From IMG/VR virus record IMGVR_UViG_3300031867_000022, positions 36,633 to 100,632 of that record: a DNA stretch of 64,000 nt. One strand, given 5' to 3'. The position numbers and the translations under genes are program-made. The notes beneath the pieces were generated by a model. That model was not told where the DNA came from, did no database searches, and was given only the letters and a program-made list of their open reading frames with translations. Shown here in pieces: positions 1-64,000 of this stretch. This stretch comes from a virus. Lineage: Duplodnaviria; Caudoviricetes. Positions within the stretch are counted from its first letter, which is position 1. Each line of letters opens with the position of its first letter.

Positions 1-1226
1 GAATGTTGATCCTACGTGTATATTGTAGGAATGTAAGAAAGAGCTGCTGCCTTTTCTCTACTGTTTGCTGTAATAATACCAAGATCTGCAGTAACCTGAT
101 TATCTTGTTCGTCTATCAACTTCCATTGTACAGGTATTGACGTATTTGTCTGAAGACTGTCTGTATAATAGCCCCATTGCAACTGTTGCGGTTCATACTG
201 TGTTGCAGTAAGCATCAATTCGCTAAGTGGGAAGTTTCCATTATTGAACTGTGTAGCAATATTTATAAACTTACCTGTACTACCTACAACACCAGACGCT
301 ACAGTAAACGTATAGAATAACAGATTACTATTTATCGTTACGTTTCCTTCGTTATACTTAGCTTCTGCCCAGATCTATAGAGTATGTGTACCTTCATCGA
401 GGGACGTTAGTATATTCTATATTTCTGTTATTTTAGATGGTCCGTTTTCAATGACATCTTTGCTATACAACTTATTGCCAATCCCATCGTCTACTCTAAA
501 GTAAATCTTTGCTGTACCGAGCACATTGTTACGTTCAAATACATATGGAATTTGAATTGGGCTGTCTGCATATATAGGTTCGTAGAACTTAAACGTACTT
601 GAAAGATTTATCTAAAGAAGCGATATTGTAAACGTCTTTGTGTTTCTAGCGCCTGTAGACGAACCTTTGGCTTCAATTGTAACTACATTTTCGCCAGGCT
701 ATAAGTATTCGTATATACTAAAATTAGGATCTGCGTCAGATCTATTGTACCATCTTGTAAATGCAGTTGAAGCTCCTGATGCACTGTTTACAATAGTATA
801 TGTCACAGACAAACTATCAGAAGACTCTCCTTCATCGTTATAAATGCTCCACTAGAATGCAATTCTGGTACCTGTACTAGATTCGTCACCATAACGTACA
901 AACTTGTTATTAAACCCGTCACTATTTATTGCGACAAGATCAAGTTTGTAGTCACTCGGACGAACGAAATTAAATAACTCAAGGTCGCTGTTGTCAGAAG
1001 GATTTTCTTTCCACAACGCATAAGAATCTTCGCTAGAAAACATTCGATACTTATTAGCGGCTTTATCTTCATACATATAGAATGGAGATTTGAGTTTTTT
1101 CTACAACAGTTCTCTAATAGATCCGCCAGACACCTAAAGGCCGTTTGTTACATTTTTTCCAGTAAACGAGTCTGTGCCGTTTATCCAGTCTACAAACTCG
1201 TTAATTTTTCCTTTATATGTTTGCAT
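1..1226 (-). CDS. Large structural/tail-type protein, partial (runs off window), TAG-recoded
   Basis: ATG at 1226 (MQTYKGKINEFVDW...). ORF fragments 852-1076 and 12-218 are in this frame and each ends in TAG. Beta-rich composition; function inferred from context only. Confidence 0.7.
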
Positions 1227-1236
1227 TGTATTTTAT

Positions 1237-1410
1237 TTAATCGGTCCAAGGTGTATCATCTGTCCATGGGTGTTCGTCCAGCCAGTATCCGTTGTGGTAA
1301 CAAGATTGTATTTCACTAGGCCATACTATATTATTACCTACATATACAGCAATTATTGGTTTTCTATAGAAGATTGCCTAAGGCTCTCTTCCATCTTTAT
1401 ATATACCCAT
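1237..1410 (-). CDS. Small Trp-rich protein (57 aa) preceding tail-type gene, one in-frame TAG
   Basis: Manual translation MGIYKDGREP(TAG)AIFYRKPIIAVYVGNNIVWPSEIQSCYHNGYWLDEHPWTDDTPWTD-TAA; fills the gap between neighbours. Confidence 0.7.
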
Positions 1411-1423
1411 GATTTGATATTAA

Positions 1424-2431
1424 TTAGTTATTACTAGCCCAAGGGCCTTGATTATTTGTTTTAGCCCAGGCAATATATGTTACAATATCACCCCAAGTTA
1501 CGTTCTTTTGAGCTTCTGTACCTTCTATAATATCATAGAAGTCATCAGCCTGTTTTACGTATTTCTTTGCATTTGTAGCAAGTTTTCCGTTTGGAGTATT
1601 ATCGAAGATACCAGTATCATCAGTCTTGCCAGAATCCTACATGGTACGTGTAGCCATGAGGACTTTACCATTCATATTAAAACGATACTCATCCGTAAAC
1701 AAAGAAGACTTCTCAGTATTAAATGTACCGAATTCAAGACCGTCACCACCACCGTGCTCGAACTTAATCTTGTTCATGTTACCATCGCCGTCATAACCCT
1801 TAGGTTGAATAGCTATGCCGCCATGATCTTCGCAACGAAGATCGATTGCATTAGCACGAAGCTTCAAGTAACCATACTGTCCGTTTGATGTAGTAGCTTT
1901 TTTTGCTTTTACACCGGTTTTGATTTCGAGATTTAGAATGTTGGCTTTATCTGCAGTATTATCTTTTCCTTCTGCAGTTCTAGCCTTATTCTTCTCACTA
2001 ATATAAATACCTTTATCTTTAGTAGTAAGAGTAACGTTTGCAGCATTCAGCTGTAGATCTACAGGATATTCGTCAATTTCTGCACTATCGGTAGCAGAAA
2101 CTTCTGCGCCATTAAGAACCTTTACTGAGAGTTCTTCTTGATTACTTCTATGGTGTGAATACAGCGTGATATCGTCACCTGGCTTTACCTGCAAATCACT
2201 AATAGGTTCTATGTTGATTTTGCCTCCTTTGACTTTATCGCCATCCATGTACTGATCTTCTGCAGTAGTTACAACGTTAAGGTTGTGTTTACCTTCAGAA
2301 TCAAAGGACACGTGTGAACCACCTCCGTTTACTTCGTCTACAACTTCGTTCACATACCCAGTAAGACCATTCCAATCAGAAGCACTGAGAGTATCTCCAG
2401 TTGTTTTTTGTATAAATGTTTGTTTTGTCAT
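1424..2431 (-). CDS. Putative virion structural protein (335 aa with TAG read-through)
   Basis: ORF 1637-2431 ends in TAG; the frame stays open to TAA at 1424-1426. Confidence 0.7.
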
Positions 2432-2489
2432 ATTGAATCAATATTGTTGGAAGCATTATACTCCCAGTTATAACAAGTATATATACGCC

Positions 2490-2517
2490 AATAGGGGGCC
2501 TTGATAGGTCCCCTATT
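2490..2517. terminator. Intergenic hairpin, possible terminator
   Basis: AATAGGGGGCC-TTGATA-GGTCCCCTATT inverted repeat between dut and the next gene. Confidence 0.45.
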
Positions 2518-2606
2518 AACTTATTATATAAATATGATTAAATTTTCATGTTAGAGTGAGGTTTTGCCATCCGATGTACGCCACCCCCGAAGCTTTTATT
2601 ACGTAA

Positions 2607-3167
2607 TTATTGAGCTTCCTCAAGACTGTTTGTAGTCTCGCCGCTTGCTTCTGTTGCGGTCTCAGAGTTTGTAGGCTCGCCTTTTGTTTCCGGAAGACTC
2701 TGAGATCCCGTAGCCGCGCTGTATATTGTTTCGTTTCCAGTGGAACCATAACTGCCCTCTCCGCGTTCGGTTTCACTTAAAGTTTCAGATTCTTCAAACT
2801 GTACATCAGGAACTGGGAGAATGAGAATCTGTGCCATCCTTTCACCTTCTTTATATACAGAGGGTATAACATCAGTAGTAGAAACCATCTTTATAGTAAC
2901 CTCTCCTCTATAACCAGCATCTACTGTACCAGGAGCATTACATTGTCTAAGACTCTTCTTACTAATAGATGAACGAGGTACTATAGCTCCGTAATATCCT
3001 TCTGGGATTTCAAGCGCAAGGTCTGTATGATATACTAGAACAAGCTGTCCACACTCGTTAATCTCTGTTGTTATTCGTGTACAAGTTAAGTCAAATCCAG
3101 CATCCGTACTATGTGCTTTAGTAGGTGCGATTGCTTTATCTGAAAGTCTTTTAAATTTAATTACCAT
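2607..3167 (-). CDS. dut: dUTPase (trimeric type)
   Basis: Motifs AGFDL, PRSS, GTVDAGYRGE, RMAQ, RGEGSYGSTG; acidic low-complexity C-terminal tail. Confidence 0.95.
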   Translation of the reverse strand: MVIKFKRLSDKAIAPTKAHSTDAGFDLTCTRITTEINECGQLVLVYHTDLALEIPEGYYGAIVPRSSISKKSLRQCNAPGTVDAGYRGEVTIKMVSTTDVIPSVYKEGERMAQILILPVPDVQFEESETLSETERGEGSYGSTGNETIYSAATGSQSLPETKGEPTNSETATEASGETTNSLEEAQ

Positions 3168-3192
3168 AGTTTATATATAAAGTTAGTAATAG

Positions 3193-3267
3193 TGGTCGCC
3201 CCACCATCGAGTCGAACCCGGACCTGGAGGGTTAGAGCCTCCCGTGCTACCGCTACACCATGGAGCA
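3193..3267 (-). tRNA. Amber suppressor tRNA (anticodon CUA), Gln-like body
   Basis: TGCTCCA-TG-GTGT-AGCGGTA-GCAC-G-GGAGG-CTCTAAC-CCTCC-AGGT-CCGGG-TTCGACT-CGATGG-TGGGGCG-A-CCA. U1 start, encoded CCA, anticodon at 3235-3233, irregular T-stem. Confidence 0.9.
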
Positions 3268-3487
3268 GGTCCTAACCAGGGGAACGATCCCTGCAGTTTT
3301 GATATGCTGTGCCAACAGAAAGGACTCCAATCAACATTTTAACATTTTATGAAACACGTGGAATCGCAGGACCACGTAACCTGTATTGGCGCTCGTTCGC
3401 TGCTTGTTAGTTAGTCTTACGACCTTTCGCATACTATCCGCATTTCAGCGGCCATACGAGCCCTGAGCATTTGCTCCCGATGTTATT

Positions 3488-3874
3488 TCACTTCTTCTTG
3501 CAGAAAGGTTTCTTAATCCAATTCCACAAGCGCTTGTACCAAGGTTGTTTCTTTTGTGTAGCCTTTACAAGAACGTCAAGCAGATCTTTTGCAACTTTTT
3601 CGTCTTCTATTGTAGTTACATGACACTTTTCAAAAAGCTCAATATAATTATCAATAACTTCCATTGTAAGAACTGCACCGAACTTTACAAGCATCTTAGC
3701 CTCTTCTGTATCAATAACCATACCTGCACGTACCTTAGCAAGAATATACTCTACATATACATCCTCAGGACGCTCAATATTAGTATAGTCAACAATAAAC
3801 TTAGGCTCTTTCTTTGTTTTCTTTGTAGTCTTCATAATTCTATATTTATTTCTGATTACGCTGCACATTTGCAT
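3488..3874 (-). CDS. Hypothetical protein with amphipathic basic/Trp C-terminus (true start possibly the internal MKTTKK)
   Basis: Tightly packed in the minus-strand operon. Confidence 0.7.
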   Translation of the reverse strand: MQMCSVIRNKYRIMKTTKKTKKEPKFIVDYTNIERPEDVYVEYILAKVRAGMVIDTEEAKMLVKFGAVLTMEVIDNYIELFEKCHVTTIEDEKVAKDLLDVLVKATQKKQPWYKRLWNWIKKPFCKKK

Positions 3875-4233
3875 TCGTCACAACAATCGCAACAGGGAGT
3901 TTCTCCCTCAGCCTGTTTGGCTGCCCACTCTTCTTTTGCTTTCTGCTCCATCTTCTGTCGGTTCTTGATATTATCCACCCAAGCCTTACATTTTACAGAT
4001 GTCAGAATATGCTTAGCGAACTTATTATCATAGAACACAAATACAAGATCTCCTTTCTTAGCATCAATTTCTTCATGCTTCTCACCGTACTCGTATACGA
4101 CATGCATCGGCTCTTCCATATAAAAGACCTGACGAATATCATAACGATCTACATTATCGAGTCGTGTTACTTCATTGGTCTCTGTGTCTACCGCAATGTT
4201 TGTACTACTAGCTGTTAAATATAAAGTCTTCAT
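3856..4233 (-). CDS. Hypothetical protein, Cys-rich C-terminus ending -AA
   Basis: ORF track; ATGA overlap with the upstream gene. Confidence 0.75.
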   Translation of the reverse strand: MKTLYLTASSTNIAVDTETNEVTRLDNVDRYDIRQVFYMEEPMHVVYEYGEKHEEIDAKKGDLVFVFYDNKFAKHILTSVKCKAWVDNIKNRQKMEQKAKEEWAAKQAEGETPCCDCCDECKCAA

Positions 4234-4445
4234 TTTGAACTGTATTCTTTAGATTTGTTTTCTTTGTATCTACGTTTAAGCTTAAACTTGAAGAGTTGAT
4301 TGAATAGTATATCTCTCGTATCTTCTTCATTTTTCATCTGATCAACAACGCATTTGAATGGATGTTTGCACACCGTAGCAACCAGATCTTTATCTAAGTC
4401 TAAACGCTTTGAAACTTCTTTTATTACTTTGTCTAATTCAATCAT
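4230..4445 (-). CDS. HU/IHF-like DNA-binding protein
   Basis: 71 aa; helix-helix N-terminus (DKVIKEVSKRLDLDKDLV) followed by basic LFKFKLKRR strand, as in the HU fold. Confidence 0.55.
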   Translation of the reverse strand: MIELDKVIKEVSKRLDLDKDLVATVCKHPFKCVVDQMKNEEDTRDILFNQLFKFKLKRRYKENKSKEYSSK

Positions 4446-4852
4446 GCCTCCATACCGAGGATATCGTATAAACGAAGCAATCTGCTATCTTTAAGTAGAT
4501 CGAATTGAAGTCCTGCAGCATCTCTAAAGATTACAACATCTCCAACTCTAATTTCAGAGCTTGTACCAATTACATCACTACCGTTGTAGTAGAGTGGTCG
4601 TTTGAGGACTACGCCTCTGCGATAATCAGAATTAACTTCCTTTACCTCTGTTTCAACGTTGTCAAAGTCTTGTGCTTCAACACCATTTGCATCTTTTACG
4701 GGTGTACCAGTTGAAACAGGTTTACTAAACTCTTTAGTTACTTTGATCGGATCCAAGGGCTTTACGAGGAAAAAGTCAAGAAAATCATATTTGATCTTCG
4801 AGGCGACATCCTCAGCAAGTACTGATTGATCAATTGTCTCTTTATCTTCCAT
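4442..4852 (-). CDS. GroES-like co-chaperonin
   Basis: FFLVKP...RGVVLK...IRVGDVVIF...LLRLYDILG follows the GroES strand pattern, with a long mobile loop. Confidence 0.55.
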   Translation of the reverse strand: MEDKETIDQSVLAEDVASKIKYDFLDFFLVKPLDPIKVTKEFSKPVSTGTPVKDANGVEAQDFDNVETEVKEVNSDYRRGVVLKRPLYYNGSDVIGTSSEIRVGDVVIFRDAAGLQFDLLKDSRLLRLYDILGMEA

Positions 4853-4853
4853 A

Positions 4854-5270
4854 TTACTTCTTCAGGCTTTTGAGATGATTAAGCACCTTTACAAGATTGT
4901 TGAGTACTGTTGTGCGCTCAACCTTCAAGCATTCAGGAGCAGTTGACATATCTTCATCAATGTTATTGAGTTCATCTGTATACTTGTTATACAGTCTATC
5001 AATCTCATCAAAAACATTTACGAAGTTCTTAGACTTTGAACTTTCTGTGACTTCCTCAAGGTATCCCTCTTTAATGAGCTCCTTGGCATAGTCTTCAGAG
5101 ATTGAGAAGTTTGAGTTGTAAGTAGAACGAAGCTCACTGTCAGCATCGTCTGTCTTATGAAACTCCTCATTGTGTTCAAAAACATACATCTGTGTATCGT
5201 TATTGTACTCAAAAGTATCACCAATTTCCATAAACAGGAAAGAATCAGTTACACGTAATGTCTTTGCCAT
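4854..5270 (-). CDS. Hypothetical protein, first gene of leftward late operon
   Basis: 138-aa ORF just downstream of the promoter at 5302-5330. Confidence 0.8.
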   Translation of the reverse strand: MAKTLRVTDSFLFMEIGDTFEYNNDTQMYVFEHNEEFHKTDDADSELRSTYNSNFSISEDYAKELIKEGYLEEVTESSKSKNFVNVFDEIDRLYNKYTDELNNIDEDMSTAPECLKVERTTVLNNLVKVLNHLKSLKK

Positions 5271-5301
5271 TTGTTTAATTTTTATCGTTAATTTGCTGCA
5301 C

Positions 5302-5330
5302 TAACGTAGCAAAGTTGAATTTTGGTTGCA
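5302..5330 (-). promoter_or_regulatory. ECF-sigma-type promoter (leftward)
   Basis: Minus strand TGCAAC-N17-ACGTTA; same motif at 5354 and 36464. Confidence 0.7.
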
Positions 5331-5353
5331 AAAATAATAAAATTTTTTAAAAA

Positions 5354-5381
5354 TGCAACTTTTGTGCTGTTTTTCACGTTA
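5354..5381 (+). promoter_or_regulatory. ECF-sigma-type promoter (rightward)
   Basis: TGCAAC-N16-ACGTTA, back-to-back with the leftward copy. Confidence 0.7.
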
Positions 5382-5394
5382 TGTGACTGTACTT

Positions 5395-5430
5395 GGGGGA
5401 AGAAGGGGGACTATAGGGGGTTATTAGGGG
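5395..5430 (+). other. G-run tract (G-quadruplex-capable)
   Basis: GGGGG-AAGAA-GGGGG-ACTATA-GGGGG-TTATTA-GGGG in an AT-rich background. Confidence 0.5.
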
Positions 5431-5531
5431 CCTAGATAATGTTCTAACTATATTATAAATATAATATATACTGGCCCTTTCTCTTTGGTACTTTCTCTTT
5501 CCCCAGTAAATATTAACGTAATATTAGCTAA

Positions 5532-5948
5532 ATGAAGAATAAAAAGAAAGCTAGAATAGATACATACAGCACTATCTACGACATGGATGTAGTAGTAGCT
5601 AACGAATTAGTTACTTTAAAGAAACTTAGAGAGCTGTTTGAATATACAGATGGTAAAGAATTAGAAGATCTCTATACTGAATGGGATGTTGTCACAGCTC
5701 TTCTAAAACGCAAATCTGATGGAGCTTATACTGTACTTGTAAAATTCAATAAGATTTCTGACAGTTTTGTTTCAAGCGGAGACAAGCTGTTAGATATGAT
5801 TGATATATGCTCTCATGAAGCTACTCATGTGGCATTGGATATATACAATAATGTATCAGCTAAAGTAGATACAGAAAACCAAGAGAATTTTGCCTACTTT
5901 GTAGCATATATTGCAGAAAGAATAGCTAAAACACTATTAAACAAATGA
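5532..5948 (+). CDS. Zincin-like (HExxH) putative metallopeptidase
   Basis: CSHEATHVALD followed by ENFAY (third-ligand-like Glu). Confidence 0.6.
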   Translation: MKNKKKARIDTYSTIYDMDVVVANELVTLKKLRELFEYTDGKELEDLYTEWDVVTALLKRKSDGAYTVLVKFNKISDSFVSSGDKLLDMIDICSHEATHVALDIYNNVSAKVDTENQENFAYFVAYIAERIAKTLLNK

Positions 5949-6469
5949 ATGAAATAGAACATAATGCCATACTATTTTACGCAGACTTTTTAAGCTTGCA
6001 GCGTGAAAATCATCCAGTTACTGATAACTGTAAGTACTTCTTTATTCACGGATTTCCTATAAACAGTGCATATATAGTAGACATGGAGCCAGAATACGAT
6101 ATAAACGATAAGTATATAGAGTAGGCTTCATAGGAATTTCAAGCTATAAAAGATAAGTATGATGAAGATGCAGCAATGACATTTATAGATGATATATGTA
6201 GCATAAGAGCGTGTGGTAGTGTTGATGCTGAGAGAATGCTGAAATGTATACATCAATTTAGCAATAGATACGAAAAGAAATAGGCAATGAATGCCTACTA
6301 TAATTGGAAAAAACAATAGTTTTACTCTCATATAACATTTGATGAAAATGGAGACCCCCAAACAAAACAATGCACAAGATACGTCAAACACGCTGAAACG
6401 AGCCTTGCAAAACGAAAACTACATCAAGGCTATGAAAGTGATGATCCAAGCACACAAGAATGCTATTAA
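5945..6469 (+). CDS. Hypothetical protein (174 aa), four in-frame TAG; missed by ORF track
   Basis: ATGA overlap with the upstream gene; MNEIEHNAILFYADFLSLQ... stays open to TAA 6467-6469 with only TAG interruptions. Confidence 0.8.
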
Positions 6470-6568
6470 AAACGGACTTTATTCTACTGATTATGAGTGA
6501 GTTACATGAAATTGAGCCTTACAACGACGATGACGAAGTAAAGCATACAGACGACGATTATAACAACT

Positions 6569-7054
6569 ATGAGTAAATTTAGTAATATATACGATATTGA
6601 CGGTAATATTATCCGTAGAGCAGACCAAGGTCCGTTCACATTAGAAGAGACTGAGAAATTAGTAGACGAACTAACTAAGAAAGTACAAGAAAACCCTGAC
6701 AATAAAGTATATAAAGTATACTTAAATAACGCCCAAAAGTGGCTTTTTAAGCTTTATAATGAGATGAGTAGGGAGGAATTGATGAATAGAATGTCATTTG
6801 TACAGAATAGTATAGACGAAGCTAAATCTGAAGCCTCAGAAGCTGAACAAAAGCAGCTAGAAGAGATTAACAATATAATGGAGGAGTTTAAGAAACAGTA
6901 TGACAACGAGCCCGAAAATACCCCCACAGAGACCGAAGAAGGATCTGGAGGAAGAGGAGAGGATCCTGAACGAGTGGAACACGATATGGATCAACCTGAT
7001 GCATCCAAACCAGTGGTGATGGACGAATATGTCGACTTTGAAGAAGTAAAATGA
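6569..7054 (+). CDS. Hypothetical acidic protein
   Basis: 161-aa ORF; ATGA overlap with the amidase gene. Confidence 0.8.
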   Translation: MSKFSNIYDIDGNIIRRADQGPFTLEETEKLVDELTKKVQENPDNKVYKVYLNNAQKWLFKLYNEMSREELMNRMSFVQNSIDEAKSEASEAEQKQLEEINNIMEEFKKQYDNEPENTPTETEEGSGGRGEDPERVEHDMDQPDASKPVVMDEYVDFEEVK

Positions 7055-7575
7055 GACAAATAAAACGAATATTCATACATTGTACTGCAGGTAATCAAAA
7101 GTAGACTAAAAATGACCTATTACGAGAGTTCAAAGCTAGAGGATGGAGCGCTCCGGGCTATCACTATGTCGTATTCCCGGATGGTAGAGTGGATTCACTC
7201 CTTGCCGAAGACAAGGTCTCTAACGGAGTCCAAGGGTATAATTCCACAAGTATCAACATTGCCTATGTTGGGGGAGTCGACAGTAAGCTTAAACCTATCG
7301 ATAACCGTACACAAGCACAAAAAGACTCACTCTTAGACCTCTTAATATACTTAAAACAACAGTATCCTAGTGCCCATATAATGGGGCACAGGGATATCTG
7401 GGGTAAAAACCCTAAAAATTGGAAGAAATGGTGTCCTTGCTTTGATGCAGAAGCTGAATATGCCAATATAGACCAGCTTATAAAGGCTTCTAAAGCTGAA
7501 AAAGCCCCAAAACCCATAGATCTTACTAGACCTGACAGACTAGAAAATATAAGAAAATTAGCCCCATGGAATTAG
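7051..7575 (+). CDS. N-acetylmuramoyl-L-alanine amidase endolysin (T7 lysozyme-like), one in-frame TAG
   Basis: MRQIKRIFIHCTAGNQK(TAG 7102-7104)TK...GYHYVV...IAYVGG...GHRD...KWCPCFD: Amidase_2 zinc ligands. The first His lies upstream of the TAG. Confidence 0.9.
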
Positions 7576-7751
7576 AAGAACTAAAAAACTACCTTTATGT
7601 ATCTATTATATCTGCAGATAATGAAGAATTTACAGAAGAACAAAAACAAGAGGTAATTAGTAGATACGAATTAACTAAAGATGACCCAGATTGGAGGTTT
7701 ATACTAGAACCTGTAGATGAAACTGGGAGATTAGCAGAGTTATTTATATGA
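7566..7751 (+). CDS. Hypothetical protein
   Basis: Overlapping operon gene. Confidence 0.65.
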   Translation: MELEELKNYLYVSIISADNEEFTEEQKQEVISRYELTKDDPDWRFILEPVDETGRLAELFI

Positions 7752-8116
7752 AAGAAACAGAAGCAACAGATCAGTATTTAGAATTCTTAAGTAAAGCTAT
7801 AGATAGAGTTCAAAAGAGCGACTCTAAATCGCTTATGAATATAATGGGAAAGTATGTCTTAGTAGACAAATATGAATACAAATCATTAATCGAAAAGGCA
7901 GATAGATACGATTATAAATGTATGGAAATAAAGTCCAAAATAGAAAACGACTATCACGAACATATTCAATGTCTAGAGGATTCTATACACGAGCAAAAGC
8001 ATAACTTTGACCAATTATCTAAGGATTACTATAAATTAGAAGATAAATATAAGAAGTTGGAAAAGGAATTCGCCGCTTATAAAAATAGAGGGTTTTTTAA
8101 ACGTTTATTTGGATGA
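7748..8116 (+). CDS. Coiled-coil protein with C-terminal amphipathic helix (RGFFKRLFG)
   Basis: Heptad-rich; the C-terminus resembles a MinD-type membrane-targeting sequence. Confidence 0.75.
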   Translation: MKETEATDQYLEFLSKAIDRVQKSDSKSLMNIMGKYVLVDKYEYKSLIEKADRYDYKCMEIKSKIENDYHEHIQCLEDSIHEQKHNFDQLSKDYYKLEDKYKKLEKEFAAYKNRGFFKRLFG

Positions 8117-8340
8117 TGAAAGAAACAGCTTTAAACGCGCAGATCGGTGGTTCACATTATAAAGATATGGTTATACAGCCCGTAGAATTTATAGAGAGGA
8201 ACAACCTAGGATTCTGTGTAGGAAATGTAATAAAATATGTATGTCGATATAAGAGTAAGAACGGCATAGAAGACTTATAGAAGGCTAAACACTATCTAGA
8301 AATACTGATAGATATGGAGAGTAATAAGGAGGGGTCCTAA
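8113..8340 (+). CDS. DUF3310 / T7 gp1.7-like nucleotide kinase domain, one in-frame TAG
   Basis: QIGGSHYK...GFCVGNVIKYVCRYKSKNGIEDL(TAG 8278-8280)KAKHYLE; the TAG falls inside the conserved EDLxKA motif. Confidence 0.85.
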
Positions 8341-8360
8341 CAAGGGCTCCTCTTTTTTTT
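8326..8360 (+). terminator. Rho-independent terminator
   Basis: GGAGGGGTCC-TAACAA-GGGCTCCTC followed by a long T run. Confidence 0.8.
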
Positions 8361-8459
8361 ATTTTTTAAAATTTTTTATTTTGTGCATGCAGAGAGATGA
8401 AACACCACACCACACACCCCCACACCCAACACAAAAAGGAAACCACCCCCACCCCTTTG

Positions 8460-8504
8460 TCGAATAAGCCTTCTACTACCGAATGCAATATTGCACAACT
8501 TAAA
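8460..8504 (+). promoter_or_regulatory. Repeated early-region leader motif, copy 1 (putative phage RNAP promoter)
   Basis: TCGAATAAGCCTTCTACTACCGAATGCAATATTGCACAACTTAAA; similar copies at 8893 and 9331, core also at 8731. Confidence 0.55.
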
Positions 8505-8515
8505 ATGTTATAACA

Positions 8516-8710
8516 ATGAAAGAGATTATCACATGGCAAGCCTCCGTCAAGGTGAATGGCGTTTGGCACACAACTGAACCCAAGTCCGACTTAGCAGAAG
8601 TTACCAAGCTCGTAGAGCAAATGGTAACAAAACTGTCGTACAAGTACCTCGCGGTAACCTACGTTCGCAACGTAGCTATCGTGGAAGACAAAACAGTTGA
8701 GGCCAAGTAG
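8516..8710 (+). CDS. Hypothetical early protein
   Basis: 64-aa ORF after the repeat motif; ends TAG inside a hairpin. Confidence 0.7.
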   Translation: MKEIITWQASVKVNGVWHTTEPKSDLAEVTKLVEQMVTKLSYKYLAVTYVRNVAIVEDKTVEAK

Positions 8711-8892
8711 GCCTCTTCTTGTTGTTTGGTTCGAATAAGGCGCGAGGTACATAGACTGTGTGATATCTCTTTTAGTGTGAGTACACCCTATATAAGAAGC
8801 ATAAGTGTAATTGCGTAAAGCCTGAGAACCGCTCGAAGATGATTACAGTAGGCCAGTACCAGGAGGGGGTGTAACTCACACAAGTTGTGCTA

Positions 8893-8937
8893 TCGAATAT
8901 TCCTTCTCCTGTCCATTGCAATATTGCACAACTTAAA
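8893..8937 (+). promoter_or_regulatory. Repeated early-region leader motif, copy 2
   Basis: TCGAATATTCCTTCTCCTGTCCATTGCAATATTGCACAACTTAAA. Confidence 0.55.
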
Positions 8938-8948
8938 CGTTTTTAATT

Positions 8949-9296
8949 ATGAAAGTACAAAATGTTGAGAAGGAATGCGTGGCAAAGACAGGCATTTCAG
9001 TTGAGTTCAGTAACAGTGAGATTGACAGTATTACTCGTCTAGTGCTGCGGTTAGACAACGCAATAGAGGACAAGTGCCGAGAAGCACACACCTTCGTTGA
9101 AGCATCTGAAACCGGAGAAAAATACGAAGAGACTGACAAAATCCCTGTTGTGATTAGCCTCAAAGAAGCAATTCGTATTTCTTGGTTACTTGATGCCATT
9201 ACTATGAGCAGAGCACGCAAGCCAAGCGACTTGTTCAACCAAGCAGATACAGATTATCTGGCCAAAATCGACGAAATCAACAAGGTAGGGGAGTAA
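8949..9296 (+). CDS. Hypothetical early protein
   Basis: 115-aa ORF between the leader motif and a terminator. Confidence 0.75.
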   Translation: MKVQNVEKECVAKTGISVEFSNSEIDSITRLVLRLDNAIEDKCREAHTFVEASETGEKYEETDKIPVVISLKEAIRISWLLDAITMSRARKPSDLFNQADTDYLAKIDEINKVGE

Positions 9297-9310
9297 TCCC
9301 CTACCTTTCT
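9282..9310 (+). terminator. Terminator-like hairpin
   Basis: AAGGTAGGGGA-GTAA-TCCCCTACCTT, then TCTT. Confidence 0.7.
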
Positions 9311-9330
9311 TACTTCAAATAAGGCGGAAA

Positions 9331-9376
9331 TCGAATAAGCCTTTTACTATCGATTGCAGTAAGAAAATTGCATAAC
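9331..9376 (+). promoter_or_regulatory. Repeated early-region leader motif, copy 3
   Basis: TCGAATAAGCCTTTTACTATCGATTGCA...TTGCATAAC. Confidence 0.5.
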
Positions 9377-9403
9377 ATTGTTCCATTTAAAACGTTTTAA
9401 AGT

Positions 9404-10021
9404 ATGAAGTACAATCTTGAAGACATTAAATTGCGCAAAGTTGCGGAAGGCAAGCAGAATGCAGGTGCACTGTTCATTCAGGCCACAGTAGTCAACCCTG
9501 ACGACATCTGGGAAGAGCCAGGACAGATGACCACGTTCAATGAACGTGTGGTCAAACAGTTTGGACAATTCTTGCTTCCAGCACAGCCAGGTGGAAAAGA
9601 CCAATTTGGTCGTGATGCATGGTTACCCAGTCAGTTGAAGGATGCTACCAAGCCAATTCCTGCCGAAATGCTGGTGATGACTCACGCTCAGTTCGAGGAA
9701 GTTCCAAGCCCAGGCGGTGTTGAAATGGTTCGCCTCAACGACACTGGTGACGGTCCTGCCGTGAATCCAAAGAACGGTCAGTTCTATCGTCGTACATCCA
9801 TTCTGGTGTTGACCAAGAAGGCTGTGGACAACGAGACTGGTGCAGAGCGTTATGCACGCGGTTGGAGCCCACAAGAGCAGGCCAGCGGAATCTGGAACAA
9901 CCTGTATGCTCCTGCGTCACAGTTCGACACCAACGCTCAGGGCGGTGTAGCACTCCCAATAGGAGCAGAGGCACCATTAATAAATAGCGCTTCAGCACCT
10001 GGAGTAGCACCAGCAGTTTAA
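9404..10021 (+). CDS. Hypothetical early protein (205 aa)
   Basis: Long ORF with biased codon usage. Confidence 0.85.
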   Translation: MKYNLEDIKLRKVAEGKQNAGALFIQATVVNPDDIWEEPGQMTTFNERVVKQFGQFLLPAQPGGKDQFGRDAWLPSQLKDATKPIPAEMLVMTHAQFEEVPSPGGVEMVRLNDTGDGPAVNPKNGQFYRRTSILVLTKKAVDNETGAERYARGWSPQEQASGIWNNLYAPASQFDTNAQGGVALPIGAEAPLINSASAPGVAPAV

Positions 10022-10146
10022 TTCCGCAACGTAGGGTCGTGTCACAAGGCACGGCCCTTTTGCCTTCTGTCTCGGAGTAAAACAACACATCAGATAGCCA
10101 AAATGGAACGATAACCAAGTTTGAATCAATCAACAAAACAAGATAT

Positions 10147-10380
10147 ATGGAAAGAATGGCAATCGAGCTCACATTTGAGCGTTCAGGAAAAGAGTACGTA
10201 GAGCACTGTGAAAATTTCAAAATCACAAGTACTGGTTATGTGGCAATAGACTACTTTGACGGTGGTTACAATTGTGTATACAAAGCCAATGAACTAAAAA
10301 GTGCAAAAATGGTACTCAAAAAGTCAGTATTCCCAGACATGGAATCGTATTTATACTGGAAAAATGCGTATAACATGTAA
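10147..10380 (+). CDS. Hypothetical protein
   Basis: Preceded by TTTGAATCAAT leader motif. Confidence 0.7.
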   Translation: MERMAIELTFERSGKEYVEHCENFKITSTGYVAIDYFDGGYNCVYKANELKSAKMVLKKSVFPDMESYLYWKNAYNM

Positions 10381-10477
10381 CATCTCTGTTTACCACAGAC
10401 TACAGCTCTATCTCTTCCACAAGGATGATATCTGAAAATAGTCTGTGGTCTTTGTTTGAAATCAATTTGAACAACAT

Positions 10478-10807
10478 ATGCAAATCACATTTACAGACGT
10501 TCATTGGAGAAATCAAGATGACTCCAACGTGTTCAACATGCACGCCATCAAAAGCATGACACTGGACACAACAACATCTATCCTCACTATAGAGGGTACA
10601 ACGAACACATTCTCAGCACCGTTTTGTGAACTCACCTACGGAGGTGGAGTTACTCATTTTGAGTTATTAACCAAACATCCGTATGAAACAGGAGAGTACA
10701 TAAATATTGCAGTGTTTGAATCTACAAATGTGGTATGTGTAGCACATCATTCTCACAACGTTCCTGCGTGGTTTGAGAATAAGTGCAAAACACATGTACA
10801 CGTCTAA
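10478..10807 (+). CDS. Hypothetical protein
   Basis: Preceded by TTTGAAATCAAT leader motif. Confidence 0.7.
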   Translation: MQITFTDVHWRNQDDSNVFNMHAIKSMTLDTTTSILTIEGTTNTFSAPFCELTYGGGVTHFELLTKHPYETGEYINIAVFESTNVVCVAHHSHNVPAWFENKCKTHVHV

Positions 10808-10874
10808 AACGTAAAGTCCAGCCGCGTTAAAGAGCTGGACACTTGGTTTGAAATCAATCAACATATCAAGATAT

Positions 10875-10955
10875 ATGGATACATTAAAGTTATTTATCCC
10901 TGTAATACTAGGTCTATTACTCGGATGCACAGTTATTTACCTGTTATTCTATTAG
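10875..10955 (+). CDS. Small membrane peptide (26 aa)
   Basis: MDTLKLFIPVILGLLLGCTVIYLLFY-TAG, after the same leader motif. Confidence 0.45.
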   Translation: MDTLKLFIPVILGLLLGCTVIYLLFY

Positions 10956-11346
10956 TATATGACATACAATAAGTATACTATAAATGTGGCAGGTAGAGAC
11001 TATGTGAGGGAGATAACACGATGGGTAGGCCACAAGCACGTCGTTAATATCCCTGTAATGCATCCTGAGGATATCTAGTCCTCAAAACTCTCTTTAAAAC
11101 TCTATTCATCATAGCCTATCAAAGGTTTGAATAGGAGTTTATGTGCAGCGATAGCACTATTGAGAACAATTTGCCTATTACGAATGTCACGACCTCTCTT
11201 AGGCACGGGGCTTGCTGGATATCAGTGGCCCCATTTTATATGACTACTTCTATCATGATAAATATTGTTTAGGTTATACCTAGCCTCTGCTGGTCTGTGA
11301 AGATAGGCAGAGTTTTAATTGAAATCAATTCAAAACAACAAATATT

Positions 11347-11694
11347 ATGTATAATTATGAAACTTTCTTAAAGTTGGTAGGATGTTTAAAGCAATATGTT
11401 GGAAACCATAACAGCATAATGTGTTCTCCATATAGAATACAAAAACACTTACTACCAGGAATCTACTATCAAGATGCTCAAGTGATTACACAACATTATC
11501 GTCTTTGTCTTAAAGATAGATATTCATTAGACAAATTGGTACTGATGATTATATTGTACAGATATGGAATATATATGTTATTCGAAAATAGTAAATCTGA
11601 AGTAATTAGAACAAGAGATTTAGTCCCTATCGAACAATGGCATAGTATACAAAAATGTATAATAGCATTAGAAAAATTCATGAAAAGATTTTAG
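11347..11694 (+). CDS. Hypothetical protein
   Basis: Preceded by TTGAAATCAAT leader motif. Confidence 0.65.
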   Translation: MYNYETFLKLVGCLKQYVGNHNSIMCSPYRIQKHLLPGIYYQDAQVITQHYRLCLKDRYSLDKLVLMIILYRYGIYMLFENSKSEVIRTRDLVPIEQWHSIQKCIIALEKFMKRF

Positions 11695-11698
11695 CATT

Positions 11699-11893
11699 AT
11701 GAGACGTAGATTTAATCCGTGTGCTGTCGCTAGTAGTGATGGTACACACGTCATGGTTTCACATGACACAAGACGCAGTGAACGCCCTCAACGCCAATTA
11801 AGGGAGTTTGCACGACTTGGTGCGTTAAAAATCCAGGTCACATCGATGCAAGCAGCGATGCTCGCGCCGTGCCAGAGAGTGGTACGCTTATAA
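11699..11893 (+). CDS. Hypothetical basic protein
   Basis: 64-aa ORF directly following the previous gene. Confidence 0.55.
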   Translation: MRRRFNPCAVASSDGTHVMVSHDTRRSERPQRQLREFARLGALKIQVTSMQAAMLAPCQRVVRL

Positions 11894-12003
11894 TATATAC
11901 AAGAGGAGAGAGGTTCGATTTGTTTTTCTTTAAGGAATTCTGTTAGAGTATTGAATGTATTACTTACTTATGCTACAGCGGTAGCACTCTCCTCTTCTAA
12001 TAT

Positions 12004-12064
12004 AATACTGTCGGGATGTAGATGTCCCCTGATGAGTCGTTGCAAATTACGACGAAACAGTATT
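12004..12064 (+). ncRNA. Type III hammerhead ribozyme
   Basis: Stem III AATACTG/CAGTATT, GUC triplet (cleavage after 12012), stem I GGGAT/GTCCC, core CTGATGA, stem II GTCGT/ACGAC, core GAAA. Confidence 0.9.
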
Positions 12065-12088
12065 GTCTAACCAAATCATTTATCAAAA

Positions 12089-12442
12089 ATGGCAAAAAAG
12101 ATTATCGTAGACGAAATTAAGAGAGCCTCAGCTGCTCTCAAAGATTTCCACATTGCTCATGTAATTGTCTCTTATAAAGACAAACATAGCATTGTTGTGT
12201 TGAATAAGCTATTTGAAGATGCCAAAACGGCAATTCAGACGGCTGACGTCAAGATTCTTAGTGTTCGTGGTGCTCGTCACTATGAGACACTTGCTCTCAA
12301 TCACAGTATGTGGGAACCAATGTACGAACACAAATGTAAACATTGTGGTAAAACGTTCAGGTCTCCAATTAAGGAACAAGTCTGGTGCTCTCATGCATGT
12401 AAGTGGGCTTATCGTAAACAACAAAAAACCAAAGCAGCATGA
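12089..12442 (+). CDS. Protein with C-terminal zinc finger, ends -AA
   Basis: CKHCGKTF...WCSHAC; TTTATCAAAAATGGC start context. Confidence 0.8.
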   Translation: MAKKIIVDEIKRASAALKDFHIAHVIVSYKDKHSIVVLNKLFEDAKTAIQTADVKILSVRGARHYETLALNHSMWEPMYEHKCKHCGKTFRSPIKEQVWCSHACKWAYRKQQKTKAA

Positions 12443-12554
12443 AACTAACAGAAAACGAGAAAAATGCAATAACATGCGTACTGATTATGGTAGTATGCGC
12501 AGCCGTTGTCTTTTGCGCTGCAATTGTTTCTAGTTGTAACTCTTATTAATTTTT

Positions 12555-12779
12555 ATGACGATGACAGACATTGAATTCCACATTTTAATGGTATGTGTTA
12601 TAGGTGTTGTTATTGCAGTAAATAGTGTATTGGTAACAATCACAGTATTCTACGCAAAAAAGACCTATAGATACATAAAGAACATCAGCGAGACTGTTCG
12701 CCGGATTCGGAATATAACAATTACCACTCTGGAACAAAACTATGAGAGAGCGGAATCAGAATCTTCCGCCACTTCCTAA
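12555..12779 (+). CDS. Small membrane protein
   Basis: One hydrophobic segment. Confidence 0.55.
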   Translation: MTMTDIEFHILMVCVIGVVIAVNSVLVTITVFYAKKTYRYIKNISETVRRIRNITITTLEQNYERAESESSATS

Positions 12780-12963
12780 AAAGAAGCGTGTGGATGTCAA
12801 GGGGAATGATAAACGCAGAGTATTTGTAAAGTCTGGCAATGCAACTATGATGCTTGCTAAAGGCCTAACAAAGAATGCGTGTGATATTCTAGAGTCTAAG
12901 ATTGTAAATGCAATTAAAGACCTAGGTGGTGAATGTACGTGTAACTTTTTAAAGTGGAAATAA
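12742..12963 (+). CDS. Hypothetical protein
   Basis: 73-aa ORF in operon. Confidence 0.6.
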   Translation: MRERNQNLPPLPKKKRVDVKGNDKRRVFVKSGNATMMLAKGLTKNACDILESKIVNAIKDLGGECTCNFLKWK

Positions 12964-13134
12964 ACTATGTTATATCTATTTATTACACTAATGATGATTG
13001 CGGTTCTATTGTTTGAATTTATAATATTCTACATAATTATAAATCGCGATGGAGACGACATGTACAAATAACTCTACCCCTCCAGGATTCTGGATTGGAT
13101 TGATTTTGATCGTTGTTATACTATTAATTCGTAA

Positions 13135-13545
13135 TTGTTCAACATGAGAAAAGGCGATATCGTTAGACAAATGATGTTCGATCGTGGAGGACTAATAGGT
13201 CCATATATGCGTATCGAATATATTGAGCATAATAGAGTATACTGTAGTGTGTTAAACTCGGATACTCCGAACAAATTGGTCTTGGGAAACAGACTTAGAA
13301 AGATTCCCAGTGCAGCCTTACAAGTGAGTGAAGATGCATTAAAATGGATAAAAGAACACATATTTGACGACCAGTCAATATCCCATTCGGCAACAAAGAC
13401 ATGGCTGCATGTGCATGAAACAACACCAGCACCAAGAATCATTAAGCTTTACACAAACAAAGGAAACTATTACTATGTTAAACTATTTTCGAGTAAGATG
13501 AGAAAATCTACACAGGAAATAGTTGTAGAAATAGAACGGTTATGA
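13135..13545 (+). CDS. Hypothetical protein (start may be ATG 13144)
   Basis: ORF track; ATGA overlap with the next gene. Confidence 0.7.
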   Translation: MFNMRKGDIVRQMMFDRGGLIGPYMRIEYIEHNRVYCSVLNSDTPNKLVLGNRLRKIPSAALQVSEDALKWIKEHIFDDQSISHSATKTWLHVHETTPAPRIIKLYTNKGNYYYVKLFSSKMRKSTQEIVVEIERL

Positions 13546-13730
13546 AAGTCATAAGACCTGGCCAGTGGATCAAGCTTAATGGTACAATATATCGTGCAAT
13601 GAAACGCACGAATGGCTGCAAAGGATGCATATTAGATGATATTATATTGTGTCCAAATATAGTTGACAGTCGAAATGGAACGCCACCATTAGACTGCGAA
13701 CTAAACAATATCATATTAACAAAGCAATAA
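13542..13730 (+). CDS. Small Cys-rich protein
   Basis: CKGC...C...C pattern. Confidence 0.6.
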   Translation: MKVIRPGQWIKLNGTIYRAMKRTNGCKGCILDDIILCPNIVDSRNGTPPLDCELNNIILTKQ

Positions 13731-14262
13731 CACCGTGAGGTGTGAAATGTTCATATGTTGTTATTTTTGAAGCCAGAACCTGCCTGTCGTGAGACACGCA
13801 GGTTCAATTTTATATTGCATAGAACTCGACTGAGATCAGGAAACCTCAAGCCCTGACAATCAGACTTTTTTGGGACGCCTTACTGTCTGAAGAACGAGGA
13901 GAGGGTGCAATTGCAACAATCTTGTGGTACCGAGGGGAAATCGGTACAAACTAGGACATATGTATACCTGTCCAACTAAGTAGAAATCGTGTAGAATCCA
14001 ACACGAACAAAACTTAGGCTCAGTGGGTCAAACTGAGTACCCCACAGTACACAGTTGTAGGTGTAGGTGCGAAACCAACTGTGGGAACAACGTTGTGAAA
14101 CGCGTTTGTCCATTGTAGTAGGCATTTTAGGTTAAATTAAAATGTTAATGCGATGTAGGGACGTTGTGAAACGTCTCTACATTTTCACAACAACAAATAC
14201 ATCCGAGGTGGTTGGAGGTCTAGCAGTAAGGAGCTTGCATACAGCTAGGGTAGGATGTAAAT

Positions 14263-14334
14263 GGTCTATTCGTCTATCGGTTAGGACGACAGATTTTCAT
14301 TCTGTAAAGAGCAGTTCGACTCTGCTATAGACTA
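14263..14334 (+). tRNA. tRNA-Glu (UUC)
   Basis: Acceptor GGTCTAT/ATAGACT, anticodon arm ACAGA-TTTTCAT-TCTGT, T-arm AGCAG-TTCGACT-CTGCT; no encoded CCA. Confidence 0.9.
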
Positions 14335-14354
14335 CAAACCACTAATTTAAAATT

Positions 14355-14540
14355 ATGTGTATATTAGAATTTGAACCTGGAACTCCAACATTTCGAATGG
14401 TTGAAGTTCTTCACGATTTATTAGGTGTTCCTCTTAGAGACGCACGAGACGCAGTTGAGTTACATCGAGTAAAATGTCCAAAAGACAGACGTGAAGAATT
14501 TATTAAAACTATTGAGAAATACGGAGGAAAGGTAATCTAA
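14355..14540 (+). CDS. Ribosomal protein bL12 C-terminal-domain-like protein
   Basis: VEVLHDLLGVPLRDARDAVE...EEFIKTIEKYGGKV resembles the L7/L12 CTD pattern (GLKEAKDLVE...LEEAGAKV). Confidence 0.5.
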   Translation: MCILEFEPGTPTFRMVEVLHDLLGVPLRDARDAVELHRVKCPKDRREEFIKTIEKYGGKVI

Positions 14541-14610
14541 GGTCTTTTCCAAGTCTCCCTTAAAGACTGGATAATAACAAATGTTTAATCTTCTAATAAA
14601 TTTATCAAAA

Positions 14611-15147
14611 ATGAAGAAGAAATGCAATCTTTTACAGCTCATCGTATGTGCAATGATTATCGTTGTAGCTGTTATTGGTTCCTGCAGCTTGTTAAGCTGT
14701 GGGAAAATGCCCTGGAGTAAAAAGGCTCCCTCTATGGAAGAGACTATTGACAGTCTCGTAAACGCTAAAGTTAAAAAGACAGTCAATCCTACATTCTATT
14801 CTGTAGATGAGGTGACAGTCTATCAAGAACTGACTCGTGATGGTAACAAAATCGACTCTGTCTTCAATGCCATGCCATATGACATACTTAAGAATGTGTC
14901 ACATGTTCTGATAAAGAAGAATGGTACTACGACAAAGAAGGAAATCGTTACAGAATTTACATCTCACAAAGACATCTACCCTAATTTACCAAAGATACCA
15001 GATCCTGTAACAGAGGACTCTGTAGTCAACGCAAAGGGGAAGAAGTCAGGTGTGTTTTCTACGTCGTACAAGTATCGAACTGATACAGTAGATGGGATTC
15101 CGGTAAAAGTTCAGATAAAAGAGGAGGAGAGTTATGTCGAAGAGTAA
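14611..15147 (+). CDS. Putative lipoprotein
   Basis: TTTATCAAAAATG context at 14611; basic N-terminus, hydrophobic stretch, LLSC lipobox-like motif. Confidence 0.7.
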   Translation: MKKKCNLLQLIVCAMIIVVAVIGSCSLLSCGKMPWSKKAPSMEETIDSLVNAKVKKTVNPTFYSVDEVTVYQELTRDGNKIDSVFNAMPYDILKNVSHVLIKKNGTTTKKEIVTEFTSHKDIYPNLPKIPDPVTEDSVVNAKGKKSGVFSTSYKYRTDTVDGIPVKVQIKEEESYVEE

Positions 15148-15598
15148 TTTGCCACATGCCATTGTCATCATGTATAATGGCTGCGATCTAAGTCCTGAAA
15201 AGTTTGCGGAAGTTTGCGGTATGGTTGTAGAATATCTGCAAAGAAACGGTATTGCTATCCCAGAACTAACGAACGCAAAATGTTTTGATGCCAATGACAT
15301 TGCAAACCTCATGGTTTCTGATGCCGATTTGCACAAGAACATGAACTCAGATCCTGTCGAGAATGCTCTAAAGTATCTCAGTACACGCTACTCTGAGTAT
15401 TTGCGTGACAAGAACATGATTCCGCTTATTGTCAAATTGAATAAAGATATTCAGGAAGACAATGAAATTTTGGTGACTGCTCTACAGATTATATGTGAGA
15501 AGATCATAACAGACAATCAGTTAAGAAAATATGGTATCTGCAATACCGTGATGAATACAATGCGACAATGCTACAGGTATCACGTTCAGGGTAGTTAG
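15134..15598 (+). CDS. Hypothetical protein
   Basis: 154-aa ORF. Confidence 0.75.
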   Translation: MSKSNLPHAIVIMYNGCDLSPEKFAEVCGMVVEYLQRNGIAIPELTNAKCFDANDIANLMVSDADLHKNMNSDPVENALKYLSTRYSEYLRDKNMIPLIVKLNKDIQEDNEILVTALQIICEKIITDNQLRKYGICNTVMNTMRQCYRYHVQGS

Positions 15599-15758
15599 TT
15601 ATGCACGGCTGTCAGAAAACCAAACCTGTTACGTACAGGGAGCGTCATAAGGCTGCCACGCCTTATATTCGCAAAACAAAACACAGAGAAGACCTCCGTA
15701 AGGAGTATTCATAGTGAGTTACAAACATTTAGTTATTAATTTTTAACATTTATCAAAA

Positions 15759-16421
15759 ATGGCAAAAGAAAAAGAACAAAAGCAGAAAGCTGTTACACTT
15801 ACAGCGAACAACGTAGTCGAAGAAGCTAAAAAAGGTAACATTCTGACCACCGAGTTGAAAGAGCGCATGGACAAGGAGATCCAAGACGAGAAGGACAAAC
15901 AGATCGTCTATGAGGTCAAGCGCCGTCACAGTAAGATAGGTTATATCTTAGGCATGTCTTTGGTTCACAAACGCAAGATGAACCGATACAACGATCTTTC
16001 GACGTACAACGTTCGTCAGCTTGGCCGCCTTGAGCGATTCTTGTGTGGATTTACGGTAACTGACCAGATCATCAACGAATTCGCTCGTACAGAGGATGAC
16101 GTTCTCGGATTGGAAGTTCTTGACGAGAAGAAGAACGTTCTCAAGATCAAGATTGTGAAAGAGGACGGCAAGACTCGCGAAGAGAAGGAATTCAAGGTAG
16201 GCGACGTGGTGCCCGCTGTCATCGACTTTTCTGAGTTTGACAAAGGTACAGCCAAGCTGGAGGAGAACCTCAAGAAGAAGCGTCAGGAGATCGAAGATCT
16301 GCATAAAGATGACGCAAAAGTCATTGCGCAGGCAGCTGGAGAGTACTACAGTACAGACTGGACATACAACTTACGTATCGTAACCATGGATGGTCTCGAT
16401 CGTTCTCATCCAGTGTATTAA
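15759..16421 (+). CDS. Hypothetical charged protein (220 aa)
   Basis: TTTATCAAAAATGGC context; biased codons. Confidence 0.85.
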   Translation: MAKEKEQKQKAVTLTANNVVEEAKKGNILTTELKERMDKEIQDEKDKQIVYEVKRRHSKIGYILGMSLVHKRKMNRYNDLSTYNVRQLGRLERFLCGFTVTDQIINEFARTEDDVLGLEVLDEKKNVLKIKIVKEDGKTREEKEFKVGDVVPAVIDFSEFDKGTAKLEENLKKKRQEIEDLHKDDAKVIAQAAGEYYSTDWTYNLRIVTMDGLDRSHPVY

Positions 16422-16469
16422 GCAACTGTGACTAGTGATAGTCAAGTCAGCACATCATCCATAAAGCGA

Positions 16470-16810
16470 GAACCTAGAGTCAGTGCTTTATAAAACCCAA
16501 AATGTAGATTACAGATCAATAGTCCGTCTTTACACTATCGGTACACGTTTACAGATTAATTAAATGGACGGTAGAGCACGACACTACATTTAATATAAGC
16601 AGAATTAACTGCAAGCAGTTAGAGTCTTGAGCCAACACTGTTAGGGTGATTAACACCGACCACACGGTGTAATAATATGTGGCCATTTGATCAAATAACT
16701 GCAATGTACGAGCCATTGAGTCGGTGCCACTGAGTGAGATGATATCAAAACTTAGACACTGCATTGTATATCAAGAAATGCGGGTACAACCTATTCAGAA
16801 CCTTAGAGTC
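16470..16810 (+). repeat. Cluster of four GARYC-N2/3-GARYC motifs in non-coding DNA
   Basis: GAACC-TA-GAGTC 16470; GAGTC-TT-GAGCC 16622; GAGCC-ATT-GAGTC 16710; GAACC-TTA-GAGTC 16798. Confidence 0.65.
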
Positions 16811-16998
16811 AGCAATAGATCACTGTACCAAACTAAGGCCTTAAAAAGCCTCTCTAAGCGTTTCAAATCCTTGAGTGGATTAGCTACCCATGATAGGGGG
16901 AGAAAATGCCTTAGAGAGGCTATAATACGGCTTAAATCGAATTCTGTGACTGATCATCACAGAGTTTACTAGAGTGTACAACATTAAAATCAATTTAT

Positions 16999-17175
16999 AT
17001 GAAGTACGAAAATTCTATGCATCGATTCTTTCAAGTTAGTAGCGGAGTTTCCCTTATTATAGCAGGTATAAGTATGCTAAAAGGCAATATGCAAGGTGCA
17101 ACATTTGGTGTGCTTTTGGCCATACACTTAAACATGCTATCTTGGAATTATGAAGATTACGATGAGGAAGAATAA
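16999..17175 (+). CDS. Small membrane protein (58 aa)
   Basis: MKYENSMHRFFQVSSGVSLIIAGISML...YDEEE-TAA. Confidence 0.5.
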   Translation: MKYENSMHRFFQVSSGVSLIIAGISMLKGNMQGATFGVLLAIHLNMLSWNYEDYDEEE

Positions 17176-17177
17176 GA

Positions 17178-17390
17178 AATCTTAGCGTGTCCCAGGATAA
17201 GTCGTTCGGACGGCGGTTCGATTCCGCCCAGGTCCACCTATATTAATAAATATGGGCTTGACTGGTTTAGACGGCGACAGAAAGTAAGACATCAAGCGCT
17301 TTGATATAAAAATTAAACGGCAACATAAACGTTGTTGACTACACGGGTCTCCAGGAGGCAGCGTGAAGTCGGTGAACCCTACCTAAGTGG
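17178..17390 (+). ncRNA. ssrA: Circularly permuted (two-piece) tmRNA; outer ends approximate
   Basis: The 3' acceptor part comes first (GGAC-GGCGG-TTCGATT-CCGCC-CAGGTCC-A-CC, 17208-17238), then an AT spacer, then the 5' part GGGCTTG-ACTGGTTTAGAC at 17254. Pairing gives G3-U70; P2 is GGCGAC/GTCGTT; tag ORF 17319-17366 reads GNINVVDYTGLQEAA-TGA. Confidence 0.88.
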
Positions 17391-17393
17391 GGA

Positions 17394-17450
17394 GAGTGAG
17401 TAGCGTTAATTCGCCCAGGTACAGGTGGGTTCGAATCCCACACTCACTCC
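17394..17450 (+). ncRNA. Anticodon-less tRNA-like element
   Basis: GAGTGAGT/ACTCACTC stem stacked on GTGGG-TTCGAAT-CCCAC T-arm; small GCG/CGC arm. Confidence 0.6.
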
Positions 17451-17539
17451 TACGTCGTGAGACGCATTAGACTGTCTTAAAGGATAGTCTCTTTCGTGAA
17501 TGGTAGGTGCAGGTGAAGTATAGTAGCCTGCACCGTAAT

Positions 17540-17708
17540 GGATCAATAGCTCAGTTGGTAGAGCAATAGAGATAAGCAAAAGATAGAGCTGTCACGGCTA
17601 CATGGCTGATATAAACCGTGTAAAAAATGTGTAAAATTGATTTGTTTCAAACTATCATGGTGATTTGTTTATCTTTATAAGTCCCCGGTTCGAGCCCGAG
17701 TTGGTCCA
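17540..17708 (+). ncRNA. tRNA-like RNA with ~113-nt extended anticodon domain
   Basis: Acceptor GGATCAA/TTGGTCC, D-arm GCTC-AGTTGGTA-GAGC, T-arm CCCGG-TTCGAGC-CCGAG. The anticodon stem is replaced by a 15-bp helix ATAGAGATAAGCAAA/TTTGTTTATCTTTAT enclosing more structure. Confidence 0.75.
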
Positions 17709-17722
17709 CAAACACATATCGA

Positions 17723-18214
17723 ATGAAAAAATCTGGATACAAGGAAATGTTGCGGGATAGATGTCCTGCAACAGTAAACTTTGCTCTTAAGTATTGCAAT
17801 GCTAAAGAGCGTTGGATTGATCATGCTTACAATCAATTTATAAAGATATATGTAGATAATAATGAACGTAAACATACTACTCGTATTATCCTCGGTATTG
17901 CAAAATATTACAGAAACTTTATATTTGATAAAAGCATCGATTGGGAGAATCTCACCAAAGAAGAAGAAGCCTATTGGAAATGGGTATCAGCTTGGGTGAG
18001 GTGGTTCATGAAGAACTTTGCGTATATAGAAAATACGTATAAGATCTCTCGCTCTTGTGGAAAAGATGAATTTGACTGTAAAGTTGAAATCATCCAGAAG
18101 CACTTAAGTTCAAAGCTTCCTACAGAAGACGATGATGAAGAAACAAAAGCAAAAAAGCTAAAAGAAGTAAATAAACTTACCGATTATCTCGTCAAATGTA
18201 TCAATGAAGTATAG
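17723..18214 (+). CDS. Hypothetical protein
   Basis: 163-aa ORF. Confidence 0.8.
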   Translation: MKKSGYKEMLRDRCPATVNFALKYCNAKERWIDHAYNQFIKIYVDNNERKHTTRIILGIAKYYRNFIFDKSIDWENLTKEEEAYWKWVSAWVRWFMKNFAYIENTYKISRSCGKDEFDCKVEIIQKHLSSKLPTEDDDEETKAKKLKEVNKLTDYLVKCINEV

Positions 18215-18653
18215 AATGTGCGTATTTTCCAATTATTTAGATCCTCTACGTGAGGAAAATCTGATTGCTCTAACGGACGATCCAAAGCCAAGTGAAGTTT
18301 ATGACGCGTTGCGTATCGCATACAATCAAGGCGCACCGGGTATATTAGACAACACACGTATGATCGCTCCAATTAACGAAGAAGAAGATAATTATGATAT
18401 TATAGAAGAAGTTTGGCGTAACAGTCATCTGCAATTCATAGTACGGTGGATAAATCGAAAGATTACACTGTGTATAGGCATAGAAACATATCGAACCTTG
18501 GGAGTTCGTGTAAGAATTGCAACCAGTATGATAAATAAACTGGTAAATGAAGGTTATTTATCCAAACGAATGTCTATGAGAATTCATAGTTATCTTTGTG
18601 AGAACGTACGGAATGAATCTTCTTTAGTAGTAAATGAAGAACTTCCGTTCTAG
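18204..18653 (+). CDS. Hypothetical protein ending in SSB-tail-like EELPF
   Basis: 149-aa ORF, TAG stop. Confidence 0.75.
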   Translation: MKYRMCVFSNYLDPLREENLIALTDDPKPSEVYDALRIAYNQGAPGILDNTRMIAPINEEEDNYDIIEEVWRNSHLQFIVRWINRKITLCIGIETYRTLGVRVRIATSMINKLVNEGYLSKRMSMRIHSYLCENVRNESSLVVNEELPF

Positions 18654-18780
18654 TATCAGGGCTGTCCCTCAGAGGTAGTCTTTGATGACAACAGCCCACA
18701 ACACAGCACCGTCTGTTATGTGAGTGACACACTAATAACCGGAACATAGTGCTAACGCACTATAGTTAATTTGTTTGATT

Positions 18781-19344
18781 ATGTCCAAGAATCCTAGAAT
18801 CACTTCAGAAGAAGTTGGGATAATCAAAAGAGCGCAAGCAGGTGATGAATCTGCTTTTAATATACTTTTTCACAAATACAAAGGATTTGTTGAGAATATA
18901 CTGTTTCAGTATATCAAGGATATGGATGAAGCCAAAGATATGGCTAATTTCGTCTTCTTAAAAGTATATAATAATCTCTCAAAGTTTACAAAGTACGACT
19001 CCTTCGGGGGTTGGCTAAGAATACTGACTAATCGAGTGGCAATCGACTATTTGCGTACAATGGAGAACAAACAAGTAGCACTTGGTGATGATGTAGGCCG
19101 ACTACCTACAAATGAAACAAGTAGCTCGTATGAAGACGAAATTGTCAATCGTCTAACATATAAGCAATTGCTAAGTGAGTTCAACAAGCTTTCAGAAGAT
19201 GCTCGTAAAATCTTCGAGCTGTACTATGAGAATCGAATGACAGTTGAAGAAATCAGTAAAGCGCTTCGAATCCCAACAGGAACTATTAAGTCAACGTTGT
19301 CAAGAACGCGTAAAAAGATTCAAAAACGTTTAAAAATTAATTAA
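18781..19344 (+). CDS. ECF-family sigma-70 factor
   Basis: Region 2 (AGDESAFNILFHKY...DEAKDMANFVFLKVY...FGGWLRILTNR..ID) and region 4 (MTVEEISKALRIPTGTIKSTLSRTRKKI). Confidence 0.92.
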   Translation: MSKNPRITSEEVGIIKRAQAGDESAFNILFHKYKGFVENILFQYIKDMDEAKDMANFVFLKVYNNLSKFTKYDSFGGWLRILTNRVAIDYLRTMENKQVALGDDVGRLPTNETSSSYEDEIVNRLTYKQLLSEFNKLSEDARKIFELYYENRMTVEEISKALRIPTGTIKSTLSRTRKKIQKRLKIN

Positions 19345-19345
19345 C

Positions 19346-19729
19346 ATGATGGACTTATTTCTGTTCGCTCTGATCGTGTTTGTTATTGGGTTGATAGCTC
19401 GCTACAACGAAAGTAACAAGCTCTTTTGGACACTGCTGACACCTTTTGTAGTGGCGTTCGCAGTAACGAAGATGGTCACAAAAGACTCATCTCCGAAACA
19501 GGATGAGACTGTCACTCTGCAGGTTAATCCCACACAGAGCGCTGTACTGACGTCAGATGCTTTTATGTATCTTTTGGCAGGCGATTCAGTGTCAGGAACC
19601 AAGAAGGCAACTTCACCCTCTGTGGGTAAGGATACCATTCCTGCAGCAAAGGACACGATCATCCCAAGTAAGGCCACGGTTAACACCCGTGACCAACCAA
19701 ACAAACAAAACTTTTTCGATACTTCATGA
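19346..19729 (+). CDS. Membrane protein (two N-terminal hydrophobic segments)
   Basis: Coupled to the sigma gene; an anti-sigma role is possible but unsupported. Confidence 0.7.
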   Translation: MMDLFLFALIVFVIGLIARYNESNKLFWTLLTPFVVAFAVTKMVTKDSSPKQDETVTLQVNPTQSAVLTSDAFMYLLAGDSVSGTKKATSPSVGKDTIPAAKDTIIPSKATVNTRDQPNKQNFFDTS

Positions 19730-19796
19730 CTGGCTTAAACAACCAATCGAGAATGTAAAAAAGTAGTTATTAACAATTTAAACCCGTTTATCAAAA

Positions 19797-21182
19797 ATGG
19801 CAAAAACAAAGCAAAACGCAGCACAGGCTGCAATGGAAAACAATGGCAACGCTCCTGAGACAAAAGAGGAGGCAAAAGTACTCACTCAGGTAATGGACGC
19901 TGCAAAGAGCAACCACCTGTCACAGGACAGTAAGGTTATGCTCGCTTACCTTACTCAGAAGCGCTGGGTAGAAAATCCAAATCTCCCCACGACACTGGTT
20001 GAAGGTGCAAATGTTATTACAGACGCCCTCATGGCCGATACTATCGTTACAAGCATCGCTAAAGGCGATGAAGCATTTACAATGCTTATTCGTAACGACG
20101 AAAGCAAGTATATCGCTATCGCAGCGGCTCTGAATACCTTTGGTATTACCATGCCGGCATTCAAAGAGCTCCCCGCTCCTTCAGAAGACCAGCTGAAGAA
20201 GATTGGCGTTAAGCTTCTTCCTGCAGAAACCAAGGTTGTAACTGTAAACAAACAGAACATCGACAAGGCCGCCATCGAACAGAAGAAGAAAGAAGTAGCA
20301 GTGGTGAAGAAGAATCCCACGACCGATCCCACAAAGATCGAAAATGAGACTCAGCTTAAGGAAGCCCTTCAGTCTTTACTGATGAATATGAAGGAGACTC
20401 CTGACGGTCGTATTCAAAATGCTGTAGCTTTCTACCAGGCATATCTTGAGCTCCAGGCACAGAAGTCTGAAAACAAGGATGAAGAGATTAAGCGTATCAA
20501 GGATCTTTCCCGCCCTGTATTGCTGAAACAAATCTCTGAACTTCTTGGCAACTGTACCTATGCTCTCGATGGTATGGGCAAGCTGTTCGCAAAAGCTGCC
20601 ATAGAGTCTAATTCTCCAGTGGTCCCATTCAAGATGTACAAGACTGCATCAAAGAACACATCTGACGAGATTGCTGCAGAGATGGTTAAAACTCTGGTTG
20701 TGTGGACTTGTGAGTCTCGCATAAAGAACTGTCAAGACTACATAGACATGGCCGCTAAGGACAAGTCTAAGAAGGATGATGAGAAGCGTAAAGCTAACAT
20801 CCGTACAGCAGAGGATTCTATAGCAGAAGCGCAGAATGCTATCAGCATCGTTACCAATCCTTCGTTCGATAACGTTGACAATCTGATTGAGAACTACAAA
20901 TCTGCAGACGTACAAAGTGATGCGTATCGTATCGCACACCGCATCGTCAGCAACATGAAGGATTTGTTCTACAAGAAGCTTGACATCGCCAAGGTTGGTA
21001 TGGATGCATTCTTGCATAACTGTCAACAGCATGCAGGTATTATCACCAACCTTTTCTGCAGTACATTCAATCAGTCTATGGGTTACAGCACCGCTAACCT
21101 CATAGAACTGAAGGAAACTGAAGCTGCCGAAGGTGAAGGTGAGAAGACCGAAGAAAAGCAGGAAGGTGAGTCAAAAAACTGA
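19797..21182 (+). CDS. Hypothetical protein (461 aa, helical)
   Basis: Long ORF, TTTATCAAAAATGGC context. Confidence 0.9.
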   Translation: MAKTKQNAAQAAMENNGNAPETKEEAKVLTQVMDAAKSNHLSQDSKVMLAYLTQKRWVENPNLPTTLVEGANVITDALMADTIVTSIAKGDEAFTMLIRNDESKYIAIAAALNTFGITMPAFKELPAPSEDQLKKIGVKLLPAETKVVTVNKQNIDKAAIEQKKKEVAVVKKNPTTDPTKIENETQLKEALQSLLMNMKETPDGRIQNAVAFYQAYLELQAQKSENKDEEIKRIKDLSRPVLLKQISELLGNCTYALDGMGKLFAKAAIESNSPVVPFKMYKTASKNTSDEIAAEMVKTLVVWTCESRIKNCQDYIDMAAKDKSKKDDEKRKANIRTAEDSIAEAQNAISIVTNPSFDNVDNLIENYKSADVQSDAYRIAHRIVSNMKDLFYKKLDIAKVGMDAFLHNCQQHAGIITNLFCSTFNQSMGYSTANLIELKETEAAEGEGEKTEEKQEGESKN

Positions 21183-21262
21183 TCATGTCTATAAAGAATA
21201 AAGTTGGTAGCTTTATAGACAAGGTTTTAAATACTGAACTGTAACCAACATTCATAATCAAT

Positions 21263-21718
21263 ATGAAGCAGATTAATACGTTCCTGTGTTGCTTCTTTAT
21301 GGCATTAGCCGGTATCGGCTTTGCTATAGGAGTAAACAATGAGTCTACTAGCTCTAGCTACAAGACTGCGAACGCCGCCCCAGTCCTTAATTGGGCACAG
21401 GGTGTAACGTATCCACTTGATCTTCGTCTTACAGCGGAGAATAAGTACAAGAAAGACGATACTGAAGAACCCAGAGTCTTATATGACACAGTTTACGTAG
21501 AAAAGACTGTGTATAAGTATCGTAAGCACAAAGCTAAGTCTACAAAGCCACGTGCAAATAGCAAACGAAAGGGCAAGAGCACTCCAGCTATTGTTCCTGA
21601 TACTATTCCAAAGCCATTTGTAGATGTGGGTCGAGAGGAGAATCCCACAGACACTATTGGACCTTCTAAAGGATCCATTATCCTTGTTGTCGACGGCAAG
21701 GAAGTCTATAAGCGATAA
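21263..21718 (+). CDS. Membrane-anchored/secreted protein with basic patch
   Basis: N-terminal hydrophobic helix; KYRKHKAKSTKPRANSKRKGK. Confidence 0.8.
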   Translation: MKQINTFLCCFFMALAGIGFAIGVNNESTSSSYKTANAAPVLNWAQGVTYPLDLRLTAENKYKKDDTEEPRVLYDTVYVEKTVYKYRKHKAKSTKPRANSKRKGKSTPAIVPDTIPKPFVDVGREENPTDTIGPSKGSIILVVDGKEVYKR

Positions 21719-21719
21719 T

Positions 21720-23880
21720 TACTCCGGTGCGGGGGATAGACCAGGTCTGTCCCCCAGCCAGTTTGGCAGCACGTCAGCACGGTATAGATGGGTCTCATTA
21801 GCCCAGGTGGTGCGAAATATAATTTACTGGATCCGAGAATATGTTAGCCCTCTCAAAGGGTGAGAAACTCAAAAGGTAGGATGGAAGATCGCAAGTGTGA
21901 AAAGCTTGTGGATATTAGGGTAAGCGTTGTATCAACCCTATTCTGGTCCCTGAGAACCGTCTGGTGAGGGTAGTCAAGAGAAGACGCATAAGTCGCAAAA
22001 AGCGCAAAACGAACCGTATCGAAAGATTTAGATTTCGAGTGATACATAGATCTGAAATCACGTTACACGAGTTGAAACATTATAGTAAGCCAAAAACTAT
22101 AATGATGTATCAATTTACTTTAAGCTGTAGTCTAGTGTTCCACGCAATCCAGGGCGTGTATGAAGGGACGAACAATTACATGGAATAATATAAGCAATAT
22201 CATAAGGGTAATACTTATGAGGCGTACCGTAACTACGTCGCTTTTTCGAACCCTTGCTGTTCGATTCAGCACAGCTCCGTTGAAGGGGTAAGCCAGGGAT
22301 GAGGTATAGCTGATTGTGTTAGGAAATGTGACCGCCAGGCCTTAGTCGTTCATGCGGTATATAAAAGTAGAATGACATACTAGTCCGATGCAGGGATTAA
22401 ATGCGAAGTAGGGCCTAGAGGCTTGAAGGCTACGCGGATGAAGTGCGCGGTGAAACACTATTTCAAAAAGGGAAAGCTCGGTAAGCGGAGTATGTAAAAG
22501 AACCTAGCGTTAAGATGTACCGGAGGAAATGCCGGAGTCGAAGGATGACAACCTGACAGTCAAAACCAATTGTTTTAAAGTAGGTCGATTCAAAGCCTAT
22601 ACATTCCAGTATAGAGGAAGATCGCTTTCTTGTGCAGATAAAAGATAATATGAGATGTTACTGTTGTACTATATCAGCGAGAGTAGTAAACTCGTGTGCG
22701 GTATGACTTAACTATGGTCACTCATATGAAAATATATTGAAACGAAACAATTAGAGAGTATTAACATGTTTAACAAAATTGATGTTCCCAGCTGGTAGAA
22801 GAAATAAAGACAACTTTGTATGTATGCGCTATCACGTCTGGAGTTCGAGTGCCAACCGTTCCTGAGAAGCAAGTAGCAAGATGGGAAACTAAGCGAAGCA
22901 TAGACCGCAAATCTATGTGGGTGGATACCATGAAGCAATATACATGACAAATGAAGAAATTCAGATGCAAGGCAGCCTATCGTGAAACGAAGTATCACCT
23001 CCTTGTCTGGGAGGGGTAAAGCGACCAGGATGAACCTTATGTTTTATACATAAGTAGTAAAAATGGAAACCGAAGAAGCGAATCTTTAGGTGGGTGATAA
23101 ATCTAGATGTATGAGGTGGAATTCCTCCAGTATTCGTGCACTATAAACAATGAGGAAGTAAATCCAAGAGTAAAAACAACCGTACGTCCATGATGGGTTA
23201 TGGAGCCCTAGACAGTTCGACAACAAAAGCGTTCCTCTTCACGCAAATACCAATTAGTTATAAAGAACGAAGCCGGGTATTGATTGTTCTGACCGGAAAA
23301 AAGCATAGAACAGTGGCAGCTGTGCCTAATCAGTATCGCAAGACTGTACAACAGCAGAGTAGTTCAATCAGCTTATAGGGAAAATACGCTGAAGAATTAC
23401 GCAACTCTCATTTACGACCACAAACTGGGTTTAGTAAAACGTTCTACGAACATTAGTTGCGAAAGCAAAATTTTGCCAACGAACAAATGAAAACGCTCAG
23501 TTCATGAAAATTGAATATTAACATAGTTCCAAGTAATTTTATGTCTAATCACATAGTATCCAAGTTTGTACTTTTACTGAAGATAAAAGAATCCTCTAAT
23601 GACGGGCATGGATGATTCTACCGTTGAATCCCCGACAGATGAAACAGTGTTCGTGCTGTGTAATCTGTCTAGCTAGAGAAAACTTTATTAACAGCAAAAA
23701 CATTGCTCTCATGAGCACGCATAAAGATACAGAATAAGAAATTACCGAACACACGTTCATAGAGCCTTTGAGCCAGAACGCCACATTTCGAAACTCAAAG
23801 GTTACCCTCCCGCCAGAAGTGGAGGACATATTAATTCTTATCGTTAGTTAATCAATAACGATATCAAAAAGGATAAGAAA
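21720..23880 (+). ncRNA. Candidate very large structured non-coding RNA (~2.15 kb)
   Basis: No credible ORF (all under 100 aa) in a gene-dense genome; many hairpins, GNRA-type loops, a T-loop arm and long-range complementarities. Confidence 0.65.
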
Positions 23881-23883
23881 ACA

Positions 23884-24540
23884 ATGAAAACAATTGATGT
23901 AAACATCATGTCACCTGTTGTGACTAACAACGTCCAGCTGATCTCTAAGATTGGCTCGAATCTAGGTACTCAGTTTTGTAAGGTAGAATCTCGCTTCGCT
24001 TGGCAAGGTGGCCAGGAAGGCTTTGAGCGTGACAAAAAGGCCATCGAGAATGGTGAGAAGAAGGGATTCATCCTCAATCGTAGTCCAAAACGGTTACTTG
24101 CTAAGAATTTCCTTATTGCAGGCACCGTGTTGATGAAGGACCCGATGAACGACGACGAAGTAGGAATTGCAATCAACCCCCACGACGATGGCTCGTGCGA
24201 CTTGTTCCTCCCGATTACAGAGAATACTCTCAATACGATGGGCAAGACCACCGCAGAGGCTGTTGCAGAGGCTATCAAGGGTGAGCGTGACCACTTCTTC
24301 CTCGACGCCAAGACACTCGTAAAGATCCTGAACGACGCCATGCGCCGCGAGATTTCATATCTGGAGGAACACATTCAGACCTGTCAGAAGATGCTCGTAA
24401 CCCTCAAGGGTGACATCTCGAACAACGAGAACAAGGCAAAGATGATTGAGGATAGCTGGATCAACTCAGCGTTGAAGACCACGGTCGACATGCCTGGTGG
24501 TTCCGGTACAATAGTAACCGTCAACAAGACTGAGGACTAA
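23884..24540 (+). CDS. Hypothetical protein (218 aa, C-terminal coiled coil)
   Basis: Long ORF with biased codons. Confidence 0.85.
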   Translation: MKTIDVNIMSPVVTNNVQLISKIGSNLGTQFCKVESRFAWQGGQEGFERDKKAIENGEKKGFILNRSPKRLLAKNFLIAGTVLMKDPMNDDEVGIAINPHDDGSCDLFLPITENTLNTMGKTTAEAVAEAIKGERDHFFLDAKTLVKILNDAMRREISYLEEHIQTCQKMLVTLKGDISNNENKAKMIEDSWINSALKTTVDMPGGSGTIVTVNKTED

Positions 24541-24545
24541 TCGCT

Positions 24546-25136
24546 ATGACTCGGGCCCTTTCTGAAGGTGCATTGTGTCTAATGCAGCTCCTTATGGCTG
24601 ATGAACGAATCGGCAATAAGGTAAAAACCGCAAATTGCGAGAAAGAGGGCAAATACGTCATTTACAGTATCCGCGATAGCGGTACTGTAGTTCTCGGAGA
24701 AACGAAATACCGCTTTTGGAACCAACTTATCGGATGTCAGTATAAAATGCCATTTGAAAAGTGGGCTCTAGTGGTATGGGATGCCCTTGTAGACCTTTCT
24801 AAGGGAGCAAACGCAAAAGCTCTCGAAGAAGGTTTGAGTACAGAGATCGCCAAGAAAGCACAGCGGTCTGGAGACTATGAGTGGGTTGTTAAACGACTAT
24901 ATGACTGTTACGAACACGTATGCAATAACAAGAATGACGGCATGTCTTCTGCGGGAGACCGGGACAATAATGGTTCAAATGCTAATTCTCGTACTGTATT
25001 AGTGGACGGACAGCCTGTAGTTGTCAACATAAATGCTGATGGTCTACGGAAACAGCTAAAATTTCCTGACGCAACAGGTAGAGCATTTCTCAAGTTTGAT
25101 GTGGGTATTGTCGGAGTAAATGTGGAAAAGAGTTAA
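24546..25136 (+). CDS. Hypothetical protein
   Basis: 196-aa ORF. Confidence 0.85.
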   Translation: MTRALSEGALCLMQLLMADERIGNKVKTANCEKEGKYVIYSIRDSGTVVLGETKYRFWNQLIGCQYKMPFEKWALVVWDALVDLSKGANAKALEEGLSTEIAKKAQRSGDYEWVVKRLYDCYEHVCNNKNDGMSSAGDRDNNGSNANSRTVLVDGQPVVVNINADGLRKQLKFPDATGRAFLKFDVGIVGVNVEKS

Positions 25137-25394
25137 TTGTGCTGCGGTACTTAGGTTTATACTATCGAGGTAGTTTAAACCAGCTTTTAGAAACAGATAT
25201 AAAGATGACACTTAGTCTTATTTGAAGATGTATTTTTCATAAACTTATCCCATATAGCACCTGCGGGTGTTTGGAAGGCTAGAGCTGCGGCTCTACCTTC
25301 CAGGGGGTATTTTTAGTCTATAGAGGTGCGATTCCACTATAGATTACGTAGGTAGATGTTATTCGAGGTTAGTACTAACTTAAATCAAACGCAC

Positions 25395-25931
25395 ATGACG
25401 AAATCAATTAAGTTTAATCCGAAGAACATCATTAAGACTCGCGAGGAGATTACAACAAAGAAGCATGATTACTGGATGAATATCCGTACTACTAATTTGC
25501 TCTCAGCGAAGCAGGCCAGTATGCGAAAGTACGACCTAAAGGCTCTGTATAATGAGATTATGCAGATGTCAGAGAAGCTCGTCTATATTAAGGGCGCACT
25601 TGCTGCAATCAATAATGGCGAGACGACATTCGATAAAGAAGCATTCAAGAAAACAAATAACTATAATATCTTTATGGCCACCGAGTATAACGAGGCCATT
25701 GCTCAGCTGAAGATGGTTCCTACTATCGATCCTGCAACAAAGTCTAAGAAGGGCGGTGCTGCAAAGATGGGTAAGAATGAGGTGTTTACATCTGCAAAGA
25801 TTGCATCTCTGATTAAGGAGCTTAATCTTAAGGCTCTGACATTTAAGAATAATATGGAGGAGTTCAACTCTAAGACGGAGATTGATATTTCTTCTATTTC
25901 TGATATGTTTAAGCAGGAGCTTACAGTATAG
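25395..25931 (+). CDS. Hypothetical protein (MTKSIKF start)
   Basis: ORF 25356-25931; ATG 25395 has the better A-rich context. Confidence 0.8.
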   Translation: MTKSIKFNPKNIIKTREEITTKKHDYWMNIRTTNLLSAKQASMRKYDLKALYNEIMQMSEKLVYIKGALAAINNGETTFDKEAFKKTNNYNIFMATEYNEAIAQLKMVPTIDPATKSKKGGAAKMGKNEVFTSAKIASLIKELNLKALTFKNNMEEFNSKTEIDISSISDMFKQELTV

Positions 25932-25939
25932 ATATTATA

Positions 25940-25984
25940 AGGTTAGTTCGCATGGGATATGGGGTTCGAATCCTCTCTAACCTA
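25940..25984 (+). ncRNA. Anticodon-less tRNA-like element
   Basis: AGGTTAG/CTAACCT stem, GGGG-TTCGAAT-CCTC T-arm, then A-CAA. Confidence 0.55.
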
Positions 25985-26128
25985 CAAAGAAATAGCGCAT
26001 AAAACTGCCGTTTAAGCCGTTTATTTCCCTTTGACGATTAACTATACCACCCCTAGCGCTAGAGTGGCTCAGATCGCCTTAAAATGGCTTTAAACGCAAT
26101 AGTTTTAACCCTCTAAACTGTTATCAAA

Positions 26129-26515
26129 ATGGCTAAAGAGAAAACATTACGACAGGAAGACCTGCCAAAGCTCCGTAAGACTGTATTTTATGACGGAGAG
26201 AAAGAGAGAAAAGAAAATCGTGCTGCTAACAAGCATCGTAAATATAGAGTAAAGCGTATATGGAATGCCGAAACTCAGAAGTATGAGAAGGTAAAGGTGT
26301 ATAAGCAAAGTACTACATTTACCAGAAAGGAGATGAAGGAACGCTTTAACACAAAGCACGTTGACATAGTGGTAATAAAGAAAACACCACCAGCACCAGT
26401 AGTCCATGCCAAGACTATAAACATAAAGCCTGTAACTCACCATTACATAGGAATTGAGTACAGACAGCGTCTTGACTGGGATTCTAAAACGCTTACTTAC
26501 AAAGCAGCAGCATAG
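26129..26515 (+). CDS. Highly basic protein ending -AAA
   Basis: 128-aa K/R-rich ORF. Confidence 0.8.
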   Translation: MAKEKTLRQEDLPKLRKTVFYDGEKERKENRAANKHRKYRVKRIWNAETQKYEKVKVYKQSTTFTRKEMKERFNTKHVDIVVIKKTPPAPVVHAKTINIKPVTHHYIGIEYRQRLDWDSKTLTYKAAA

Positions 26516-26539
26516 TATTAACTTAAAAACATTATCAAA

Positions 26540-27340
26540 ATGAGTAAGAAGAATTTTAAGGTGGCAACGACCGAAGACGGTAAGACCCCAAAGCAAAATA
26601 CATCAAAAACAGATCATATCTTTGCAACAGCAAAGATTACAAAGAATAAAACTCCAACCGGTAAGGTTAAGAAGATAGAAGATACTAAGAAGCGTCGCGA
26701 AGCACGTGAAGAACAGTATCGTCAGTTCCGTATCAAGGCACTTATTCGTCGAGGACAACGTATGAAGCTTCCAGAGCAAGAGATAGAAGACTTGAAGAAG
26801 CTTCTGATCAAGCAGATGGATGAACCGAAGCAGTATACTATACTATGTCTATTCCCGACTAAGTCTCCGACAAAGAAAGGCGAGGCATCTATAGCCAATC
26901 TTGCTAAGCAGGCTATCCTGAATAGTAAGATAGAATACAAGCTACTCACCGATACGTACGCCTACATTATTGGCGATGAGAAGGTTCTCGCTAAACTGCG
27001 TGAGATTCTTCCAGAAGGCGTAACTATTCACCCGCATGCAAAGAAGCAAGCTTCTGTATTCAACATAGTAGACAAGCCGAAGCAGGAAAAGAAGCCTTCT
27101 AATAACAATAAGAATGTAGCTGCCAAAGCTAAGGCTGCTCGTAAGGCTGCCAAGTTGGCATACTACATCGATCGTCCTAACCACAAACGAGCAGGTAAAA
27201 AGGCACGCCGTGTAGAAAAGAATATAAAGCTTTCTGAGCGTCGAAATGCCCGCAAGGCTAAGATTGTCCAGGCTGTAAATAAAAAGCCGTCAGAGAGCCT
27301 TAAAAAGGCCTCTAAGAGCAATATGAAACAAGCAGCATAG
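26540..27340 (+). CDS. Highly basic protein ending -QAA
   Basis: 266-aa K/R-rich ORF. Confidence 0.85.
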   Translation: MSKKNFKVATTEDGKTPKQNTSKTDHIFATAKITKNKTPTGKVKKIEDTKKRREAREEQYRQFRIKALIRRGQRMKLPEQEIEDLKKLLIKQMDEPKQYTILCLFPTKSPTKKGEASIANLAKQAILNSKIEYKLLTDTYAYIIGDEKVLAKLREILPEGVTIHPHAKKQASVFNIVDKPKQEKKPSNNNKNVAAKAKAARKAAKLAYYIDRPNHKRAGKKARRVEKNIKLSERRNARKAKIVQAVNKKPSESLKKASKSNMKQAA

Positions 27341-27353
27341 AAAGGAGGTAGCT

Positions 27354-27971
27354 ATGATACGTAAAAAGAAAATTTGGCGCAGAAAATATGCAGCAACTGC
27401 AGCCAGAGACCGCCAGTTCACCGTTAAGAATACAAAGAAGAACATCGGTATAGACGATGATCGCGAGTATTGTGACTGGAAATTGAAGAAGAGCCCTCAG
27501 CCAAAAGAATGGGCTGTTCATGTAGATCCCAAGAAGATGAATCGTGTAGAATACATGGAGAAGCTAACTCAGCATAAGCTGGCTAAGTGGGAGCGGAAAC
27601 ACCCTAAGCCATGTAAAGATGATGATCTTTTCAAAGAGGAAATGATACCTCTATGGGAGAATGAACGTAGAAGAGCTGAGGAACGTTTGAGAGACTTCGT
27701 CGTCTCGATATACGACAAATTGCCGTTAATAGGTCGCTTCGAACAGAAGAAAGACGGAATGGCAACATATCAAGATAAGAAAGTAGCTGATCTCAAAGAT
27801 GAAAACGGTGATGGTCATCGCGTCAATGAGATTAGTGTAGATTCTAAACTTGTAAAGAAGGCCCAAAAGATAACAAATAAGGTACACGCTAAACATGCAA
27901 ACCTTGTTTGTACTAATCTGAAGGATCATAAGCGGCAAAAAGGCAGGATAATCTTGCCTCAAGCAGCTTAG
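27354..27971 (+). CDS. Basic protein ending -QAA
   Basis: 205-aa ORF. Confidence 0.85.
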   Translation: MIRKKKIWRRKYAATAARDRQFTVKNTKKNIGIDDDREYCDWKLKKSPQPKEWAVHVDPKKMNRVEYMEKLTQHKLAKWERKHPKPCKDDDLFKEEMIPLWENERRRAEERLRDFVVSIYDKLPLIGRFEQKKDGMATYQDKKVADLKDENGDGHRVNEISVDSKLVKKAQKITNKVHAKHANLVCTNLKDHKRQKGRIILPQAA

Positions 27972-28061
27972 GGTATGAGCACTGGGGACAGTGTAACGTA
28001 CGGCGATACATACCGAAGAAAAGGTAATGGTCGTTGGGGAGGTCGTTTCTCCCCATACCCA
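27971..28061 (+). ncRNA. Cloverleaf-like leader upstream of DNA polymerase
   Basis: GGGTAT/ATACCC closing stem stacked on GGGGAG-GTCGTTT-CTCCCC; inner hairpins CACTG-GGGA-CAGTG and TACC/GGTA. Confidence 0.55.
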
Positions 28062-28086
28062 CTATTAATCTAAGAACCACAGAGTC

Positions 28087-29952
28087 ATGATAATAAAAGG
28101 AAGCGTAGTCAATGTATACGACATTGAAGTATTTCCTAACTGCTTCCATTGTTGCTGTAAAGACACAGAAACAGGTACATTATATAAGTTTGAAATTAGT
28201 GAGAGAGTCAACCAGTTAAAAGAGCTGGTTGACTTCTTTCATTATGACCTCGGAGATAAAATGTTCTGTGGCTACAACAATCATCACTATGATGATGTTG
28301 TCATAAACTATATGATAGATTACTACTACAAACTGGATCAACTTCCGTTTTGGAGAGTTTGCCAGTCTCTGTTCAATCTTTCACAAGCAATAGTAAATGC
28401 AGAAGATGGAGATACGGATAAGTTCAAGAAGTGGAAGTATGCACATTATTTCTACTCTATGGATTTATTGACGATGCAATTTTCAAGGAAACTTCGCGTA
28501 GGTTTGAAGACTATGCAGGTAACCATGCATTACAAAAACGTGCAAGAATATGATGGAGATTTCGATGCCTTCTTACCAAAGGATAGAATCGACGAAATGA
28601 TTGCATACAACGTAAATGACGTAGAATCTACTACAGAGTTATTAAACCGTTTGAAAGAACAAGTAGAACTACGATTGTTTATCGAAGAAGAACACGGAAT
28701 CGATTGCTTGTCGATGGATTCTGTTAAGATGGCAGAAACCTTTCTACTCGAAAAATACTCAGAGAAGTCAGGTATTCCTAAAAATGTTATAAAGGAAATG
28801 AGATCTCCAATGGATTATATTCCGTTGAAAGATGTCATACTGCCATTTATAAAATACAAAAATCCAAAGTTACAGAGCGTCTTAGAAGACATGAAGAAAC
28901 AGGTAGTGTATTCTAAGGAGCGAAAAGGCTACGAGAAGAAGTTCGTTCTCTCGAATGTGGTATATTCTGTAGGAGTGGGTGGTATTCATACTATCCACAC
29001 TCCACAAATATTCCTCCCAAACGATGATGAGGTGATTGGGCACGCAGATGTGGCGTCGATGTACCCGTCCTTGCTTATTGAATATCAATGGGGTCCTCGT
29101 CACCTGGGAAAACTCTTCTGCGACTTATTTGCAGGCTTAAAAGCTGAAAGATTAGAAGCGAAGCATACAGGTCAGACAATTAAAAACATGTTTCTAAAGA
29201 TTGTGCTCAACTCTCCTACGGGAAAGATGCAGCAAGAGGTGAGTTGGATGTACGACCCCTTTAACGTTTTTAAGATAAGAATAAACGGACAGTTGATCCT
29301 TCTTTTGCTCGTAGACAGGCTTTTAGATCTCGGATGTGAGATTATTCAGTGCAACACTGATGGAGTCGTCTACAGGGCTAAAAAGGGCCTTAAACAGGCT
29401 ATTTCAGACGCTATTAAAGAGGTAGAAACACTAACGCGTCTAAAATTCGAATCTGATGAGTATGAAGCATTCTATCAGTACGCCATCAACGACTACTTTG
29501 GTGTCTTGAAAGGCGGTAAGATAGAAGAAAAAGGTATGTTTATAACAAAGACCAAATTAGGCAAAGGATTGTCTCCAGTAGTCATTCCTAAAGCTGTTAT
29601 AGAGTACTTTGTCCACAATACGCCGGTGGCAGAAACTATTGAGAAGGATAGAGATATCCGTGACTTCTTAATGTCACAAGCAGTAGATAAGAAGTTTAAA
29701 GTTGTACATGGTGATAAACCTGTACAACGTATCAATAGATTTTACGCAAGCACAAATGGTTATTCTCTATACAAGATTGATCCAAACAGCGATAGAGAAG
29801 CAACTAATATGCTAACTAAATCGGGAGTAACAATCCTGAATAAGTTTGATGAACGTCCGATAGAAGATCGCAAGATTAACTATCGTTATTATATCAGTGA
29901 AGCCAAAAAAGTGATAGCAGACTTTACTGAACAACAGCTATCGTTATTTTAG
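28087..29952 (+). CDS. polB: DNA polymerase family B (crAss-like)
   Basis: Exonuclease YDIE/GYNN..YD; motifs DVASMYPS, KIVLNSPTGK, NTDG; C-terminal QLSLF. Confidence 0.92.
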   Translation: MIIKGSVVNVYDIEVFPNCFHCCCKDTETGTLYKFEISERVNQLKELVDFFHYDLGDKMFCGYNNHHYDDVVINYMIDYYYKLDQLPFWRVCQSLFNLSQAIVNAEDGDTDKFKKWKYAHYFYSMDLLTMQFSRKLRVGLKTMQVTMHYKNVQEYDGDFDAFLPKDRIDEMIAYNVNDVESTTELLNRLKEQVELRLFIEEEHGIDCLSMDSVKMAETFLLEKYSEKSGIPKNVIKEMRSPMDYIPLKDVILPFIKYKNPKLQSVLEDMKKQVVYSKERKGYEKKFVLSNVVYSVGVGGIHTIHTPQIFLPNDDEVIGHADVASMYPSLLIEYQWGPRHLGKLFCDLFAGLKAERLEAKHTGQTIKNMFLKIVLNSPTGKMQQEVSWMYDPFNVFKIRINGQLILLLLVDRLLDLGCEIIQCNTDGVVYRAKKGLKQAISDAIKEVETLTRLKFESDEYEAFYQYAINDYFGVLKGGKIEEKGMFITKTKLGKGLSPVVIPKAVIEYFVHNTPVAETIEKDRDIRDFLMSQAVDKKFKVVHGDKPVQRINRFYASTNGYSLYKIDPNSDREATNMLTKSGVTILNKFDERPIEDRKINYRYYISEAKKVIADFTEQQLSLF

Positions 29953-29982
29953 TAACCAACTTCGAACCAAAGAGTCAATAGT

Positions 29983-30546
29983 ATGATTATTGAAGTAAAT
30001 ACAAAGCTCTTGGACGAATTCCCGGAGCTAAATTCAAGTCAATTATTGTTCCTAAGTGTGATACTGGATAAGAATCAACCCAAGTATCAAGACGTCCGCA
30101 AAATTGTCAGTCTGATTAGCGACGATGAATTATCACACTTAGTTTCTCAAGAACTAGTAACTGCGATAGAGAGCAGTGAGTCAATTACGTATCAACCAAC
30201 AGATAAGCTTAAGCAAGCTTTGTCCAAGGAGAAAGATTATTTTGATCTATTCTACGATATGTACCCAGTGTATGTTATGCGTAAGGATGGCACAAAAAGC
30301 TATCTACGAGCTAATGTAAACAAATGTCGTCATTTCTTCAACAGTAAATGCGGAAGAAGCTCTGCAATGGCAGAACATATTATCAAGTGTCTCGATTACG
30401 AGGTGTCTAAGCGCATGCGCGAAGGAAGCTTGAGTTATATGATGACTATGTGGAATTGGTTAACGCGTTCGCAATGGGAAGCGATTGAGGAAGAAATGCA
30501 AGACAGTAAACAAACTGTAAATTCTTATGGAACAGAACTTATCTAA
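29983..30546 (+). CDS. Putative replication initiator/helicase-loader-like protein
   Basis: Between pol and helicase; FDLFYDMYP...Y...WNWL..W pattern typical of phage replisome organisers. Confidence 0.55.
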   Translation: MIIEVNTKLLDEFPELNSSQLLFLSVILDKNQPKYQDVRKIVSLISDDELSHLVSQELVTAIESSESITYQPTDKLKQALSKEKDYFDLFYDMYPVYVMRKDGTKSYLRANVNKCRHFFNSKCGRSSAMAEHIIKCLDYEVSKRMREGSLSYMMTMWNWLTRSQWEAIEEEMQDSKQTVNSYGTELI

Positions 30547-31453
30547 CATTGTACGACCTATACGAGTTGTAGCTCAAGAAGCAATCAACTATATCGAAGG
30601 ACGTAGAAGTCATAATGTTACGTCTTTAAAGACACGATGGGCGAAGTTCAATAAGCAGTGTATGGGAGGTATTGAACCTAATACCGTTTATACCATAGCT
30701 GGTATTTCAGGAACTGGTAAGAGTAGTTTTGTAAATACTATGACTACCGATTTAATTGATTTGAATCCTTCTGATGATATGATTATTCTAAACTTCTCAC
30801 TAGAGATGGTTGGATTTAGGCAAATAGGAAGAACGCTTTCCAATAAGCTGAGGAAAACGACTTCTACTTTGTATAGTTCGGAAACGGACCTGGATGATGA
30901 GACCTTCAGAAAAGTCATTTCAGTATCCAACAAGCTAAAGGAGTATCCTATCTACTTTGTAGAGAAACCTTGTACTCCTATGCAGATAGAAGAAATCATA
31001 AATAGTTTCTATAACCAGTATGTAAAAGGTACTGGTAAACATTTTATTGTAACTCTGGATCATACACTGTTGACCAAACCGATAGGTTCGCAGTTAGACA
31101 CAATAAGTGAGCTTGAACGAGTATTAATTCAAACTAAAAAATTGCCGCTCACATCTGTGATCCAGATTGCACAGATGAATAGAAATATAGAGTCATCAGA
31201 AAGAATCAACAACCCATTGGGTCATTATCCGATGAGAAGTGATTTATCGTCGTCTGACGCAATGTTTCAGGCCAGCGATTATGTAATGGTCTTGCAACGA
31301 CCAGAGATATTGAACATTCAAGAGTACGGTCCCAATCATCTACCTACACAAAATAAAGTATACATGCATATCCTGAAGAATAGAGATGCAGGAAAGCCGT
31401 GTATCCTCGAATTTGAGAACGACTTGATGTTTAACAATCTGGTTGAAAGTTAA
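30527..31453 (+). CDS. DnaB-like (SF4) replicative helicase, C-terminal domain
   Basis: AGISGTGKS, FSLEM, LDH, AQMNR, P..SDL..S..FQASDYV, KNR. Confidence 0.92.
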   Translation: MEQNLSNIVRPIRVVAQEAINYIEGRRSHNVTSLKTRWAKFNKQCMGGIEPNTVYTIAGISGTGKSSFVNTMTTDLIDLNPSDDMIILNFSLEMVGFRQIGRTLSNKLRKTTSTLYSSETDLDDETFRKVISVSNKLKEYPIYFVEKPCTPMQIEEIINSFYNQYVKGTGKHFIVTLDHTLLTKPIGSQLDTISELERVLIQTKKLPLTSVIQIAQMNRNIESSERINNPLGHYPMRSDLSSSDAMFQASDYVMVLQRPEILNIQEYGPNHLPTQNKVYMHILKNRDAGKPCILEFENDLMFNNLVES

Positions 31454-31494
31454 TGCGTCTTACGAAGTATTAACATAAAAACAGACTGAATATT

Positions 31495-31974
31495 ATGATG
31501 ACAGCAACTTTTAAGACTAATAAGACTAACAATAATAACAACAACGGTTTTACTTTTCTTCTCAACAATAAGCTTCATTATGAGCCGAATTACTCCGAGA
31601 TTTTGGATGACATTATTCTTGCTGATATAAAGAAGAAGAACAGTTATCTGTTTGATAGTAAGCCTATTAGTTTTGATTTTAGCACCCTGAAGGAGGAGAC
31701 ACCTAGTTTCCTGGATGCCATCAAGTTCCTTACCAATTACAAGAAGTGTAAGAAGATTTCAAACATTCCTTTTGCTTTTGGTAAGATGTATACGCTTAGT
31801 GACGGTACGCCGATCGTGTTCTACGACGACGAGATTCAGATTGGTTTCGATACTTATAAGTATTCTGACTTTACTGATCTGTCGTTCTTGAACGGCCTTA
31901 CCGATAACACGAAGAAGACTATTATTAATATTTATGCTGCAGCAGGCACAAAGATTAACATTAATCTTCTTTAA
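31495..31974 (+). CDS. Hypothetical protein
   Basis: 159-aa ORF. Confidence 0.75.
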   Translation: MMTATFKTNKTNNNNNNGFTFLLNNKLHYEPNYSEILDDIILADIKKKNSYLFDSKPISFDFSTLKEETPSFLDAIKFLTNYKKCKKISNIPFAFGKMYTLSDGTPIVFYDDEIQIGFDTYKYSDFTDLSFLNGLTDNTKKTIINIYAAAGTKININLL

Positions 31975-31991
31975 TAAAATAAATAGAACCT

Positions 31992-32738
31992 ATGAGTCTA
32001 ACATTACCTACATCTAAAATTCCAGCAGTTTCTACAAACCCAAGATATATGGTTTTATATGGGCTTCCAAAAGCAGGCAAGACATCTTGCGTTGCTCAGC
32101 TTGATAACAACCTAATCATAGACCTCGAAGGCGGGTCTCAGTTTATTGATGCTATGTCCATACAGGCACGTAACATTAATGAATTAGGAGAAATTGCTCA
32201 AGCCATTAGAGCTAAGAATACTGAAGTAGGGCATAATTTCTATAAACGAATCACAATAGATAATGCAACACGTCTTGAAGACATTTGTATGTCTTATGCT
32301 TGCACTCTCTATCGAAAGACGGAGCTTGGCAGGAACTGGAAAGGAGACGACGTTACTACACTTGCACATGGTGCAGGTTACAAGTATCTGAGAGACGCCG
32401 TTAAAAAGGTAATTGATATGTTCAAGGACCTTTGTGATGAGTTCATTCTTATTGGCCATGTCAAAGATAGTATCACCGATAAAGACGGCCAAGAGGTCAA
32501 CGCAAAAGAAATTGACCTCATTGGTAAGCTTGGAAGAATCATCTGTGGACTTGCAGACGCAGTCGGTTACGTATATCGAAAAGATAACGAGACTCACATC
32601 TCTTTTAAATCAGAAGGGGATGGAACGACTATGGAAGCCCGCGCGAGACATCTTGCAGGCAAGGATATTATCATTGCAAAGGGAAATGAGGACGGCACTC
32701 TGACCACTTATTGGGATAGAGTTTATTTGCCCGAATAA
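31992..32738 (+). CDS. P-loop ATPase (AAA_24/Sak4-like recombination protein)
   Basis: YGLPKAGKT, IDLEGG, IDN, LIGH, D.VGY. Confidence 0.85.
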   Translation: MSLTLPTSKIPAVSTNPRYMVLYGLPKAGKTSCVAQLDNNLIIDLEGGSQFIDAMSIQARNINELGEIAQAIRAKNTEVGHNFYKRITIDNATRLEDICMSYACTLYRKTELGRNWKGDDVTTLAHGAGYKYLRDAVKKVIDMFKDLCDEFILIGHVKDSITDKDGQEVNAKEIDLIGKLGRIICGLADAVGYVYRKDNETHISFKSEGDGTTMEARARHLAGKDIIIAKGNEDGTLTTYWDRVYLPE

Positions 32739-32775
32739 TTCAGAATCTACGAATCAGTAATTAAAGGAAGAAATT

Positions 32776-33411
32776 ATGTACAGTACAAAAACAGCAACAA
32801 CAAACAATAACGAGTTTAACAGCTCTTATATGCCTGTAGGCATTAACGAAAACATTACTTTGAAAGAAGTAAACGTAAACAAGACACCGAATGGTCGTGA
32901 CTTCTTGGAGATTATCTTCGAGAATGAACAGGGCCAGACGGCTACCATGACTGAGTGGAAGAACGAAAAGAATATGTGGATTAAGACCGATGAAGATCTT
33001 CAGAATCGTGATAATCAGCAATTCGGTCGTATTCTGCAAGTTATAGATGCAGCAATCGGTTCTCATATCGACTTTGAAGGTAGTTCGTTTGCAGAGATGA
33101 TTAACTGGGTAAAAACTCAGCTTGAACCAGCTACAAATCCCGATAACATACGTCAATGTATGCGTCTTAAGGTTGTTTATGATAAGAAGGGTTATACGAA
33201 AGTTAGCTCTCTTGGTGTTTTCGTTGAACCTATGAGTGTTGCAAAAGAAGAGTCTCAGATTAAGCTTTGGAAGAACGATCTTCTGGAGCGTCCAGTACAG
33301 GCTGACGTTGAGAAGCCTGTTGATCCGCTTGTTGAAGCAGCTAAGGAAGCTCAGCTGTTAAACACTCCGGTGACTGCAGACTCTACAGGTGCTGACGACC
33401 TGCCTTTTTAA
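32776..33411 (+). CDS. Putative single-stranded DNA-binding protein
   Basis: Follows the Sak4-like gene; acidic tail ADDLPF. Confidence 0.7.
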   Translation: MYSTKTATTNNNEFNSSYMPVGINENITLKEVNVNKTPNGRDFLEIIFENEQGQTATMTEWKNEKNMWIKTDEDLQNRDNQQFGRILQVIDAAIGSHIDFEGSSFAEMINWVKTQLEPATNPDNIRQCMRLKVVYDKKGYTKVSSLGVFVEPMSVAKEESQIKLWKNDLLERPVQADVEKPVDPLVEAAKEAQLLNTPVTADSTGADDLPF

Positions 33412-33572
33412 AGAAGCAGACAAAGGATTTATTGTTTCAAGTAGAAGATGTCTTGAAGATGTTGCATAGCAAACATCCAGACCTTTATACTAAAGTGACA
33501 AAGAATTTGTCTGCATAACGGTCAGTGGTGGAGGACTGGAGGCTGCATAAGCAGCAGCCAGCCCCTAACAAT

Positions 33573-33728
33573 ATGGCAAAGTATAAAGACTATAAAGTAG
33601 AAGTTGTTTTTAAACATTTACCGTGGACAGTTAAGGATTATACAATAAAAGCAAAATCCGAAAAGAAAGCTTGTGATATTACAAGAAGAATGTTTAAAGA
33701 TAAAATACTTACCTTGCGTGTATTATGA
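33573..33728 (+). CDS. Small hypothetical protein (MAKYKD start)
   Basis: Internal ATG of ORF 33525-33728. Confidence 0.5.
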   Translation: MAKYKDYKVEVVFKHLPWTVKDYTIKAKSEKKACDITRRMFKDKILTLRVL

Positions 33729-33877
33729 CAAAAGAAGAGAAAAGACAAAGAGAAAAAGAACGCTATCACGACTGGTATTGGAATCGTGGTGGTAGAGAAA
33801 AAAGACACGCAAGATTGCGTGAAGTTGGTCCTTATAAATGGGGAACAGCAAGAGACATACCTTCTAAGGTCTACTAA
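33725..33877 (+). CDS. Small basic protein (50 aa)
   Basis: MTKEEKRQREKERYHDWYWNRGG...-TAA; ATGA overlap. Confidence 0.5.
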   Translation: MTKEEKRQREKERYHDWYWNRGGREKRHARLREVGPYKWGTARDIPSKVY

Positions 33878-33912
33878 GGTAGTTCAGCCGGGTTCGAATC
33901 CCGACTAGACCA
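33868..33912 (+). ncRNA. Anticodon-less tRNA-like element upstream of primase
   Basis: GGTCTA/TAGACC stem, GCCGGG-TTCGAAT-CCCGAC T-arm, then A-CAA. Confidence 0.6.
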
Positions 33913-33935
33913 CAATACAAAAGAGCCCATGAGCC

Positions 33936-34913
33936 ATGTATAGTACAAAAACAGCTATTACAATGAGTCTAAGAGACTTGTTGGACAAACTGGATGATTA
34001 TACTATCTATTCTTACTATCTGGGTAGTTTTAAACCAAAGACACTTATGAATAGTCCATTGAGACCAGACGATAAAATCCCCAGCTTCGCTATATTTCCT
34101 AGCAAAACTGGAGATTTGTTGTTTAAGGATCATGGTACTGGAGAAGCAGGCAATGCTCTCAAATTTATTAAGTTATATAGAGGTATTACTACCAGAGAAG
34201 AACTTGAACGAGAACTGCTGAGGATTGTTAAGCAATCTGGAGGAAAAACCAGCAGTGCGGCAACTGTGACGCATACGTATACTACCAGTGAGTATACTGA
34301 TATCGGGATAGTTCGACAACCATTTACAGAAGTTGACAAGAAATATTGGAAACAATTTCATATATCGATTGACACGTTGAAGAAATTCAATGTGTTTAGC
34401 ATTAAATACTTTCTTTGTAATAGAGTCGTCAGAGGAACCTACAAAGAAGATAGTCCTATGTATGCCTATAAGGTTTATGATCGATTTAAGATTTATAGAC
34501 CTTTAGCCTCCAAGTATACTAAATGGCGTACCAATCTGACAAATAGGCACGTTCAGGGACTAGCCGAGTTGCCTCAGGAGGGAGGCGATCTCCTCATCAT
34601 AACAAAATCCTTAAAGGATGTGATGTGTCTTTATGAGATGGGATTTAATGCTATAGCAGCTTCTAGTGAGACTACATTCATACCGGAAGATATATTGCAG
34701 TCTTTACGAAGTAAATGGAAGCATATTGTTATATTATATGATAGAGACGCTGCAGGAATGCAGAATGCTCGTAAGTATAGTAGACAGTATAAATTTGATG
34801 CTATATTCGTCCATAAAAAGTTTAAAGCGAAGGACGTATCTGACGCTGTTAAGTTAAATTCGTTCTTCGAAGTAAAAGAATGGTTAACTAAAACAGTAGA
34901 AAGATATGATTAA
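33936..34913 (+). CDS. DNA primase (Toprim, crAss-like)
   Basis: SPLR.D..PSF, FKDHG.G; Toprim IITKSLKDVM, LYDRD.AG, KDVSD. Confidence 0.88.
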   Translation: MYSTKTAITMSLRDLLDKLDDYTIYSYYLGSFKPKTLMNSPLRPDDKIPSFAIFPSKTGDLLFKDHGTGEAGNALKFIKLYRGITTREELERELLRIVKQSGGKTSSAATVTHTYTTSEYTDIGIVRQPFTEVDKKYWKQFHISIDTLKKFNVFSIKYFLCNRVVRGTYKEDSPMYAYKVYDRFKIYRPLASKYTKWRTNLTNRHVQGLAELPQEGGDLLIITKSLKDVMCLYEMGFNAIAASSETTFIPEDILQSLRSKWKHIVILYDRDAAGMQNARKYSRQYKFDAIFVHKKFKAKDVSDAVKLNSFFEVKEWLTKTVERYD

Positions 34914-35027
34914 CTTTATATTTGCGGTTCTCGGTGTCATTGGAGCCTATTTGATAGGCTACGTTAATGGTATGGCAAGAGAACAAAAGAAAAATACTAC
35001 GTACATCCATTTTAAAGGAGGTCGTAA

Positions 35028-35417
35028 GTGAAGACTAAAGGTAGGGTTAAGAATGCGACAGCAGTCGATGCGTATGGACTACATTTCCGTAGTAAACTCG
35101 AACTCTATACGTATGAAGCTTTTATGAAAGCTGGAATACCAGTTAAATATGAGCCAAAGCATTTTACCTTACTTCCAAAGTTTGAGTACCTTGGAGAGAA
35201 AATACGACCTATCACATACCTCCCTGACTTCATAGGGAGAGGTTTTGTGGTAGAGTGTAAAGGTCTTATGGGAGACTCGTTTCCCTTAAGATTTAAACTC
35301 TTCAAGTATTATCTCAAGAAGCATCGATCTAAGTATAAGTGCTATTTAGTACGAAATCACAAACAGGTTGATGAGATGATTGAGGACATTATTAAGAACC
35401 AAAAGAGTCAAAAGTAA
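35028..35417 (+). CDS. PD-(D/E)XK endonuclease (resolvase-like; T7 endo I/DUF1064 type)
   Basis: FRSKLE, YEP..F.L, YLPDF, VECKG. Confidence 0.8.
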   Translation: MKTKGRVKNATAVDAYGLHFRSKLELYTYEAFMKAGIPVKYEPKHFTLLPKFEYLGEKIRPITYLPDFIGRGFVVECKGLMGDSFPLRFKLFKYYLKKHRSKYKCYLVRNHKQVDEMIEDIIKNQKSQK

Positions 35418-36205
35418 TGGAAAACAAAAACTTTTTGAAAGTAGGAGAGAAAGTAGTATTCAAGCCTAAGACAGAAGGACTTGACTATGATATGGAAAGC
35501 GGCAAGGTGTATACTGTACAGATAGATCATTATACAGATGAGATATCGTTTAATGTAGCACCTGATATCACGCTTCCAGAAAAGCTTTACACTACTGCTG
35601 AAGATGATAAGTTTGTCACTAAAGTAATTGATCGTTATACTACTATTGTTGAAGGTACAGTAGGCGTTATGCTTTCTGGTCTGAAAGGTAGTGGTAAGAC
35701 GATTATGATGAAACGATTGGCACTTGAGTCTAAGCTTCCAATTCTGTTAATCGATAAGGGTTTTAGCCCTCGTGATTTGGTAACGTTATTCAATAAGCTT
35801 GCTGATACTGAAATCTGTATACTTATGGATGAGATTGACAAGCTTGGCGACCGTTATGAAGATGACTACCTGCTTAAAGTGTTAGATGGCATCAACTCTT
35901 CAGGTAAGAAGTTGATGATTTTCACATGTAACGATGATGAAAACATTAATGAATATCTGAAGGATCGTTGTTCTCGTATACGCTATTGGCGTAATTATGG
36001 GGAAATGTCTGCTTCTATGATTCAGGTTGTGCTTGAAGATAAGCTTGAAGATAAAGCCGAAGTTAAACCTCTTACTGACTTTATACAGGAGAAGTTTGGG
36101 TGTATTAGCTTTGACAATATCGCTTCATTCGCAGATGAAGTTAATGCTTATCCGAATGACACATATGAGGATTTGTTTAACGACATGAATCTTTCAAACA
36201 AATGA
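35417..36205 (+). CDS. AAA+ ATPase
   Basis: GLKGSGKT, ILMDEIDK, LDG, FTCN, RCSRIRY. Confidence 0.88.
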   Translation: MENKNFLKVGEKVVFKPKTEGLDYDMESGKVYTVQIDHYTDEISFNVAPDITLPEKLYTTAEDDKFVTKVIDRYTTIVEGTVGVMLSGLKGSGKTIMMKRLALESKLPILLIDKGFSPRDLVTLFNKLADTEICILMDEIDKLGDRYEDDYLLKVLDGINSSGKKLMIFTCNDDENINEYLKDRCSRIRYWRNYGEMSASMIQVVLEDKLEDKAEVKPLTDFIQEKFGCISFDNIASFADEVNAYPNDTYEDLFNDMNLSNK

Positions 36206-36453
36206 GTCTAGAAGAAGCTAATCATCGTGTAAGGATGAGTATCGAATATACTCCAGCAGGATGGGGATGGTATATCAATACGTTGCAGCCATATGGCACA
36301 ATAGTAGGATATACTAAATTCCCTACTCCAAATGAAGCATTAGAGGAACTAAAAGGGTTCTTAAGATACTTTACGTTTAACGTACTGAAGAATGGAGATA
36401 CTATACGAGCTTTTATAGCTAAGCACGACCCTAATAAGAAGGAAGAAAAATGA
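36202..36453 (+). CDS. Hypothetical protein
   Basis: 83-aa ORF, ATGA overlap. Confidence 0.65.
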   Translation: MSLEEANHRVRMSIEYTPAGWGWYINTLQPYGTIVGYTKFPTPNEALEELKGFLRYFTFNVLKNGDTIRAFIAKHDPNKKEEK

Positions 36454-36463
36454 TACACAAGAT

Positions 36464-36491
36464 TGCAACCTAAGTTGTGTATTTTACGTTA
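36464..36491 (+). promoter_or_regulatory. ECF-sigma-type promoter before HNH gene
   Basis: TGCAAC-N16-ACGTTA, 7 nt before the ATG. Confidence 0.65.
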
Positions 36492-36498
36492 ATCATAT

Positions 36499-37050
36499 AT
36501 GGAAGAAATATGGAAGGACATAAATGGTTATGAAGGATTCTATCAAGTAAGCAATCTTGGAAGAGTTCGATCTGTAGATAGATGGGTTAATGGTAATCAT
36601 ATCAATTGTGATTTTCAGTTTATGAAAGGAAAAATTCGTAAATTAAGAAAAAACAAATATGGTTATTGGACGGTATTATTAAGAAAAAATTGTACATCAA
36701 AAGGCTTTTTAGTACATAGACTTGTTGCTGAATCTTTTATACCAAACCCAGATAATCTACCTTGCGTAAATCACAAAGACGAAAATCCCGCTAATCCTGT
36801 TGTAGATAACTTAGAATGGTGCACAAACGCCTATAATACTAATTATAGTAATGTAGGAGAACGTATTGCAAAATTTAGGTTTCGGAGAGTAATTCAGTTT
36901 GATAAAAATATGAATGAAATTAAACGGTGGGATAGTTTGAAAGAAGCTGCAAAATCTATTAATAGAGCACAACAGAATATTTCTAGATGTTGTAGAGGGA
37001 AATCAGCAACTTGTGGTGGATATAAATGGAAGTACGAAGATGAATATTGA
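36499..37050 (+). mobile_element. Free-standing NUMOD4-HNH-NUMOD1 homing endonuclease
   Basis: EIWKDI.GYEG.YQVSNLGRVRS; VHRLVA..F; VNHKDEN..N...NLEW; SLKEAA...ISRCC.G....GGYKW. Confidence 0.92.
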
Positions 37051-38056
37051 TACTCCTTACTACGAAGATCACGAACGCGTGAGTAATTCGTCTATAGGAT
37101 GGTTCTTAAAAGGAGGGCCATCCTATTTTTATAAGATGTGGAAAGGTGAGATTGCTGGAGAAGAAACTCCACAATTAAAAAGAGGAACCATGATACATTC
37201 TTATATACTAACGCCTGAAGAGTTCCAGAAAACATATGTAGTATGGGACAAAAGTAGACCTACTTCTGCACAACAGGAGAAGTTCTGTCAGGAGTTAGCT
37301 AACACAGTAGAAATAGAGCCAAATAGAGCCATTCTAAGCGCCTATAAAGAGGCGTATAGTACAGCAGGAAAGTCAGAAGATAAAATGCTGTCAGAAGGCC
37401 TTAAAATAGCCTCTACGTTGAAGGATTACATAGACTTCCTGAAAGAGAATGATGGAAGGATTATGATTAGTCCTTGGGATGCCCAAATGCTTGAGAAAAT
37501 CAAGACAAACATATATGATCATAAACTTGCACCGCATATAGTATGGCCACATAAGTATATGGCAGACTATAAAAATGGATCTGCAACTATTGCAGACTCA
37601 GATGTTGCGTATCATGAATTTCATATAAATTGGGGTTATGAGAACAAGATACAGTGTAAATCATTGCTGGATGGCCTTACTCTTGACTTTAAGAATAAGA
37701 AAGCTATTATATACGACTTAAAGACTACACAAAAGTTGTGGCACTTTGAGGATAGTATGAATCAGTATGATTACCTAAGACAGTTAGCGTATTACACAAT
37801 GGCTGTACGATGGTATCTTGTTAACGAATGCGGAGAAGATCCATATGCTTGGAGTTTTGAGTACTATATTATTGGTATAGATACTACCAGTAGTAATGAG
37901 ATTCGTGTCTTTAAAATTGAACACGAACAAGTGCAATCTAGATACGATACTATACTCGATGCTCTGGATGCTATAGCTTGGCATCAACGTGAGAATAAGT
38001 GGGATCACAGTAGAGAATATTATGAAGGCAACGGCTCGGAGTCATTGAACCTATGA
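37040..38056 (+). CDS. PD-(D/E)XK exonuclease (DUF3799/RecE-like)
   Basis: VSNSSI, GTMIH, CKSLLD, YDLKTT, Y.RQLAYY. Confidence 0.85.
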   Translation: MNIDTPYYEDHERVSNSSIGWFLKGGPSYFYKMWKGEIAGEETPQLKRGTMIHSYILTPEEFQKTYVVWDKSRPTSAQQEKFCQELANTVEIEPNRAILSAYKEAYSTAGKSEDKMLSEGLKIASTLKDYIDFLKENDGRIMISPWDAQMLEKIKTNIYDHKLAPHIVWPHKYMADYKNGSATIADSDVAYHEFHINWGYENKIQCKSLLDGLTLDFKNKKAIIYDLKTTQKLWHFEDSMNQYDYLRQLAYYTMAVRWYLVNECGEDPYAWSFEYYIIGIDTTSSNEIRVFKIEHEQVQSRYDTILDALDAIAWHQRENKWDHSREYYEGNGSESLNL

Positions 38057-38532
38057 GCAATTTAATGAAGCTAGCAATACCACTACTTCATCCAGATATT
38101 ACAAAAAAGGATATAGATGAATGTAGTGGTTTTGTAGAAGCTTATTTTGAAGATAAAAATAAACCATATCTCACAAATCATTTATTTTTAATGTATGATG
38201 TCGAAAGTAAACAACCGAATGTTGCAAATTGTTTTTATAAGTTGCAGCGTTTAAACAATCGATATGGTACACGTATAGTTAGTATTAAAGGAAAGCAATA
38301 TATAGTATATTACTTTACTATTGATAAAACTATACGAAATCTAAGGGACGGTAATATAATACTGTCTGTAGCTCAAAAGCAGCGAATCTTAGATTTTTGG
38401 GGGCATAGTGATGCGTGGGTAACAAACAACGTACTTCTTGGAACAATGTACGAACATCCTGAACCTTTGGTGCTTCCTGAAGAGGACTGGGCACCAGAGG
38501 AAGATGGATACGAAGAAGGGGAAGCATTCTAA
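38053..38532 (+). CDS. Hypothetical protein, last gene of replication module
   Basis: 159-aa ORF ending in the terminator hairpin. Confidence 0.8.
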   Translation: MSNLMKLAIPLLHPDITKKDIDECSGFVEAYFEDKNKPYLTNHLFLMYDVESKQPNVANCFYKLQRLNNRYGTRIVSIKGKQYIVYYFTIDKTIRNLRDGNIILSVAQKQRILDFWGHSDAWVTNNVLLGTMYEHPEPLVLPEEDWAPEEDGYEEGEAF

Positions 38533-38560
38533 ATGAATGCCTCCCCTTTATTCGTTTTAT
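38516..38560. terminator. Terminator at convergent junction
   Basis: AAGGGGAAGCATTC-TAAAT-GAATGCCTCCCCTT plus a T-rich tail. Confidence 0.75.
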
Positions 38561-38594
38561 TAGTTAAATACAACAATCTACAAGATAGCCAAAG

Positions 38595-41500
38595 TTAATA
38601 AGCAAATCCACTTGACTTCCTTTTCTTAGAAGATTTATTTTCTGACTTTTTTCCGCCATGTTTTCCTAATCCTTGTTCTTCGTTCCATTCTGATTGCGAA
38701 GGAACAATTGCGCTAGTTGGAGTAAGTTTTCTGTAATAATTGAATGTAGTTTTTATACCATCAGTATGCCACTGTCTTACTAAGTTGTCTACACCAAACG
38801 CAGAACCTAATTTTAGTACGTCACGAGTTCTTCGAGTCATGTGTTTATATCCGCCAGTCTTAATTTCATCATCCGCATGTTGACTGAACATGTCTAAACT
38901 AAGGTCCCAAATCGTACAGACGTCGTCCAAATAAGATTTTGCTGTTGATGGCGACGTGAACAACTCTAAAACAGTTGGCGGCCACCAAGAAGTAAGTCTT
39001 TCGGTAAATCCTCTTGTTGACAATAGCGCTAATTTCCACCTAAGAAAGTCGAAGAACTTCTTATCGGCATTATCAAAATCAAACGTAAGGAATTTTTCTT
39101 CTCTCCACGGCATAACACCAGCTATATTTAACAACCACACTGGGTCTTTGTCGTCATCATAATCGTTTGAACGAGCAAATGCTACACTCCACAACATAAG
39201 GAACATTAAGGCTGTTATAGTACCAAGCTCTGTAAGACATCTCTTGACTGCGTATGATTGAGATTCTGTTAAAGTATCCATAAGACCACTTCTAAATGCA
39301 GCTTTGTAGTTTGCAGCCATTTTATACATACCTCTACAGAAATCCTTAAATACAGCTCCTTCAAATTCACCTGTTTCTAAGTTTACAAGACCTAAATCAT
39401 CACGTTTATATTCAGAAGTCCATCCTATGTGATGATCTCCATCTTCAACAACATAGTCTCCGCCAGTTTTAAACTTATCCCAATATGTATTTACATAAAA
39501 GTTACGCATGAGAGTTACGAAAGAACCAAATATATTTTGTTGCATTTTAGCTTTTTCTGTCATAGGAACAACACCATTATACATAGCTGTTCTATCTCTA
39601 AGTCTACCAGCAATTTGATCTTCTAACTTCTTTGTAATTATATTCTCGTATTCTGCTTTCTTTACAAACAGCCCATCTTTTTCTTCATAAGCATCCCACA
39701 AAGTAGTTTTAGATGCTTTCCATTGCTTTATTGCTTCTTTTTCTGTATAACCAAGAGAAGTAAATGTGTTGATTGCGTCTGTTTTAGAGAAGAATTTATC
39801 TTTACCTGTTTTTGGATCTTTTATCAGTCTATAATGATTGTATGTTGCAGTAAGCATCATAGAGTTTATCATGTAATCCGCAAGAGTGTAACCTCCCATG
39901 AGAAGATGATCATGAACAAATCTATCGAGCTTGAACTTATCTGTTGAAGAGAATATCTCAGAATTACTTCTACTTAACTGATTGTACTACATCGCAGCAA
40001 CAAGCTTGTCATGTACTACAGGATTGCCTAAACCTTTTAACATCTTTCCTGTATGCGCAATACATTGAGCAAATGCTTTACGCATATCTTCGCCAGTAAG
40101 GTATTTTCCTCCTACTGCATCTGCCATCATTGAGCATAACGCATCAATATAACCTACTTCAATTGTTGTAAAGTTTACACCGAGCATAGCTACAGCAGCA
40201 AGATTTCTAATGGTTTTTGTAGCTTGAATGGTTCTCTATTTAGCTGGAGTTATCTTCTCTTCACTATTAAAACCAAAAGAAGTTTCTTTTCCGTAATAGC
40301 GTTGGTCAAGTATATTCTCAACTTTTGCATACTGGTCGTCCATTTTATTACCATTCTTAGCTTGCGCTGGATCTATTGCATACTTAATAAGTTCTAACGT
40401 AGGAAGATTCTTAGATTTGTTAGCGTAATTGCATGCCATATCATAGTACATAATAACAGAACCAAGCACGTCTGTAGATTGTACAGAAGAATCTGGCAAT
40501 TTTTCTACAAATCTAATAGGTATATTATTTACAACAGAACCGTCTGGACGTCTTGCCAAATCCATATTAGTAGTAACGTCCGTATCTGTTTCTGAGTACT
40601 TCACACCAAACTTTCTGAATGGATATTTTAAAGCAGTAGACCATTCTTTTGCCATCATAGTGTTTGCAATAACAGCCATAGTTCTACCACTAATCTGAGG
40701 CAATCTTCCATCTCTGTTGAGAGATTTGTTCGGTATTCTACTATTAGCTTCATCCATAGCCCCCAATAGAGCGTTTAAGAATGTCTTTTCATCATCAGTA
40801 AGATTTGCATAATTTTCATTCTTATACATATCTTTAACCTGCATAGATTTACCATTCTTCTTAAAGTTTTCGTTTACGAAAGGAGAAGATTCATCAAGTT
40901 CTGAGTATTCGCTACCAGGAAGAGATTGTATACAATCAATAGTTTCATCATTTACCGTAAGTGTGTATTTCAGAGGAGTGAGGTATTTAAATGCGTTTAG
41001 ATAACGCATCTTACCCTTCTCGTCTCTATACATAAACAGCTCATTGAATATATTGTGCAAGTTTGTATTAGAAACCGCAGCAGATCTCCACTATTCTATA
41101 AGAGTCGGTAAGAATGCAGATTGGTCAGTATCACTTACTGGTACATATAACATAGTAGCTACTTCAGAAAATCCCATAGATTCTATTTCGCCAGGCTGAC
41201 CTTTTATTCCAGCTGCTTTTAATCTACGTTTTTCATCAGCCATTTCCTGTTCGAGTCTATGTAACTCTTTCCAACCAGATAAATCTGTATTTAATCCAGA
41301 GCCAAGTTTAGAAAGATTGTGCGCAACAGCGCCTTGACGTTCTTTTAGAGCGTTTAGAATCTCTTTATGTCTATGTTTAAGCTATTCTAATTTAGGACTT
41401 GTTGCAGCCTTTCCTACTACTTTATGTAGTAAATCATAGAACTCAGGAGTTAAACGCATTACAGTATTATTTCGTTTAAACTAGTCTATTTCTTCTTGAG

Positions 41501-44500
41501 TAGCGCCTGCAGCTTGCATATCTGATATAGCTTTATTAAAAGCTGTCCAGTCTGGCTTATATTTTACCTTATCGGTAATATACCTATTCCATTCGCTAAT
41601 TTCATCAGCCATCTTTAGAGCGTCGCCTACTTTCTCTTCTACTCTAAGAATACCGTCACTGCCATATGTAAATATATAATGACTTCCGAGATCACGCTTC
41701 TCTCTTCTGTATTGTTCTAATTGATGACGTTCGTTTAACGTAAGTTTAGAAAGGTCTACAAGTCCAGATTCCATTCTACATTTATCAAGAATAAGGTCGA
41801 TCTGTCTTTGTATTCTATTCTGAGCTTGTATTGTTTTTGGAGAAAGATGTCTACGTCTAGCTTTATAGTATTCCAGTTTATATCGTCTGTTACAACGTTC
41901 ATCGAGCCATTCATCAAGCTTGTCATTGTACTTATTATATATACTATTATCTTTAGTAAATTCTTCCTCTGGGAATATAGTATGACCGTCTTCATCGGCA
42001 GTCAAATTAAACTCGCTTCTAAGTTTGGCTTCGTATTCATCCTTATCCTTAAAGAATTGCCCTTCATTAAGCTTTCGTATAAAATAACCAGTAGAAACAC
42101 CGTTTCTGTCAAGCTCCATAAACTTTTTCTGCCAGTTGTATGGACTTATCTGAGAACCGGTAGGTCTTATTTTATTGTAAAGTCGTACAAGTTCATTTCC
42201 CTTCTTTAAGACCTCTCTATTAGTCTCAAACTCAGCTTCAGATGCCATTTTCTCTACTATACGTACAATAGGGCTCTTAGATCTAGAAGCCATACCAATA
42301 AGAACTTCGCCTGCTGCAAGATCACCATATGTACTATCTTGTTCAAGCCAACGTTCCATATTATATATAAACGTTTTCTTATCTGTTATGGCATCTTGTT
42401 CGTTTACATAATCTGTAAGAACTTTTCTTACGTAAGGTTTTACTATGTCTTGGTTATAAACCTACTTTATAGAATTTATAGATTCGATAAGCTGAGACGC
42501 AACATTCTTTAAGTCTACTTTATTAGGATCTGTGTTTACTCTATGCTCGTTGTATTTGTTTATAGCAGATGATTTATCCGAGAATAGCTAATATATACTA
42601 TTAAGTAAGCTGCTATAGTGTCCTATAAGATCTTGCTGAATAAAATTTATCTCTTGCGGATCCCAAGTATTCATGTCGCCAGAAATAAGAAATTTGCTAT
42701 CTATCATATACAAAGTTTGTCCTATTTCTTTATTGGCGAACAATAAGAAATCCTCAATTATATTAAATGTATCTTCTATAGAATCCTAATTTTTGCCATC
42801 TATAATCTCAAGTCTACTCTTTAGGTCAGAAATAAGTTTTGGATCTTGCGCAGTTCTTGCTTGTTGAGAACGCAAACGAGTTTTTGTTCCGCTATATATA
42901 TCAGAAAGTATAGCTTTATCTCTATCGGAAAGTAAATCTGAAGTAGAGAAATCTCCATCTTCTCTATCGAGAATTTTTGAACCTTCTTGAGCAAGTTCCA
43001 TATCTTCAGCAACCATAAATGCCGCATCAACAGCTTTAAGAATATCTTCTTTCTACTGGTCTGTAAATACATGTGCTCCAAATACAGTATGTACAAGCTG
43101 ATTGAGTTGTTGCCATATGTTTCTAAACCAATCTATGATGGCATTGCTTCTTTCAGATACTGGATCTTTAGTCATATGCTCAACAAGATCGTCTTCTATC
43201 TGCTTTGCAGTCTTATTGTTTGTATTTAATACATCTAATGCAGACTGAATTAAAGGCGAAGTCCAGAACATTCTAACATAGTCTCTAGCAAGTTCTTTAT
43301 CGAGAGTAGTTAGATCACCGTTGTATATTGCGTTATAAAGCACATTTGCGACGCTTCCAGCGTTCTAAACAGCACCAACCTATTCATATTTACCTCTGTT
43401 GATATTTTCAAGGCTATAAGCCTTGAAAGTGGCTTCTTGAAGGCTATTTACAAAGTGTTCAAGCATTAACTTCTTCTGAGTTGTTTCTGAACTCTCAAAG
43501 AAGCCTTTTTGATTCATAGATAGACCAAATGATTGTGCAAGAATCTATTGTTTCTATTGCATTATCTGGTTTGATTTATCAGTATCAAAAGACTTTCTAG
43601 CATTGTTCATAACTCTAGATATACTAGCTTGATCTGCATTTGGATTAGACTGTTTATACTGATCTACTATATTTCTAATATACTACTAACGTTCTGTGTC
43701 TATATCAACACCTATATCGTACATTTGACGAGTTATTGATTGATTTGCGATACTATTGTTTCTTACACCTTGTATCGGAGAAGTGACGAATATCGTATCG
43801 TTTGTCAATAACATATCTGCAAGCATATCGAAATCAACAATGGGATTTATATTATCTGCAGTTATTTCAAACTTCTATAAATACTAATTAAATATAGGTA
43901 CAGATTTAAAAAGGTTAAATAGCCAATTCTTAAATTTGATTACCAAATCGCTTAGTGTATTTTTTGCAGAAGTTTCGTTCTATTCTTTAGAATTGACAGC
44001 GCTATCAAATTTATTGTTGAAATATCTAGCCAAAGTTTGAGTAACGAGCTCTTCGTCTCTATTTTGATTTTTCTTATAACCAAGTTTTATTTCGGCATAT
44101 AACTTTTTAAAATTATTCTTAGCATAAGACAATAAGTTGTTGAAAAGCTGCGGATTATCGTACTTTAGATTAAACACTAAAGTATGCAAAAATTCTTCTG
44201 CTGCTATTTCGCTAGTAACTTTAGAGATTCTAATGTATATTTTATTTCCTTTAATGAAGGAATTTGACTGTTGTGGTAAGTTGTTTGCGCGCCATTGATC
44301 TTCCGTAAATTCTTCGTACGTCAAACTGTTTGTAAATTTGCTTTGAAGAAATTCACAAATTTTTCTTATGCGTGCAATATCTATCTGATTGGTTTTTTCT
44401 ATATAATCTTTTAAACTTGGATCTACGTGTGCATCTATAGAAACAGCAAACGTGTCTGTATCGTCGTCATGGTACAAATGTAGCATTTGTCTTCCAAAAT

Positions 44501-45887
44501 CTTTATTTACTTCGTCAATCATACCTTTCACGTTATATTTTTCTGTAGGATGATTTAGTAATCGATTTAGATGATCTTTAATGCTAAAAATAGTAACATT
44601 TTGATACATGTCATTCGCATCAGAATAAGATCCATCGTTTGTAACGGCTTTTAGCTGATTCGGTTTAAATGATATGTATATATTAGACATATACACATTC
44701 TATCCAGTATAGCTATCTTCTCCTTCGTGGAAATATTCGTAAGCTATATCTCTGTCTGTGACAGGATAATCTGGACTGGTTACATGTTCGTTAGGCCCAT
44801 GGTCTACTATTTGTTCGAATATTACTCCGTCATATCCATTATCTTTCGCATATCTAGCAATGTCTCTCGTTTTCCATTGTTTACCTTGAAAGTAAATTTC
44901 ATTCCAGTTAAACGCACCTCCGTACTCTCCGCGCTGATTATCAAGTACCAATGGATTTTTTATATTTTCAAACAACCCATATACCTTAGTATCAAACATT
45001 ATAGAATCAATAAGATCGTTTACATCTCCTTCAAATACTATACTAGTATCGCGAAACCTTTCATTATCTCCTCGATCGTAATCGTGTATTCTTATCGAAT
45101 CGTATTCTGGTTTATTTCTCCATGTTATTTCCGGATGATGTTTTATTTTTGCATCATACGTATAGTATGGAGCATCTTCTATTTTAGAAAGCTGATCGTA
45201 GAGCGCATATACATCGTCCTATGTTAAATTTGACTAATTTAGTTGTTCATAAATCTACTAAACTTCATGCGACATCCACGATTCTTCGTCATAACGAATA
45301 CTATGATGCCTATTGATTGTGTTTTTTATAATATCTACAACTTTGTCAAACTATTTGTTTTTTATAAGTTCTATTGCGTTGTTGTCAATAAGACTCTATC
45401 TAAGAACTTTATTATTTAATTCTGTATGTTTTGTATAAGTACTAGCAATATATCTAGAACTGCTAGAGAACAAACTTATTTTGTCATCTGCTTTTAGTGG
45501 ATCAAATTCTCTGAACCCATAATTATCACTACCGTGATAAACCATCAACGGTTCGCCATTATAATCAACAACTTTTGATACTTCGTCTACACGTATACCG
45601 TTATCGTCATAAACAGAATTTGCTCCAACCCAATCGCCAAACCAATCCATGAAAGGTTTGCCAAACAAAGAAGCTTTTACTCTTATTGCTATTTTTCTAT
45701 CTCCTTTAAAATGCTTTAGAAGATCATTAAATAGCTTAGACTAGGCCCCGTTAGGGGCCTTATCTATAGCATATCCATTATTAAGCGACCATATAGCATA
45801 TGCCGCCTTCTCACTCGTTGCTTCTACTAGTTCATTAAAGTCCCTAGCAACATCGGGATTACTAAAATTTGGACATATTATACTCAT
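38595..45887 (-). CDS. Large virion ejection-type/polyvalent protein (~2430 aa, TAG-recoded) with ART-like domain
   Basis: Nine ORF fragments share one frame with ATG 45887 (MSIICPNFSNP...APNGA(TAG)SKLF). The eight internal fragments all end in TAG; TAA at 38595. Not every gap codon was checked. Confidence 0.85.
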
Positions 45888-45892
45888 ATCGC

Positions 45893-48800
45893 TTAACTTT
45901 TACAATGATTCATAGCATCGTCAGAGAACTAAGAATCGTCAAAATTATTATTTTGTTTGTTTTTTATATCCTGAATAGACACGCCAGTTCCTTGCTCTTG
46001 TTCTTTATTCCAAGCTCTATTGAGACCTTCTACAATAGAAGCATATATAGGTTCTGAACGTTTAACAAGATTAATATGACTTGCAATATCTGAAGCCTGG
46101 TATGTTTTGCTCAAAACTTCTTCATTTATAGTATACTCCGGAGTATTCATATTATCGCTTCTACCGTACTCTGTAATCATAAAGCCTCCAGATATCTGAT
46201 TTCCTCTAGGATTAACCTTTATGTACACAGGATACTTAACTCCATTATTACCTATTGCAATCTTATGCATCTTATATATAGTGTATCTACGCTGGCTATT
46301 TTCTGCATTTCTGTCTTGACGTCTAGGTATCTTAATATACAACGGAGCTGTTTCTGGATCAATATAAGGAACCCAATTGTTACCATCCTTCTTAAGGGCA
46401 GCAAGTATTGTTGGGAACCCGTAAGGTACTCCATTAACCTTTGTCTTATACTACATGAAGTTAGAAGTCTTGCTCTTCTTATCTATAAGATAATGAGTAG
46501 GAACAATCTCATTATCGTACCAGTTGTTCAATATTACATCAGACACATCTATATCTGTCTATGTACCAACTTGATACTGCAATAGTTTATTATAAATAAA
46601 CTGACCGTAGCCAGACTCTTCTCTCCAAGAAGTAGGAACATACTTGAACATCTTGGTAAAGCCGCCTCTGTCTCCAGAAGTAATAAACGCATATACAATG
46701 AGATCTCTAGCAAATTCTCTGATAGTTTTTTCTGCTTCTGGGTGAGCTGGATCTGTATAAGAAAGAAGTTCCTCCCATCCATCTATTATATAGTTTGCGG
46801 TATTACCACTATCTTCTACAAAATTAAACAACTTAATAAACTTGGACGTTTCATACGTATCTGGAGTTTCTCCAACAACGTATGCGGGTTTATATTCTGT
46901 AGTCGTACCTGGTACAATCATAGAAAGTAATCTATTGTTTACGTCTCCTGACTCAGATCTAAGTTGAGCATAATCAGGATTGTTTGCTATATCTGTCTGC
47001 AACTTCATAAACCTATCATATATAGTATTTCTACCATTCTTTAACAATATCTTACCAGATATCTTAGATATAGGCTTGTCGATAGTGATCGTCTTAGCAT
47101 TGTTATCTGCAGCCTTTATCTAAACAGGGTAAGGTTTACCTTGATAGAAGATATAAGATGTTCCTTGACAATACGATGTAAGATCGTGTACTATGTTTCC
47201 ATTGAGTTTTATAACATAGCCTTGTTGATCTACACTAAAGTCTAAGTATTCCTGACTTTCACTAACAAGATCGTGCATATAGTTAGGATTGGTTGTTATC
47301 TGAGGAACATATTCGTCTACAAAGAACTTAGATTTAATAGCAGCACTCAGCGCGTTACAAACCTTAGTCACAAGAGTAGTAGACAATGATTCTGTTCTAC
47401 CTATAGCTTCGAGTATTATGTCTATGCTACCTTGGAACGCAGGAGTGCTCTAAATGAACTGACTAGAAAGAATGTCTCTTACACTGCCTATAGCATTGCT
47501 TGTTTTAGTAGCAATATAAGAATCGTGTTGCATTGCATCAAGACCAACCGGCTCAAACAGGTTATCTTCTCGTCCTGTATCGAACGTTTTTGCATAACCT
47601 TTTTCGTAGATCATTTGTTCTACTATATTTTTACCATGCTTCTTAGTGTCAATTTTACTATACTTAACAAGGTTTGATAAAGCATTTGCGTATTTATCGA
47701 ACTGTAAGTAAGCCAAATATACTAAAAGCTGGTCTTGCATAGAATAATCGTTTGATTTAGCAGCCTTTTCTAGCCTACCACTTTCAAACAATTCACGAAT
47801 CTACTTATTTACGTCCTCTCTAACCTTAGCGTTCTTTACACCACCTTCTTTTACCGCTTTAATTTGATTCTAAGCGTCTTCTCCAAGGTCTTTGAACCAT
47901 TTATCAGCAGTCTCATCGATCGCCTCCTGTTGAAGCTTAAATTTGCCTTTATGAGGATCTGACATATACAATGACCCGGCTTTTATATAAGCATCTGCAA
48001 GAGCTCTCATTATAGGCTGACTTGTGAAGTAGAATGTCTTCTTTCCAAGACCCGTTCTAACAAGAAGGTTTACCAGATTGTAAGTAAACGGATTGACATT
48101 GAGTCTACTAATATAAGGATCTTTAGCAATATCCACGTGAGCGTTGATAAGAGCAGATATCCAAGACATTATAGATTCTCCATCTTTATCTTCTCTATTG
48201 TCGAGACTTTCAAGACCAAGCTCTGACATAATACTAGACTCTATATGCTTGAATCTAACATGATACATCATGGTTAAGATGTGGTTGTTATTGTTCAATG
48301 CAAACGGACCAATACCAATCTTACCGGTAATATAATCGTTCTTAGATTCTGTTTGCGCACTTAAAGAATAGAAAGCATAAGGCTCTTCTACATTTGCAGG
48401 TTTTCCTCTTTCTATATCCTTTATGATATCCTTAAGAAGCTTCGTATCATTATCGATAGATCTGTGTAGAATATTAGTAGTTCTAGGTTTCTTCTCATCT
48501 ATAGACTTCCAGTCTAATAGAAGTGCTAAATAGTCTTTAATAAGCTTGTTCTGATAATAAGCAGAAGTAGATTCGCTAAATGCATCAGATACGGTTTGAT
48601 GGAACTTACCATCTTCGCCTTCTTCTCTACTAACTTTGTATTGTATAGAAGACAAGAACAGTTTATCAATATCGAAGTCAGAACCAGTAATCTTGGTAAA
48701 CTCTGCCGGAAGTATAACAGTATCGTTTACTACAGGAAGTATATCTACGCATCGCAAAGCGTGTATAGAAGACTCTGCCTGAGTAGGAATACGATAACCG

Positions 48801-51800
48801 ATTATATTTGCGGTAGCGTTTGGACCAATTATACCTCTATTCATCAACCAGTTTCTAGTTTCGTCAAACGACATTTCTCTGGTTCTTATCTTTCTCTTAT
48901 ATACAGGTTTTCCGTCCTTATCTACTACAGGATTGCCGTCCTTATCTTTCTTCTATTTGTATACGATCTTACCATTCTCATCGAGCTTAACTTTTCCATT
49001 CTTGTCTGTTTCTGGAATAAGATCCCATATAAGATTTCTATTCTTATCTCTAATAGGAACTACTGGAAGCTCTCCTTTAAACATTTTCTTAAAGAAGTCA
49101 AGACTGAGCACACAGTCCATAGATCCCTCCTCGTTGATCATTTGGAGACGATTACCTCCGTTTATCCACTGTGGAAGATCTGTATCGCCTTGTATAGAAG
49201 TCTTACTATACATAGTAGATCCTTCCATAGCCCATACAGATCTCTGAATAAATGCAGCACCTGGAGTTTCTATGTCAACAACTTTCTTGTTTATAGAAGA
49301 TACAAGTACGCTCTCCATCCAAGTAGAGTTAGATATTGCATTAAGAGGCAATCTTAAATGTTTAGAAGTTGTACCATCGTTGTTCTTCTATTCTACTATC
49401 TCAAGAGCATCTATGACGTTTCTGTCAGGATCCTTGGTTTGCATCATGTTTCTAACTTCTTTTGCAAACTTAACTTCATCAAGAATCTTATATCTAGAAT
49501 CGTCTGGAACTATATTTCCATCCTTATCTACAACATTTCCTTTTGAATCAGTCTTAAAGAATCTGGTGACAATATTATGATAACCTCTATCAGATAGTGT
49601 GTTGATAGCGTTCATAATGTCGTTTCTCAACTCGCTACCTTTCATAGTAGAACCGTCTTGCATTACATAATCACGCCCATCAAATAAACATGACATTACA
49701 ACCTTTGTCATCTGAGTACCCATACTCATCATAGATTCTTCTTTAGGATCAGTATTAAGCTGTTTCCTAAGATATAGGAATTTTTGTTCATATGTATTAA
49801 ACTCAAACGATTCGTCAAACGATGGTTTCGTAGAATATTCTTCTTGGTTTTGTGCATAAGTATTCCACTCAATGGGTTTAGATCCCTGGCTACCTACTTT
49901 TACAGCAGAATTAACCATCAGCATGTCTATGCCTTGCGACTTCATCTTATTGAATACATTTTGCATTTTACCAGTAGCGATACATTTGAACAATGGGAAC
50001 AACGCCATCTTATTATAATAAGTAACTTGTACGCCCGTACCTTTATGCAATCTTCTACCAAACGCGGTATATTTTTGAGAACCTATTACGCTAGTGACAA
50101 CTTGTTGATATGCCTAATGTTTCTACATCAGATTAGAAGTAACTTCTTCTCTAAGTATCTTAAACGCATTCTGTATTTCAGTACTATAATTACCATTCAT
50201 ACGCAAAAGCATTTCTGCCATTGTATCTGTAATATAAGCACCACCATCAGCAACATCAATACCGTCGTCAATCTTACCGTTCTTATATTTAAGACGATAG
50301 CTATCAGTTGCCTCTTTAGCTTTACGTTCAGCAATTTGAAGAGCTTTAGGACTGAGTATCTGTTTCATTTCGTCAACAGACATCGCGTCTATTTTAGAAG
50401 AAACTTCTTCCCTTATTTCCTATTCGTCTATCTTCGGATTAGAGTTCTCCAAGAATTCTCTATCCTCTTCATCAAGCTCAGAACCTTTATTATACTCCTA
50501 CAGCAAAGCGGTTCTTCTATCTCTATATTCTTTTATAGCTTTCTCTTCTTCTTGCAGATAAGTAGCAACAGATATCTCGCCATAAGTCATCTGTTCCTCT
50601 ATATCCTCAATCTAAGGAGATTCTATAAGTTCGTTATCAACTTCAGCTGCAACATATGTTCCTTTAAAGTTACCGTTTTCGTCAAGATATTTCGAAGGAA
50701 TGTCTTTAAGCTCTGTAAAGTTATTATTACCAGTAGAAACAAGACCACCTAAACGTTTAAGTTCATCTACAGTACGATCTACAAGGTTGCCATCGCTGTC
50801 ATATTTCCATTTATAGAACGCAGGATTTCCAGAGAATACTCTTTCTACTTCTTGTCCAGACATAATAGACTTGTTTGATATATCATTCAGGTATATCATT
50901 ACAGCAAGAGACTTATATCTTTGAGTAGCGATACCGTCTTTTGGTTGTCCATTCTTAAGAACAATAGATTTGTAGATTATATCAATCGCTTGGTTATTAA
51001 GACCTACGTTTTCGTAGTCTCCAAAAACACTGTTTGAGTTTTCTACGCGTTTTATCAAGCCGAGTTTTTCACACGTATCTATTTCCTTTAGGAGTCTCTT
51101 GTGTAGAAGTCTAGATATCAATGCTCTCTAAATATCACGAGGTTGTTTGAAGAAGTAATCCTCTGCATCTTTAATATTATCCTTTCTTGTCCTACCGTTT
51201 TTCTTATTATTAAACGATATAAACTTCTCGCCAGATACAATAGGTTGGCCATTAGCATCGTTCTTATACGTAGGAACCCATACTCCAAGTAGAGAACTGA
51301 ACATTGCACCCTGCTCCTTATTGTAGTAGTTAGCAACTTCTTCGCCTTTTATCCCGTTGGCTTCCATCTTATCGAGATCTCTATCTGCCTTTTTGACAGA
51401 TTGATATTCAGACATCGCATAAGAAATAAATCTATCTACAACATCTTCTTTCTGAGACAGCACTTCGTCAAGCTGAGACATTGGATCTGCACTAATTACA
51501 AACTAGTCTCCGAGTGTCTCTGCAGCCATCGCTACCGTGTTACCAGCATCGTCTACCGTACCAGAATAATCGAGTCCAGGAAGCTTTATTCCGTCTACAT
51601 ATACCCAAGTCTTTTTATCAGAAAGAGTAGGCATTATAATACCTCCTTGTTCAAGAATCGTAGCTTTAGATACGTAATCTTCTTGTTTACTTATCTCGAA
51701 ATAGTCAGAGCCGTAATCACCACGTTTATCTGTCTTAAAACCAACAAAGTTTCTAAGAGTTATAAAAGCATCCGGATTCTCAGTAATCTCTTTCAGTATT

Positions 51801-54800
51801 AAAGAACCGTATACCGGTTTTACACCAGTAATATCAGCTTCACCTTCATAGAAAACATATGGATCGTTTTTAAGTTCTTCGAATTCAGGAGATCTTTTAT
51901 TTATATATCTGGTAACATCCGAAATGTAGTTGTTATCTGATATCTCATAGAACTTATTGTTTCCTGTAGCAAGTACTGTCAACTGATCGTGTGCATGTCT
52001 ATATGCGTACTTCCAGTTAGCAAGTTCTCTAATAAATGCAAGTTTTGAATATGCGTTTTCTATTTTTACTTTTTTACCTCTTATGTATACTTCCTGGTTA
52101 AGCTTTCCGTTAGACGCGGCATCTCTTAAGAATTGCAAGAATGACGTCATAGAATCCTGGAAGGATGTAGAAGAGAACATTCTAGATAACGCTTCGTAAT
52201 CAGTAGATCCGTATTTATGACGCAACATATAGTTGAACTCGTCACCACTAAACTGAATACCGATCATATTCAAAGCTTGTACGATCTTATCTTTTACAAC
52301 TTCTAATTGTTCTGGATTTTTAGGATTGTTGTAATAAGCAGACTTTCCGTTTATCTTAAGCTTCAAGTATTTATTGAATTCTCCACCAACTACAGCATTG
52401 GAAAGCCATTCTTTAATACCTACATCGGTGTAGCTAGATCCATTTTCAGCAGTTTTAATTTGCGCTCCGTGCGAGAATAAGTCTGATATTCTCTAGAACG
52501 TAAATTCTACTCCTTTTATGGCTGGATTAAATCTTAGAGACCCGTCTTGAGATACCTTTATGACAGGAGTACCTCCATTTACAAGCATTTGGTTCCATTG
52601 AGTAGGATAGAACGTCGCATTATAATCAGCATCAGTAGTTTGTATATTTATTCTCTATAAGCCATTTCCATTGTTATATGAAGTAGATCTTGCTATATCA
52701 AAATTATGCTTATTAGATCTGATAATATTCATCAGCTGTACAAGTAAAGCTTCCTGATCTGAGTTTCTTGTCATTACACCGTCTTTTACTGTATAAACAG
52801 ATTTATCAATCTTATCTATGGCTTTATAAAGACGACTGTAAAGAGGATCTTCTTTTGCAAGATATTCAAGTCTTGCTTTAAGTTCTGATATAGTATCAAT
52901 ATCGTGGAAGAAGTTTAAGAACTCGTTAAATACAACTCCAACAGGTGCATACTACGGCAAACCAAGTTCATTTAATGCTAGAACTTCTTTTTGCTTTACA
53001 ACGGGTTTACCGTCTTGACCAATTTCTTTTACTTTTTCGTATTTAGTATCTGGTATGGTGGCGAAGAAGAATCGCACTCTACTAGAAGTCTTACTAAACC
53101 TGCTGAATTCGTATGAACTTCTTGTGTGTTCACCTATGCTTGCATTTGTTACATCGTCTGATTGAGCATCTTCTGTAGAATCTTCTTCTATTTGCTTAAC
53201 AAAGTCAGTAGACAACACGGAGATGTCGTTCGCAATGTCATCACGCAAAACTTCATTGTCGAAGTTGTCGTATATCTCTTTCATTGCAAGCTGTCCAACA
53301 GTAGGAATATCAGTAGTATCTCCAAAGATGTCTATATTACCCTTCTTCAGTTTTTCTACACCTGCCAAGAATGTTTCTTTGTCTATATGCTTTCCTATTT
53401 CTTGGATATTTCTACCAGAAGGATCTACATTTTGACCATATAATATACAGAACATGACATTCTGACGGAGTTTATCGTACATAGGACGATTTACTATATG
53501 CTCAAAATCAATTCCGTGTATCTGACAATAAAGCTCATTATACAATCTATTAAAACGTTCTATAGCTTTCTTAGACGGTATAGCATTCTTATATTTGCCG
53601 TCATTTACTTTAATGAACGTCTTATATAAATCTCTATCGCTCCAATGCCACAGCATAGAAACCCAATCGTGAATCTTATTGTATATCTTAGTTAAGAACG
53701 GTATCTTTAAATCAGTCATATGATGCTGCATATGTTCCATGTAATGATCTGCAGCATATTCAGCAACTTCTCTAAAGGCTTGTTTATTTTCTTTTCCGTC
53801 TTGATATAATTCGACTCCGATGCGCTTTGCTATCTTCTTATATATAGCATCTCTTTCATGAGATGGCAATAACAATTCGAATACTCTATGAAATGCTTCG
53901 TGATATTCTACACCAGGCCAAGCATAACTAGAAAGAACAATAGCATCTGCTTTACAGTTACCTACAACATGAGCTGCTCCACTTGCTACTTTGATAAATG
54001 TAGATTGGAATTCTACAGGAACGTGTTCTCCAAGAATCTCGGCGATATGTTTACGAGCTTTCTCTTCCGATATAGGTTTGGTCTTCTTAGAAGGATCTGC
54101 TATTTTAAACAGGTCGTCTATACTACTTGTATCTATAACTGTCGATACACTTCCAATGGGAGTAGATTCCGGCATATTTGGCACAGATTGCACACCATTT
54201 GCACTAACATCTACTGGTTGTCCTCTGTCAATCATTGCATCTTTTATCTCAACATTAGCTCCACCCATATTCGCATATTGGGTACGAAGCATTCCATGCT
54301 TAAGATAGTATGCAAAACCGTTTACACCTTGTCTGGTAACACCTGATGGAGACTTAACTACTTTAAAGTCTTCAAGATCAAATTTAATGGCATCTGTTAT
54401 ATCAAGCGAAGTTATAGCACCGTTTTGTTCAACAAAGAACTGTCTTATACCACCAAAAGGAAGTGCTCCTGCTGCAGAGTTAAAAGAACCTAGTCTACTC
54501 ATTAAGACGTCGTGTCTTTCTGCAATAGACATAGATTGTAGTTCTGCTTTAAGTCTAGCAACATCTGCATCGACAGAAAGATCAAATCTGCCTCTTCCTG
54601 TAGTATTTGCAGCCAAATCTTGCCTCTTCATGATATAAACAACATTCTGATTGTTTGGATCTCGTATTATAGAGTCAAAATTACCAAGACGTTGAGGATC
54701 GTCGACAATAGGAATCATCAGATTGATAATCTGTCTAGGAGTAGCGTGCAGATTATAAGAAGTGCCATTTATTTCCTTAAAGTATGTTCTATCAAGTTGT

Positions 54801-57800
54801 GTAGGATTCTTTAGAGCTTCTACTATAAAGTCTGCATCGTTTGGAGACATTTTTACTCTGTCAATAGCCACATATACTTCGGAGTTGCTTCTTTCATTTT
54901 TAGGCATACGCTTTTTGTAGATAAGCGTACCCTGCTAAGAAGCCATCTTTATATTAGACCATTGTCCGATTGGCTTTCTATCAGTTTCGCTAGTATCGAA
55001 TGTAACTATTTGCCCATTGTTGTCTACAAATCCAAGAGAACCGTATGCGGCAGAAAACTCTATGTCGTATATATTCTAACCCGCAAACAAATCAGTATTT
55101 CTTACATCGTTGTAAGTAAGTTTACCGTCTTTATCTACAGCAAGATTTATTCTGCCATTAGTTCTATACATTGTCGCCTTTACCGGTACAATTTTTTCTC
55201 CAGGTTTTGCTTCAGATTGAAGTTGTTTTATTGTATCATACAACTTCTTTCCGTTTGGCATCCATGTGTTATTGTACTTAGAATCAATCAGCACTCTTTG
55301 CCAAGTCTTACCTTCAAACGAAATGTCGCAGTATATATCGTCTCCGTCTATATACAGCGTAATATCTGCGTCATCTATAAAGTTTGGAGCTATAGTAGCA
55401 AGTGCTAATTCTCTATCTCCGTTTATTCTTTGATAGTTTAGGTTAGTGTGACTAACATTACCTTGACTATCTCTTTTATTTGGTGCCTGTACAGTACCTA
55501 CGGCAGGACCTGCTTGTTGTTCTCTTTTCTTTTGTAGATCGCGTTTAGCTTCATTTTCAGCCTATTGAGTAGCTTTCAGTCTAGCCTGACTATAATCTGC
55601 TCTAAGATCTCTTAAGAATTGATCAAATTCTTCCAGCAATTTATCAGCTTCTGACAACTGCGAACGATATACGTCAATATCGTCTTTAAAGTTTTGGTTG
55701 TAGAGAGTCTGATTTACTTCTGCAACAATATTATTTACACGAGTAACAAAATCAGAATAAAGAAGCTTGCCTTGTTCGGACAATTCATTGAATACATCAT
55801 CTGTTATCTTTTCTTCTAGTTGTGACAATTTGTAGTCAATATGTCCTATTGAATTGTGTAAATCTTCTTTTATGTTCTATAAAGCCTAATCGTCTCTAGA
55901 TTCAATGCCGTCGAGAATACTTAACATCTTGCTACTAAAAGTAAGAAACACTCTAGGTTCTAATGTAGCACTATTTAGCCCTTTACCGGCTTCAGTAAAC
56001 TCGTAATCGTACTGAACCTTAATTGGAAGTATTTCTATAGAAGCTACATCAAATCCTTCTGCTTTAAGCATTTCTGCATAAGCTGTAAGCTGATTGCTAT
56101 AGTCTTCATACGAAGATAACTGTTGTCCATATTGTGCATTAGGAAGACTTACAAAAGGTCTTATTTTGTTTACAACAACAGCTCGACCGTTTTGCCACTC
56201 CAAATCTATTTTTGCGTTTTTATTATCGTCTTTGATAGCACGAAGAACGTTTCTGGCTTTTCTACTCAATCTACCAGAATCAGTATAAAAATCATCTTCT
56301 GTAAGTATGCCTAAATCGCTTTGATAAATAGATGTTAGCTGTATGTTTGGTGGATACGCATTCCAGAATGTGTACTTAGAAGTTTTAAAGTCTATGATAT
56401 GAATCTTTCCTTCTTTATCTACACCAATCATGTCAGTCTGACCAGCAACCCATCCAAGCTCATTGAACTTAGCTCTCCATGTAAACGGAAGGGTACTTAA
56501 CTTCCACCCTAATGTTTTAGTGTAATAATCATATTGATTCTGTAAATCGTGTATAAGATTTTTAAAGGCTTCTATATTACCTTTAAAAATTTCTTTATAT
56601 GTACGACCGTCTGATTCAGTAGTCCACTCGTTGAATATCTTTTCTATACCTTCTTCTGTTTGAGTATAGTCTGCAAATTCAAAAGAGCCAAAGAAGTTTC
56701 TTAAAAGTTCATCTATGACATTACCGACGTTAACAGATATTCCAGCTTTATGTTGATTATTTACTATTGCTTGAGAAAGATTTCTTATTGTTGTTTGATA
56801 TTCCTTTATTGAATCACCAGTAGAATTATCAAAGAACGCATTCTAGTTATCCTAAATGTATTGACGATATACGCGAATCTCTTTAAACTCGTCAGAATTT
56901 GGATTGACATATTCTGTTATTATATCTTCTACGTCCTTTAACGATTTAGCTTCTTTAAGTCGATTGTATATATCCTCTATCTGTTTATTTTGATCTGGAT
57001 GATTATACGATTCTGGCTTTACATTGTGCACACGAGAAGCTCTTACTATTTTTCCATCATTTTCGATAAAATAGTCTTGACTTGTGGTATTGTATCCGTC
57101 AGGATCGTTTTGTACAACTTTTTTATCCTCTTCATACTTTGCTTCCAGCATATCAAGAACATCCTGCTGAGGATCGTCATTGTGTACAATAGGTGGAGTA
57201 GGAGGAGTTGGTGGAGTAGACGGAGGAACAAGTCTATTTCTTCTTTCATAATAAGACTCAACCAAACTCTTATAATCAGTTCTCTTTTCTGGTTCTGGAG
57301 CTGGTTCAGGCCATCCGTTCTTTCTAGCTTCTTCGAATAAAGTTCTCTGACGACGCTCTATCATGCCTTCGGGAGTGAGCGGAAGTTGAGTGCCTGTAAT
57401 ATTAGCCCAAGCATCTCTAAACGCTCTACGGTCTTGTTCTGCGTTTCCTGCAGGAGTAATAGCGCCTCTATCTATTCTATTCAAAGGATCATCTGGATTA
57501 CCATCTTCGTATCTCCAGAGATAACCCATGTCATCTATAGTCTCATTATCTGCCAGACGTCTGTTTACATATCCCTGTTCGTTAAACGTTACTTGTATCT
57601 ATTCTCCTTTTGAGTTTAATACAGCTGTTTTCTTTCTTGGATTAATATCGCCAGACTACCATGCGTTTTCTTCGTCAAGATGTTCCGCTTTAAGATTTTC
57701 CTAGAATACTTGCTCTACTGCATATTCAAATGCGTCGTCTTTGTCTTTTACATTATCTATTTCAGATAAGACATCTTTGGCGTGGCCATCTTTATATCTA

Positions 57801-60800
57801 GTATTTCCGTTTTCATCTGTATAGGATTTCCCTATAAGATTTTCAAAGGATTCTTGTGCAGATTCTAATTCGTTTGCCCATTTTAAATATTCAAGATACG
57901 CCTCTCTTAATTCTTCATGCTCCTCTTCGTTGTATGCCAAATGGTCTTCTACATCAGATAATGTTTTTAATGTTTGTTTAGAGTTTATATTGTTTTGTAA
58001 AGCTGTTTGAGGAATGTATTGAACAGGAGTAACTCCGTCCAACTCATTTTCTTCAAACTAAACATTTCCACCAGATTTTCCTTGTACAGTAAATCCAAAT
58101 CCGTGAAGTAGATCTTTCTCGTTTTCTTTTATAAAAGAGTCAATTTGCGCATTTAATTTTTTTAATTGTGTTTTTAATCCTCTACGAACTCTAGCAAACT
58201 CATTATTTTCTTGAAGTTTTAACCCTTGTTCTATCTGATCCCTATATTTTAGCATTGCTGCAAGATAGGCAACTTGCTATGTATATTTAAGATTAGTATT
58301 TCCTTCTTCTATTTGAGCTTGTACATCGGCATCTTGTCTATCTATAAATTCTACTGTTTCTCCCCAACCTATCTGTTCTGCTAAATTTCTTTGTAATTTA
58401 TCTTCTGTTGCTGTCAATTTCATAGCAACGTTATGTACAGAATTTTGAAGATTGGTCGCAGCTTCGTCAACGTTTTCTTTTATTTCGTCAAGTCTATCCA
58501 TTGCTACAGCTACTGTAGCGACGTAATCATGATATTTAGAGTTTGATTTCCACGTAAGAGGATTGTTTTTTGTTCTTACGTTAATTCCTTGGTCTTCTGC
58601 AGATTGGCGTATTAGAGGATTCTTTGCTAAGCTTATTATACGTTCATATTTCTACTGAGCTTCGTCTATTTGTTGTGGAGCTATACCTACCTATCCGTTT
58701 GTCTATTGATATTCTTCGTTTATTTTACGAAGTCTATCAAACGAATTGAGCATATCTTGATGCCCGGGCTTAAACAATCCTTTGCTTAACCATTGTCTGT
58801 ATTGATCTCTCTGTGCAGTAGAAGACAGCTTATTGTTAAATATTTGTTCTGTAATAATATCAGCAGCTTTCTGCTGGCTAATATAAGGAACAATATTTTG
58901 AGCAACGTTTACCATTGCGGTTTGTCCCCAACCACCGAGCATACCTCCTTTTATTTCTTGCAAAAGATCTTGGTCTTTTATATTTATTACCCCAAGTCCG
59001 TCCAAAGGAATACCAAGCACATACGAACCCATTGTAAGTCCGTTTAATGCGTCTGTAAGAGCTATATCAAGCGTATTGTTTAATTCCGGGTTATTCTAAT
59101 AAGAATTCTTGTAAGCTTCTGCATTAGCATGCTGTTTACCTTCTTCAATACCTTCTGCAATAGTAGACTTAATAACCTTTCCGGTTATATCCTTCATATA
59201 CTACGCTCTAAGTCCTTTTTTTGCTGCTTGGTGCGCTGCTATTTTATCTAAATTCAACGCCTTTGCTGTTTTGCCAAGTAAAGACATCTCTTTAGCCATA
59301 TCGTGTGCAAGAGCTCCATACAATGTATGATCTGCAGCTCTTACTATAATATCCTTGTGTATTTTTGCTAAAGTTTTTACATATCTACCTACAGTAGCGT
59401 TTGCAGCTGCTGCGCCAGCACCTACTAAAGGACTAGCTAAACTACCAGCTTCCCAACCTTTTACTACATCTTCTCCAAACTTACTACGGAGAATCTTCTT
59501 CATTGTTGGGTTTGTTACAGCTTTTCTCCATGCCTTCGTGCCACGTACAAATCTATTCATCTTTGCAATAGCACCTACTGGTACTGCACCAAGAGCTGCA
59601 TCTATAGCAGCATCCCATGTAGTAGCGGCCATGTCTTGATTGAACAGATTTTCTACATCTCTTATATTTTCTGTTATAGCACGAAGCTTCTTGGGGTCAT
59701 CTAGTTTACCTGCAACAAGTTTGTCTATATCTTCATCCGTAAGATCGGTCTTCGCTTTTATTTTCTCTTTAGTAGCTAAGGCAACTTCTGCGTTGTTTTC
59801 AGAAACACCTGCTGCACGATTCATTGCAAAAGATCCTGCTGCGCCAAGAGCAGTAGCAAGTAATGCTCCACCACCTGTGGCAACATTGGCTGCAGCATAG
59901 CCTAAGATAGAAGAAAGCATGGCAGGAACCTACTTCATATAAGAACTAGAAGAACCACCGATAATGCCAGGCATTTTAAACAGATAGGTGTCTGGATCTG
60001 TAAAGTTTATACTAGTTCTATCTGCTCTTGCTTGGAACCAGTTAGATATCTTGTCTTTATGATACTTAGCATCACGCTCATTCTCTTCTATTACAGCATT
60101 CCATCCTTCGTTGAGATTATCATACTCCTGAAGAGCTCTATTAAGCATCTGACGTGTTTCTTTTCTATTTCTTGTACCTTTTCCAAGATCATATAAAAAT
60201 CTACGCGCATCGTTAAGTTCATCGTGAGCTGCAGTAACTTTACCTGCTGGATTTGCCCAATTACCACCAAATATACCATTACCGGACATTAAATCGTCCC
60301 AAGCAGCACCAACGCCAGATTGATTTACTGTATCTTCGAGTAGTTTTCTACTTGGAGCAAGACTCTAGTATTCAGCCAGTAAAGCATTCTTCTGTTGAAT
60401 AAGAGAAGTAGCCCTACCTCTTAAAGACTATCTATCTTCTGTAGATAAACCACCTTGTCCAAGAGCGTTGTTTATTTGTTCTAACTCTCCATCAATACTA
60501 TCAATATCGTCTAAGGTGTCTAACGAATGTAAATAGTCTCCTATTAAAGCTTTATCGTTCTATGAACGAACCTGATAACCTTTGGCGTCTTCTGCTTGAA
60601 GAGTATTCATTTCGCCAAAGAATGAGTTCCATTGATCTTTTAAAAGATCAGATACATCGTAATCTGCAGGTTGATTTGGTAAATCTCTGTTTTTAATGTG
60701 CTCATAAGCTTTTGCCATTCCCTGAGCACTGTTTCCAGATAACGCCAACGGCGTCCACGGACCAACAGATTGTATTGCATGATCAACGTTTTCACTTGCT

Positions 60801-61036
60801 TCAGCTCTATCTTCCTGCTTTTTTCTTTCCCATTCAAGCTCTTCGGCATTCTGACGCCAATATTCTGCTGAGTCAGAATCAATCGAACCAGCTCTAGTTC
60901 GATCGTGCGATTGTATCGCTGTACCAATGTCCGAAATAGAATCAAGGTTACGCAAGATTGCGTAACCCTATTCTAATTCAGGATCATACGAGTACCTAGC
61001 TTTTTTTGTACTCGATTTCCTTGTTCTTTTGGCCAT
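45893..61036 (-). CDS. Virion RNA polymerase polyprotein (~5047 aa, TAG-recoded) with PD-(D/E)XK and HExxH domains
   Basis: Over 20 ORF fragments share one frame from ATG 61036 to TAA 45893. RIPTQ and GSDFDIDK (double-psi-barrel DxDxD) near 48660-48800; HEAFH near 53900; GQTD...DFKTS...QL.AY near 56080-56450. Gaps spot-checked only. Confidence 0.85.
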
Positions 61037-61051
61037 AATAAACTTTATTTA

Positions 61052-63028
61052 TTATTTTATACGTTTAATAAGAGACTCTGCTAGTCTACTTGGTCGTTGT
61101 CTAACGGTTTCAGAACCTTTAAGACGTTCGTCTGTTGCACTATTAACGTTTGCGTGAGTATAGCTTCCAGTAGAATATTTAGTTATTATTGGAACTATAT
61201 AACTATTTTCGCTTTTTACTATTCCCGCTCTTTTCTTTTCTTCGTCGCTCCATCCGTCTAACTCGTTTACAACATCAGAATCAGAGAATATAACTTTTTG
61301 TGTTATTATGTTGTATTTAGTTTTATCTATAACGCCACTTCCGTATTCTCTGCCACTTTCTGTTTCGGAAGTCACTTTATAATTCTTGCCACGAAGCAGC
61401 CTATTCAGCTTGCTTATTTTACTATTGTGTCTATAAGATCTAGTTCCTGTAAAATCTGCTTCTGACACAGGTGCGAATTCCGTTCCTCTTGTAACAGTGC
61501 CAACCTTGCTTCCGTCATCAGGATTTTCAACTATTCCCAATACGCGATTCATATCCTCTCTTGCGCCAGAATCCAAAGGACTGCTCAATATATTCTACCT
61601 ATAAAACGCTTCACGAGCTTTATTCATAAGAGTTTCTTCTGACTATATTTTTCCCCACGGAGTATTTTCTCCGATAGAAGAACTGTATCTGTCCCAAGCA
61701 GAGCTGTCTGTAGATTTATTGTATGCATCCATCCACGTTCTTAACTCTGGAGATGGATTCTGTTCGAATTTCTGTATAGTTTGTTTGGCTATTCGTTTAT
61801 CTCTTTCTGACGATTTTGGATCTTTTAATGTTAAACTTGCGCGTTTGTATCTATCAGCTCTAGCTTTATCGCCAATCCTGAGTTTCAAATCTCCACCGAG
61901 CTTAGAGAATGCAGCAGCTTCTTTATCTTTCAGATCCTTTTCAAATTCTTCTCTCACGGCCATATATTGTCTATCTTGATCCGAAGCTACCATTGTAGAC
62001 GTTCCTTTGGTAGGTAAGTTATTAGAACCATATGAACCTGATCCGCTGCCGTTTCCACCTGCGCCAGGAAGAGGATTGCCGTTTTCATCTACGTTATATT
62101 GCATCATGTCCATCAACATATCCCAGTTAGCTTTACGCTCTCTGAGAGCCTGATCTCGCTTACTTAATTTAAGCTGTTCAGATTTATAGAAATTATCGTC
62201 GTAATCGCTCTTCTCATATATTCTTCTGCGCTGACCATCGACTACAGCATTATTAAACATGTTGCGTGCTTCAGCGAGATCTCCTCCAGCCAAATCTGTA
62301 TAATATTTATACATAAGCTGACCTTGTGGAGTACTTACGAGCTCATTAAAGTGTGCATCAGCTATCGTTCTAAGATCGTTTTCGTCAATCTTTTCTACGC
62401 TATATTCAATGCCGTTTTTACTTTCTCTGCGTACATTAGGCTTCATTCCTTCAAAATAAGGATTGCCAAATGTAGCCATATCAGTAATACGAGTAGGACT
62501 CATCTTATTCCACACACCAGATCCAGAAACAACGTTTCCGTTTTCATCAAGCCTATCTAGAGTACTGTACGTTTTTATATCTGGACCATCATACTTAGCC
62601 AACAGAGGATTATATAAACCTTGAGCTTCGAGTTGTTTACGAGCCTTTAAGAATTCTTCAGCATTCTTAGCACTGCTTCTAAGCATGTTTACGGAACCTA
62701 CATCTATACTGTTTATGAGCTATGATATAGCAGCTCTACCTTGAACACTTCTTGTAGGATCTATACCAGCTTCATACATTCTTTGTATAGTACCTCTAAC
62801 CTTGTCTATAACATTCTTGTTATACCACTCTTGGTCAGCTAATATAGGAGTGACAAAGTTTCCGTATTCTTTGTTGAACTCCTTCATATCTTCCAACCCC
62901 CTTACATAGTCTCGATATAGCGCATCAGCGTACTGATTCTACGCCTATAAGACCATGCCGGCGGTTGTTGGATCGAATATCTACTGTCTTCCATATTCGA
63001 TCGGTTTTTCAAGCCCTAAGAATACCAT
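61052..63028 (-). CDS. Putative virion cargo protein (658 aa, TAG-recoded)
   Basis: ATG 63028 (MVFLGLEKPIEYGRQ(TAG)IFD); fragments 61643-62686 and 61052-61588 are in frame; position next to RNAP. Confidence 0.8.
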
Positions 63029-64000
63029 TATCTCCAAGTATTAAGTGTGTAAGTAGGCATCCAAGTGTTTTTCGGCTTATATGTAAAAGGATCGTCTAAT
63101 TTAAGCTTTGGAGCACCCCTCTACCAAGATGGCAAAAGACTTATGTAGCCGGCTGGAGATTTTGTAGTCGTATTAGTTTCTCCACCATTATCTTTTAACC
63201 ACTATTGAATGTCTAACCATTGTCGGTTTTCATACAACTTCATCAGTCTTTCTTTATAATCCTGTGCACGATCGTATCGTGTCGTTTTGAATATGTCTGC
63301 AAATCCTCCACCAATAGCGTCCAACATATTTTTACGATCCGTTCTCATAGCAAGATCTCTAGCAGCATTTGCTTGCTGCCATGCCTGATGCCTATTCCAA
63401 GCATTTTGATTATTTACATCAACTTCGTGACTGTTTACATTTGCTAGAATTTGTCTTCCCGCGTTACGTTGACCTCTGTTAGCCTCTTCTACAGCAAGTC
63501 TTGTTTTAGCATCTTGAGCAAGCTTACTCTTAAACAAAGAAGTAGAACCAAGTAGACGTCCGCCGAGGCCGAGACCGGGATTTCTTTGCATGTCCCACAA
63601 AGCCTGTTTATAGGCTCTAAAAGATTGATCTAAATATGGACGCACACTTTCCTAATCTCCAATCATCTGACTGGCTATCTGTTTTGCTCCAGAATAATCT
63701 GCACTTATATCCGGTACAACCACAGCAGCATTTCTGTCAGTGTTATACTATTGCATACTATCGAGGAACTATCCGAAATGAGGAAGAGTAGCCAAAGCGT
63801 AATCCCCAAGTCCGAGTTTAAATCCAGGCAACTTGCCGTTCTTATATTTATTCTTATACTGTTTCATTAATACATCTTGCATGTTTAATGCTCCCTCTAT
63901 ATCTCCTGTTGTAGCAGCATAATCAGATAAACCGAACTTGTTGCTTATTACAAAATCACTAGGCCTGAGGGCAGCTAGTTTAGTATCTTTATTGTTGGGT
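63028..64000 (-). CDS. Putative virion cargo protein, partial (TAG-recoded)
   Basis: Fragment 63202-63645 is in frame with TAA 63028-63030, which overlaps the next ATG (TAATG). Confidence 0.7.

Follow-up and report, generated by a model that had tools for sequence, protein, structure and literature searches.

What does a long gap among the clustered tRNA and tmRNA genes of a crAss-like gut phage of the Oafivirinae encode? crAss-like phages are among the most abundant human gut viruses. To our knowledge, almost nothing is known of post-transcriptional gene control in them, and we know of no Shine-Dalgarno pairing, CsrA or Hfq in Bacteroidota hosts. In the 64,000-nt stretch of phage DNA that we analysed (the window), the gap lies at 16422-16998, between the stop of gene 15759-16421 and an ATG at 16999. 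An earlier note had described it as non-coding and had offered two functions, a CsrB-like sponge RNA or iterons of a replication origin. In line with that description, we found no credible ORF in the gap under code 11, TAG=Q or code 4. An open frame of 82-98 codons was not conserved; when all six frames of 63 homologous elements were read, the longest stretch without a stop was 60 codons at the median and 33 at the least. The lack of an ORF in three codes and of a conserved frame in relatives ruled out a coding reading.

Relatives of the element were retrieved by a search with an invariant 16-mer loop sequence (a 16-mer scan of genome contigs gave 49 matches, nearly all due to chance). Searching via the upstream gene product returned no loci in viral contigs, and searching via the sigma factor returned four loci only. 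We observed 63 distinct versions in Oafivirinae crAss-like phages, all keeping the same modules; over a total of ~520 nt, the 5' third varies across lineages and the 3' two thirds are conserved. Rfam 15 gave no family match in 16422-16998 at the gathering threshold, and its E-value mode gave chance-level matches only (suhB, 16 bits; SNORD66, 14.7 bits). The element carried no annotation in the three public records inspected, and a full-text literature search found no description of the RNA or its motif for crAss-like phages. By sequence comparison, this is a new family of structured non-coding RNA, widespread in Oafivirinae.

The element is a conserved structured region, and its pairing pattern fits folding of the plus-strand RNA (Table 1). 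Folding was more favourable on the plus strand (z = -4.5) than on the minus strand (z = -2.5). Wobble cells in the alignments comprised 112 G.U and U.G against 35 A.C and C.A, which indicates that the plus strand is the folding strand. In module 2 (alignment A3), 80.6% of cells were paired, compared to 63.6% in shuffled and 26-43% in slid alignments, with compensatory change in 18/21 pairs, the pseudoknot included. In the 3' domain (alignment A4), 87.9% of cells were paired, compared to 78.7% shuffled and 33-51% slid, and 21 of the 37 pairs had changed in a compensatory way. These changes support several predicted hairpins, an H-type pseudoknot and a long 3' hairpin.

Single helices behaved in the same manner. 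Both partners had changed in 5/6 pairs of the hairpin with the AAUUAA loop (A3 helix 1), in 5/6 and 4/5 pairs of the two pseudoknot helices (A3 helices 4 and 5; 91% and 88% of cells paired) and in 8/10 pairs of the terminal hairpin (93% of cells paired). In the pseudoknot, a UAAUAU linker precedes the UGUGG strand. The closing stem of site 1 differs in sequence in each lineage, with pairing always kept. The enclosing stems of site 3 were read by eye from alignment A2 as ACAGUA/UACUGU in lineage L004 and CUGUAUG/CAUACAG in L006; an automatic stem search chose shorter local stems there. The long three-tier hairpin, whose apical mini-hairpin GUGG-AUUAGCUAC-CCAU (16875-16891) is invariant in most lineages, is on our reading probably what the earlier note had seen as an adjacent periodic GC/AT element. 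Several GATCA words, also listed in that note, were located at 16514, 16689, 16818 and 16952, and those at 16689 and 16952 fall within conserved blocks (UGAUCAAA and the loop CUGAUCA). We rejected GAATTAAC as a promoter, since it forms the loop of a hairpin that covaries. A kissing contact is possible between the apical loop GAUUAG and the terminal one, CUGAUC, which were compatible with pairing in 97% of cells, with little variation.

Table 1. Elements of the RNA, its tmRNA neighbourhood and the mRNA sites (window positions).
Feature	Position	Strand	Details
Whole structured non-coding RNA	16455..16970, ends approximate	+	63 distinct homologous elements
Site 1 hairpin	16461..16491	+	Stem AUAAAGCG/UGCUUUAU; loop with GAACC-UA-GAGUC at 16470-16481
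Hairpin GCAG-AAUUAA-CUGC, AAUUAA loop conserved	16599..16612	+	A3 helix 1
Site 2 hairpin	16614..16642	+	Stem AGCAGU/ACUGUU; loop with GAGUC-UU-GAGCC at 16622-16633
H-type pseudoknot	16653..16683	+	Hairpin ACACCG/CGGUGU; loop CCACA pairs with UGUGG at 16679-16683
Conserved single-stranded block UGAUCAAA	16688..16695	+	Columns nearly invariant in A2 and A3
Site 3 domain	16701..16767	+	Stem GCAAUG/CAUUGU around GAGCC-AUU-GAGUC (16710-16722), plus variable hairpin
Conserved block AUAUCAAGAA	16768..16777	+	Alignment A2
Site 4 hairpin	16783..16829	+	Stems GGUACA/UGUACC and CUAUU/AAUAG; loop with GAACC-UUA-GAGUC at 16798-16810
Long three-tier hairpin	16834..16934	+	A4 pairing statistics
Terminal hairpin, conserved loop CUGAUCA	16940..16966	+	A4 helix 5
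Lineage-specific insert, about 200 nt, 58-codon ORF	16999..17175	+	Between RNA and tmRNA
Two-piece (circularly permuted) tmRNA	17187..17366	+	Rfam RF04321, 71.1 bits, full-length match; ARAGORN, 17144-17457
Sigma factor gene site GAAUC-CUA-GAAUC	18789..18801	+	Begins 8 nt after ATG (18781)
Operator-like hairpin CGUUC[..GAGCC-UUU-GAGCC..]GAACG	23762..23774	+	About 110 nt upstream of gene 23884
DNA polymerase gene site	28074..28086	+	Adjoins ATG (28087)
Gene 29983 site	29964..29976	+	6 nt before ATG; product 187 aa
Sak4-like gene site	31986..31998	+	Spans ATG (31992)
Gene 32776 site	32743..32755	+	20 nt before ATG; product 211 aa
Primase gene site	33923..33935	+	Adjoins ATG (33936); closing stem AUACA/UGUAU takes in UG of AUG
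Clamp-loader-like ATPase gene site	35396..35409	+	7 nt before ATG (35417); stem CAUUAUU/AGUAAUG contains AUG
Gene 38053 site	38039..38051	+	1 nt before ATG; stem GCUCG/UGAGC takes in UG of AUG

The four sense-strand GARYC pairs that had drawn attention to the gap were all recovered on the plus strand (searched as GARYC-N2-3-GARYC), at 16470, 16622, 16710 and 16798, and thus 152, 88 and 88 nt apart. The chance expectation for the region was 0.015, and at least four copies arose in 0/3000 dinucleotide shuffles. Over the whole window we counted 16 pairs on the plus strand and 0 on the minus strand (expected about 2.0 and 1.5). The complete 100.6-kb genome held 16 forward copies, every one within the window, and 1 reverse copy. 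GARYC pairs are therefore specific to the sense strands of the early and replication arm, and ratios were similar in 9 relatives. The strict form with G1 and C5 is the sole diagnostic form in this genome; a loose RARYY motif was discarded as too permissive in A-rich coding sequence (56 on the plus strand vs 25 on the minus strand).

We observed that the two halves of the motif pair with each other. The consensus is 5'-G A [R Y] C N2-4 G A [R' Y'] C-3', where R.Y' and Y.R' are the two base pairs. On either side of them stand conserved A.C and C.A juxtapositions, and GA is conserved at the end of the loop. Among 57 distinct variants the half-site combinations were GC/GC (26), AC/GU (15), GU/AC (7), AU/AU (5), GC/GU (2) and GU/GC (2), with 0 of each incompatible combination. 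Intermediates with G.U were seen and intermediates with A.C never. Because the central dinucleotides of both halves always pair (112/112 cells vs 79.7% in shuffles), the GARYC pair is a mini stem-loop, not the simple direct repeat that had been described. It is a new hairpin motif with unusually clean covariation, as judged from these alignments. GARYC is also the set of sequences able to pair with GGUUC under wobble. A GGUUC-type RNA partner was ruled out, since the sense strand holds no tandem complement and pairing within the motif explains the covariation.

At the AUG or beside it, the genes for DNA polymerase, Sak4, primase, ATPase and the sigma factor, and three genes of unconfirmed function, carry this mini stem-loop too. 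The putative regulon covers replisome genes and the phage sigma factor gene. The motif-to-AUG distance ranged from -7 to +20 nt, within the ribosome footprint every time, and the mRNA sites follow start codons, not promoters. The loop motif and mini stem-loop are common to the RNA and mRNA sites, and the lower stems differ. At mRNA sites the 3' strand of the lower stem contains or adjoins the AUG; this was seen at the primase, ATPase and gene 38053 sites, and weakly at the polymerase site. The ATPase stem covaries in relative G005, and the closing stem of the hairpin upstream of gene 23884 covaries in G002, G004 and G005. From its position just before the helicase, the gene 29983 product is perhaps a helicase loader or organiser. 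A look-alike search of the Atlas with the gene 32776 product gave a DUF669 lead only, and this product is a possible SSB.

Comparison of lineages showed that the RNA and mRNA sites change together. A joint switch to GUAUC, of all four RNA sites and of several mRNA sites, was seen in Burzaovirus and one relative. All four RNA sites read GUAUC-N-GUAUC in cr7_1, cr124_1 and G001. The DNA polymerase start site in G001 is GUAUC-UUU-GUAUC, and the orthologous sigma start position in cr7_1 and cr124_1 is GUAUC-AGC-GUAUC. The latter two genomes also carry a GUAUC pair at the expected Sak4 start (position inferred from gene order) and a GUAUC-type hairpin upstream of gene 23884; in G001, a GUAUC pair occupies the corresponding position upstream of the positional orthologue of that gene. 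This concerted switch points to one shared, lineage-specific binding factor, and the GARYC and GUAUC lineages offer a natural specificity swap for finding it. The cluster and the start-codon sites co-occur in Buhlduvirus, Bohxovirus, Chuhaivirus and Dulem virus 42. Loss of the cluster from relatives that keep the start-codon motifs, which the earlier note would have counted against its reading, was not clearly seen, as most such relatives keep the cluster. The L032 lineage is a partial exception, in which the motif is left in 1/4 RNA sites and the start-codon hairpins persist as altered AARYY. Survival of its scaffold with one GARYC site suggests that the scaffold has value without the sites.

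Since it carries four operator-type stem-loops, the RNA would probably soak up a putative translation-control factor. Our leading explanation, held tentatively and at a little under an even chance, is that the RNA is an operator-mimic decoy that titrates a putative factor controlling synthesis of the replisome and sigma proteins. The factor would bind the mRNA hairpins in a sequence-specific way and control ribosome access, most simply as a repressor; it is probably a protein of the phage itself that works as a dimer or with two domains. The RNA, made within the tmRNA/tRNA transcript and freed by the processing that matures the tmRNA, would offer four equivalent sites and titrate this factor. 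Titration would in turn determine when the replisome and sigma proteins are made, or in what amount, as CsrB/RsmZ act through CsrA. The suggestion of a CsrB-like sponge is partly supported: it fits the anatomy best, but this RNA is not a member of the CsrB family. In its favour are a conserved structured sense-strand RNA, a motif shared with start-codon hairpins and the concerted change in specificity. If the decoy model is true, this would be, as far as we found, the first phage-encoded protein-sponge RNA acting over a replication regulon. The conserved structure (pseudoknot, invariant loops) goes far beyond the needs of a plain sponge, and the scaffold is retained in the L032 lineage with one GARYC site; both observations count against a decoy.

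We searched for the proposed binder among the phage proteins. No RNA-binding domain was recognised when the products of 25 neighbouring genes were scanned with PHROG and Pfam. CsrA (PF02599) was absent from the complete phage genome, with matches in the control genomes; RegA (PF01818) likewise gave no match in the phage, but its control search matched in no genome either. The gene 23884 product had a weak KH-like Pfam match (E = 0.03) and a predicted fold consisting of an alpha/beta domain and a long helix (pLDDT 78.6). Comparison of this fold with the PDB returned nothing informative (Foldseek best E 0.35; VIA-align best Z 4.8, helix-dominated), and an Atlas look-alike search returned nothing. 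The gene 29983 product had 598 homologues, all unnamed, and a sub-threshold Pfam match to winged-helix ScpB (15.6 bits; cut-off 27.4).

Known systems show parts of the proposed arrangement. CsrB/RsmZ with CsrA/RsmA share the titration logic, with several copies of a hairpin-loop motif on a non-coding RNA and the same motif over target starts; the overlap with target start regions would be a likeness in function, not homology. Unlike the Csr sponges, the RNA is phage-encoded, its loops carry the GARYC-N2-4-GARYC mini stem-loop and not GGA (ANGGA), it has a pseudoknot and invariant loops, and the phage encodes no CsrA. The T4 RegA regulon is similar in that a single phage factor would here, too, act where translation of many early genes starts, replisome genes above all, whereas RegA operators are AU-rich and unstructured, the sites here are hairpins with covarying stems, and T4 has no decoy RNA. 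The MS2/PP7 coat-protein operators and the T4 gp43 operator are likewise small hairpins with conserved unpaired bases that contain or adjoin a start codon. A bound protein dimer locks these operator hairpins, and the phage hairpins may be held in the same way. Those systems differ in having a single operator on one gene, compared to at least 8 sites plus 4 decoy sites here, and in their loop and internal-loop sequences.

The RNA element adjoins the tmRNA in all cases (with lineage-specific inserts in two lineages), and this constant abutment hints at another or additional, tmRNA-linked role. An unlikely alternative to the decoy is that the RNA forms the functional 5' domain of the two-piece tmRNA, or its obligate partner, in the place of PK2-PK4. 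The partner of its hairpins would then be the ribosome or a factor of trans-translation, and the same mini stem-loop on the replication mRNAs would couple their starts to that machinery. The tmRNA T-loop lies 131-141 nt after the element's anchor in at least 12 lineages, and the Rfam tmRNA model starts 5-15 nt past the terminal hairpin. The tmRNA is short, with no room for PK2-PK4, and the element has a pseudoknot and many hairpins. The L032 lineage, which keeps the scaffold without most GARYC sites, also fits this alternative. The insert downstream of the RNA in this phage is absent in most relatives, where the tmRNA begins 5-15 nt after the terminal hairpin. Against the alternative, this phage and L024 have unrelated ~200-nt inserts with small ORFs at exactly the same junction, so that physical continuity of RNA and tmRNA is not required. 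The variable motif-to-AUG spacing is unlike that of a ribosome-positioning element, and the concerted switch from GARYC to GUAUC suggests that the partner evolves fast, unlike rRNA or the conserved proteins of the ribosome. The RF04321 features (permuted tRNA-like domain, tag frame) were not found in the element, which lies wholly upstream of the model start.

The element resembles the PK2-PK4 ring of permuted, two-piece tmRNAs in its place, immediately 5' to the acceptor piece, where permutation would put PK2-PK4, and in its content of a pseudoknot and hairpins in tandem. They differ in that the phage RNA is far larger (~520 nt), lies outside the Rfam tmRNA models, is separated by inserts in two lineages and shares its motif with mRNAs, which is known for no tmRNA. 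A stronger form seems improbable: the four-hairpin RNA would supply the pseudoknot-ring domain that the phage tmRNA lacks, and the mini stem-loop would dock on the ribosome or a ribosome-bound phage factor. If it were true, a physical connection would join the phage tmRNA to the starts of the replisome and sigma genes, and ribosome rescue would be linked to programmed translational control, which is known in no system. The tight link of the RNA to the tmRNA raises the question of what purpose a phage tmRNA serves.

An explanation as improbable as this docking form is that an endoribonuclease specific for hairpins cleaves at the mini stem-loops, much as RNase III does at its sites between T7 genes. 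Cleavage would turn the replication operon into monocistronic mRNAs and would yield the tmRNA and four or five small RNAs from the non-coding precursor. In the replication module, almost all gene junctions do have a hairpin with conserved nucleotides in its internal loop, just as intergenic hairpins with conserved internal loops recur in the polycistronic early operon of T7, and the ~90-nt intervals lie in a region that needs processing anyway for the tmRNA and tRNAs. Here, however, the AUG lies inside or a few nt from the hairpin at variable offsets, so that cleavage would leave inconsistent leaders, none to very short. The stems (3-9 bp plus 4) are shorter than those in T7 and poor for RNase III, the motif differs, and no nuclease candidate was recognised among the scanned neighbouring genes.

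Ribosomal proteins bind both rRNA and their own mRNAs, and by this model the RNA could be the primary target, namely an RNP scaffold or a priming or origin RNA that recruits a replisome protein, with the mRNA sites as feedback mimics. We consider this quite doubtful, and a shade less probable than cleavage. Its anatomy is identical to that of the decoy model, from which it is indistinguishable with present sequence data. A structure this rich and conserved, and tertiary in look, would be more at home in an RNP than in a passive sponge, and the regulon is made of replisome genes. Evidence of priming or an origin was not found, and GC skew follows gene orientation: the cumulative curve rises smoothly, with no inflection, through 15-19 kb, and its only turns, near 5 kb and 38.5 kb, coincide with flips in gene orientation. 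The second suggestion of the earlier note, that the four motifs are double-stranded DNA origin iterons whose initiator also represses replication-gene promoters, has in its favour four repeats beside the replication arm and only the sub-threshold ScpB match, and is very unlikely given sites 88-152 nt apart and out of helical phase, their location within covarying inverted repeats that contain many G.U pairs, halves that base-pair through G.U but never A.C intermediates, mRNA sites that track start codons and not promoters, and the skew.

Abundant long non-coding RNAs have been described in the g004-g006 intergenic regions of the crAss-like phage phi14:2 (bioRxiv 10.1101/2020.03.07.982082). They are alike, by description only, in being long, non-coding and in the early arm of a crAss-like phage, and differ in that phi14:2 is a distant marine relative. 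We also observed an element-like cluster in L229, a contig binned with a Bacteroidaceae MAG, which gives a weak hint at the host.

The earlier note had described the stretch as lacking a credible ORF and as carrying four motif copies, and both observations held. None of the readings tried (code 11, code 4, or TAG as Gln) gave a credible ORF in 16422-16998. A ~90-codon open frame in the window was not kept in relatives, where the longest stop-free run had a median of 60 and a minimum of 33 codons. GARYC-N2-3-GARYC pairs were present at 16470, 16622, 16710 and 16798 (shuffle expectation 0.015; 0/3000 shuffles reached four). Across the window, 16 matches lay on the + strand and 0 on the - strand (~2 expected), and across the whole genome 16 were forward and 1 reverse. 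The genome record is complete (100,632 bp) and has direct terminal repeats; the window is its right-hand 64 kb, with genes on the + strand across 5.0-38.5 kb. The + strand matches at 60876 and 62025, inside minus-strand genes, violate the half-site pairing rule described below, as expected of chance hits.

We scanned public viral and metagenome contigs with an invariant 16-mer, the loop of the hairpin at 16875 (the anchor). This retrieved ~60 true homologues (63 distinct sequences), nearly all of which carried four motif pairs at fixed offsets of ~-360, -253, -171 and -75 nt relative to the anchor. The nearest named relatives of the phage are the crAss-like Buhlduvirus cr273_1 and cr272_1 and Bohxovirus (Crassvirales, Suoliviridae, Oafivirinae), in whose records the element region is without annotation. 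No Rfam family matched the element. Compensatory changes back a hairpin with an AAUUAA loop, the stem closing the motif-2 loop, an H-type pseudoknot in which a hairpin loop pairs with a downstream segment, a long three-tier hairpin, and a terminal hairpin with the loop CUGAUCA. In module 2 of the element, 80.6% of cells were paired (63.6% shuffled; 26-43% with slid partners) and both sides changed in 18/21 pairs; in the 3' domain, 87.9% were paired (78.7% shuffled; 33-51% with slid partners) and 21/37 pairs were compensatory. G.U and U.G cells outnumbered A.C and C.A cells (112 vs 35), and the folding strand is therefore +. Single-sequence folds compared to shuffles gave z=-4.5 on + and z=-2.5 on -.

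The two halves of each motif pair with each other. In a set of 57 distinct variants of the site, central dinucleotides combined as GC/GC (26), AC/GU (15), GU/AC (7), AU/AU (5), GC/GU (2) and GU/GC (2), and incompatible combinations were all 0. Standard pairs filled 112/112 cells in 56 distinct 17-mers, a set including the window's mRNA sites, compared to 79.7% in shuffles (0/500 as high). Because the central dinucleotides of both halves covary, the GARYC pair is a mini stem-loop. Each of the four sites showed all three classes; double switches must therefore have arisen many times. The core consists of two Watson-Crick pairs between conserved A.C and C.A juxtapositions; the apex is C + spacer + GA, and the 5' side has a conserved G and A. 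Pairing intermediates within the motif were G.U only, never A.C, which fits a sense-strand RNA. Sites 1, 2 and 4 are 14-20-nt loops on closing stems of 3-9 bp (one has 2 bp); these stems vary in sequence by lineage but keep their complementarity. Site 3 is enclosed by a larger closed domain.

The same hairpin was found at start regions of replication genes and of the sigma factor gene (Table). These mRNA sites are likewise carried on lower stems, and at the primase, ATPase and 38053 sites the AUG falls within the 3' strand of the lower stem. Stems of the ATPase site and of the 23762 hairpin covaried between genomes. The site was kept at orthologous starts in four relatives, some as variants (GAGCU-UAU-AAGCC, GAACU-AU-AAGUC) that keep the pairing rule with an even longer helix.

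Table. Genes, RNAs and motif-bearing hairpins around the element (window coordinates)
Feature	Position	Hairpin relative to ATG	Pairing rule	Remark
Small-ORF insert at RNA/tmRNA junction	16999-17175			Unrelated to insert at ~12270-12480 of homologous locus L024
Circularly permuted tmRNA	17187-17366			Rfam RF04321, 71.1 bits; ARAGORN range 17144-17457
ECF-type sigma factor gene	18775-19344	8 nt 3'	Obeyed	Downstream of RNA-gene cluster
Conserved hairpin	23762	~110 nt 5' (gene 23884)	Obeyed	
DNA polymerase gene	28087	Directly abutting	Obeyed	Replication module
Gene 29983	29983	6 nt 5'	Obeyed	
DnaB-like helicase gene	30527			Replication module
Sak4-like gene	31992	Across ATG	Obeyed	Replication module
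Gene 32776	32776	20 nt 5'	Obeyed	
Primase gene	33936	Directly abutting	Obeyed	Replication module
Clamp-loader-like ATPase gene	35417	7 nt 5'	Obeyed	Replication module
Gene 38053	38053	1 nt 5'	Obeyed	

The strongest argument that RNA and mRNA sites form one system is a concerted GARYC-to-GUAUC switch. In Burzaovirus cr7_1 and cr124_1 and in metagenomic genome G001, 4/4 RNA sites read GUAUC-N2-3-GUAUC. The GUAUC type was also observed at the polymerase start in G001, at the sigma start and the expected Sak4 start (position inferred from gene order) in cr7_1 and cr124_1, and, in each of the three genomes, in the hairpin 5' of the 23884 orthologue; the gene-29983 orthologue start was GUAUC-like in G001 and cr7_1. 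Motif position 2 is unpaired, yet it altered in concert across sites, as expected if a single lineage-specific factor reads all hairpins. Chuhaivirus cr130_1 has the four-site cluster and Dulem virus 42 a cluster with three sites detected; both have more rule-obeying pairs elsewhere on the same strand (known by strand alone). One lineage (loci L032, L082, L113 and L181) keeps the scaffold with a single GARYC site, the hairpins at its start codons having diverged to AARYY forms.

We also observed that this lineage (genome G006) keeps the tmRNA along with the scaffold. Its loops at sites 2 and 4 hold ACAYGUAUAUG and AAAAACGUGUGAG, and its start-codon hairpins are perfect palindromes, e.g. AACUUAUAAGUU. 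An element-like cluster including a further variant, GUGCC-UCA-GUGCC, was present on L229, a contig binned with a Bacteroidaceae MAG, which is a weak hint of host family.

The earlier note had proposed a CsrB-like sponge RNA titrating a repressor of replication-gene translation. An operator-mimic decoy is the best-supported explanation, held tentatively at just short of an even chance: the RNA is structured, its hairpin recurs at start codons and the two switch in concert, but the phage encodes no CsrA in our search of its genome. A putative protein, which the phage probably encodes itself, would recognise the mini stem-loop at replisome and sigma gene start regions, most simply as a repressor, and the RNA, if transcribed, would titrate it via four equivalent sites. 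A RegA search of the phage gave no match, and a control search was equally silent. Pfam and PHROG scans of nearby gene products recognised no RNA-binding domain. Candidate binders with a site of their own are encoded by genes 23884, 29983, 32776 (whose product gave a weak lead to the SSB-like DUF669) and 38053. The predicted fold of the 23884 protein, an alpha/beta domain plus a 50-residue helix (pLDDT 78.6), had no informative match in a structural search, and the protein is only 23% identical to its G001 counterpart.

We consider it unlikely that the element is a tmRNA-linked domain, working with or as part of tmRNA. The phage tmRNA is short, and the element, flanked on its other side by gene 15759-16421, occupies the place that a permuted tmRNA gene would give to the PK2-PK4 ring. 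At least 12 lineages have the tmRNA T-loop 131-141 nt past the anchor, and the Rfam tmRNA model starts 5-15 nt 3' of the terminal hairpin. However, the window and L024 depart from that layout only by unrelated ~200-nt inserts that hold small ORFs, so continuity is not essential, and a motif in common with mRNAs is no tmRNA feature. More modestly, the RNA may borrow tmRNA/tRNA processing machinery for its own maturation. That the mini stem-loops are endonuclease processing signals is distinctly unlikely, since motif-to-start offsets vary, all inside a ribosome footprint, a pattern more in keeping with steric control of initiation than with a cleavage site or positioning element. An RNP or priming RNA, with the mRNA sites as feedback mimics, appears improbable. 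The origin iterons of the earlier note, as dsDNA sites, are very improbable given the site spacing, the covarying G.U-rich hairpins, the within-site pairing and a GC skew profile that merely tracks gene orientation.

Neither this RNA nor the motif was described in the literature that full-text searches retrieved. The present analysis contributes the half-site covariation, the Burzaovirus switch at both kinds of site (RNA and mRNA), the site at the sigma gene and the fixed tmRNA junction. The closest precedent is the abundant long non-coding RNAs of crAss-like phage phi14:2, whose function was not assigned (bioRxiv 10.1101/2020.03.07.982082).

Several further features were observed. The L024 insert opens with a tandem 24-nt duplication. 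Directly 3' of the tmRNA coding piece, 17394-17449 (+) forms a tRNA-like mini-structure (7-bp acceptor-like stem and T arm; weak tRNA-Sec match, 21 bits) that may be a processing handle. In G001, a group I intron (locus L006 7024-7270 (-); RF00028, 65.9 bits) begins directly after a truncated T-loop-like GGGUUCGAAUC at the position of the tmRNA T-loop in relatives, which makes the tmRNA gene its probable site of insertion; another group I intron lies at L006 5366-5568. The 2.1 kb at 21720-23880, without a long ORF (code 11, TAG=Q, code 4) or Rfam match and ending in the operator-like 23762 hairpin, may be another large non-coding RNA. Inside the exonuclease gene, GAGCC-AAAUA-GAGCC (37316-37330 (+); 5-nt spacer) is identical in G002, G004, G005, G008 and cr273_1; either conserved coding sequence or an internal site could account for it. 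At 12005-12063 (+), Rfam matched a type III hammerhead ribozyme (49.8 bits; gathering score 48.5). A CUA-anticodon tRNA (3193-3267 (-); amber suppressor, ARAGORN label tRNA-Pyl) suggests that part of the genome recodes TAG. A leader, (A)GTATTAAC...N...TTATCAAAA-ATGGC, at 15729-15761, 19767-19799, 26099-26131 and 26510-26542 is a start-region class distinct from hairpin-bearing starts, and the genes behind it are probably highly expressed.

Follow-up and report, generated by a model that had tools for sequence, protein, structure and literature searches.

The question raised by this locus is whether a segment of about 210 nt in a phage genome, read in the original prediction as a compact and circularly permuted tmRNA encoded by a recoded phage, does represent a working ssrA gene, and what such a gene might be for. 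Comparison with relatives, in sequence and in covarying base pairs, argues with a probability of roughly 85% that the locus is a functional, circularly permuted ssrA gene and the characteristic tmRNA of the Suoliviridae crAss-like phages.

The window, namely the whole stretch of 64,000 nt that was analysed, corresponds to bases 36633-100632 of a virus record of 100,632 bp, which is complete and has terminal repeats, and its phage is a rumen or gut crAss-like phage. The named relatives retrieved with the tmRNA region as query are the crAss-like phages cr272_1 and cr273_1 (Crassvirales, Suoliviridae, Oafivirinae, Buhlduvirus); the family Suoliviridae is termed Darmviridae in the copy of the NCBI taxonomy consulted. 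The phage is TAG-recoded, with a suppressor tRNA of anticodon CTA at 3193-3267 and three giant late ORFs that contain 26, 41 and 6 in-frame TAGs, respectively. Relatives were gathered via the DNA polymerase, which yielded 80 IMG/VR loci, and 32 parent records were then scanned with the Rfam 15 model RF04321 (tmRNA_permuted). The neighbouring gene at 19797-21182 retrieved no relatives, and an IMG/VR search with a pattern of the tag and its downstream DNA returned three loci only.

ARAGORN reports a single tmRNA in the window, at 17144-17457 and in its "Permuted" layout, and RF04321 matches 17187-17366 with 71.1 bits (E 1e-11), compared to a gathering score of 47 bits. The two checks proposed along with the original prediction, ARAGORN and a permuted-tmRNA covariance model, thus both call the gene, and its central claim of a circularly permuted tmRNA in a recoded phage is borne out. 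The permuted order, with the acceptor piece upstream, followed by an intervening sequence and the coding piece, is the same in all relatives. All 29 genes scored, among which the intron-split L002 was fixed afterwards by eye, have a tRNA-Ala-like domain composed of a 7-bp acceptor stem with 7/7 pairs, G3:U70, A73 and a T-arm, but no anticodon arm; the proposed G3-U70 alanine identity is therefore present in the window and kept in 29/29 genes. In the mRNA-like part, a resume codon opens a short tag frame that is closed by an in-frame stop. In neither the window nor 18 relatives does any of the clade-specific models alpha_tmRNA, beta_tmRNA and cyano_tmRNA (RF01849-RF01851) attain its gathering score. 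The best of them, beta_tmRNA, has a cut-off of 84 but scores 42.9 bits in the window and no more than 49.3 bits in any of the 18 relatives, and the alpha and cyano models scored below it and were removed by clan competition. The canonical architecture of four pseudoknots, with PK1 before the tag and PK2-PK4 after helix 5, is absent from the window gene, which is no bar to membership of the permuted family because RF04321 models no pseudoknots (PMC11915505).

The predicted layout of acceptor piece, 15-nt A/T spacer and coding piece was recovered element by element, and the two pieces, of about 64 nt and about 140 nt, add up to a total of about 200 nt, so the size of ~210 nt first given is right as well. 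The elements are as follows.

About 17176-17238, plus strand: acceptor piece, comprising a 5' leader complementary to parts of the coding piece, the 3' strand of P2, the T-arm, the 3' strand of the acceptor stem, A73 and CC (from the ARAGORN 3' tRNA domain, the Rfam alignment and covariation; 5' end approximate).
17179-17191, plus strand: leader strand AUC-UU-AGCGU-GUC (covariation helices 1-2; helix recovered by cofolding), with its partners GAC (17288-90), GCGCU (17296-300) and GAU (17303-05) in the coding piece.
17212-17228, plus strand: T-arm GGCGG-UUCGAUU-CCGCC (4/5 pairs compensatory; 99% of cells pair).
17229-17235, plus strand: 3' strand of the acceptor stem, CAGGUCC, in which U17233 is U70.
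17236, plus strand: discriminator A73, read from the sequence.
17237-8, plus strand: CC, read from the sequence.
17239-17253, plus strand: intervening spacer of 15 nt, A/U only and unconserved among relatives.
17254 to about 17393, plus strand: coding piece, in the order acceptor 5' strand, D-loop analogue, P2 5' strands, 13-nt linker, tag, P5 and pseudoknot (3' end placed by the start of the downstream minihelix).
17254-17260, plus strand: 5' strand of the acceptor stem, GGGCUUG, in which G3 is 17256, opposite U17233.
17319-21, plus strand: resume codon GGC, read from the sequence.
17319-17363, plus strand: tag frame GGC...GCG of 15 codons, GNINVVDYTGLQEAA (frame conserved in relatives).
17364-6, plus strand: tag stop TGA, read from the sequence.
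17320-17335, plus strand: small hairpin GCAAC/GUUGU, which takes in bases 2 and 3 of the resume codon (100% of cells pair; 2 pairs compensatory).
17337-17370, plus strand: P5-like helix of 13 bp around tag codons 7-15 and the stop (99.6% of cells pair).
17371-17391, plus strand: candidate H-type pseudoknot with the stems GGUG (17371-4) with UACC (17380-3) and CCC (17377-9) with GGG (17389-91) (stem 2 covaries well; stem 1 has one compensatory swap).
17394-17450, plus strand: minihelix directly after the coding piece, with an 8-bp acceptor stem and a T-arm but no anticodon arm, read from the sequence.

The fold was examined in a MAFFT alignment of 20 main-clade genes (A4), on which a structure transferred from RNAalifold was scored. 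Over its 55 pairs, 95.6% of the cells are paired, and 27/55 pairs show compensatory changes. The covariation score is 0.302, compared to 0.121 in shuffles, with 0/500 shuffles reaching the observed value, and the pairing in slid controls amounts to 36-43%. The structural match is far beyond chance. Against such extensive compensatory changes, an independent covariance model well above its cut-off and the retention of the gene in 21/21 near-complete relatives, the reading of the locus as a spurious program call, or as the decaying remnant of a host gene once captured, is effectively refuted, even though ARAGORN is known to over-call and, in this case, extends the gene into the minihelix and reports a shorter tag for the window.

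In the alignment, the acceptor stem has G3:U70 in 20/20 genes and four covarying pairs. P2 is a long interrupted helix of about 19 bp that reaches the 5' leader of the acceptor piece. All seven pairs of P2a covary, P2b is a short helix, and in distal P2 the segment GCGCU-UU-GAU of the coding piece pairs with AUC-UU-AGCGU of the leader. A G.U pair of distal P2 is deleted from both strands together in two relatives (L100 and L108), and in cr273_1 a full swap to GCGUA/UACGC is found. Distal P2 is predicted to hold the two RNA pieces together. It ends 13 nt before the resume codon, which we take to be about the position occupied by PK1 in one-piece tmRNAs; PK1 is usually the best-kept tmRNA pseudoknot. 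A two-strand fold of the window's own pieces gave the same helices, at -66.1 kcal/mol (z = -2.2).

Downstream of the resume codon, base 3 of the Tyr codon in P5 and base 2 of the stop codon covary (UAC-UGA, UAU-UAA), and P5 is followed by a 3' hairpin with a conserved loop. A covariation scan over all column pairs of the alignment gave a single addition, in which GGUG after P5 pairs with UACC in the loop of the 3' hairpin (97.5% paired, one compensatory swap), forming together with the hairpin stem an H-type pseudoknot. The same fold fits, by eye, Bohxovirus and cr7_1. We regard this small pseudoknot after P5 as a likely but weakly supported candidate. For PK1, PK3 and PK4, the covariation scan gave no pairs. 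The earlier remark that so short an RNA leaves little room for pk2-pk4 holds in that PK3 and PK4 were not found and one small pseudoknot lies after P5. Two other pairings were considered and rejected. A PK1 formed by AGAAAG and CUUU is without covariation support, and in a kissing pair between CUAAG of the 3' loop and CUUAG of the leader, CAAAG variants of the loop are uncompensated and the leader segment lies within P2; the pairing of loop UACC with GGUG fits better.

The tag frame follows the original reading of 15 codons, GNINVVDYTGLQEAA, ending with TGA. ARAGORN gives the window a shorter tag, VVDYTGLQEAA, but calls a 15-residue tag in most close relatives, and its tag in the homologue of cr272_1 and cr273_1 is identical to that of the window. 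Since a 15-codon frame starting with GGC or GAC is also kept in 22/22 main-clade genes read from the same point, the longer tag is the better one, and VVDYTGLQEAA is an artefact of start picking. The main-clade consensus is (G/D)(N/D)x(N/K)(I/V)(V/A)DYTGL(Q/K)EAA. In other subfamilies the tags have 12-13 residues with the same core: GNFNVVDYTCVA, DNVNNIVDYTNVA, GNNFVTDYTAIGA and GNFYVTDYTRIAA. The stops of the 22 main-clade genes are TGA in 16, TAA in six and TAG in none.

Conservation at the peptide level is best seen in codons 7-15, where 7/8 variant codon types in the 22 main-clade genes are synonymous third-base changes, including three Ala codons that alternate at codon 14, where the third base is unpaired, and a GCG-to-GCA change in codon 15 breaks a P5 pair and keeps Ala. 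As the invariant DYT codons also form the 5' strand of P5, constraints on the peptide and on the RNA are not fully separable, and the apparent conservation of the tag peptide may be partly an RNA constraint. This overlap, together with a position among other RNA genes and tRNA-like minihelices, would suit a locus that mainly serves the processing or structure of a polycistronic RNA-gene cluster, with tRNA-like punctuation guiding RNase P and the mRNA-like part conserved as RNA structure only. Such an element would need neither G3:U70 and A73 nor a frame with fixed start and stop, and the synonymous changes at codon 14 and the pair-breaking one at codon 15 make it highly improbable.

We also considered whether the RNA could be a decoy whose tRNA-like domain soaks up host SmpB or AlaRS and shuts down host trans-translation, leaving the tag frame unused. 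A search with PF01668 found no SmpB in the complete 100,632-bp genome, which extends the original observation of no SmpB in the window to the whole genome; the host must therefore supply this partner. The lack of a phage SmpB is in line with a decoy, as is the strong reduction of the RNA, which has no PK1, and a tRNA-like-domain-only RNA of mycobacteriophage DS6A, with a proposed role of this kind, provides a precedent (PMC4131195, PMC11915505). However, three subfamilies have kept the tag frame, its stop and the resume context, the changes in codons 7-15 are for the most part synonymous, and working Bacteroidota tmRNAs have a matching resume context, all of which renders a decoy quite improbable compared to a functional ssrA gene.

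The fate of the tagged products is less clear. The usual tmRNA tag ends with a hydrophobic residue followed by AA. The main-clade tag ends with EAA instead, so a role as degradation signal is uncertain, and as the phage tag differs from the host tag GENNYALAA, phage-tagged products may meet a different fate.

The spacer between the two pieces differs widely among relatives: if counting starts at the base that follows A73, its length is 17 nt in the window and ranges in relatives from 16 nt up to about 200 nt. It is almost certainly discarded. The Rfam matches in 18 relatives, taken up to an E of 0.01, include no ribozyme or riboswitch in the variable spacers. In L002 (4444-4623) and L112, the spacer contains a 59-codon ORF, MKG(F/Y)IVL...FFHEL, for which Pfam gave no match in L002. 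Few relatives, and not the window, encode a complete CCA; C74 alone is conserved. Directly 3' of the coding piece there is always a complete tRNA or a minihelix; it is a minihelix in the window, whereas a tRNA in relatives is often tRNA-Met, as in L086, L111 and L112. Such an arrangement is expected if RNase P makes the 5' end of the coding piece and, via the next element, its 3' end as well. We infer that the minihelix at 17394-17450 is the RNase P site that sets the 3' end of the coding piece.

RF04321 matches 27/32 related IMG/VR records, 23/32 of them over the cut-off, and 19/21 near-complete genomes. The two near-complete genomes without a match are explained by a T-loop intron of group I, about 840 nt long, which splits the gene and which the model does not span; with these two intron-split genes, identified by eye, the tmRNA is present in 21/21 near-complete relatives. 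In both of these complete genomes (L002:3538-4781 and L125:645-1760), the intron follows the first T-loop base of the acceptor piece and is recognized by the Rfam model Intron_gpI with 86.8 and 83.6 bits, respectively. The intron of L002 carries a 209-codon ORF on the opposite strand, without a Pfam match. These genes resemble the intron-form tmRNA, which has a group I intron in the T-loop (PMC11915505), but differ from it in that the intron sits in a permuted gene; the window gene has no intron. The forms tabulated in the same work are standard, permuted and intron, and the combination of permuted and intron is absent (PMC11915505). In a further relative, L112 (record G008), the T-loop reads AGACAUA rather than UUCGAAU and the remaining tmRNA is intact, which may represent an intron-loss scar or a disabled copy.

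Beyond the IMG/VR records, the tmRNA is present and annotated in cr7_1 (Burzaovirus, Oafivirinae), cr50_1 (Cohcovirus, Boorivirinae) and cr114_1 (Aurodevirus, Uncouvirinae), and thus spans three Suoliviridae subfamilies. An unannotated permuted tmRNA was found in Bohxovirus sp. 'endotrachealis' (PV686213.1, 80579-80768; 70.6 bits), in a clade in which ARAGORN misses the gene. RefSeq already annotates a tmRNA in 5/5 records checked (cr272_1, cr273_1, cr7_1, cr50_1 and cr114_1), with the feature at the homologous place of cr272_1 and cr273_1 named "transfer-messenger RNA, SsrA", and Table S1 of Buchholz et al. 2022 marks 13 crAssphage genomes as "Permuted" (PMC9004378). The novelty originally claimed for the locus does not stand; many catalogued homologues, which by the prediction's own terms would remove it, do exist in RefSeq and in that table. 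The text of the same paper describes 50/53 two-piece phage tmRNAs as marine or aquatic, yet the 13 crAssphage genomes that Table S1 marks "Permuted" are from the human gut (PMC9004378). A 2025 tmRNA database searched RefSeq viruses and reported 79 phage sequences (PMC11915505); through its use of RefSeq viruses it should contain crAss entries. The gene is accordingly of a catalogued kind, to which the window adds one member. The literature searched contained no discussion of the crAss-like tmRNA, its structure or its tag. As far as found, the apparently new features are the architecture shared across the family, which lacks PK1 and combines an intermolecular distal P2 with a single small pseudoknot; the marking of the 3' end by a tRNA-like element; the distinct conserved tag; and the coexistence of a permuted gene and a T-loop group I intron in relatives.

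Where this gene came from was addressed by comparison with known tmRNAs. In the known permuted form, the enzymes of tRNA processing cut the tmRNA into two pieces (PMC11915505). The phage gene shares with the two-piece tmRNAs of Alphaproteobacteria, some Betaproteobacteria and Cyanobacteria (RF01849, RF01850 and RF01851, merged in RF04321) the gene order, an inter-piece acceptor stem with G3:U70, a P2 joining the pieces, a tag frame and the processing expected via tRNA enzymes. By contrast, the phage RNA is much smaller, at about 200 nt, and has no PK1, in place of which P2 extends into the leader of the acceptor piece; moreover, the host phylum of the crAss-like phage has a one-piece tmRNA. 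Two-piece tmRNAs have also been recorded in the marine phages Melnitz and pelagimyophages, again as phage-encoded permuted ssrA with no phage SmpB reported (PMC9004378). Those are of the alphaproteobacterial type and accompanied by a glutamine riboswitch (PMC9004378), whereas no riboswitch or ribozyme was found with the crAss-like genes, and the structure differs.

Host-type tmRNAs were sampled with the tag pattern GENNYALAA, which gave more than 120 loci, almost all from Bacteroidota, with an ARAGORN tmRNA in 101. All of these 101 genes are one-piece by ARAGORN, as had been asserted for Bacteroidota ssrA, and 360-410 nt long. They share with the phage gene the resume codon GGC in the context UUAAAC or UUAAYU (UUAAUU being among the host forms), and resemble it in both halves of the tRNA-like domain. 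They differ in being one-piece, twice as long and equipped with a 9-residue tag ending with ALAA. The matches of an nhmmer profile of the 101 genes to the phage pieces did not extend beyond the two tRNA-like half-domains, and as these are universally conserved, the profile does not discriminate between lines of descent. The simplest reading is an independent permutation, because Bacteroidota tmRNAs are one-piece, the resume context is shared and no alpha, beta or cyano model passes; on these sequence features, it is plausible that the crAss-like tmRNA is an independent permutation of a Bacteroidota-type gene. A more far-reaching proposal, which we advance tentatively and give slightly less than even odds as a whole, is that the Suoliviridae tmRNA is a further independently permuted lineage derived from the Bacteroidota one-piece type and at the same time a near-minimal working tmRNA, in which an intermolecular extension of P2 would take the usual place of PK1, one small pseudoknot would replace PK2-PK4, the ends would be set by neighbouring tRNA-like elements, and spacer ORFs and a T-loop group I intron would be tolerated.

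The original prediction further suggested that the RNA may rescue ribosomes stalled at UAG or on cleaved mRNA. In the stricter form considered here, a real tmRNA would be kept specifically for TAG recoding, acting at UAG when the suppressor tRNA is scarce or RF1 is blocked. The phage of the window and most tested tmRNA-bearing relatives are TAG-recoded: homologues of the window's 2430-residue late protein contain in-frame TAGs in cr114_1, cr6_1, cr7_1, Bohxovirus and three IMG/VR relatives. Moreover, the tag frames never end with TAG, but TAA and TGA are the usual tmRNA stops anyway, and with RF1 active, UAG leads to termination rather than stalling. The homologue in cr50_1 has no in-frame TAG, and yet this phage possesses the tmRNA (60.3 bits), whereas cr6_1 (Bearivirinae) has 16 in-frame TAGs in the tested late gene and no clear tmRNA match. 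Because of these two phages, in a small sample with one late gene per genome, the tmRNA is not tied to recoding; the suggested role is unsupported, and we consider it unlikely. General ribosome rescue during infection fits better than a UAG-specific role.

For the functional ssrA gene that we favour, we propose that the locus is transcribed within the RNA-gene cluster, after which host RNase P would cut 5' of G17254 and 5' of the downstream minihelix to yield a coding piece of about 140 nt. Host enzymes would trim the 3' trailer of the acceptor piece and complete its CCA, and host AlaRS would charge the RNA with alanine. Host SmpB and EF-Tu could then bring the charged RNA to stalled ribosomes of the infected cell, where translation would resume at GGC and append GNINVVDYTGLQEAA. 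The likely benefit would be an increased capacity of ribosome rescue during infection. The crAss-like phages are among the most abundant gut viruses, and the fact that one of their families has kept its own rescue RNA almost without exception points to ribosome stalling as a limit on the infection of Bacteroidota. A natural minimal tmRNA of about 200 nt, in two pieces and without PK1, could show which tmRNA parts are needed, and its distinct tag offers a mass-spectrometry handle for distinguishing proteins rescued by the phage RNA from those rescued by the host RNA.

Several other RNA elements surround the gene. A tRNA-shaped gene at 17540-17709 of the window has an insert of about 94 nt in its anticodon loop, and is called by ARAGORN as tRNA-Lys(ttt) with an intron and by the Rfam tRNA model with 37.8 bits. 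On the strand of the RNA-gene cluster, a type III hammerhead ribozyme is found at 12005-12063 (49.8 bits, compared to an Rfam threshold of 48.5 bits). A few hundred bases upstream of the tmRNA, cr50_1 contains a RAGATH-22 RNA (L122:879-1045; 155.6 bits) and cr114_1 a RAGATH-9 RNA (L123:2108-2275; 153.7 bits). Where these other subfamilies have RAGATH RNAs, the window has a different conserved non-coding stretch, at 16425-16990. Between this upstream non-coding RNA and the tmRNA of the window lies a 58-codon ORF with a hydrophobic middle (16999-17175), for which neither Pfam nor PHROG gave a match; in most relatives, the upstream non-coding RNA runs almost straight into the tmRNA leader.

Follow-up and report, generated by a model that had tools for sequence, protein, structure and literature searches.

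The DNA analysed here (the window, a stretch of 64,000 nt) belongs to a complete virus of 100.6 kb with direct terminal repeats that, judging from its sequence, is a crAss-like phage of the rumen. The closest tmRNAs to its own found by BLAST among GenBank phages are those of the uncultured crAss-like phages cr272_1 and cr273_1, and its relatives were found in rumen and gut assemblies. The locus described below (Table 1) starts with a phage tmRNA, followed by a first tRNA-like element, a stretch of hairpins, a second tRNA-like element (17540-17708, referred to from here on as the element) and a conserved protein-coding gene. We call the place that the element occupies in this order the slot. 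Relatives are designated by L numbers, followed where needed by their own coordinates.

Table 1. Features of the tmRNA locus and of the element at 17540-17708, in window coordinates.
Feature	Position	Strand	Pairing or support
Two-piece (permuted) tmRNA, tag end ...DYTGLQEAA	17187-17366	+	Rfam RF04321, 71.1 bits; ARAGORN
First tRNA-like element: acceptor and T arm with a variable middle, directly 3' of the tmRNA tag region	17395-17449	+	
Stretch of about 87 nt with three conserved hairpins, between the two tRNA-like elements	17453-17539	+	
Acceptor stem, 5' strand; the preceding base (17539) is T	17540-17546	+	7/7 pairs with 17701-17707
D arm: 4-bp stem (4/4), 8-nt loop with G18 G19	17549-17564	+	
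15-bp arm, 5' strand; first 5 nt in the anticodon-stem position, next 10 the start of the insert	17566-17580	+	two G.U pairs
Cargo replacing the 7-nt anticodon loop, 103 nt	17571-17673	+	
5-bp helix above the long arm, 5' strand	17582-17586	+	pairs with 17652-17656
15-bp arm, 3' strand	17664-17678	+	pairs with 17566-17580
Variable loop, 5 nt, last base C48	17679-17683	+	
T arm: 5-bp stem with one C.A mismatch (4/5), canonical T loop	17684-17700	+	
Acceptor stem, 3' strand, and discriminator A	17701-17708	+	
Spacer of 14 nt up to the start codon of the conserved gene	17709-17722	+	
Conserved 163-aa gene 3' of the element	17723-18214	+	

The neighbours of the element within this locus show some variation of their own. 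The first tRNA-like element keeps the same acceptor stem and T arm throughout the relatives, while its middle ranges, depending on the relative, from a short insert up to a full cloverleaf (L138:79-149, L151:902-984 and L162:584-655) and is only 58-70% identical where the phage flanks are 92-97% identical. In four relatives (L126, L129, L098 and L137) a real tRNA-Met is found instead of this first element, directly after the tag hairpin. In another relative, an aberrant 81-nt tRNA-like gene with an irregular anticodon region (L154:9456-9536; 48.9 bits with the Rfam tRNA model) separates the hairpin stretch from the first tRNA-like element. The hairpin stretch itself is a candidate small RNA, putatively freed by RNase P and RNase Z. 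Its last hairpin (17506-17534) is identical in the close relatives and shows two compensatory stem pairs in L287, L289 and L290.

Other RNA features were detected at a distance from the locus. A predicted type III hammerhead ribozyme at 12005-12063 scores just above the Rfam threshold (49.8 bits versus 48.5), and a syntenic-looking copy appears in a relative (L154:3105-3163, 47.4 bits). The minus strand at 3193-3267 codes for a suppressor tRNA with anticodon CTA, labelled 'Pyl' by ARAGORN, and TAG is apparently recoded in this phage, the ENA gene calls of the relatives requiring TAG=Q. Beyond the window, on the minus strand of the same genome (G000:C1:30457-30532), there is a 76-nt element with a fully paired acceptor (7/7) and T stem (5/5) that received no call from ARAGORN and that ends 4 nt ahead of an ORF start.

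The Rfam tRNA model (RF00005) spans the element end to end on the plus strand, with 37.8 bits and an E value of 2.8e-6 in a search of 801 nt; the gathering score of this model is 29 bits. The element was missed by ARAGORN in default mode and by Rfam scans of 36-64 kb. The acceptor stem contains one G.U pair, the anticodon-stem position is completely paired (5/5, one G.U) and the elbow nucleotides of a tRNA are retained. A sequence-only reading of this DNA had described the acceptor and D arms as intact and the T arm as near-canonical, and the RF00005 match together with the count of pairs stem by stem confirms it. CCA is not encoded at the 3' end, where the trailer begins CAAA. In the RF00005 alignment 103 nt stand in place of the 7-nt anticodon loop, and the usual combination of a 5-bp anticodon stem and, at its end, a 7-nt loop containing U33 and the anticodon is absent from the element. 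What lies in the slot is a real element, framed by a cloverleaf and devoid of an anticodon loop.

In the fold of the cargo, a three-way junction carries hairpins (17593-17621, 17637-17650). The 15-bp arm, the 5-bp helix and the two or three inner hairpins appear both in the free fold (-45.1 kcal/mol, z = -2.84 versus shuffled sequences) and in the fold constrained to a cloverleaf (-41.7 kcal/mol, 3.4 above the minimum), so that the earlier description of an anticodon stem extended to 15 bp with G-U pairs, and of a further helix of 5 bp next to it, is correct. The inner hairpin with an 18-nt loop that was part of the same description (17593-17620) does exist, but it competes with a shifted pairing (17600-17621). 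There is also a direct repeat inside the cargo (17598-17610 and 17652-17664), and RNAalifold, applied to two form A alleles (see below), paired the 5' strand of the arm with the first copy of this repeat. This is a possible alternative conformer that we have not counted as evidence. The cargo also contains a 10-codon mini-ORF (17602-17634, ending ...KNV), probably meaningless, and promoter and terminator signals inside the element are no more than those of shuffled sequence.

The cargo is present as a single copy, with just chance 9-12-mers elsewhere in the genome, which rules out a multi-copy mobile element. No Rfam family matched the cargo at E<=10, exact patterns of the junction and of its best-conserved block had no match in IMG/VR or in GTDB genomes, and BLAST against GenBank phages returned the tmRNA as its sole match, without any relative of the insert. 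As a post hoc observation, the motif GTGTAAA appears twice in the cargo of the window (17618-17635) and once in the hairpin loop of a different cargo (form C, L151:1081-1185); genome-wide it occurs 20 times in 201 kb, both strands counted.

Relatives were collected via the protein of the downstream conserved gene and via the tmRNA tag, and those whose neighbour protein was at least 90% identical were treated as close. Among these close relatives the slot contains either a tRNA-Met(CAU), of type 1 or type 2, or one of three long forms, A, B and C. Form A is carried by the window and by L149 and L150, two contigs of 77 kb and 104 kb from independent ENA assemblies of different studies, at 93% identity (12 differences in 170 nt); L149 scores 48.5 bits with the Rfam tRNA model. 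Since two independent ENA assemblies have the same form, the insert is not an artefact of assembly, nor is it unique to this one, uniqueness being among the outcomes that the sequence-only reading had named as speaking against it. Form B (L138 and L291) is an otherwise unchanged tRNA-Met in which the whole anticodon arm has been replaced by an arm of 80-82 nt. Form C (L151, L152, L162, L163 and L292) is a 105-nt element with a G3.U70 pair. The tRNA model recognizes these forms too (48.0 bits for L138, 44.7 for L151 and 36.8 for L162). Altogether, cargo alleles were found in 10 of the approximately 37 contigs sampled. The three cargoes have no similarity to one another, to the HNH cassettes described below or to any other sequence fetched.

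Presence and absence of the insert between near-identical phages was seen directly. In L165, flanks that are 97-100% identical to those of the window enclose an ordinary 74-nt tRNA-Met, and one identical protein (P0122) is accompanied, across contigs, by four different states of the slot (tRNA-Met type 1, tRNA-Met type 2, form B and form C). None of 20 more distant relatives has a long form; their slot either lacks a tRNA or holds one or two ordinary ones (Met-CAU, Gln, Arg, Ile, Ser). Regarding form C (L151:1081-1185, L162:752-856, L292:257-361), the G3.U70 pair plus the discriminator A make up the alanine identity set, and this form is a predicted alanine acceptor without anticodon, encoded beside the tmRNA. 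In one of its carriers form C is directly followed by a 27-nt direct repeat (L162:857-910), and then by an extra ORF of 109 aa before the conserved gene.

A way to ask what is kept at the slot is to compare the pairs among alleles. All forms retain the acceptor (6-7 of 7 pairs), the D stem and the T arm, and the cloverleaf with a long arm is the minimum free energy fold in five of the seven cargo alleles. Form A has persisted over approximately 7% divergence with unchanged acceptor and D stems. Its T-stem pair 51-63 is C-G in the window and U-A in L149, pair 30-40 changes from G.U to G-C and one G.U of the arm becomes A-U, while two pairs of the 15-bp arm become A.C in L149. Among the form B alleles two T-stem pairs covary, one G.U of the arm becomes A-U, and in L291 the base of the arm is rebuilt from different pairs. 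The form A acceptor is also fully paired in spite of changes at four pair positions relative to tRNA-Met (4-69, 5-68, 6-67 and 7-66); the tRNA-Met alleles have U.U at 6-67. These structure-preserving changes provide modest evidence pointing to selection on a tRNA-like fold, the covariation being thin, with two distinct form A alleles only, and recombination between this and other tRNA alleles, instead of compensatory mutation, could explain the differences in the T stem. As for the cargo, its sequence is 95% identical among form A alleles while the flanks are 93-99% identical. The idea that the cargo is better conserved than its flanks is therefore unsupported, and the data give no sign of selection on the cargo sequence of form A.

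On balance, we favour the explanation that the element is a non-decoding, tRNA-shaped RNA, kept as a processing mark for RNase P and RNase Z and as a stable carrier. The element would be one of several interchangeable alleles in a fixed tRNA slot, with a scaffold descending from the tRNA-Met(CAU) family that ordinarily fills it. RNase P and RNase Z need only the stack of acceptor and T arm, and not the anticodon arm. Co-transcribed with the tmRNA cluster and the downstream gene, the element would be cut by the host RNase P at 17539/17540 and by RNase Z after A17708. These cuts would free the upstream hairpin RNA, leave the downstream mRNA with a leader of about 14 nt and liberate a stable, roughly 169-nt RNA to which CCA would be added. 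This RNA is probably not aminoacylated, because the CAU loop is required by MetRS as well as by TilS/IleRS. As for the cargo, it may simply be carried along, or it may act in trans and rely on the tRNA body to be processed and stabilised, like the cargo of an engineered tRNA scaffold.

Several features of the locus bear on this explanation. Against it count the C.A mismatch in the T stem of the window allele, the two A.C pairs in the arm of L149 and the HNH cassettes described below, which would fit a past of selfish insertions. In its favour, N73 and the start codon of the conserved gene lie 14-17 nt apart in 12 of 14 relatives, irrespective of whether the slot is filled by a real tRNA or by one of the forms A, B and C, or whether the upstream minihelix stands alone. 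The A-CAAA trailer is common to the tRNA-Glu, the element and a minihelix at 25940-25984. The simplest reading of such a constant requirement at the slot is a processing mark, and the anticodon arm would therefore be free to be replaced. The complete genome is devoid of any tRNA(CAU), so that decoding by the slot is dispensable. The 'natural tRNA-scaffolded RNA' proposed from the sequence at the outset is thus the option that we prefer, with a scaffold that is intact in every allele, cargoes that are unrelated and no anticodon loop. More tentatively, the long arms might be exchangeable modules, serving for instance as small regulators or as decoys against host defence or RNA-binding factors, mounted on a tRNA chassis that guarantees their trimming and stability.

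More distant relatives provide a glimpse of how the alleles might turn over. There, a cassette composed of an endonuclease gene and a nested replacement tRNA interrupts the resident tRNA in its anticodon arm. The split genes are a tRNA-Gln in L156-L159 (L156:287-1190) and a tRNA-Met in L161 (L161:1-743). The ORFs of the cassettes code for HNH-like endonucleases of 205 and 157 aa, below the Pfam cut-offs but with a recognisable motif. The two ends of each cassette base-pair and lengthen the anticodon stem; excision would not bring the loop back. Homing endonucleases are known in phage tRNA clusters (segB of T4; hegA, hegC and hegD of T5), and because of this endonuclease-driven gene conversion is a plausible motor of cassette exchange.

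The same process also keeps alive the idea that the element is nothing but a dead tRNA gene, in which the insert is the scar left by the invasion of a tRNA-Met gene by a mobile element or homing endonuclease and has no function of its own. The helix would then derive from terminal inverted repeats, and the scaffold would be intact only because the event was recent. We consider this unlikely, although the HNH cassettes that split tRNA-Gln and tRNA-Met at the very same arm, with ends that pair, are what such an invasion would look like, and the presence/absence polymorphism at the slot, the loss of tRNA(CAU) that the phage tolerates, a cargo as conserved as its flanks and the two A.C mismatches in the arm of L149 would all agree with it. 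A tRNA-Met with an insert is, however, not what form A looks like, given that it departs from tRNA-Met in the acceptor, the D loop and the T arm and yet stays fully paired there. Three unrelated cargoes are all found on intact scaffolds and form continuous helices with G.U pairs, which speak against an origin from inverted repeats because in DNA repeats they would be mismatches. The persistence of form A through its approximately 7% divergence, with acceptor and D stems unchanged, does not fit a recent event either. Furthermore, the genome of the window has no HNH gene, and the insert is a single copy with no relative in the same genome, in IMG/VR, in GTDB genomes or among GenBank phages.

Much less probable is that the element is an intron-containing tRNA, from which the insert is removed and the halves ligated to yield either Lys-UUU, the product called by ARAGORN, or Met/Ile2-CAU. 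The intron mode of ARAGORN does give a tRNA-Lys(ttt) with a 94-nt intron at 34/35, but the same model gives Asp(atc) for the sister allele L149, Ser or Pro for the two form B alleles and Thr, suppressor or Ser for three alleles of form C. As the anticodon differs between alleles of one form, these calls are fitting artefacts; at tandem tRNA loci the intron mode gave chimeric false calls, which were excluded from the evidence. The Lys model also requires a shifted or 6-bp anticodon stem, and no CAU triplet is found in the context of a 7-nt loop. Group I introns have a conserved catalytic core (P3-P9) and are usually 200 nt or more. The insert has 103 nt, in agreement with the initial judgement that it was too short for a group I intron, and the Intron_gpI model matched neither 17100-17900 (E<=10) nor any of seven related loci (E<=1). 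The helix is continuous and without a bulge-helix-bulge motif. Polymorphic tRNA 'introns' have been reported in the Lak megaphages of Prevotella (PMC6784885) and an RtcB is present in the Bacteroides control genome, but EndA (PF01974), RtcB and an Rnl-type ligase were all missing from the complete phage genome. The allele-specific anticodons, together with the lack of a group I match, of a bulge-helix-bulge and of these phage enzymes, make splicing unlikely, and the 'unusual spliced tRNA' also suggested at the start loses its appeal, since removal of the insert rebuilds no anticodon that is consistent among alleles.

A second tmRNA-like rescue RNA, with a charged tRNA-like domain and 17602-17634 as its short frame, is extremely improbable: the 'tmRNA-like architecture' of the sequence-only reading holds as a loose picture, with a tRNA-like body, a large internal payload with a mini-ORF and a phage tmRNA encoded next door, but pair 3-70 is A-U and not G.U, the putative tag end is not of the Ala-Ala type known from tmRNA frames, no tmRNA family matched across 17540-17708 at E<=10, and the D arm is intact, which is not a tmRNA feature. 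A pattern made from the tRNA-like domain of tmRNA was too generic and retrieved unrelated phages.

The non-decoding, tRNA-shaped carrier that we favour has counterparts in well-known phages. RNA1 (T5s03, 144 nt) and RNA2 (T5s06, 125 nt) of phage T5 (NC_005859) are annotated as 'tRNA-like stable RNA with unknown functions'. Both have an acceptor stem, a D-like arm and a T arm, with a long folded arm at the position of the anticodon arm, and they are encoded among phage tRNA and small-RNA genes beside HNH endonuclease genes. They differ in that the body of RNA1 is of class II (Leu-like) and in that T5 has a different host and belongs to a different phage family; besides, the T5 RNAs are annotated as stable RNAs while the element is known here from its sequence alone. 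The species 1 RNA of T4 (rnaC), small and stable, is encoded near segB, where the tRNA cluster of T4 ends; it has a canonical T arm and paired ends, without a clear D arm in its fold, and rnaD of T4 is not tRNA-like by its minimum free energy fold. The design also has an engineered equivalent, the tRNA scaffold of Ponchon and Dardel from 2007, in which the anticodon stem-loop of a Met or Lys tRNA was reportedly replaced by a cargo on an extended stem, the cellular tRNA enzymes being said to trim and stabilise the cargo RNA. The design is identical, but that one is man-made and the element is natural and polymorphic.

Two further systems are worth comparing. The Lak megaphages have polymorphic 'enigmatic introns' in their tRNA genes, without an Rfam class and in one case with a nested tRNA (Devoto et al., 2019, PMC6784885). 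Like the phage studied here they are gut phages of Bacteroidota with TAG recoding, closely related genomes differ in whether their tRNA genes carry the additional sequence, and their nested-tRNA arrangement is the same as in L156 and L161. Unlike the cargoes at our slot, for which no consistent anticodon can be restored, the Lak inserts were modelled as introns whose removal gives back a specified anticodon, and these phages belong to another family, ours being crAss-like. The second comparison is with the t-elements of plant mitochondria and the tRNA-punctuation model (Forner et al., 2007, PMC1920247). These t-elements are non-decoding tRNA-like folds at mRNA ends, with RNase P and RNase Z as the presumed nucleases. 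They share with the element a fixed position at a boundary, here the 14-17 nt to the start codon, but they are found in an organelle and not in a phage, and have no cargo arm.

The occurrence of similar genes was explored by scanning IMG/VR with a pattern in which a single common D-arm sequence precedes a T loop by 45-75 nt. This gave at least 111 candidates, and among the matches listed 87 of 111 had an acceptor of 6-7 out of 7 pairs and a T stem of 4-5 out of 5, versus approximately 0.1% expected by chance, with inserts of 20-50 extra nt. Recurrent classes of insert appear among the matches listed, some of which are giant-virus tRNAs with introns of the eukaryote type. One recurrent class consists of a hairpin followed by a conserved ACAGCAA (L169:6304-6877 and many other loci, among them L254, L265, L188, L267 and L255); L169 carries four genes of this class in tandem, on different tRNA bodies, for which Rfam reports only tRNA. 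A second class has a conserved block containing CAUGG (L264, L274, L280 and L226). Our literature search found no paper describing the class as such; apart from the Lak paper, it yielded only a preprint of 2026 about bacterial tRNA mimics of an unrelated kind.

Taken together, the element is a natural and polymorphic relative of a known but barely characterised kind of phage RNA. Genes of this kind are overlooked by standard annotation, and the pattern scan suggests that phage contigs often contain them. The slot behind the tmRNA amounts to a natural experiment, in which nearly the same genome carries either a working tRNA or one of three look-alikes that have a cargo and no anticodon. Whether tRNA shapes direct the cuts of host RNase P and RNase Z in phage transcripts, and whether the cargo arms act on the host, could both be tested at this locus. 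If the long arms really were exchangeable modules, the slot would be an arms-race locus where co-infecting phages swap cargoes, perhaps with the help of breaks made by homing endonucleases, and a natural modular system of RNA delivery would be common to many phages. In any case, the locus bears on two puzzles of phage biology, the 'stable RNAs of unknown function' of T5 and T4 and the 'enigmatic introns' of the Lak megaphages.

Follow-up and report, generated by a model that had tools for sequence, protein, structure and literature searches.

The interval between positions 21719 and 23883 of the analysed phage DNA is very probably a conserved structured RNA locus. The initial annotation of this DNA had proposed a new class of large non-coding RNA, or several such RNAs in tandem, and this core proposal holds, since the interval is non-coding, its place and its length are conserved, its predicted base pairs covary, and it has no match in Rfam. 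All positions refer to the window, i.e. the whole stretch of 64,000 nucleotides that was analysed, which covers bases 36633-100632 of a virus record that is 100,632 bp long and has direct terminal repeats.

In the reading that we consider probable, the interval is the gene, or a tight cluster of genes, for a structured non-coding RNA that is encoded on the + strand, is specific to the crAss-like phages of Suoliviridae and serves as a scaffold. The comparison of relatives has revealed approximately 45-65 evolutionarily maintained local helices, which are arranged in domains of up to ~160 nt, amid blocks that are invariant and either unpaired or folded into hairpins; two hairpins of the T-loop type are among the invariant blocks. 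The stretch would be transcribed as one long early or middle RNA, whose transcription would either run on from the sigma-factor operon or begin shortly before position 21786, and the RNA would end at the hairpin near 23807-23826. By analogy with the phage RNAs GOLLD and ROOL, the product may be a stable scaffold RNA that functions in early or middle infection, whether it assembles by itself or is bound by proteins of the phage or the host; the roles of ribozyme, antisense regulator and coding region would not apply to it.

The locus and its distribution among crAss-like phages

The phage is a gut crAss-like phage of the delta group (Crassvirales, Suoliviridae, near Oafivirinae). Its nearest named relatives by DNA are the crAss-like phages cr273_1 and cr272_1 (Buhlduvirus), followed by cr130_1, cr131_1, cr124_1, cr7_1 and one Bohxovirus; according to the taxonomy lines of their own records, all of the named close relatives belong to Crassvirales, Suoliviridae, Oafivirinae, i.e. 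to the “delta” group. We know of no cultured phage of Suoliviridae.

As the initial annotation had stated, no other stretch of the window that lacks an open reading frame (ORF) of at least 100 aa is as long as the interval (2165 nt). Upstream of it are encoded an ECF sigma factor, a 127-aa protein with two transmembrane-like segments, a 461-aa protein and a 151-aa protein with one transmembrane-like segment, which agrees with the sigma factor, the membrane proteins and the 461-aa protein of the initial description; the very basic proteins that had been placed immediately downstream are not found there, as the proteins directly downstream have pI values of 5.5, 8.2 and 9.4, and proteins of pI 10 begin 2.2 kb further on. 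The neighbouring genes are all located on the + strand, and the nearest tRNA (14263-14335) and tmRNA (17144-17457) genes lie 4-7 kb upstream of the element. The replication module begins shortly downstream, and the local GC skew shifts at ~23200. The search of Pfam and PHROGs with ten flanking proteins recognised the ECF sigma factor alone, and the other flanking proteins are without a family or fold match; for the conserved 218-aa protein encoded downstream, AlphaFold2 predicts a beta-rich domain followed by a long helix (pLDDT 75.7), for which Foldseek found nothing in the PDB at E≤0.001 and, hence, no functional hint.

The phage family keeps the locus at the same place, and the locus is specific to the crAss-like phages of Suoliviridae. 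All Oafivirinae records show the same flanking genes with a gap of 2.0-2.2 kb between them; a two-motif pattern taken from the core of the element matches at least 104 IMG/VR contigs, mostly of ~100 kb, and the whole element is present in 56 loci, where the distance from the 5' motif to the 3' motif is 1991-2238 nt. Seven nhmmer profiles, spread across the element, are colinear in all of the 111 loci that have any of them; 91 of these 111 loci carry every block that their flanks permit, and most of the other twenty miss one short, weak block. The scan of 596 Gb of bacterial genomes with the pattern returned 81 matches, of which 77 are due to chance and four are real, the latter being phage contigs that were binned into metagenome-assembled genomes (MAGs), including two contigs of ~101 kb in Segatella copri bins. 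The syntenic gap of other subfamilies measures 2147 nt in cr113_1 (Loutivirinae) and 2514 nt in cr50_1 (Boorivirinae), and the Oafivirinae profile detects weaker, colinear homology in both gaps (E 2e-12 and 1e-4 in cr113_1; E 3e-7 in cr50_1).

Several hundred columns of the element are invariant among 28 copies whose identity to the window is 52-68%, and the conservation is even, at 0.6-0.8, across 21750-23250; the 461-aa upstream protein has only 25-31% identity among the same phages. Elsewhere in the 100.6-kb genome, neither a paralogue nor extended complementarity to the element was found, with matches being limited to chance 12-15-mers, and no repeats, tandem repeats or iterons were found inside it.

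Base pairing, parts and 3' end of the element

The base pairing has been compared in an alignment of 28 diverse representatives, none of them more than 97% identical. The RNAalifold consensus consists of 322 pairs at -383 kcal/mol, compared with -110 to -125 kcal/mol in three column-shuffled alignments. Compensatory double changes are seen in 171 of the 322 pairs, versus 69-76 in the column shuffles and 77-89 after a shift of the 3' partner by 1-3 columns, and the consensus pairs are 91% canonical, versus 35-43% in the controls; the comparison of orthologous intervals for covariation, which had been suggested with the initial annotation, has thus turned out in favour of a structured RNA. All three thirds of the interval significantly exceed the shuffles: the pairs that are changed on both sides number 71 in the 5' third (21760-22580; 49.5 ± 3.0 in the shuffles, reached in 0 of 300), 67 in the middle third (44.9 in the shuffles, reached in 0 of 300) and 24 in the 3' part (23340-23890; 19.2 ± 1.9 in the shuffles, reached in 2 of 300), where the changes amount to 155 cells versus 46 (0 of 300). 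Within 22570-23200, 32 of the 59 pairs are changed on both sides, compared with 21.0 ± 2.0 in the shuffles (reached in 0 of 500) and 8-20 with slid partners.

The “dense stems” of the initial annotation do not exceed chance in the single sequence: the minimum free energy (MFE) z-score of 21780-22779 is -0.38, versus -1.29 for an equally long coding control, and perfect inverted 8- to 11-mers are not above the shuffles (29 vs 39; 4 vs 9). Four hairpins that it had named are present and kept in the relatives with compensatory changes in each of them, the canonical pairing being 81% at 21731-21755, 85% at 22200-22220, 93% at 22255-22271 and 92% at the GAAA hairpin 23457-23468; the two long-range matches that it had listed (21721 with 22531, and 22308 with 23365) pair in 46% and 42% of the cells among the 28 relatives, which is the background level.

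The + strand is quite probably the RNA strand, as judged from the alignment, where the signal is moderate: the consensus fold has an energy of -383 kcal/mol on the forward strand and -332 kcal/mol on the reverse complement, and among the 192 pairs that are predicted on both strands, 178 cells are G-U and 111 are A-C, with the cells not being phylogenetically independent.

By its sequence, the element matches no catalogued RNA family. The cmscan search that had been proposed initially, conducted across 21500-24000 with all 4227 families of Rfam 15, gave nothing at E≤10, and nothing reached the gathering score in the elements of 12 relatives; the Rfam models of group I and group II introns, RNase P and rRNA are without a match in 21500-24000 and in these 12 relatives; the initial annotation had already noted the lack of group I, group II and RNase P signatures. 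The T-arm-like hairpin at 22255-22271 (TGCTG-TTCGATT-CAGCA) fits the G-TTCRANN-C loop of T arms, and four of its five pairs have compensatory types; neither ARAGORN nor the Rfam tRNA model (at E≤10) finds a tRNA in the interval, and the hairpin located 3' of the T arm is no acceptor strand.

Table 1. Parts of the element, listed from 5' to 3' (positions in the window).
Feature	Position	Strand	Remarks
5' flank, poorly conserved (0.43)	21719..21777	+	11-bp hairpin 21731-21755 directly after the upstream stop codon
5' domain, best-conserved part	21778..21971	+	conservation 0.74-0.81; 2-7 compensatory pairs per helix
Hairpins of the 5' domain	21778-21810, 21831-21882 (nested 21844-21866), 21889-21911, 21916-21941, 21947-21971	+	
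Domain with putative closing helix 21983-21987/22135-22139	21983..22139	+	holds 21992-22005 and 22014-22071 (nested 22027-22056)
Hairpin 22142-22158, then multi-hairpin region	22142..22294	+	four or five compensatory pairs per hairpin
Members of the multi-hairpin region	22201-22219, 22255-22271, 22274-22291	+	22201-22219 with conserved 7-nt loop GRUAAUA; 22255-22271 a T-loop hairpin (G-UUCGAUU-C)
Domain 22295-22416	within 22295..22566	+	nested 22334-22409; 10-bp stem 22345-22376 with invariant loop
Hairpins 22433-22449, 22476-22491, 22542-22566	within 22295..22566	+	from the consensus fold
Central block	22584..23240	+	long nested hairpin 22645-22740, then 22764-22785 and 22788-22841
Invariant hairpin GAGUGCCAACCG of the central block	22846-22858	+	followed by 22898-22918 and 23038-23056
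Invariant stem GUGGGUGA.../...UUCGUGCAC of the central block	23093-23142	+	capped by T-loop-like hairpin 23107-23133; followed by 23186-23213
Hypervariable linker, largely unpaired	23250..23345	+	conservation 0.34-0.40; gap fraction 0.3-0.5; paired fraction 0-0.08
3' block, pairing less dense	23344..23701	+	23344-23359, 23408-23449, 23450-23476 (GAAA tetraloop 23457-23468), 23541-23554
Enclosing hairpin of the 3' block	23571-23701	+	encloses 23604-23633 and 23634-23670
Direct repeat GAGCC-TTT-GAGCC	23762..23774	+	one copy of the sense-strand-only 5-N3-5 motif of the phage
Hairpin 23807-23826	within 23800..23883	+	terminator-like in a third of the relatives
Near-invariant inverted repeat and box (…ATCGTTA…TAACGAT ATCAAAAAGGAT)	23836-23878	+	ends 5 nt before ATG 23884

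The hairpin at 21731-21755 keeps its compensatory changes in the closest lineage only, while other lineages have a different hairpin at the same place; the 5' flank is either the end of the transcript of the upstream gene or the start of the RNA. The 5' domain that follows is the part that can still be recognised in Loutivirinae (E 2e-12) and Boorivirinae (E 3e-7). The closing helix 21983-21987/22135-22139 is unproven, because its variation is limited to G-U changes, and a peripheral hairpin of ~90 nt, which occurs after 22085 in most relatives, is absent from the window. The linker at 23250-23345 separates a 5' block of 1.5 kb from a 3' block of 0.4 kb.

The last ~120 nt of the interval (23762-23883) look like a regulatory end, or the leader of the next gene, rather than a part of the fold, because the 5-N3-5 motif occurs there together with two hairpins, one at 23807-23826 and a near-invariant one at 23836-23878, next to the ATG. 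In this phage, the motif has the form GARYC-N3-GARYC, with ten copies on the + strand and none on the - strand, where chance would give 0.4; the copies mostly occur 6-33 nt ahead of the start codons of replication genes, while the copy at 23762 keeps a constant spacing of 113 nt to the invariant box that lies downstream of it, ahead of the next gene, and no copy is found inside the element before it. The half-site at this position varies by lineage and matches the other copies of the same genome: a second lineage has GTATC-TTC-GTATC, with GTATC-N3-GTATC also found at one gene start and, in four copies, within an ORF-free island upstream, and a third lineage uses GAGCC-TAA-GAGCC likewise. The half-sites change in concert within a genome, which points to a lineage-specific recognition element; judging from this pattern, the repeat at 23762-23774 is probably the recognition site of a phage factor and not part of the fold. 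The stretch that follows (23800-23883), with a 14-bp stem that is 100% canonical and has 3 compensatory pairs, is likely to form the 3' terminus of the RNA, to serve the next gene as a leader or operator, or both. Terminator-like hairpins cluster by position only at 23800-23824 (9 of the 28 copies); the sole terminator-like site inside the element, 22221-22239, is unconserved among the relatives. Across the window, promoters of the sigma-70 type and intrinsic terminators are at or below the number expected from shuffles.

One RNA, several RNAs and other explanations

The span of the helices has been evaluated by counting antiparallel runs of at least 4 well-paired covarying columns against parallel runs, which cannot be helices. 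For spans below 200 nt, there are 10 antiparallel versus 0 parallel runs at a summed covariation of at least 2.5, and 25 versus 11 at a summed covariation of at least 1.5; for spans of 200-600 nt and above 600 nt, the counts are 11 versus 12 and 19 versus 20, respectively, i.e. without an excess of long-range helices. The best long-range candidate, 22201-22208/23405-23412, loses to a strongly covarying local hairpin, and two long-range helices in the central block never vary among the relatives. Covarying palindromic loops mark self-assembly in GOLLD and in OLE RNA (Kretsch et al., bioRxiv 10.1101/2024.12.08.627333); the corresponding test of the element found no hairpin loop with a varying palindrome, the frequent palindromes being only the UCGA of the T-loop and an invariant UAUAUA. 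The alignment supports a chain of local domains of up to ~160 nt and not a global fold. The part of the initial annotation that had envisaged a single structured RNA of ~2.15 kb is not supported, as its supporting pairs are chance matches and no long-range helix exceeds the null.

Since the long-range helices match the null, and those of the central block are invariant, there is no support for one overall fold, and separate RNAs in a string would explain the data just as well. One continuous transcript is an outcome that we favour slightly; one molecule with a single global architecture is doubtful, and it is likewise a possibility rather than a probability that a single RNA, comprising the 1.5 kb of the 5' block or all of the 2.0 kb, folds into one large architecture or self-assembles into a particle. 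The blocks co-occur strictly and keep their order, being never apart and never rearranged in 111 loci, the total length is tightly maintained, and neither a recurrent internal terminator-like hairpin nor a 5-N3-5 copy before 23762 divides the element; these points speak for a single unit and against a tandem string of independent structured RNAs of 100-400 nt each, which would stay linked by synteny and arise by the processing of a shared precursor or by separate transcription. Such a string is a possible, rather than a probable, explanation, to which several observations do lend weight: the well-supported helices are all local, in domains that span at most 160 nt; the linker at 23250-23345 is hypervariable and unpaired; peripheral hairpins are gained and lost between lineages; and the distant subfamilies retain recognisable homology in some blocks only.

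That the element is hidden or decayed protein-coding DNA, or a self-splicing intron, is hardly conceivable. TAA, TAG and TGA are all present in each of the six frames across 21719-23883, and the reassignment of any single stop codon gives a longest open frame of 381 nt on the + strand and 567 nt on the - strand; when TAG is read through (as in table 15, a check that had been proposed with the initial annotation), the longest open frame has 117 codons on the + strand and 111 on the - strand. The coding explanation could draw on the GenBank records of three relatives, which annotate a minus-strand ORF of 146-168 aa within the interval, but the stop-to-stop frames of at least 70 aa in the 28 relatives vary in place, frame and strand, with no frame being conserved. 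The annotated “hypothetical proteins” are most likely artefacts of the pyrimidine-rich antisense strand, because the frames vary in this manner; on that strand, stop codons are rare. The sense strand is 57% purine, as the initial annotation had implied in calling it purine-rich, and the adjacent coding DNA is purine-skewed too. As for an intron, the group I and group II models found no match, and in every lineage the ORFs on either side are distinct and complete genes.

The remaining explanations place the function of the interval in cis. A very long structured untranslated region (UTR), belonging to the sigma-factor operon as its 3' UTR or to the downstream operon as its 5' leader and influencing the stability, processing or translation of the mRNA in cis, would agree with the strand, which is the same as that of both neighbours, with the lack of a recognisable promoter at the 5' end of the element, and with the last 120 nt, where a terminator-like hairpin occurs together with a regulon motif and with the near-invariant hairpin next to the start codon; we regard it as improbable, in view of the 2 kb of invariant blocks and the more than 160 covarying pairs, which are far above any known bacterial or phage leader, of the restriction of the leader-like features to 23762-23883, and of the flanking proteins, which evolve much faster than the RNA. 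Still less probable is an element that acts as DNA, i.e. a replication origin or a packaging site with hairpins that form in single-stranded DNA: its position just upstream of the replication module, the change of the GC skew, and the direct-repeat motif of the phage, which is found at 23762 and clustered in another ORF-free island, are the points in its favour, while the element has no iterons or tandem repeats inside it, tolerates pairs of the G-U type preferentially on one strand, carries hairpins of the T-loop and GNRA types, which are RNA motifs, and with its 2 kb is far above the size of known origins.

Significance and comparison with known RNAs

Suoliviridae, i.e. the delta crAss-like phages, belong to the most common viruses found in the gut of humans and animals, and few of their early genes have an assigned function. 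In each genome, ~2% of the length is RNA that is better conserved than the adjacent proteins, which points to an important RNA-based step of the infection. If the locus is one molecule, it would be the largest structured non-ribosomal phage RNA known, two to three times the size of GOLLD, with a role in host takeover; it would extend the size range of the “ornate” phage RNAs approximately threefold and would be an obvious target for cryo-EM. If it is a string of modules, it would be a compact catalogue of new structured RNA domains, including T-loop modules. Either way, the locus merits an RNA annotation, as several GenBank records place a hypothetical minus-strand protein there. In the open-access literature, we found no paper that describes the element; Yutin et al. 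2021 (PMC7886860) mention only regions with short ORFs that are mixed in polarity and occur mainly in the zeta group.

With rRNA, RNase P RNA and group II introns, the element shares the size range, the organisation in domains, with variable peripheral hairpins around invariant blocks, and the T-loop modules; it differs from them in having no Rfam match at all, and from group II introns also in that it interrupts no gene and has neither an intron-encoded protein nor a domain-V-like signature.

OLE RNA, which has a length of ~600 nt and occurs in Bacillota, is a membrane-associated ribonucleoprotein, and may be taken as the model for the membrane-associated RNP that had been suggested with the initial annotation. 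Both are large structured RNAs whose role is unclear, and the genes of small membrane-type proteins lie near the element. The element is, however, phage-borne, while OLE is chromosomal; it has no match to the OLE model, and its neighbouring proteins have no family or fold match to the OLE partners. OLE RNA is a homodimer (Kretsch et al., bioRxiv 10.1101/2024.12.08.627333). Homo-oligomeric assembly through kissing loops is a trait of GOLLD, ROOL and OLE; in the element, no covarying palindromic kissing loops were found.

ROOL has a length of ~580 nt. GOLLD, with just over 800 nt, and ROOL belong to the large “ornate” RNAs that phages and prophages encode (Kretsch et al., bioRxiv 10.1101/2024.12.08.627333). 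The element differs from both in its length of 2.0-2.2 kb, in its host phages, which are Crassvirales of Bacteroidota, and in its lack of a match to either covariance model. GOLLD is located next to tRNA genes; the nearest tRNA and tmRNA genes of the present phage are 4-7 kb away from the element, not adjacent to it. The likeness to GOLLD and ROOL lies in that the element is encoded by a phage, is large and consists of several domains, has conserved loops as well as many covarying helices, and has no known protein partner or function, and in that the present phage genome also carries tRNA and tmRNA genes.

Direct repeats and the sigma factor neighbourhood

Our search of the window has revealed a direct repeat of the form GARYC-N3-GARYC, which occurs in ten copies on the plus strand and in none on the antisense strand, against 0.4 expected; the majority of the copies are located 6-33 nt upstream of the starts of replication genes, and others are located in an ORF-free island and at the start of the sigma factor gene. 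The half-site varies by lineage, being GTATC in one lineage and occurring as GAGCC-TAA-GAGCC in another, and the copies within one genome share the change in a concerted manner, which indicates that the 5-N3-5 repeat is a predicted lineage-specific promoter or operator. The sigma factor is of the ECF type (Pfam Sigma70_r2, r4 and ECF); directly 3' of its gene, at the position usually occupied by an anti-sigma factor, a protein of 127 aa with two TM-like segments is encoded.

Features of the window and of its relatives
Feature	Coordinates	Strand	Source
GARYC-N3-GARYC copies	16710, 16798, 18789, 23762, 28074, 29964, 31986, 32743, 33923, 38039	+	window
Hammerhead_3 match	12005-12063	+	Rfam
Permuted tmRNA	17144-17457	+	Rfam
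ECF-type sigma factor	18775-19729	+	Pfam
CUA tRNA	3193-3267	-	ARAGORN
Antisense hypothetical ORF	Bohxovirus PV686213, L007 4264-4770	-	GenBank annotation
Antisense hypothetical ORF	cr7_1, L008 2826-3308	-	GenBank annotation
Antisense hypothetical ORF	cr113_1, L113 4948-5385	-	GenBank annotation

RNA matches, a variable hairpin and annotated antisense frames

Rfam models also match elsewhere in the window: a type III hammerhead ribozyme, intergenic in the early arm (49.8 bits; gathering score 48.5), and a circularly permuted, two-piece tmRNA (tmRNA_permuted, 71.1 bits), whose ARAGORN tag ends in AA and whose gene is also found upstream of the structured RNA element in two relatives (L014 and L020). 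Within the element, most relatives carry at ~22085 a hairpin insertion of ~90 nt, containing the conserved stretch CAUGGUAUGG, that is absent from the window; it exemplifies the peripheral helices that are gained and lost around the conserved core. GenBank places hypothetical proteins of 146-168 aa antisense inside the element in the records of three relatives; these frames lack conservation across relatives and look spurious as genes.

Possible host and proposed TAG read-through

Two whole-phage contigs of ~101 kb that carry the element (L115 and L188) are binned with Segatella (Prevotella) copri MAGs, a weak hint that this species is the host of the phage lineage. The tRNA with a CUA anticodon, labelled tRNA-Pyl by ARAGORN, is an amber suppressor, and TAG is the stop of many early genes near the element, namely those at 17723-18214 and 18204-18653 and a run of four successive ORFs that spans 25356-27971 and includes three genes for very basic proteins. 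The suppressor and the TAG-ended early genes together suggest that this phage may read through TAG in a stage-dependent manner, as has been reported for crAss-like phages (PMC7886860).

Follow-up and report, generated by a model that had tools for sequence, protein, structure and literature searches.

The DNA analyzed here (64 kb, hereafter the window) is part of a complete 100.6-kb genome of a crAss-like gut phage (Suoliviridae-like). The genes of interest, which carry a short motif at or near their starts, are polymerase, helicase-loader-like, AAA_24, primase, ATPase and sigma genes. The Toprim primase and AAA ATPase named in a first-pass annotation of the sequence are supported, as are the DnaB-like helicase and AAA_24 identities. 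The label of polymerase rests on the RefSeq annotation of relatives and has no Pfam match, and the gene labeled SSB (32776–33411, hereafter gene 32776) is present but matches nothing in Pfam or PHROG. Gene 29983 is annotated as replisome-organizer-like in one relative. A permuted tmRNA is located at 17187–17366, directly 3' of a conserved non-coding RNA (ncRNA) region.

The first-pass annotation had drawn attention to a motif, GARYC-N3-GARYC, with an estimate of less than one chance match per strand against nine seen. Every coordinate in its list could be verified. A count gives 10 strict N3 matches in the window, all 10 on the plus strand (starting at 16710, 16798, 18789, 23762, 28074, 29964, 31986, 32743, 33923, and 38039), whereas dinucleotide shuffles of the window (n = 100, both strands pooled) give an expectation of 1.31 ± 1.19 and none of the 100 reaches 10. 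The site at 18789, in the sigma gene, is new to the list. Variants with a spacer of 2 (16470 and 16622) or 4 (35396) also occur, as does a third overlapping unit at 38047, and a comparison of spacers from 0 to 15 in the window gives enrichment at spacer 3 only. The strand preference extends well beyond this genome, with 176 sense vs. 6 antisense matches across 84 related loci when both strands are scanned, and 46 vs. 1 in five complete genomes. Where the window's genes run on the minus strand (its late blocks), their sense strand carries no motif site, and neither do the earliest plus-strand genes (6–16 kb, the first 10 kb of the plus-strand block).

Most sites lie 0–8 nt upstream of an ATG or across it, in agreement with the association to replication-gene starts proposed earlier, and seven sites in the window either contain the ATG or end 0–20 nt upstream of the ATG of a long ORF. 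The polymerase site (GAACC-ACA-GAGTC, 28074–28086) is preceded by TATTAAT and followed directly by the ATG, and the Toprim primase site (GAGCC-CAT-GAGCC, 33923–33935) is likewise followed directly by its ATG. The sites of gene 29983 (GAACC-AAA-GAGTC, 29964–29976) and gene 32776 (GAATC-TAC-GAATC, 32743–32755) end 6 and 20 nt 5' of the ATG, respectively, and the ATG falls within the loop of the AAA_24 (RecA-like) site (GAACC-TAT-GAGTC, 31986–31998). The N4 site of the AAA ATPase (GAACC-AAAA-GAGTC, 35396–35409) is 7 nt 5' of the ATG, within the end of the upstream ORF, and the compound site GAGTC-ATT-GAACC-TAT-GAGCA (38039–38059) occupies the overlap of a PDDEXK exonuclease stop with the start of gene 38053. 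This last motif arises through synonymous codon choice: the exonuclease C-terminus reads GSESLNL in the window vs. GSETLNL in motif-less relatives, and the motif is spelled by the codons of the window only. The sigma-factor gene belongs to the target set alongside the replication genes, with the ECF sigma site (GAATC-CTA-GAATC, 18789–18801) located 8 nt 3' of the ATG (18781), and a leader site (GAGCC-TTT-GAGCC on a GUUC/GAAC lower stem, 23762–23774) is found ~120 nt upstream of gene 23884. All of these sites are on the plus strand. Of 156 distinct N3 sites, 86 stand before the initial ATG of an ORF with a length of 60 aa or more, most commonly with a gap of 0 nt (n = 35) or 1 nt (n = 14) and then 2–8 nt, and the ATG is inside the motif at 9 sites. 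Since the polymerase motif is downstream of the TATTAAY element that occurs 16–22 nt upstream of many ATGs, it probably sits within the transcript leader.

The direct repeat of half-sites in which the motif was originally described gives way to a different form, that of a mini stem-loop in which 3-12 and 4-11 show Watson-Crick covariation. Of 143 distinct sites, 134 have reverse-complementary central dinucleotides (3 with 12, 4 with 11), a count that none of 10,000 shuffles reaches, and 7 of the 9 exceptions are sense-strand G.U pairs, several of them at clearly orthologous sites. The two pairs share the highest mutual information (4-11, 0.81 bits; 3-12, 0.71 bits), with all other pairs at or below 0.44 bits. 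The orthologous polymerase site alone occurs as AC/GT, GT/AC, AT/AT, and GC/GC, i.e., four pair combinations related by compensatory switches. The element can thus be written as A-G-A-R-Y-C-(2 to 5 nt, A/T-rich)-G-A-R'-Y'-C-A, with R3-Y12 and Y4-R11 paired and a 13-nt core in which G1, A2, C5, G9, A10, and C13 do not vary and are presumably what a putative reader contacts. This pairing, together with the compensatory switches, means that the element is a mini stem-loop, which would most likely act in RNA rather than in single-stranded DNA; the sense-strand G.U argument comes from only seven sites, and the predicted transcription of the element in the plus-strand sense has its only support in the co-orientation with all flanking genes. 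In folding calculations a hairpin of 2–4 bp is not stable alone. The gene-start regions are otherwise weakly structured locally, and minimum-energy folds show the mini-hairpin at several sites, with lower stems that take in the AUG at 33923 and 35396. At 33923 the flanks AUACA/UGUAU can pair, which would sequester the AUG.

Four copies are found in the ncRNA stretch beside the permuted tmRNA, again on the plus strand and spaced ~85–150 nt apart. Copy 1 (GAACC-TA-GAGTC, 16470–16481) is an N2 variant, and copy 2 (GAGTC-TT-GAGCC, 16622–16633), also N2 and with one U.G stem wobble, aligns with copies from five other genomes. Copy 3 (GAGCC-ATT-GAGTC, 16710–16722, with a G.U wobble at 3-12) is at the tip of a 4-bp lower stem, and copy 4 (GAACC-TTA-GAGTC, 16798–16810) is at the tip of a long covariation-supported stem. 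For the structured region that holds copies 2–4 (16600–16960, plus strand), RNAalifold applied to a six-genome alignment predicts 53 pairs, of which 24 show compensatory changes, finds many G.U pairs, and places the copies at stem apices with 3-12 and 4-11 paired without being prompted to do so. The region has no family match in Rfam. A decoy RNA had been suggested in the first-pass annotation, and a multi-site ncRNA does exist, but two related genomes (G002 and G004) keep the ncRNA copies with gene-start sites absent. For this reason the ncRNA looks like the primary binding partner of the putative reader rather than a decoy, and its role would go beyond titration.

Across relatives the motif is present in related loci with the same sense bias, although some close relatives are without it. 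Its sequence class switches genome-wide, with all sites together of the GA/N3, GAGCC/N4-5, or (in the genome cr124_1) GT class. In G005 the N4/5 spacer appears at gene starts and in the ncRNA alike. In cr124_1, GTATC is found in four ncRNA copies, in the sigma gene, at the equivalent of the 23762 site, and at the AAA_24 start, the GT class numbers 8 sense vs. 0 antisense matches, and the sigma gene carries GTATC-AGC-GTATC at the matching place despite different amino acids. The ncRNA of G004 has three copies of the form GTGCC-TT-GTGCC, and sites orthologous to 23762 are found in G005–G008 as well as cr124_1. Such concerted switches, read from these genome comparisons, imply one co-evolving trans-acting reader.

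With this in mind, we searched for candidates. A comparison of gene content yielded no gene confined to motif-bearing genomes, and no residues were found that co-vary convincingly with the A/T class. The CsrA family (PF02599) has no match at E ≤ 0.1 in six frames of the complete 100.6-kb phage genome, where control genomes were matched, although the host may carry a copy, and the RegA family (PF01818, Translat_reg) has no match in the phage genome, the control genomes likewise being without one. Two candidate core proteins gave structural models of moderate quality with no fold match. We found no published description of the element.

Taken at the level of sequence, the sense specificity, start association, conservation, and ncRNA repeats fit an RNA-level operator with a multi-site RNA. 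The earlier proposal of translational-repressor operators accompanied by an RNA therefore retains its support from strand, replication starts, conservation, and ncRNA copies, but a CsrA or RegA homologue was not found to go with it. We give about an even chance to the reading in which the element is the operator of a putative translational repressor, an RNA-binding phage protein whose main platform or sponge would be the ncRNA; a phage protein as reader and repression as the outcome are both inferred. In such a circuit, a single putative phage-encoded RNA-binding protein would recognize the hairpin. Its strong, pre-folded sites would be the 3–4 copies on ncRNA stem tips near the phage tmRNA, and its weak sites would lie in the ribosome footprint of the replication and ECF sigma genes, which spans the AUG from 20 nt on its 5' side to ~20 nt on its 3' side. 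Protein on a weak site would block initiation, and the ratio of reader to ncRNA would set replisome and sigma synthesis. More tentatively, the whole may be a self-contained RNA-protein circuit of Suoliviridae-like crAss phages, in which a particle of a putative phage protein and the ncRNA with its 3–4 identical mini-hairpins, together with weaker start-codon copies, couples replisome and late sigma synthesis to the state of the particle, and whose specificity would have switched several times in concert throughout the regulon (U in place of A at two positions, loop length from 3 to 5).

The sense-strand, RNA-structure, and start-codon evidence is equally compatible with a signal for an endoribonuclease specific for sequence and structure, which would cut early polycistronic RNA at the gene starts, activating or inactivating mRNAs, and the ncRNA precursor into units, by the logic of T4 RegB or Cas6. 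The array-like ncRNA copies, ~85–150 nt apart, would suit such an enzyme, and tRNA or tRNA-like 3' ends directly upstream of the polymerase and primase sites mean that these transcripts are processed anyway. A cut at the stem apices, however, would ruin ncRNA structures whose maintenance is evident from covariation, no candidate nuclease turned up, and site positions that range between −20 and +20 relative to the AUG fit occlusion better than a defined maturation cut, which makes cleavage unlikely. We regard as quite improbable a cis-acting initiation signal whose reader is the ribosome of the host or one of its proteins (e.g., S1), a lineage-specific stand-in for the A-rich Bacteroidota leaders with no dedicated phage reader. 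The motif does occupy the place of the TTATCAAAA leader in other phage genes, and no phage gene tracks its presence, but the genome-wide A2/A10 to T and spacer 3 to 5 switches are hard to square with a conserved host reader. Such a signal would also leave the 3–4 ncRNA copies without a reason, and it sits poorly with a sigma site downstream of the AUG and with a motif that is dispensable in close relatives.

Readings at the DNA level fare less well still. The promoters of phage N4 are small hairpins whose loops have 3 nt, and the similar build of the present element raises the prospect of a virion RNAP promoter or initiator (possibly an extruded ssDNA hairpin in the manner of N4) or of an antitermination site; the mRNAs would then be near-leaderless, and the ncRNAs would be driven by the same signal. 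The retention of ncRNA copies without gene-start copies in G002 would be possible for independent promoters, and in the crAss-like phage phi14:2 the replication genes are early and transcribed by a virion RNAP for which no promoter motif is known and whose template is single-stranded DNA (bioRxiv 10.1101/2020.03.07.982082). The early (replication) transcripts of phi14:2 have no common upstream motif (bioRxiv 10.1101/2020.03.07.982082). Against a transcription signal, the earliest plus-strand genes (6–16 kb) are without the motif, and the polymerase motif begins 4 nt 3' of the TATTAAY common to many other genes, so that two promoters would be stacked. Sites also occur 3' of the sigma ATG and in the ncRNA, where they are part of RNA stems, the G.U exceptions point to the sense and not the template strand, and the spacer varies from 2 to 5, all of which leaves this explanation very unlikely. 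Least probable, to the point of being hardly tenable, is a double-stranded DNA site, with origin iterons at 16.4–17.0 kb whose initiator also autoregulates replication genes. The same-orientation repeats clustered in an ORF-free stretch look iteron-like and the targets are replication genes, but the Watson-Crick and G.U covariation at 3-12 and 4-11, the covariation-supported stems around the copies, and a distance of a few nt to the ATG, which is not promoter placement, would all be left unexplained.

The putative repressor circuit can be set beside known systems. As with CsrA/RsmA and CsrB/RsmZ, a hairpin-loop motif occurs many times in an ncRNA and also over target initiation regions, and control would follow the protein to RNA ratio. 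It differs in having GA-RY-C-N-GA-RY-C with no GGA core, its own covarying 2-bp stem with invariant flanks, no CsrA homologue found in the phage genome, a phage-encoded origin, replisome targets, and an ncRNA that persists without mRNA sites. The T4 RegA regulon is likewise a phage circuit that acts where translation of several early and replication genes begins, and the T4 gp43 operator is a small hairpin beside the polymerase start. RegA sites are A/U-rich and unstructured, however, where the present element is sharply defined, with covarying pairs and G/C at invariant positions, and we know of no ncRNA partner of RegA or gp43. The MS2/PP7 operators share the small hairpin with an unpaired A at or over the start codon of a replication gene. 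Binding there of the coat protein represses translation, an effect that would hold here for a putative reader, and each genome has one operator with a 7–8 bp stem, compared to ~10–15 sites of 2–4 bp here. The start-associated sequence (SAS) of cluster K mycobacteriophages is also a 13-nt asymmetric motif in one orientation, located 3–7 bp before 11–19 non-structural gene starts and kept across relatives with no known function or reader, but it has a Shine-Dalgarno core (GGGATAGGAGCCC) that the differing consensus here does not, is without internal covariation, and is not reported in ncRNA (PMC3203893). The host and phage lineages of the two are, moreover, unrelated. Lastly, C5 and G9 may pair across the C-NNN-G-A loop, so that a triloop and a single unpaired A would remain, much as in the pseudo-triloop hexaloops of the iron-responsive element (IRE) type, although this pair is invariant across sites and so has no covariation to support it. 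Another unpaired base, located on the 5' strand, and a site in the 5' leader, where binding would block initiation, would extend the analogy; the stem is far shorter than in the IRE, the loop is not CAGUGN, and spacers of 2–5 nt are tolerated.

In the gut of humans and animals no viruses are more abundant than the crAss-like phages, yet, to our knowledge, almost nothing is known of their post-transcriptional regulation. The same tiny stem-loop on replication-gene starts and on an ncRNA points to an undescribed translational control circuit. It offers a sharply defined handle, consisting of a 13-nt covarying hairpin, a target set, and a partner ncRNA, with natural specificity variants that can be used as built-in controls. 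If the repressor reading is true, the circuit would be a phage-borne analogue of the systems that pair a sponge RNA with a translational repressor, and it would give a function to one conserved ncRNA of the Crassvirales.

A scan of both strands, as proposed in the first-pass annotation, places ten matches to the motif GARYC-N3-GARYC (GARYCNNNGARYC) in the window, all 10 on the + strand between 16.7 and 38.1 kb and none on the − strand. The excess over chance suspected in that annotation is upheld, as the shuffle expectation for the two strands together is 1.31 ± 1.19 and 0 of 100 shuffles reach 10. When spacers of 0–15 nt are scanned, a spacer of 3 alone is enriched, with N2 or N4 variants at 16470, 16622 and 35396. 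The proposed link to the starts of replication genes also stands, with seven window sites containing the ATG of such a gene or ending 0–20 nt 5' of one. All sites originally listed hold, but one had been overlooked at 18789, 8 nt 3' of the ATG of an ECF sigma factor gene (18781–19344, +), and the placement of sites relative to the AUG runs from 20 nt upstream, across the AUG itself, to ~20 nt downstream in the sigma gene. The + strand block has no copy of the motif in its first 10 kb.

The virus record is complete (100,632 bp, with direct terminal repeats; the window is bases 36633–100632), and the + strand of the window carries the genes between ~5.5 kb and 38.5 kb, the − strand all others. 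The motif finding falls inside a + strand replication module whose DNA is 66–73% identical to that of Suoliviridae/Oafivirinae crAss-like phages (cr272_1, cr131_1, cr124_1 and Bohxovirus). This module encodes a polymerase (pol, from annotation in relatives), gene 29983 (replisome-organizer-like according to annotation in one relative), a DnaB-like helicase, an AAA_24 (RecA-like) protein, gene 32776 (family unassigned), a Toprim primase, a DUF1064 nuclease, an AAA ATPase and a PDDEXK exonuclease. An I-HmuI-like HNH/NUMOD homing endonuclease (36499–37050, +) is inserted into it and is missing from all six compared genomes. Gene 32776 and the primase gene (33936, +) share the N-terminus MYST (ATGTATAGTACA), as they do in relatives; within gene 32776, GAACCTATGAGTG at 33226–33238 (+) has one mismatch to the motif, and an in-frame ATG there would yield a 59-aa C-terminal product. 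Directly 5' of the pol and primase sites lie tRNA-like T-arm and acceptor remnants (28030–28055 and 33880–33912, +), which neither ARAGORN nor Rfam calls as tRNA, and where relatives carry intact tRNA genes.

In many + strand genes, TATTAAY stands 16–22 nt 5' of the ATG and a TTATCAAAA-type leader comes next. The longer form (T)AGTATTAAY, found on the + strand at 15734, 19768, 26516, 28063 and 31468 as well as in relatives, and usually followed by the TTATCAAAA leader, may be an early or middle promoter element in this group of phages. Since the order upstream of pol is TATTAAT, CTAA, motif and ATG, the motif probably lies in the pol leader. In phi14:2, replication genes are early and are transcribed by the virion RNA polymerase without a common upstream motif (bioRxiv 10.1101/2020.03.07.982082).

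Conservation across relatives, a further check proposed at the outset, bears the motif out, with 176 sense versus 6 antisense copies in 84 related loci (1.16 Mb in total, pol identity 60–88%). Five complete relatives give 46 sense versus 1 antisense, and a reversed-pattern control gives ~1 per strand. Among 156 distinct N3 sites, 86 precede the first ATG of an ORF (minimum 60 aa); 35 sites abut the ATG, 14 stand 1 nt away from it, and in 9 it falls within the motif. Sites recur at pol, at genes 29983 and 32776, at the AAA_24 gene and at 38053, the last gene, and some close relatives have gene starts without the motif. The C-terminal peptide of the exonuclease is near-identical among relatives (GSESLNL or GSETLNL), with codons that spell the motif in motif-bearing genomes only. 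At 37316, an N5 site (GAGCC-AAATA-GAGCC) is kept in every genome, including those with the T-bearing class of site described below, and was set aside as a coding constraint. A scan of IMG/VR for AGAACCNNNGAGTCATG returned at least 114 stretches, in which this clade is mixed with apparent chance matches.

The two halves of the motif are not independent of each other. Their central dinucleotides are reverse-complementary in 134 of 143 distinct N3 sites (as AC/GT, GT/AC, AT/AT or GC/GC), a count that 0 of 10,000 shuffles come near, and mutual information is 0.81 bits between positions 4 and 11 and 0.71 between 3 and 12, with all other pairs at or below 0.44. All four dinucleotide combinations are present at the orthologous pol site across relatives, so the changes at 4-11 and 3-12 are compensatory. 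Of the nine non-complementary sites, seven have a sense-strand G.U pair, in several cases at a position that is clearly orthologous, and the two A.C exceptions look like chance matches within coding sequence. By this covariation, the motif (consensus A-GA-RY-C-WWW-GA-R'Y'-C-A) is a predicted stem-loop and not a direct repeat. Minimum-energy folds of single sites often show a G1-C13 pair, an unpaired A2, pairs 3-12 and 4-11, and a loop of six bases; this mini-hairpin is weak alone and the remainder of the gene-start regions folds poorly. At 33923 and 35396 a lower stem that includes the AUG can form from the flanks. An ECF sigma promoter (GAAC ... GTC) was rejected, since its parts would be just 3 nt apart and the central positions covary as base pairs. 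Pairing with an RNA in trans was likewise rejected, as the window holds no antisense copy and several pair types occur within one genome, which a single partner RNA cannot explain. A downstream complement of the motif core is found only at the leader copy of the 23762 type (~120 nt before gene 23884) and was dismissed as a general feature.

Four motif copies (16470–16810) fall in a stretch that lacks ORFs, is conserved across six complete genomes and has no matching family in Rfam. RNAalifold predicts 53 pairs in this putative non-coding RNA (ncRNA), of which 24 show compensatory changes and many include G.U; unprompted, it joins 3 to 12 and 4 to 11 and puts the motif copies on stem tips. The ncRNA is followed directly by a permuted, two-piece tmRNA (17187–17366, +; Rfam RF04321, 71 bits), whose counterparts in cr131_1 and cr124_1 are annotated as tmRNA. 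Several other RNA features were noted: a 169-nt tRNA match (17540–17708, +) whose D and T arms are normal and whose anticodon region holds an insertion of ~90–100 nt; a match to the type III hammerhead ribozyme among small early genes (12005–12063, +; RF00008, 49.8 bits, cut-off 48.5); and, within the minus-strand block, an amber-suppressor tRNA with anticodon CTA (3193–3267, −; labelled tRNA-Pyl by ARAGORN), which suggests that late genes are recoded at TAG, as happens in other crAss-like phages. A stretch of ~2.1 kb without ORF (21720–23880, +), with 67–76% DNA identity over ~1.5 kb in all six compared genomes, carries site 23762 on a lower stem near its 3' end and may encode a large RNA or serve as an origin; a recoded gene was rejected, as the region is ORF-free also under TAG=Q and TGA=W.

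Whole sets of sites differ in concert between genomes. One relative (G002) has three GAGCCTTTGAGCC copies in the ncRNA and gene starts without the motif; a second (G005) has GAGCC-N4/5-GAGCC in four ncRNA copies, the 23762-type site and three gene starts; a third (G004) has GTGCC-TT-GTGCC three times at orthologous ncRNA positions. cr124_1 has eight sites with T instead of A at positions 2 and 10, every one of them sense: four ncRNA copies, one just 3' of the sigma ATG, one of the 23762 type, one directly 5' of the AAA_24 ATG and one in the AAA_24 coding sequence, which may be chance. The pol start of one related locus reads GTATC-TTA-GTATC-ATG. Complementary-type sites with A at 2 and 10 number 260 sense versus 7 antisense over all 84 loci. 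Because the change, whether at the two otherwise invariant bases or in loop length, runs through whole site sets at once, the sequences imply a single putative trans-acting reader co-evolving with its sites. The ncRNA is probably the primary partner of this reader, since its copies persist where the mRNA copies do not; the earlier idea of a decoy RNA is thus right about motif copies in an RNA, but less apt for one kept without mRNA targets.

The search for the reader covered several routes. No gene tracks motif presence within ±10 kb of pol in 32 loci or in seven whole genomes, and the ORF at 17723–18214 was rejected as discriminating since motif-less genomes also have it. In 17 core families, only one sigma-factor column and one gap column covary with the A/T class, which is within chance. 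CsrA has no match in the complete phage genome, nor has RegA, in a search that had no working control. Profile searches of the faster-diverging core proteins A2, A3 and A4 against PDB sequences gave nothing meaningful, AlphaFold models of A2 and A3 (pLDDT about 65, moderate confidence) have no Foldseek match in PDB, and a search for relatives with a 461-aa protein as second anchor found none.

In its regulatory logic the proposed circuit is similar to CsrA/CsrB, to T4 RegA and gp43, and to the MS2 operator, and in genomic pattern to the start-associated sequences of cluster K mycobacteriophages, whose function is likewise not known (PMC3203893). It belongs to none of them, as it lacks the sequence or protein features by which they are defined, so that the RegA/CsrA-like reading first offered survives as a resemblance in logic only, with no CsrA match. 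We found no description of the system in crAss-like phages in the literature.

Other readings have to be weighed. Origin iterons seem very improbable and a promoter, including one in the form of a single-stranded DNA hairpin, distinctly doubtful, as the display of the ncRNA copies at the tips of covariation-supported RNA stems speaks against both at those copies. An enhancer read by the ribosome or a host factor is hardly more credible, since the concerted class switches make a conserved host factor unlikely as reader. A signal for an endoribonuclease is unlikely too, though less so. We give about an even chance to a translational operator, in which a putative phage RNA-binding protein would bind the motif hairpin at gene starts and the ncRNA would be its high-affinity platform or sponge. 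As the sites around the AUG all lie within a 30S footprint, occlusion of translation initiation by the bound factor would fit better than activation from a set position upstream.
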